DNA of 16,693 bases from Promethearchaeota archaeon (GCA_019894975.1 JAGXNO010000061.1:1-16693), one strand, 5' to 3'. Counted from the first letter of the stretch, positions 1 through 16,693 are shown. The notes: generated by a model from the letters alone, not told the origin. Made by a program: numbers and translations.

Positions 1-88
1 GAATTAAGCATTTATTCTTTTTTTTCTCGTTTTCATTAGACTCGTCCAATTCACCTTTATCTGATTCTTTATTCTGATTAGAGTTCAT
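1..88 (-). CDS. 5' fragment of a gene running off the window (MNSNQNKESDKGELDESNENEKKKNKCLI...); occupies the position where secY usually follows uL15, identity not confirmable
   Basis: ATG at 88-86, open to the window edge, purine-rich AGAGAG just upstream; no diagnostic motif in 29 codons. Confidence 0.4.
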   Translation of the reverse strand, partial: MNSNQNKESDKGELDESNENEKKKNKCLI

Positions 89-122
89 TTTGTTTTCTCT
101 CTAAAATAATTAAGGTATATAG

Positions 123-150
123 ATTAACTAAAAACTAAAAATAAAGATTA
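123..150 (-). terminator. Putative archaeal oligo-T terminator after uL15
   Basis: Minus strand reads TAATCTTTATTTTTAGTTTTTAGTT just after the uL15 stop. Confidence 0.4.
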
Positions 151-161
151 AGTTGGTTCAA

Positions 162-641
162 TTATTTAATTTCTGGTAATATTTCTATTTTTCCACCTGC
201 AGCTTCTACTTTCTCTACAGCTTTTTTAGAGGCTTTTTTAACAGTAATATTGATTTTCTTGTTAATTTCTCCACGACCTAGTATTTTTTGGATATTAATA
301 TCGCTCATATTAATGCTGTAGGTAGTTCCTGATTTGGAAGCTTTATTATTTAAAACTAATGAATCAATTTTATTATCCAAATCCTTAACATTAAGAGCAT
401 TTACTTGATAAATACGAGTAACATCTTGTGGTCTTTTAAATCCTTTTTTACCCATATCCCAATCCGGATCAGGAAACCCTAACTCTTTTTGTTTTAGGTA
501 ATAACTTTTTTTACTCTTTTTCCATCCAGTTGTTTTTCCCCTTCCTGCGCGTTGCCCTGATTTTCTATGCTGACCTACTTTACCGTAGCCATGAGTTCTC
601 TCACCTCTCATTTTTCTTACTTTTTTAGCATGATTTCTCAT
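162..641 (-). CDS. rpl15: 50S ribosomal protein uL15
   Basis: KKVRKMRGERTHGYG...HRKSGQRAGRG, KILGRG, AVEKVEAAGG motifs; AGGTGA SD upstream; operon position. Confidence 0.97.
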   Translation of the reverse strand: MRNHAKKVRKMRGERTHGYGKVGQHRKSGQRAGRGKTTGWKKSKKSYYLKQKELGFPDPDWDMGKKGFKRPQDVTRIYQVNALNVKDLDNKIDSLVLNNKASKSGTTYSINMSDINIQKILGRGEINKKINITVKKASKKAVEKVEAAGGKIEILPEIK

Positions 642-661
642 TTAATTAGGTCACCTTCTTC

Positions 662-1186
662 TTATAACATTTTATAAATTAAATCATTGATATAGATACC
701 GACATAACCTAACGTACCACCTTCAGTATAATGCTTTTTTATGGTACCTCGATATCCCTTTCTTGGGGGATGTAAACGGAATACTGGTTTGATTTTATAA
801 ACATCATTTTCCCGATATTGCTTCTCTCCACTAATTAATGCTTTTGAAAGGTCATTAAAAGTTTTAAAACCTGTTAATTTTTTCAAATACTCTTCTGTGA
901 GTGGTTTGTTTCCTTCTACTCTTCCTCTTACCCTTAATAATCTAATCAAAGTTTTTTCATCAATTTCCCCAAATGATATATAATCTTTGCATTTTGTAAG
1001 CATTCCTTTATAGCTCTTTGTCCCCCAGATGAGAACTCCGTGATTTACTTTATGCAATCTAAGCATTTTAAGAGTATCAAGAATTTTTCGCTTCATCCCT
1101 GGAGCCCCTCTAATGCGAAGTGCAAAGTAAAGCTTCGGAACAAATTCTGCTTCCTTTGATTTGATTTTCTTTTTTGCTATTGCCAT
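662..1186 (-). CDS. rpl30: 50S ribosomal protein uL30 (long archaeal form); start revised to ATG 1186 (alternative 1192)
   Basis: ALRIRG, TLKMLRLHKVNHGV, PVFRLHPPRKG, INDLIYKML; the ORF-track start at 1234 overlaps uS5, and GAGTGG precedes the ATG at 1186. Confidence 0.95.
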   Translation of the reverse strand: MAIAKKKIKSKEAEFVPKLYFALRIRGAPGMKRKILDTLKMLRLHKVNHGVLIWGTKSYKGMLTKCKDYISFGEIDEKTLIRLLRVRGRVEGNKPLTEEYLKKLTGFKTFNDLSKALISGEKQYRENDVYKIKPVFRLHPPRKGYRGTIKKHYTEGGTLGYVGIYINDLIYKML

Positions 1187-1205
1187 ATTCATTCCACTCG
1201 TATTC

Positions 1206-1820
1206 TTATATATTAAAATTATATTTATGAGCATTTTTTATTGCATCATATGTTGCTTTAACAAGATTTTCACTCGTTCGGGTGTCACCAAAAGTCTTAC
1301 TCCACACATCTTCAACACCGCATAATCTTAATACTTGTTTTACTTTATCAGCACATGCTAATCCTACTCCAACAGGCGCGGGGATAAGTTGAATCCGAAC
1401 GGAGCCACATTTCCCATTTATTTTAAAAGGAACGCTGTGAGTCCCCCCACATCCACATTCTTTACTTCCACAACCTCGAAGTACAGGCACAATAGAAAGT
1501 TTAGCTTTATCAATAGCTTTCCTTATTGCTGGACCCACCTCTTTCGATTTTCCCATTCCAATACCGATAAAACCATCCGTTCCTACGATTACCACTGCTT
1601 TAAATCTACTGCGTTGGCCACTAGCAGTCATTTGTTGAACCATAGAAATATTTATAACGTCCTCTTTGACTTGTGGGAGTAATGTATTAATAATTTCTTT
1701 TTCTTTCACAACTAAATTATTTTGATAGATTTTGTCTAAAGTGATTAATCCACTTTTTACAAGTTCACCCAATTTTGTTTTTGGGATCCATTCTGCTTCC
1801 ATATCTCTTAGTCTACTCAT
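1206..1820 (-). CDS. rps5: 30S ribosomal protein uS5; start likely ATG 1820
   Basis: WIPKTKLG, GQRSRFKAVVIVG, RGCGSKECGCG..HSVPFK, LIPAPVGVG motifs. Confidence 0.97.
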   Translation of the reverse strand: MSRLRDMEAEWIPKTKLGELVKSGLITLDKIYQNNLVVKEKEIINTLLPQVKEDVINISMVQQMTASGQRSRFKAVVIVGTDGFIGIGMGKSKEVGPAIRKAIDKAKLSIVPVLRGCGSKECGCGGTHSVPFKINGKCGSVRIQLIPAPVGVGLACADKVKQVLRLCGVEDVWSKTFGDTRTSENLVKATYDAIKNAHKYNFNI

Positions 1821-1834
1821 CTTGATCACGTAAT

Positions 1835-2428
1835 TTACGCATTATTTTCTATATTTTTAATTGAATCTGAAAAAATCTGACTAATCTTTTGTGGATTAAT
1901 TTTATTTTTCTTGATATAACCAGAAAAGATCTGCTCATAATTTTCTGGTTCTTCTGACTTTAATTTTTTCGCATAATTTTCAATATGGGTACCCTTGATT
2001 CTTTCCTCTAAACTTTCAGGAAAAAACTCTTCATGATAAGGTACCTGTAAACCCGCATCTATAATTCCTTTGCATGCGGCTAGTACACGGTTTTTATGGT
2101 AAAAAATACCAAGATCAAATATTGCTTCTTGGATATTATTCTTTTTTGCTCTTGATCCTACTAAATAACCAGTTAAGTAAGATGCTGGAATATTTCCTGT
2201 ATTAGCAGTCCATCCATACTTTGAAGCTAGTTCTTTGGAAAAGGCAGATATCATAATTTTATCCCCTCCTCTTTTAGATTGGATTATCTGAACTCTTGTA
2301 TGGTTATTAGATACTCTAATTACGACTCTTAACTTCCTTGATTTCAATAGTTTTATTCTTTTGTGATAATTAGTTTTACCTTCAAATCGTCTTCGTACAG
2401 GTCTTCTATATCTAGGTCCGTGTGGCAT
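1835..2428 (-). CDS. rpl18: 50S ribosomal protein uL18
   Basis: HGPRYRRPVRRRFEGKTNYHKR, NTGNIPASYLTG, KGIIDAGL motifs. Confidence 0.97.
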   Translation of the reverse strand: MPHGPRYRRPVRRRFEGKTNYHKRIKLLKSRKLRVVIRVSNNHTRVQIIQSKRGGDKIMISAFSKELASKYGWTANTGNIPASYLTGYLVGSRAKKNNIQEAIFDLGIFYHKNRVLAACKGIIDAGLQVPYHEEFFPESLEERIKGTHIENYAKKLKSEEPENYEQIFSGYIKKNKINPQKISQIFSDSIKNIENNA

Positions 2429-2430
2429 TT

Positions 2431-2886
2431 TTATCTTCCTCTTCTTATCAATTCCTTTTCTTTTATAAATCGATTTAATTGAGCAACACTGGTGAACATT
2501 CCACCTTTAGCATTTTTATATAGTTTTCGATAATTAGCTGCAGTTATTTGCTTTCTATCTCTTAACTTTTTCAGTTCTCTTCTTATTGGACGAATTCTCT
2601 TTATCCACTTTTTCTTTTTTGGTGATCTTGCATGCTTCGTTCCTTTTCTCTTTCCTAAACCCCTGCCTCTTCCTTTTCTCTTCCTCTCATGGTTAACTTT
2701 TTTCCTTTGGTTCGAAATTCCCTGTTTATATTTTTTCTGAATTATTCCCTGTTTTATTAAATTACGGATATCTTCACGTGTGATAGCTAAAGAGATATCT
2801 TCGATTAAATATGGATCAAAATAAACTCTATTCTTTCCGCACTTGAGAATCTCAGCAGCCATTCTTTTTTGTGGTTTTAAATTCAT
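2431..2886 (-). CDS. rpl19e: 50S ribosomal protein eL19
   Basis: LKPQKRMAAEILKCGKNRV, GKRKGTKHAR, YRKLYKNAKGG motifs. Confidence 0.97.
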   Translation of the reverse strand: MNLKPQKRMAAEILKCGKNRVYFDPYLIEDISLAITREDIRNLIKQGIIQKKYKQGISNQRKKVNHERKRKGRGRGLGKRKGTKHARSPKKKKWIKRIRPIRRELKKLRDRKQITAANYRKLYKNAKGGMFTSVAQLNRFIKEKELIRRGR

Positions 2887-2916
2887 TTTAATTATTCCTC
2901 TCTACTCTTCATTCCT

Positions 2917-3405
2917 TTAATCAATAGAATCTTCTAATTCATCGATATCAATAAAATCTTCACCTTCTAAATCCGCAATAGGAGCTTCTGCCATCTGTTC
3001 TAGTAATTCAATTTCTTTGTGTGAAATCCCAAGATTCAATATTTTAAATCCCCTTTTTTGACAGTAATCTGTTAGAGTAATTCGCTTTTTCACCCCTAAT
3101 TTTCCAGAAATTTTAAGAGCATGCTTATTTTTATTTAATTTTTTTAAATCATCCAATGTAGTAATTCTTACCTCTTTATACCCAGAGGGGTGTAAACCTC
3201 TAACCTTTTTAGGACCTCTATATCCTATAGTTGGAGATTTAACACCTGATTTCTTTTTCTTTCGAGTTTTTGAATCTATACCTCTAGCTTTTCTCCAAGA
3301 ATCCTTAACTCTTTTATATCTCCAGGATTCAACTCGCCTAAATGAGGGTCTTTTCTTGTTCATATTTTTCCTAAGTTCCATAAGTCTTTTATCTCGAGCC
3401 ATCAT
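2917..3405 (-). CDS. rpl32e: 50S ribosomal protein eL32 with acidic C-terminal extension
   Basis: KKRPSFRRVESWRYKR..SWRKARGIDSK, GYRGPKKVRGLHPSG motifs. Confidence 0.97.
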   Translation of the reverse strand: MMARDKRLMELRKNMNKKRPSFRRVESWRYKRVKDSWRKARGIDSKTRKKKKSGVKSPTIGYRGPKKVRGLHPSGYKEVRITTLDDLKKLNKNKHALKISGKLGVKKRITLTDYCQKRGFKILNLGISHKEIELLEQMAEAPIADLEGEDFIDIDELEDSID

Positions 3406-3417
3406 AAAAACCTCATT

Positions 3418-3996
3418 TTATATAATTTCCCAAAAAATCTCTTCTCCTAGTTGTTTTCTATACAAGTAGACTCCATCTTGAAATACTCTAGGATCCTTTT
3501 TTCTTATTCGACAAGCTCTTTTAACATTAGCAGCGCTTTGCCCGAGAGCTTCTTTATCTGGACCGATAAAATAAACATCATCCCCTTCTACTTCCACTTT
3601 TACATTATTTGGAATTTTAGCTTTCCTCGGTGCTCTTTCTCCTAAGAAGTTTTCAACAAGTAAGGTTTTATTTTTCTCATCCACCCTTACACTACACGGG
3701 AAATGAGAATAAGCAATCTTTGAGATGTATTTATAATTATTTTGAACTCCTATTATTAGATTATTGATAATACTCATTATTGTTTTTACTAATGCTAAGG
3801 TTCCGCTTTTAGGAAAGTTAGTAGAAAAAATAACCTTATTTCCTTCTATCGCAACTTTAATACCTCTGATATGAGAAAAATCTTTTGTAATATCTCCCTC
3901 AGGGCCTTTTACTCTAATATGATGTCCTCCTTCTAATGATAGCTTAACTCCTTTGGGGATCTCTAATTCTTCTTTAAAGAACGCGATTTTTACCAT
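3418..3996 (-). CDS. rpl6: 50S ribosomal protein uL6
   Basis: VKGPEG, YSHFP, ENFLGERAPR, KDPRVFQDGVY motifs; GAGGT SD. Confidence 0.97.
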   Translation of the reverse strand: MVKIAFFKEELEIPKGVKLSLEGGHHIRVKGPEGDITKDFSHIRGIKVAIEGNKVIFSTNFPKSGTLALVKTIMSIINNLIIGVQNNYKYISKIAYSHFPCSVRVDEKNKTLLVENFLGERAPRKAKIPNNVKVEVEGDDVYFIGPDKEALGQSAANVKRACRIRKKDPRVFQDGVYLYRKQLGEEIFWEII

Positions 3997-4019
3997 TTTT
4001 TAATTACCTCATAATTATG

Positions 4020-4403
4020 TTAATAGATATAACATAAAGCGTGTCCTCCAATTTGATTATCTTCTGCTTCTTTCATTGTCATTATTCCTTGATTTGTCGT
4101 CATTATTATTAAACCTAAACCAGGAGCAGGTAATAATCGTCTTTCTAAAAGATCAAACTGATTAGTTTTATAATTTAATCTAATTAAACCAGAACATTCA
4201 TTAATTTTACCCTGTAATGCTACTTTAAACTTACCTTGACGTCCGTCGTCATATCTTTCAAACTCTCCAATATAGGCATGTCTTTGGAAGATACGGAGAA
4301 TTTGTTGTATTTCTTTTGAAGCAGGACTTATTATCACTTCTTTTTTACGGGCTCTTTCAGCATTCTTAAGAGCACAACATGCATCTGCGAGTGAGTTTAC
4401 CAT
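4020..4403 (-). CDS. rps8: 30S ribosomal protein uS8; start likely ATG 4403
   Basis: LKNAE, YIGEFE..DDGRQGKFKV.L.GKINEC, LPAPGLG..IMTTNQG, IGG..LCYIY; the GTG at 4412 lies inside the SD (GAGGATGTGA). Confidence 0.96.
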   Translation of the reverse strand: MVNSLADACCALKNAERARKKEVIISPASKEIQQILRIFQRHAYIGEFERYDDGRQGKFKVALQGKINECSGLIRLNYKTNQFDLLERRLLPAPGLGLIIMTTNQGIMTMKEAEDNQIGGHALCYIY

Positions 4404-4438
4404 ATTTTTCACATCCTCATTTTGTTTTTCTATTTTTC

Positions 4439-4588
4439 TTATTCATACCTTTTAAATCCAATATTTTGCCCTATTTCATAAAAACAACGTCTACAAATGT
4501 ACAAACCATATCTTCTAATTATGCCTCTATGAGTATGACATCGTCTACATTCTCTCTGTCCTTTACCATAACGCTTGCCTTGTGGAAT
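4439..4588 (-). CDS. rps14: 30S ribosomal protein uS14 (zinc-binding, 49 aa), not in ORF track; apparent ATT start
   Basis: Hand translation (M)[48 protein letters not shown]: two CxxC pairs, canonical position between uL5 and uS8; AGGTGA SD at 4600-4595. Confidence 0.95.
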
Positions 4589-4609
4589 ATTTTTTCACCT
4601 TTAACTTCA

Positions 4610-5206
4610 TTAAATATATTCTAAATCTAATTTTTTTACAACTCCAACTCCAAAATTTTGCTTTAAAAAATATTGGGCTTCTGCACGTGATACATAATGA
4701 TGTCTTGGAATTTTTGTTCTTCTTTTTCTTCTATATTTCACTCTCATTCCAGGTCTAGTAATCCTTCCACATATATCCATCCCCCACAAACCTATACTTG
4801 CTTCATAATCTGTTTGAGGGATTTTAATATGTTCGTCTATGCCAAATGCGAAATTTCCAAAATTATCAAAACTTTTTTGTAAGATTTTATTATTATTTAC
4901 GATTAACAATCTTTTTAATAGCCTTTCTGCATCATTACCTCTTAAAGTAATCTTACAGCCTATAGGTCGCCCTTTTCTAAGATTAAATTCTTTTACATTA
5001 ACTTTAGAAATTGTTTTAACAGGTTTCTTCCCTGTAAGTTGTTCCAATACTGTAACTGCTTTTTCTAATTCTTCTCCACCACCCCCAACCCCTATATTTA
5101 AAACTATTTTTTCTAAGAATGGTTTTTTCATGGGATTTTTCCAATCTTCGTCATATTCTTTTAATTGGGCGCTTGAAGCTTTTTTTTTCTTAGATGTGGC
5201 TGACAT
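4610..5206 (-). CDS. rpl5: 50S ribosomal protein uL5
   Basis: NPMKKPFLEKIVLNIGVG, PIGCKITLRG, SFDNFGNFAFGIDEHI, RPGMRVKYRR. Confidence 0.97.
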   Translation of the reverse strand: MSATSKKKKASSAQLKEYDEDWKNPMKKPFLEKIVLNIGVGGGGEELEKAVTVLEQLTGKKPVKTISKVNVKEFNLRKGRPIGCKITLRGNDAERLLKRLLIVNNNKILQKSFDNFGNFAFGIDEHIKIPQTDYEASIGLWGMDICGRITRPGMRVKYRRKRRTKIPRHHYVSRAEAQYFLKQNFGVGVVKKLDLEYI

Positions 5207-5228
5207 TTTTTTATCCTCTTAATATATA

Positions 5229-5984
5229 TTAATTATCTATGGTAGGTAAAACAATTTCAGATTGATCTTCACCAATAATAAATGTATAATCATATAATGT
5301 TTCTGTATGACTCTCATTATGCTGGATTGAGACTGTACTTGCTTTCGGACCAAATCTTTTCAAAATATTAATAATCTTTCCTATTTGTCCGATATTTTTC
5401 CCAGACATAATAATTGCTAAATTATTTTCCTTAAAGTGTAATACTTTCAATATTTCTTGTTCTGGAATAGACATTTTTAAAACATCCATATGTTTATAAA
5501 CGTCTTCTTTAGGATTTCTTGGATCATTTACCCGTATTAAAATATTTCTCCCATCATGTAAATTTAGTTGAATATGACCACCTTTTACATTAGTTTTATT
5601 GGTTATCCTACATAACTTAAACCTACTTGCCTCTTCACTAATCTCATGTAAAATTAAACCATAATGGGAATCGGGTAATACTCGATAATATTTATTCATT
5701 TTCTCTATTGATAGAACATCCATCAATCCAACAGGAAAACCTGTATCTCTAACTACTTTTCCATCAACTTTAAAATATCCTAAACCAATTAATTTCTTTG
5801 CTTCCCTATGATTATCCACAACTTCTAATAAATCTCTTACGATATGCAAGAGTGGTAGACAAAATCTACTCGGATGAGGACCAGGAGAAGATTTGATGAA
5901 AAATTTTCCATGTTTCCTCTTGATTTGTAAAAATGCGGGTGTATTAAGTCTCTTTAGAGTCTTTTGGCCTCCATGTCTAGTCAT
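5229..5984 (-). CDS. rps4e: 30S ribosomal protein eS4
   Basis: SPGPH, VDGKVVRDTGFPVGLMDV, KLCRI.NK..VKGG.IQLNLHDGRN; overlaps the uL24 stop by 8 nt. Confidence 0.97.
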   Translation of the reverse strand: MTRHGGQKTLKRLNTPAFLQIKRKHGKFFIKSSPGPHPSRFCLPLLHIVRDLLEVVDNHREAKKLIGLGYFKVDGKVVRDTGFPVGLMDVLSIEKMNKYYRVLPDSHYGLILHEISEEASRFKLCRITNKTNVKGGHIQLNLHDGRNILIRVNDPRNPKEDVYKHMDVLKMSIPEQEILKVLHFKENNLAIIMSGKNIGQIGKIINILKRFGPKASTVSIQHNESHTETLYDYTFIIGEDQSEIVLPTIDN

Positions 5985-6411
5985 ATTTATCTTCCTCTTT
6001 TTCTTTCTTTGGTCCTTTTAATTCTTCGTCATAAAATCCATATAAGGCTTTTCTTTCTATCATTTGAGCTCGCCAAGGATCTAATTTCTTTTCCTTGGCA
6101 AACTTAGTTATAAGTAAATTTGATACATGTATGGCAGGATGAAATTGTGTCCCATCTGATTTTTCGAATTGAGCTTCCTTTATTTTGCATCTCATGTTTT
6201 TGGTAATCTCCAAAACTTCTCCTTCGAAATCTTTGAACTCACCTTTTGTAATTCTAACGCTATCCCCTACTCTAACGGGCAGTTTCTTTATCCCATATTC
6301 GTCCCGAAGAAAGTCTGCCACTCTTGTACTAAACAATTTCGACCGTTGATGGTTTTTGTAATTATAAAGTGCTTTTCTTTGTTTGCTTGGTTGTTTTGAT
6401 TTTACTTTCAT
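5977..6411 (-). CDS. rpl24: 50S ribosomal protein uL24
   Basis: SKQPSKQRKALYN, LPVRVGDSVRITKGEFK (KOW), IHVSNLLITK. Confidence 0.96.
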   Translation of the reverse strand: MKVKSKQPSKQRKALYNYKNHQRSKLFSTRVADFLRDEYGIKKLPVRVGDSVRITKGEFKDFEGEVLEITKNMRCKIKEAQFEKSDGTQFHPAIHVSNLLITKFAKEKKLDPWRAQMIERKALYGFYDEELKGPKKEKEEDKYD

Positions 6412-6434
6412 CTTTAGCTCCTTTTCCTTTATTA

Positions 6435-6860
6435 TTAAATTATTACCGATGAAATTGATGCTAATCTTGGGAACAATTCAGCCGCTTCTCGAGCGATAGG
6501 TCCAGATATTTGAGTACCTTTCGGTTCTCCTTCATTCGTCACTATAACTCCTGCATTATCTTCAAAACGTAAACGAGTGCCATCCAATCGGCGAACAATC
6601 ATTTTTTGTCTAACAATTACTGCCTTTAGAATATTTCCTCGCATCTCAGGTTTTCCCTTTTTTACTGTAACAGTACAAATACTACCAAGTGTAGCTTTGG
6701 GTAATCTTCTTTGTCTTCCTTTATAATGGTCTACATTGATGATTTCGGCTATTTTTGCCCCAGAATTATCCGCAATCTGGATTCTTGAGCCATTTTGCAG
6801 TCCATAACTCGTCCTGTGTCTCGACATCCGTTTTGCGCCCATTTTACGCCTTGTGCCCAT
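6435..6860 (-). CDS. rpl14: 50S ribosomal protein uL14
   Basis: ADNSGAK, VKKGKPEMR, RFEDNAGVIV...GEPKGTQI.GPIAREAAE. Confidence 0.98.
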   Translation of the reverse strand: MGTRRKMGAKRMSRHRTSYGLQNGSRIQIADNSGAKIAEIINVDHYKGRQRRLPKATLGSICTVTVKKGKPEMRGNILKAVIVRQKMIVRRLDGTRLRFEDNAGVIVTNEGEPKGTQISGPIAREAAELFPRLASISSVII

Positions 6861-7214
6861 TTAAACCCCTCCGCTTGAGATTTTTCCTAATACAATAAAT
6901 GCTTTTGTTTTTGAAATTTTTCGAGATTCTCCGACCCGAATTAGGTCCCCAATTTCTATCTCTTGAGTTAAACATTCTGGTAAATGACATGCAAGTCGCG
7001 TATTACGACGTTCATATCTTTGATACTTCTTGACAAATTGAACATAATCTCTTTTAATAATAGCTGTGTTTTTAGACTTCATACTCACAATAATTCCTTG
7101 TGTAATCTTTCCCCTAATTCTTGTCTCTCCATGAAAGGGACATGATTCATCATGGCAGTCTTCAGCCTTAGTTTTGGGGGGTACTACACCAGGGATTCCA
7201 ATATTTCTACTCAT
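6861..7214 (-). CDS. rps17: 30S ribosomal protein uS17
   Basis: CHDESCPFHG..RIRG, KKYQRYERR, GESRKISKTKAF; ATGA overlap with the rnp1 stop. Confidence 0.97.
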   Translation of the reverse strand: MSRNIGIPGVVPPKTKAEDCHDESCPFHGETRIRGKITQGIIVSMKSKNTAIIKRDYVQFVKKYQRYERRNTRLACHLPECLTQEIEIGDLIRVGESRKISKTKAFIVLGKISSGGV

Positions 7215-7525
7215 TTTTTAGACCATCTCTTCTTTTTTAAACTTCTTAATCTATTCACGGGAAAACCTACAATTTTTTTCCCTTGGACTTCTAAATAATA
7301 ATCTTCTCCATTTTCTGTATTGATTGGTACTTTAAACCTAAATACATAATCTTTTTTAATATATTTTTTAACTTTACTTTCTTTTTCTGTAATTAACATA
7401 TTTCTTGTATCATCAATTATAATTCCAATATCCATAAATTCAGTATCCTTTTTTCTTGACGTAAGTTTCGCATAAGCCTTTATTCCAATTAAGTCATGAT
7501 AAATTAAATATTTTGGATTTATCAC
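7211..7525 (-). CDS. rnp1: Ribonuclease P protein component 1 (Rpp29/POP4)
   Basis: LIYHDLIG, GIIIDDTRNML, VQGKKIVGFPVNRL; conserved position between uL29 and uS17; GTG start overlapping the uL29 stop (GTGA). Confidence 0.9.
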   Translation of the reverse strand: MINPKYLIYHDLIGIKAYAKLTSRKKDTEFMDIGIIIDDTRNMLITEKESKVKKYIKKDYVFRFKVPINTENGEDYYLEVQGKKIVGFPVNRLRSLKKKRWSKK

Positions 7526-7725
7526 CGTTGTTCCTCGTTATATACTGTTAAAATTCGAGCAATCTGCTTTCTTAAAATCTTTGCTTTTCCAGGATTATCA
7601 GCGATTCCCCCACCTGTCTGGTTTGAATATAACATCATTAATTCTTCCCGTAAATTCAATAGAGCTCTTTCTCTTTCTCTTTCATCCATTTCTCGTATTG
7701 CGTTTGCTGTTAATATATCTCCCAT
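7522..7725 (-). CDS. rpl29: 50S ribosomal protein uL29
   Basis: IREM...LREELM, NPGKAKILRKQIARILTV. Confidence 0.95.
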   Translation of the reverse strand: MGDILTANAIREMDERERERALLNLREELMMLYSNQTGGGIADNPGKAKILRKQIARILTVYNEEQR

Positions 7726-7756
7726 TTATTATAACACCCTATTTCTCATATTGATT

Positions 7757-8542
7757 TTATTTTTCTTCTTCTTTTACCTCTTCTTCTTCTGGAGCTAATG
7801 AAATTTCAGATATCGCTTCCTCATCTACTTCATCAATTATTTCTTTTTCCTCTTCGATTACTCCAGATGTTTCTTCTTCTATCATATATTCAACTTTTGT
7901 CTTGGCTATTTTTGATTCTGCTTCCTTTTGAGCTTTAGTTAGAAGTTCATATTTTAATTTTACCTCATCACCCTTCTTGGTATCTGAGTGCTGGATTTTT
8001 ACAACTACTCCCAAAGTACCAGATTTTTGAATACATTGTGCTACTCCCTTATCGACCCCCACTTGTGAGGGATATCCACTTTTTGTCATTATTCCAGCTC
8101 GAAATATTTGCGTTCTGGCCCTTTGACTCGTAACCTTACCCGAGACCCGGATTTCAGCACCAAGAGCTCCTCCTGAATCCATGATTTTTCTAAGGATATA
8201 ATAACCTGCTCTTCTGTAATGACGACCTCTATCTAAACTGTATGCCAAACGTTCTGCCATAATTTGCGCATTAAGATCGGGATTTTGAACCTCTTCAACC
8301 TCGATCTGGGGCATTTCTAAGCTAAATTTTTCCTGAAGTACATCTGTAATCTCTTGGATACGCTTTCCACCTTTTCCAATTACTAAGCCAGGCCGACTTG
8401 TTCTTAAAGTAATCCTAACTCCCAATGGTGTCTTTTGGACATCAACCCCTGCAAATCCTGCTCGAACTAACTCTGATCGCAAATATTCATTTATTTGCAT
8501 CAATTTTATACCCTGCTCAATAAAGTTTTTCACTAGGGGCAA
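7757..8542 (-). CDS. rps3: 30S ribosomal protein uS3 (TTG start), acidic C-tail
   Basis: KH motif RPGLVIGKGGKRI, LNAQIMAERLA..LDRG.HYRRA; GGTGA SD 5 nt before TTG. Confidence 0.97.
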   Translation of the reverse strand: MPLVKNFIEQGIKLMQINEYLRSELVRAGFAGVDVQKTPLGVRITLRTSRPGLVIGKGGKRIQEITDVLQEKFSLEMPQIEVEEVQNPDLNAQIMAERLAYSLDRGRHYRRAGYYILRKIMDSGGALGAEIRVSGKVTSQRARTQIFRAGIMTKSGYPSQVGVDKGVAQCIQKSGTLGVVVKIQHSDTKKGDEVKLKYELLTKAQKEAESKIAKTKVEYMIEEETSGVIEEEKEIIDEVDEEAISEISLAPEEEEVKEEEK

Positions 8543-8622
8543 TCAGATCACCAAGTAAATGCGTCTCCTCGCAATTTTATTTATCTTCATAATTATATCT
8601 TTATATTTTAATATTTAATTCC

Positions 8623-9102
8623 CTAACTTGGAAATTCATAAATAACTAATTCTACATGAGTGAGATACTTAAATTTTGCCGTACTACGGCCTCGGGCTCG
8701 TTCAATATATCTTTTTATAATTCTTCCCCGATGGGCGGCAGCATGAATAATTCTACAGCTTTCAATATCCAATCCTTTATACTCTCCATTAGCTTCCACT
8801 GAAGTGAGAATTTCATAAATTCGAGCTGCAGTTTTTTGAGGAAATTTTCCAGCATACCACTTAAACTGTTTTAAATCCTTCCGATGAGGGGCTTTTTTCT
8901 TATATCTTCTAAAAGGGACTGATTGTTTTAATTGGATAACATTTTCGAGAAATTCTTTGGCTCGATCAACTCTCATCCCTTTTAATACAGCACAAATCTC
9001 CCGTGCGTGTTTTGGTTTAATTCTTAAATCTCTACCTGATGCTTTTGCAAGTCTTTCAGAATCATATTTTTGTTCTGTAAATGAATAACCCCAGTTAGGC
9101 AT
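8623..9102 (-). CDS. rpl22: 50S ribosomal protein uL22
   Basis: AKASGRDLRIKPKHAREIC, VPFRRY, GKFPQK, RARGR...THVELV. Confidence 0.97.
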   Translation of the reverse strand: MPNWGYSFTEQKYDSERLAKASGRDLRIKPKHAREICAVLKGMRVDRAKEFLENVIQLKQSVPFRRYKKKAPHRKDLKQFKWYAGKFPQKTAARIYEILTSVEANGEYKGLDIESCRIIHAAAHRGRIIKRYIERARGRSTAKFKYLTHVELVIYEFPS

Positions 9103-9135
9103 AATTTTTCATCTCTTTAATCTTATTATCATAAT

Positions 9136-9669
9136 TTACTTTAATGGTACATATTTTGAACTTCTTGTGGCTCCAATACCTGGTGAACCGTGAGAAACAC
9201 GCTTCCTTGTTAAGGAGAATTCCCCAAGATAATGACCAATCATTTCTGGTTTAATATCAACTACTTCAAAATTCCTTCCGTTATAGACACCAATTTTTAA
9301 TCCAACCATTTCCGGAAAAATTATCATATCTCTGATATGTGTTCGGGTTAAAAGATCTTTTCCGCGTTTTTTGGCACGGAAAGCCCTTCTAAGTCTTTCA
9401 AGTAATTTTCTTTGCCTAGGAGGGAGTCCTCGCTTCACGGATCGCCTTGCTCTAGCTGGTAATAATTGTATAAACTGATCCATATTCATTTTCTTAAGTT
9501 CTTCTAGTGTATATCCTCTATAATGAAATCTTAATCTATCAAGTTCTTTCTGTGCATCTAATTCTTCTTCATCTTCTTCTTCTTCGACTTCTTCAATAAT
9601 TTCTTCAGAAGGTTCTTCCTCTTCTAATTCTTCTTCCGGGTTCTCATTGATATCTTCATTCGGAGCCAT
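9136..9669 (-). CDS. rps19: 30S ribosomal protein uS19 with ~45-aa highly acidic N-terminal extension
   Basis: [62 protein letters not shown]. Confidence 0.97.
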
Positions 9670-9794
9670 TTTTAAACCAATCTGCTTTATTCTTTAATTT
9701 TATTCAGTTAATTTTTTCCGATATAACTTCATACGGTAAGGATTTTAGTGTTGCTTTTAATTTTAACTTTTAGGTTAAGTAGGTGAAAATCATA

Positions 9795-9810
9795 AAACTT
9801 ATAAGGTTTA
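9795..9810 (-). promoter_or_regulatory. Candidate TATA box for the r-protein operon
   Basis: Minus strand TAAACC-TTATAA (TTATAA at 9799-9804), ~130 nt upstream of the uS19 ATG; weak evidence in AT-rich DNA. Confidence 0.3.
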
Positions 9811-9887
9811 GATGCAGTTTTCATGAGAATCTTAGATTCTCAATTCCTTTCAAGGTTTATGAACTATTTTCTTCTGTACCAACTGTA

Positions 9888-10568
9888 TTAGAAGTATTGA
9901 TTTGGGTTAAAAATACGATGTATATCGTTTTCATCAAATATTCCATCCCATCTTTCCTTTATTAAAATAAATTGATCTGCTTCTTTGTTTGGATTGATAA
10001 CTGAATGGAAAGAGTTTATCTTATTTTGAAATTTAGTGCCTTTTTCTACGTAGTAATGAATTTTATTTCCGTTAATGATTATAGGTTTGCCATCCAAAAT
10101 CTCCCAGTATTCGTTCCTATTCTTATGTATTTGGATTGAAAGCCCAAATTCTGGTTTTACAAAAATTAGATTATAATTTGTATAAGTAAATTTGAAGCTA
10201 TACCACTTAGGAAGGGTATCAATATAGTCATTTGGAATGTCATACCTTTCTATAAATTGGTCTACATTAAAATAGATTTTCTCTGAATTTTCATGTACGT
10301 ACGGATCATAAAGAATCTGATGGTTTGAAACATCAAGATTATACTGAAGCGTAAGAGGTTTTTTTCCTTTATTTATAATCATATAATAATCATAGGGTTT
10401 TATTATTAAATCGGGATCCTTGATTTCTTCAGTTTTAAATGAATTTCCATTTATAAGGAAAATGTTTTGCAAACCTTCAGAACTTATGGAAAGTATCAAT
10501 TCTTTAGAGTTATTCTTTCTAAGTGAATTACTTCTTTCGGGTAAAATTGCTTCTCTATACAAATTCAT
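9888..10568 (-). CDS. Cupin protein with C-terminal type II phosphomannose-isomerase-like domain
   Basis: LSIQIHKNRNEYWEILDG ... FHSVIN ... GIFDENDIHRI matches the LSLQxHxxRxExW / HxxxN / ExDIxR pattern; GGAGGT SD in the 8-nt gap after the ribokinase stop. Confidence 0.75.
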   Translation of the reverse strand: MNLYREAILPERSNSLRKNNSKELILSISSEGLQNIFLINGNSFKTEEIKDPDLIIKPYDYYMIINKGKKPLTLQYNLDVSNHQILYDPYVHENSEKIYFNVDQFIERYDIPNDYIDTLPKWYSFKFTYTNYNLIFVKPEFGLSIQIHKNRNEYWEILDGKPIIINGNKIHYYVEKGTKFQNKINSFHSVINPNKEADQFILIKERWDGIFDENDIHRIFNPNQYF

Positions 10569-10576
10569 ACCTCCAC

Positions 10577-11545
10577 TTAATTTACCTTAATGTTTGAATC
10601 CTTTAATCTTTCTTCAATTTCTTTTAAATCAGGCATAGAATCTTGAGCACCCTTTCTAGTAACTGCTATGGATGCTGCGATTATAGCATATTTTACAGCA
10701 TTAATAATTGTTTCACCTTGACTAAGTTTGCTAGCTAATACCCCAATAAAACAGTCCCCAGCTCCAACTGTATCAACAACATCAACTTTAGGTGCAGATA
10801 TTTCCACAAATTTATCTTCCTTACTGAGATAGATTAAACATCCTTTATCTCCTAAAGTTGTAATTACATATTTAATACCTAAATTAGCAATTTCTCTAGA
10901 AATCTGTTTAATTTTTTGCTTCCCTTCTCCCGGATCTCCATGTAACTTCATATTTGAATACAATCTATGTAGTTCTCCTTCGTTAGGTACGATAATATCG
11001 ACATTTTTCAGAGTTTCTAAGGAAATTGGCTTCAATGGTGCAGGATTTAAAATTTTTATGACATCCCCTTCTGAAGCTATTCTAAACACCGTTTCAATTG
11101 TTTTAATAGGTATTTCCATTTGTACAACTAACACACTAGCATTTTTGATAACATCTGCTTTAGATCTTATATCTTCTACAGATAAATTAAAATTTGATCC
11201 TGGAGCAACACTTATCATATTTTCCCCCTTTTCATCTATTAATATGAAAGCTACTCCACTTGCATTTTCACTATCTCTTATTACATGACTCATGTTTATG
11301 CCTTCTTCAGCTAACTGAGAAATCATCTGATTTCCAAAATTATCTGTACCAATTTTCCCAATAAAAGTAGTAGTTGCTCCGGATCTAACTGCTGCTACAG
11401 CCTGATTAGCACCTTTCCCTCCAAGAAATTGTTTAAATCTCCCCCCAGTGACTGTTTCTCCTGGGTTTGGGAATCGTTCAGAATAGATGTTCAAATCCAT
11501 ATTACTGGAACCAATTATTAGCACATATTTAGTCTCTTTGGGCAT
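10577..11545 (-). CDS. rbsK: Ribokinase (PfkB family)
   Basis: IGSSNMDL, GGKGANQAVAA, GENMISVAPGSN, QMEIP, NPAP, PNEGE, DTVGAGDCFIG, GAQDSMP. Confidence 0.9.
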   Translation of the reverse strand: MPKETKYVLIIGSSNMDLNIYSERFPNPGETVTGGRFKQFLGGKGANQAVAAVRSGATTTFIGKIGTDNFGNQMISQLAEEGINMSHVIRDSENASGVAFILIDEKGENMISVAPGSNFNLSVEDIRSKADVIKNASVLVVQMEIPIKTIETVFRIASEGDVIKILNPAPLKPISLETLKNVDIIVPNEGELHRLYSNMKLHGDPGEGKQKIKQISREIANLGIKYVITTLGDKGCLIYLSKEDKFVEISAPKVDVVDTVGAGDCFIGVLASKLSQGETIINAVKYAIIAASIAVTRKGAQDSMPDLKEIEERLKDSNIKVN

Positions 11546-11699
11546 AAATAAAGAACCTTTTTTGAGTTTTTTTTATATGATATAGTTTATTTAAGGAATA
11601 GCATAATATTTTCTTTACGAAAGTTACATCTTTAATCGATTTTTAAGAGAAAATTTGGAAAAAGATAGATAGTTTGATAGAATGGTTTTAATTGAATAG

Positions 11700-11730
11700 T
11701 TTGTTAAGATTTAATATATATATAATTTTA
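11700..11730. promoter_or_regulatory. AT-only TATA-like stretch in the divergent rbsK / membrane-protein intergenic region
   Basis: TTTAATATATATATAAT at 11710-11726 between divergent genes. Confidence 0.3.
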
Positions 11731-11785
11731 ATTAAAATCAATTAAAACAAATAAAATTTAAAAAGAATTGAGGAGTTGAACCACT

Positions 11786-12064
11786 ATAGCAAAAGATAAA
11801 GTTATAGGGGCTATTGTTGTAATTGTCGGCCTTTTAATCGCTGTTATTTACACAATGGGCTCTGTTCTTGATTTATGGCTTGATTTAAAATTTGTACTTT
11901 TTGATATTGATTGGTTAAATTGGAAAATCTTTACCGTAGGACCCATTTGGCTGTTTGTGATGCTAATTTCTATCATAGCCATATGGATTGGTTATAGCAT
12001 GCTCACAACACCTGCTCCGGTTCCACTGGAAGAACTTGAGGAGGAGTTGGCATCAGAAGATTAA
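11786..12064 (+). CDS. Small two-TM membrane protein of a conserved archaeal type (92 aa), apparent ATA start
   Basis: Frame is open upstream of the track ATG (11855) to an in-frame TGA at 11777, adding (M)AKDKVIGAIVVIVGLLIAVIYT (first TM helix); GAGGAG SD at 11770-11775; C-terminal WIGYSMLTTPAPVPLEELEEE resembles a widespread archaeal small membrane family (from memory). Confidence 0.75.
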   Translation: MAKDKVIGAIVVIVGLLIAVIYTMGSVLDLWLDLKFVLFDIDWLNWKIFTVGPIWLFVMLISIIAIWIGYSMLTTPAPVPLEELEEELASED

Positions 12065-12083
12065 TTTTAACTAATCTAATAAA

Positions 12084-12110
12084 TCTATATTTTTTATTTT
12101 TTCTTATTTT
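12084..12110 (+). terminator. Oligo-T terminator after the membrane-protein gene
   Basis: T7-A-T6-C-TTATTTT run shortly after the stop. Confidence 0.45.
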
Positions 12111-12244
12111 AAAACTAAATCTCTGATACTATTCATACAAAAATTTATTACTGATTCAGATATCTCGTCAAGATTTAAATCTTTGAATTGTATTATTGTT
12201 ATTAAAGTAGACAATTCCTTTTTCAGAACTTTTTTGAAAGACTT

Positions 12245-13510
12245 ATGGAAGAATTTAGGGTTAATGATTATATTATGTTGAAGTTGGAGGGTCAGGAGAC
12301 TTTCGTTTATATTCAGGAAGTGAAGTTTATCCAATGTAAGTACTTGTTGTTAACTATTCCTGAAGCAAATATCAACTATTTTGCTGAAATCAAGTCAATT
12401 GATGAAGCTGCAGATCTCCTTGATAAATCCCTTGAGCCCGAACCTGATTCGCAGCACCAACTGCAACGAAATGATACAATTCCTCCTGAAGTCGAATTCT
12501 GGGGACACTGCTCAAACCTACAAGCATGGACGGAAATGAACTACGATACTAGGCTTCTTCACAGCAATATCGCATTCCCTTTATTAAAAAAACTCACAGA
12601 CGTAGGAGATCCAAAAGCAAAGAAGGTATTTAAAGACGAGATTGGGAAAAAAATAAGTGGAACTCATATCTCACCAATTTTGTTTCTTGTAGCGGAAGGA
12701 TATCTGGATTATTTGACAGAGGAAGAGATAATCAGTTGCTTATCATCCAATGATTTTAGTCTGTTTAAATCTGCTTACAATGCATATAGAAATTCAGGTA
12801 GCTTGGATTTTGAGGATTTTTCAAAGGTAGATGAATTACATCATATGCTGGCGAAATATATGATTAGACCTCTTGAAGACATGTTAATAAAAGCATTTAA
12901 GCAGAATAATTTTAAAGGTTTTGAGTTATTAATGAGAATGATGGGTCCTTTAGAAGACTCAGACTTATGCTACATCGTAAAGAATAGGAAACTCAAGTTC
13001 ATTAAAAATTTAGTTAATATATTTGTAAATAATGAAGTTGATTTTTTTGAAGTAAGTTATCGAGTATTTGAATTGATTGATAAATTTTCATCATTTAAGA
13101 TTGAGAATCAGTTGTATAAAATTATTCAAGAAGAAAATCCTAAAGCAATTGAGACTGCAATAGATATAGGTCTTTTTCAAAATATCGAATATAAGAAATT
13201 AGAGGAAATAGTGATAAATTCTTTTGAGCCCCTCCTCTTTAGCCTAATCGCTATTGATGAATCTAGTGATTATCAAGATGGGTATCTGTTCTCAGTAGAG
13301 AAAATTAAGGAAATCCTCTTCGATTATGCTAGTGAAAACTACTCTTTAGTATCTTCTCAATTAAAAAGAATTTTTACAAAAAGTATTAAAAACAATTACT
13401 TAAGGGGATTATATTATTTTTTCGATAGTGAATCACCCTTAGGTAATACTATCAAAGAGAACGACTATGACTTCTTTATCACTATTCAGAGGTCTCAATC
13501 TCCTCTTTAG
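12245..13510 (+). CDS. Lokiarchaeal expanded-family protein (N-terminal EFWGHCSNLQAW domain) with a helical, non-LRR C-terminus
   Basis: EFRVNDYIMLKLE..FIQCKYLLL..SIDEAAD..EFWGHCSNLQAW..YDTRLLHSNIAFPLLKKL..GDPKAKKVFKDEI; recognised from memory as a domain frequently paralogous in Lokiarchaeia. Confidence 0.7.
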   Translation: MEEFRVNDYIMLKLEGQETFVYIQEVKFIQCKYLLLTIPEANINYFAEIKSIDEAADLLDKSLEPEPDSQHQLQRNDTIPPEVEFWGHCSNLQAWTEMNYDTRLLHSNIAFPLLKKLTDVGDPKAKKVFKDEIGKKISGTHISPILFLVAEGYLDYLTEEEIISCLSSNDFSLFKSAYNAYRNSGSLDFEDFSKVDELHHMLAKYMIRPLEDMLIKAFKQNNFKGFELLMRMMGPLEDSDLCYIVKNRKLKFIKNLVNIFVNNEVDFFEVSYRVFELIDKFSSFKIENQLYKIIQEENPKAIETAIDIGLFQNIEYKKLEEIVINSFEPLLFSLIAIDESSDYQDGYLFSVEKIKEILFDYASENYSLVSSQLKRIFTKSIKNNYLRGLYYFFDSESPLGNTIKENDYDFFITIQRSQSPL

Positions 13511-13814
13511 AATCTTAATGATCTCATTAAAATTTACTTCGAATTTGTTTTTTTCTTAACATCATGAACTTTATAAAGAAACAATTTTGTTATTACTTAT
13601 TCTTCGGTAATGTTATAATTGTTACTATGGTTTTCTTCTATTGTAATGCAAGACTTTGATAAGTTAACAATTTTTGTAGGTAACCTTAAATAAACGAAAT
13701 AAAATATTATATTTAGCGATTTAAGATTGTTATTAATTCAGCAATGTATTCACATTTATTTAATGTGGTTTTTATTGAATAATATTCTAAAAATTTAATT
13801 TGGTGAATTTCAAT

Positions 13815-15109
13815 TTGACTTCAGAAATAGTAATTATGAATAGAGAAGCAATAGCTTTAGCTGCTGATAGCGCTGCAAGTTACTCTGAGAGTGATGGGAG
13901 AAAAATATTTCAGTCTGCAAATAAAATATTCACATTATCGAAATATAGACCCGTAGGAATAATGATATATGGTAGCGCAACTCTTATGAGAGTTTACTGG
14001 GAAACAGTAATAAAAGTATATAGAACAAAGTTAGGTAAAAAAAACTTTAAGACTTTAAAAGGATTCGCTGATGATTTTATTAATTTTATTAAAAATAACT
14101 TTGCACTCTTTCCTGAATCAGAACGGACTTTATTTGTTGAGAGTTGTATTTATAGCTATTTTAAAAAGATCAGAGATGATATTAATAAAGCAATAGAAGA
14201 AGAATTTGAGGACGGTAAAAAAAAAAACTTAGCGAGATTTTAAAATTAGTTTCCACTAAAATTAATGAAGATTATGATATATGGAAAAAAGGTAATAAAA
14301 TACCTGATATAAATACAGCAATATTACAAAAATTGGAATCTAAAATCTCTTCTAAAATTGAAGAATATAAATTGGAGCTTTTTGAAGATTTGCCTTTAAA
14401 CCAGCAACTATCTCAAAAACTTAATGATATTGCTTTATTGCTTTTTTCAAGATGTCCTGATGAAATTTTTCAATCTCACTTATCAGGATTAGTAATTGCG
14501 GGATTTGGCCAAGAAGATTTTTTCCCTCAAATGTATGCTTATTCTATTGTTGGATTGGCTTATGAACATGTAGTTTATGAGGTTAAACAGATAGAAAAAA
14601 TTGATTTTGATAGTAGAGCTACTATTATTCCATTTGCTCAAAGTGAAATGGTACATACTTTTATGTCAGGAATAGATCCCTTTTTTAACGAAAATATCGA
14701 AATTTTTATATCAGAAGTAATAAATGAATATCCTAAGCTTATAATTGAAAATTTACCCAATTTAGATCAAAAGGAAAAAAAAAAATTAGAAAATAAATAT
14801 AAAAATATTGGAAAAAAAGAATTTAAAAAGATTGTGGATAAGTTGGAATCAATAAAAACAAAGTTTTTTGTTGATCCTATAATGAAAGTTGTAGGAATGC
14901 TTCCGAAAGATGAACTTGCAGCTATGGCAGAATCTCTAGTAAACCTAACCTCGTTTAAAAGAAAAGTATCTATGCAGGAAGAAACTGTTGGCGGTCCTAT
15001 AGATGTCGCACTTATTTCTAAGGGAGAAGGTTTTATTTGGATTAAAAGAAAGCATTACTTTAAACCCGAGTTGAATCCACAATTTTTCGCAAATTATTAT
15101 AGGGATTAA
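13815..15109 (+). CDS. Proteasome-beta/Ntn-hydrolase-like protein (~431 aa if joined), interrupted by a -1 frameshift at A11 (14217-14227); intact-by-recoding versus pseudogene unresolved
   Basis: GGTGA SD (13802-13806) then TTG ACT gives Thr1 after Met removal; ALAAD17S, NK36IF, VGIMIYG and C-terminal ETVGGPIDVALISKGEG match the beta-subunit pattern; the two track ORFs join across the A-run. Confidence 0.7.
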
Positions 15110-15122
15110 AGGGAGGGATAAA

Positions 15123-15302
15123 ATGGAGGAAAAAAAATTGGAGAAAGGAGAAATTTTTAATTCATTTATAGAATACGAGAAAAAGTTTTTTCCTAAACTT
15201 CATAAAAAAAAAATTGATAAAAAAATTGATGAAAAAAATCATCGTTTTGGAGATAATTTAGCAAAAGATTTTCTTGAAAACGTACGAGAAGAGGTAAAAT
15301 GA
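15123..15302 (+). CDS. Small hypothetical protein (59 aa), not in ORF track
   Basis: MEEKKLEKGEIFNSFIEYEKKFFPKLHKKKIDKKIDEKNHRFGDNLAKDFLENVREEVK*; strong GGGAGG SD; starts 13 nt after the upstream stop. Confidence 0.7.
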   Translation: MEEKKLEKGEIFNSFIEYEKKFFPKLHKKKIDKKIDEKNHRFGDNLAKDFLENVREEVK

Positions 15303-15337
15303 ATCAATTTTAGCAAATCTTTTATTTTTAGCAAATT

Positions 15338-15393
15338 GAAGGTAGAATGGATGTTCCAGTTGATTTCTGGTGCCTTCTATTTTTTTATTTTTT
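15338..15393 (+). terminator. Stem-loop plus T-tract downstream of the Ntn/small-ORF module
   Basis: GAAGGTA(15338-44)/TGCCTTC(15371-77) stem followed by T7-A-T6. Confidence 0.4.
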
Positions 15394-15619
15394 CCTTTCC
15401 TTATTTATCTATTAAAAGAGATATTAGCAGTACCTTGATTAGTAATGATTTTTTTAATTAAAAATTAAAAGTTTAAAATTTAAAACAAATCAATCACGAA
15501 CTAATTTTCTAAATAAGAACGAAATTTATATTTTTTATACTATTATCAAAGGTAGGATTATATTAAAATAATCATAATTTTGAAAACAAAAAAATCGAAT
15601 ATAAAGGAGTCAAAAAACA

Positions 15620-15817
15620 ATGTCCTTTGATATTAAACTAGATTTAGATGCTTGTACCGGTTGTGGTACCTGCTACGAAGTATGCCCTTCTGAATGCTTT
15701 GGCGAACCCGAGGGTGGCAAAGTAAACGTTATAGAAGAAAACAGAGAAGATTGCGTAGGTTGTAGGGCATGTGAAACTCAATGTCCTGACGAGGCAATAG
15801 AAATCATTGAGAATTAG
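15620..15817 (+). CDS. 2x[4Fe-4S] ferredoxin
   Basis: CTGCGTCYEVCP and CVGCRACETQCP (two CxxCxxCxxxCP motifs); AGGAG SD at 15605-15609. Confidence 0.93.
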   Translation: MSFDIKLDLDACTGCGTCYEVCPSECFGEPEGGKVNVIEENREDCVGCRACETQCPDEAIEIIEN

Positions 15818-15835
15818 GCTTTCAGTATTGGTATA

Positions 15836-15862
15836 TTTAATTTCTTTTTTCTTTTTATTTTA
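15836..15862 (+). terminator. Oligo-T terminator after ferredoxin
   Basis: Successive T-runs (TTTC-T6-C-T5-A-T5) between convergent genes. Confidence 0.5.
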
Positions 15863-15866
15863 GGTA

Positions 15867-16693
15867 TTAAAAATCAGCACATAGAAACATAATAATTTCT
15901 TTTACAAATTTCTTAATATCTTTAAATCGAATAGATTCATTAACACCATGAGTATTAGAACCAGCACTAACTACCCCGCGAAGAATAATTTCTTGAGTAT
16001 TAAGAATTTGTGCAACAAACCCTACATCAAAAGTCATAGACATTCCCATCATCTGAATCCTTTCTTCAGGTATATTGTGTACTAATTGTATAACCTTTTT
16101 AACTCGTTGAATTTCTGGACTGTTGATATCTACTTTCAGAGGGGGGTAAGAGTAGTCAAACGAAATTTTTACATCTAATGCTTTACTTTTTGCTTTACCC
16201 TTTTCAATAGCATCAATTATTTCTTGTTTCACATCCTTTATATTTTCATCTGGTATTACTCGTCTGTTGATTGTGAGAACGCAATGATCAGGGATAATAT
16301 TTGATTTTTCACCAGCTTTAATAATATCTAGGTTAAATAAAGGTGTCATGTTGCGTTTTTCTTTATGGAAAACCAGGAATATCTTTACATTGACGTAATT
16401 CCACTTTTTTTTTAAGCTTCCTTAGTTCCACTAAAATCGGGATCATTTCTTCTAAAGCATTAACACCCAAAAGACTAAGACCAGAATGTGAACTTCTTCC
16501 AATAGTTGTAACTTCAACATCCAAGTTTCCTGCTGTTCCCATTAATATAATAGGTTCTATGGAATAATCCAGTGAAAAAATAGTTCCTTTTACATAATCT
16601 TTCTCTGTTAAATAGCGTATTCCTGGATAAAAACCAATTTCTTCATCAGTACAATTAAGGATTCGAATGTTATATTTAGGCATAAGATTTAAT
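15867..16693 (-). pseudogene. M20 family metallopeptidase/deacylase (ArgE/DapE-like), 5'-partial and frameshifted near 16350-16370
   Basis: CTDEEIG, GRSSHSG, GVNALE, NIIPDHC...INRRVIP, HGVNE motifs are split over two ORFs in different frames; the frame remains open past 16683 to the window edge. Confidence 0.75.

Follow-up and report, generated by a model that had tools for sequence, protein, structure and literature searches.

What kind of enzyme is encoded by an archaeal gene that begins like a mature proteasome beta subunit, is interrupted part of the way along, and is followed at once by a small open reading frame (ORF)? We address this question for a two-gene cassette on a contig of 16,693 nt from a Promethearchaeota archaeon (GCA_019894975.1, JAGXNO010000061.1:1-16693), the whole of which is referred to here as the window. 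The archaeal host is confirmed by the intact cluster of archaeal ribosomal-protein genes in the window (L18e/L15, L30, L18/L5e, L6, S4e, S3, and others; Table 1). After this cluster come genes for a mannose-6-phosphate-isomerase-like protein and a PfkB kinase. The 421-aa ORF upstream of the cassette has no match in Pfam or NCBIfam. There are seven to nine paralogues of it per genome in five genomes of the same genus, and these share only their N-terminal ~170 residues and vary in their C-termini; by sequence, it looks like a lineage-specific expanded family. Downstream lies a gene for a 65-aa 2x[4Fe-4S] ferredoxin, which is unlinked to the cassette in other loci. Farther downstream, two ORFs that both match the M20 dimerisation domain are the pieces of a split M20-type peptidase gene, and the region that is open in both of its frames contains an A9 run and an A5 run.

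Table 1. Coordinates of the cassette and of flanking features, counted from the first nucleotide of the window.
Feature	Position	Strand	Remarks
Ribosomal-protein cluster	162-9669	-	archaeal; intact
421-aa ORF	12245-13510	+	upstream of the cassette
SD-like GGTGA of the enzyme	13801-13805	+	9 nt 5' of the TTG start; read directly from the sequence
PMI-4 gene, 5' fragment	13815-14243	+	TTG start; 137 in-frame residues, then five out-of-frame residues (NLARF) and TAA
Frame 0 stop codon	14241-14243	+	end of the 5' fragment
A11 homopolymer	14217-14227	+	site of the 1-nt deficit; -1 frame change
Segment open in both frames	14219-14243	+	the only such segment; contains the A11 run
PMI-4 gene, 3' fragment	14219-15109	+	-1 frame, open throughout; 296 codons
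SD GGGAGGG of the small ORF	15111-15117	+	strong; 5 nt before ATG; read directly from the sequence
59-aa partner ORF	15123-15302	+	13 nt after the enzyme stop codon
T-rich tract TTTTATTTTT	15320-15329	+	18 nt 3' of the small ORF; possible archaeal oligo-T terminator
Ferredoxin gene	15620-15817	+	65 aa
M20-type peptidase gene	15867-16683	-	split into 16683-16363 and 16349-15867, different frames
A9 run in the M20-type gene	16405-16413		in the region open in both frames

The most plausible start of the enzyme is a TTG codon followed by ACT, which places a threonine (Thr1) next to the initiator Met. An existing annotation from one source, a 142-aa product on the window contig, matches this start, and in alignments of intact relatives the homologues open with MTAEIAIMNKEA. 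Counted from Thr1, the enzyme has Asp17 in ALAADS, Lys36 in ANKIF, and Gly47 in RPVGIM, and the 5' fragment carries all four residues together. The preliminary description had reported the TTG-ACT start with its SD, the N-terminal Thr, Asp17, Lys36, and the lack of a propeptide. All of these are present in the sequence, and Thr directly follows the initiator Met in the homologues as well as in the window. The oxyanion-hole Gly was placed in IMIYG in that description; it is instead Gly47 of RPVGIM, where the numbering is identical to that of the proteasome.

ORF calls on the plus strand give 13800/13815-14243 and (14219)14333-15109, which lie in different frames. The two halves align collinearly with intact homologues of 425-446 aa, so the two ORFs represent one broken gene rather than two genes, and in the alignment the relatives read through the break position without interruption. 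With A12 instead of A11, the locus would encode a single product of 431 aa. The 3' fragment contains the remainder of a first helical insertion, the second half of the beta-sheet, a second insertion, helix H4, and the C-terminal strands, and the enzyme ends in the window as ETVGGPIDVALISKGEG. The initial view of the split gene as one protein of ~431 aa thus holds, but the frameshift is not simply something to be corrected, since the same break occurs in three assemblies. A bulge-helix-bulge mini-intron was considered as the cause of the break and ruled out: the homologues align across the junction without extra residues, and only 1 nt is missing.

By sequence, the enzyme is a member of a family that has already been catalogued, PMI-4 ("Proteasome homolog with Multiple Insertions, variant 4"; Fuchs, Alva & Lupas, Bioinformatics 2021, PMC8665760). 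Similarity to the named PMI-4 representative HDY66466.1 (428 aa; P0067 in our set) is significant, collinear, and full length: the N half is 55% identical over residues 2-128 (E 3e-48) and the C half is 49% identical over residues 140-427 (E 7e-96). The alignment of both halves overturns the earlier suggestion of an undescribed family. The family had not, however, already been described functionally: the 2021 study was purely computational and listed PMI-4 without an assigned function. In the literature we found no later functional study of PMI-4 or of proteasome-like defence proteins, and none tying the family to defence. The study counted 501 PMI-4 sequences at 90% redundancy, from bacteria, Euryarchaeota, and phages, and stated that there were "no genomic contexts ... 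suggestive of a specific function" for them. It placed the insertions after H1/H2 and between H3/H4, and its authors inferred that insertions at these ring-contact and pore positions may prevent ring assembly or stacking (PMC8665760). The window enzyme agrees with PMI-4 as published in Thr1/Asp17/Lys/Gly47, in the lack of a propeptide, and in both insertion sites. It differs in its host, an Asgard archaeon, whereas the published taxon table marks Euryarchaeota and not other archaea for PMI-4 (PMC8665760), and in being frameshifted.

The family is also larger than the published count. Our family profile search recovered 5,968 clusters at 50% identity, compared with the 501 published sequences. 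The C-terminal fragment has more than 5,500 homologues of 425-446 aa in bacteria and archaea, all labelled hypothetical and none with a Pfam domain. Searches of Pfam, NCBIfam, and PADLOC gave nothing significant for both enzyme halves, the intact homologues, or the small ORF; with PADLOC-DB 2.0 (2023), there were only noise-level matches for three family members and none for the partner. A PDB search with a single enzyme sequence returned nothing, and with the family profile the C-terminal GGPIDVA strand weakly matched the Thermoplasma beta subunit (E 0.04). Profile positions 84-163, which fall in insertion 1 (about 14065-14300 in the window), matched the N-terminal helical repeats of Cullin-3/Cullin-4B (E about 1e-3 to 1e-2). 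The Cullin match is marginal and may be compositional, and the 50 best structural matches to the full model described below include no cullin.

Since the frameshift prevents folding of the window protein as a whole, the structure was modelled on an intact relative (P0007) that is 60% identical to the window enzyme over the N-terminal fragment and 55% over the C-terminal fragment. AlphaFold2 with a 34-sequence alignment gave a beta core with a pLDDT of 68; 146 diverse representatives were used for the final model, which has a pLDDT of 94.6 and a pTM of 0.90. With Foldseek, the top of the list for this model consists of 20S beta subunits together with Anbu and alpha subunits, at probability about 1.0. 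We also compared the model with 48,161 chains using VIA-align. The 20S beta subunits scored highest, with Z of 17-18 and rmsd of 3.1-3.7 A over 176-187 of about 200 residues (best-quoted match, Z 17.8, rmsd 3.6 A, 186 residues), followed by Anbu (16.3), HslV (12.9), BPH (12.8), connectase (11.5), and other Ntn hydrolases (8-11). In these superpositions the Thr at model residue 2 falls on residue 1 of the mature chains.

The modelled relative has the proteasome-like beta-sandwich core with H1-H4 (H1 at model residues 62-73, H2 at 81-94). A five-helix bundle of ~110 aa (101-209) follows H1/H2, and a helical hairpin of ~75 aa (289-362) lies between H3 and H4, exactly the PMI-4 positions of the 2021 paper. 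The preliminary description had anticipated a helical insertion; it is present, but the model of the relative has two insertions rather than one long middle. Thr2, Asp18, and Lys37 (numbering that includes Met) are at least 90% conserved in the 146 representatives, and together with Gly48 they are invariant in the 34 closer ones. Because the 146 representatives are only 40-51% identical to the reference, this level of conservation exceeds what chance would give. The sequence thus has the Thr1/Asp17/Lys33/Gly47 set of active proteasome-like Ntn hydrolases, with Lys36 in the place of Lys33. Overall, the model of the relative and the sequence support a proteasome-beta-type Ntn fold with a conserved Thr1 catalytic set, in line with the initial reading of both fold and residues.

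The 20S beta subunits, HslV, Anbu, and BPH share the fold and active-site layout of the PMI-4 model, with its Thr on Thr1. PMI-4 differs from all of them in being twice the size, with two helical insertions, and in having a mobile, patchy distribution instead of vertical inheritance. It also differs from the 20S and HslUV systems in having no linked alpha subunit or AAA+ gene. No gene for an alpha subunit, HslU, or another AAA+ protein is conserved in the 80 PMI-4 loci that we compared (80 species, drawn from at least 465 matching species), and none occurs in the window, as had been noted from the sequence.

What is linked to the enzyme gene is the small ORF. In 78 of the 80 loci, from bacteria and archaea alike, the enzyme gene is followed directly by a homologous ORF of 48-74 aa; the two genes overlap in 60 of the 80, by a median of 14 nt. 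The tight linkage and strong SD of the 59-aa ORF, already remarked in the preliminary description, are therefore accompanied by co-conservation across the family. The tight spacing here and the overlap in most relatives suggest translational coupling. The family of small ORFs has a basic N-terminus, a motif with an invariant Pro (S-x3-E-[FY]-E-K-x-[FY]-F-P), a variable linker, and a C-terminal helix motif (G-x2-LA-x-[ED]-x-L). The two motifs are present in the window partner as NSFIEYEKKFFP and GDNLAKDFLENV, and the linker between them is Lys-rich. Small ORFs of this family are annotated as genes in one phage and one satellite. The partner has no match in Pfam, NCBIfam, PADLOC, or Atlas, and none in the PDB by profile. 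The linkage of partner and enzyme is new relative to Fuchs, Alva & Lupas 2021, who do not mention a downstream ~60-aa partner.

Transcription of the pair might end at the tract TTTTATTTTT, which may be an archaeal oligo-T terminator. A scan for bacterial-type terminators found none at the cassette; its sigma-70 and intrinsic-terminator models are bacterial and uninformative for an archaeal host.

Apart from the partner, no neighbour is conserved, which makes the cassette a self-contained two-gene unit: no other gene occurs in more than 7 of the 80 loci, the most frequent being an Eco57I-type restriction-modification methylase (at most 7 of 80). Among the nearest neighbours at other loci are restriction-modification methyltransferases, type IIG and type III enzymes, SoFic, and mad2. 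Defence genes were looked up by a PADLOC scan of the 137 nearest neighbours, which gives counts per family without a background rate. The association of defence genes with the cassette is modest, and many neighbours are housekeeping genes.

The pair is widespread and patchy. It occurs in at least 465 species of bacteria and archaea, on 10 plasmids, and in 13 of 50,697 phage records. One of these, a lambdoid Providencia phage, has the pair (431 and 58 aa) between Q/Dam and holin, and in a Streptococcus satellite prophage it forms the last two genes, at the end far from the integrase. Among relatives of the window's host, none of 40 genomes (24 of the same genus and 16 of the same order) carries the cassette. 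Horizontal acquisition, proposed in the preliminary description, is supported by this distribution. The GC content of the cassette is 26-27%, compared with about 31-33% elsewhere in the window.

Is the gene in this archaeon really broken? One explanation is that the missing nucleotide is an artefact of sequencing or assembly and that the gene is intact in the organism. The break does sit within a long homopolymer, the source is a metagenome-assembled genome of 175 contigs with 8.55% contamination, and a second gene 2 kb off is also split close to an A9 run. We consider this explanation improbable. Identical truncated products of 135 and 258 aa occur, with the 59-aa ORF, on three contigs that come from different sources and are 16.7 to 210 kb in length, although the three contigs that share the frameshift may go back to the same reads and a broken gene in a metagenome-assembled genome can be an error of assembly. 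In this genome's assembly there are ~207 A runs of nine or more inside long open frames, and 203 of them are intact, including nine of ten A11 runs; only four are candidate frame breaks. Every ribosomal-protein gene of the contig is whole. Given the same break on three contigs, the few A-run breaks genome-wide, and the whole ribosomal-protein genes, a real mutation is likelier than an artefact, and this copy of the enzyme gene is probably truly broken.

A different explanation is that the gene is alive despite the break. Full-length enzyme might be made via -1 ribosomal frameshifting on the heptamer A_AAA_AAC, with which the A11 run ends in frame 0, or via transcriptional slippage, and its expression would be low or switchable in a manner resembling phase variation. 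A_AAA_AAC is a classic -1 slippery heptamer, -1 frameshifting occurs at A_AAA_AAT in Sulfolobus fucA1, and A runs of nine or more lead to slippage of RNA polymerase. At the window locus, a -1 slip at A_AAA_AAC brings back the reading of the homologues, ...KKK(N)LSEIL. No stops otherwise interrupt the two enzyme halves or the partner ORF, and another broken family member (L060) is likewise shifted within an A9 run. The nearest relatives (76-82% identical), however, are intact and lack the A run at the break site, so recoding is not conserved among them. A search for a frameshift stimulator 3' of A11 found no convincing structure (MFE -9.8 kcal/mol, z -1.5, first stem 21 nt away). Given the lack of a stimulatory structure and the intact close relatives without the run, conserved recoding at the A11 site is unlikely, and we regard the proposal of a live gene as quite improbable. 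Most likely, the cassette here is a decaying or switched-off copy, because the enzyme gene has lost 1 nt in the A11 run while the partner ORF stays intact.

Other PMI-4 loci are also broken, 5 of the 80: two have a TGA at an invariant Trp, one has a TAA, one (L060) is frameshifted within an A9 run, and one is truncated. Breaks were located at L005:3831, L063:6184, L041:6127, and L060:~7040. The TGA falls exactly at the invariant Trp of VPWETIIK in two unrelated genomes, and the TAA falls at a conserved Leu in one. Of the four candidate A-run frame breaks in the genome studied here, two are on the window contig, and the split of the M20-type gene is one of these.

Addressing the role of the pair, we propose that the cassette is a horizontally acquired enzyme-partner unit that acts as a mobile conflict module (defence or addiction) and that has been inactivated here. 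We give this proposal as a whole an even chance of being right. Since there is no propeptide, the Thr1 nucleophile would be exposed as soon as the initiator Met is removed, and an enzyme born in this form would need some other control of its activity. The partner could provide that control by binding the enzyme, probably at the insertions, and acting as an inhibitor or gate. Alternatively, the partner may be a substrate that releases an active fragment once cut. On prophages, satellites, plasmids, and islands, the pair would act in phage exclusion, abortive infection, or addiction. We infer a conflict module from the mobility and patchiness of the pair, its positions in the phage and the satellite, the occasional restriction-modification neighbours, and the recurrent inactivation. 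Circumstantial points in favour of a toxin-antitoxin or abortive-infection module are the tight coupling of two genes, carriage on mobile elements, and the recurrence of inactivated alleles. Against a conflict role, no PADLOC model matches either protein, and the association with defence genes is modest.

Immune modules that pair a protease with a small partner include CapP-CapH, CalpL-CalpT, and Craspase-Csx30. Their proteases (a metallopeptidase, a Lon protease, and a caspase-like protease) have folds unrelated to PMI-4. The present pair would resemble them in logic only: in each case, a protease gene stands with that of a small protein, which the protease may cleave or which may hold it, on mobile elements or among defence genes. 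No sensor or nucleotide-signalling gene is linked to the PMI-4 pair.

The pair could instead serve cellular protein processing. The enzyme would then be a sequence-specific peptidase or a connectase-like transpeptidase, and the small protein a dedicated substrate or tag, for example one that is cut or ligated at the invariant F-P. Connectase, a monomeric proteasome homologue, is a specific ligase that recognises a short motif (PMC7980362). Like PMI-4, connectase (MJ0548/DUF2121) is an Ntn enzyme with Thr1 and helical additions. Our model matches connectase at the Z given above, the partner has one invariant Pro within its conserved motif, PMI-4 is possibly monomeric too, and its insertions may prevent ring assembly (PMC8665760). 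Connectase, however, lacks H1/H2 and carries a two-helix insertion between S3 and S4 (PMC8665760), whereas the modelled relative retains H1/H2 and has no insertion between S3 and S4. Connectase is also confined to methanogens, and no gene for a small partner accompanies it, in contrast to PMI-4. The patchy distribution (none of the 40 relatives) and the carriage on phages, satellites, and plasmids further argue against a processing role, and so do the repeatedly broken alleles, which suit a housekeeping function poorly. We therefore consider this explanation rather unlikely.

Another possible role is service to the mobile element itself: the pair would be, for example, an anti-defence protease or a regulator of lysis or lysogeny in phages, and the chromosomal copies would be remnants. 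This would fit the position in the lambdoid phage, between the antiterminator Q/Dam region and the holin, as well as the position at the end of the satellite. In such elements, however, these are also places for accessory genes from which the host profits. At most of the 80 loci no recognisable phage genes adjoin the pair, and the 13 phage records with the pair are few among those searched. An element-serving role is, in our view, very improbable.

The proposal of a conflict module can be extended from the window to the family. PMI-4 and its ~60-aa partner, with about 6,000 clusters at 50% identity in bacteria, archaea, phages, satellites, and plasmids, may constitute a very widespread uncharacterised immune or addiction system. 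In such a system a proteasome-type threonine protease or transpeptidase would act with a mini-protein that serves as a gate or as a cleavable or ligatable pro-effector. We put this forward tentatively, as something short of an even chance.

The window copy itself adds little: its Asgard host acquired it recently, and it is apparently inactivated. For the family, the consequences are broader. Since it was catalogued in 2021, PMI-4 has remained among the largest families of proteasome homologues without a known function. That it is strictly paired with a mini-protein and travels on phages, satellites, and plasmids provides a concrete and testable hypothesis of the role of the enzyme. If the enzyme is a specific ligase or peptidase, it might, like connectase, find use in biotechnology. 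If, instead, the pair acts in defence or addiction, a protease of the proteasome fold would join prokaryotic immunity, and PMI-4 would be the first proteasome-fold enzyme in defence against mobile elements.
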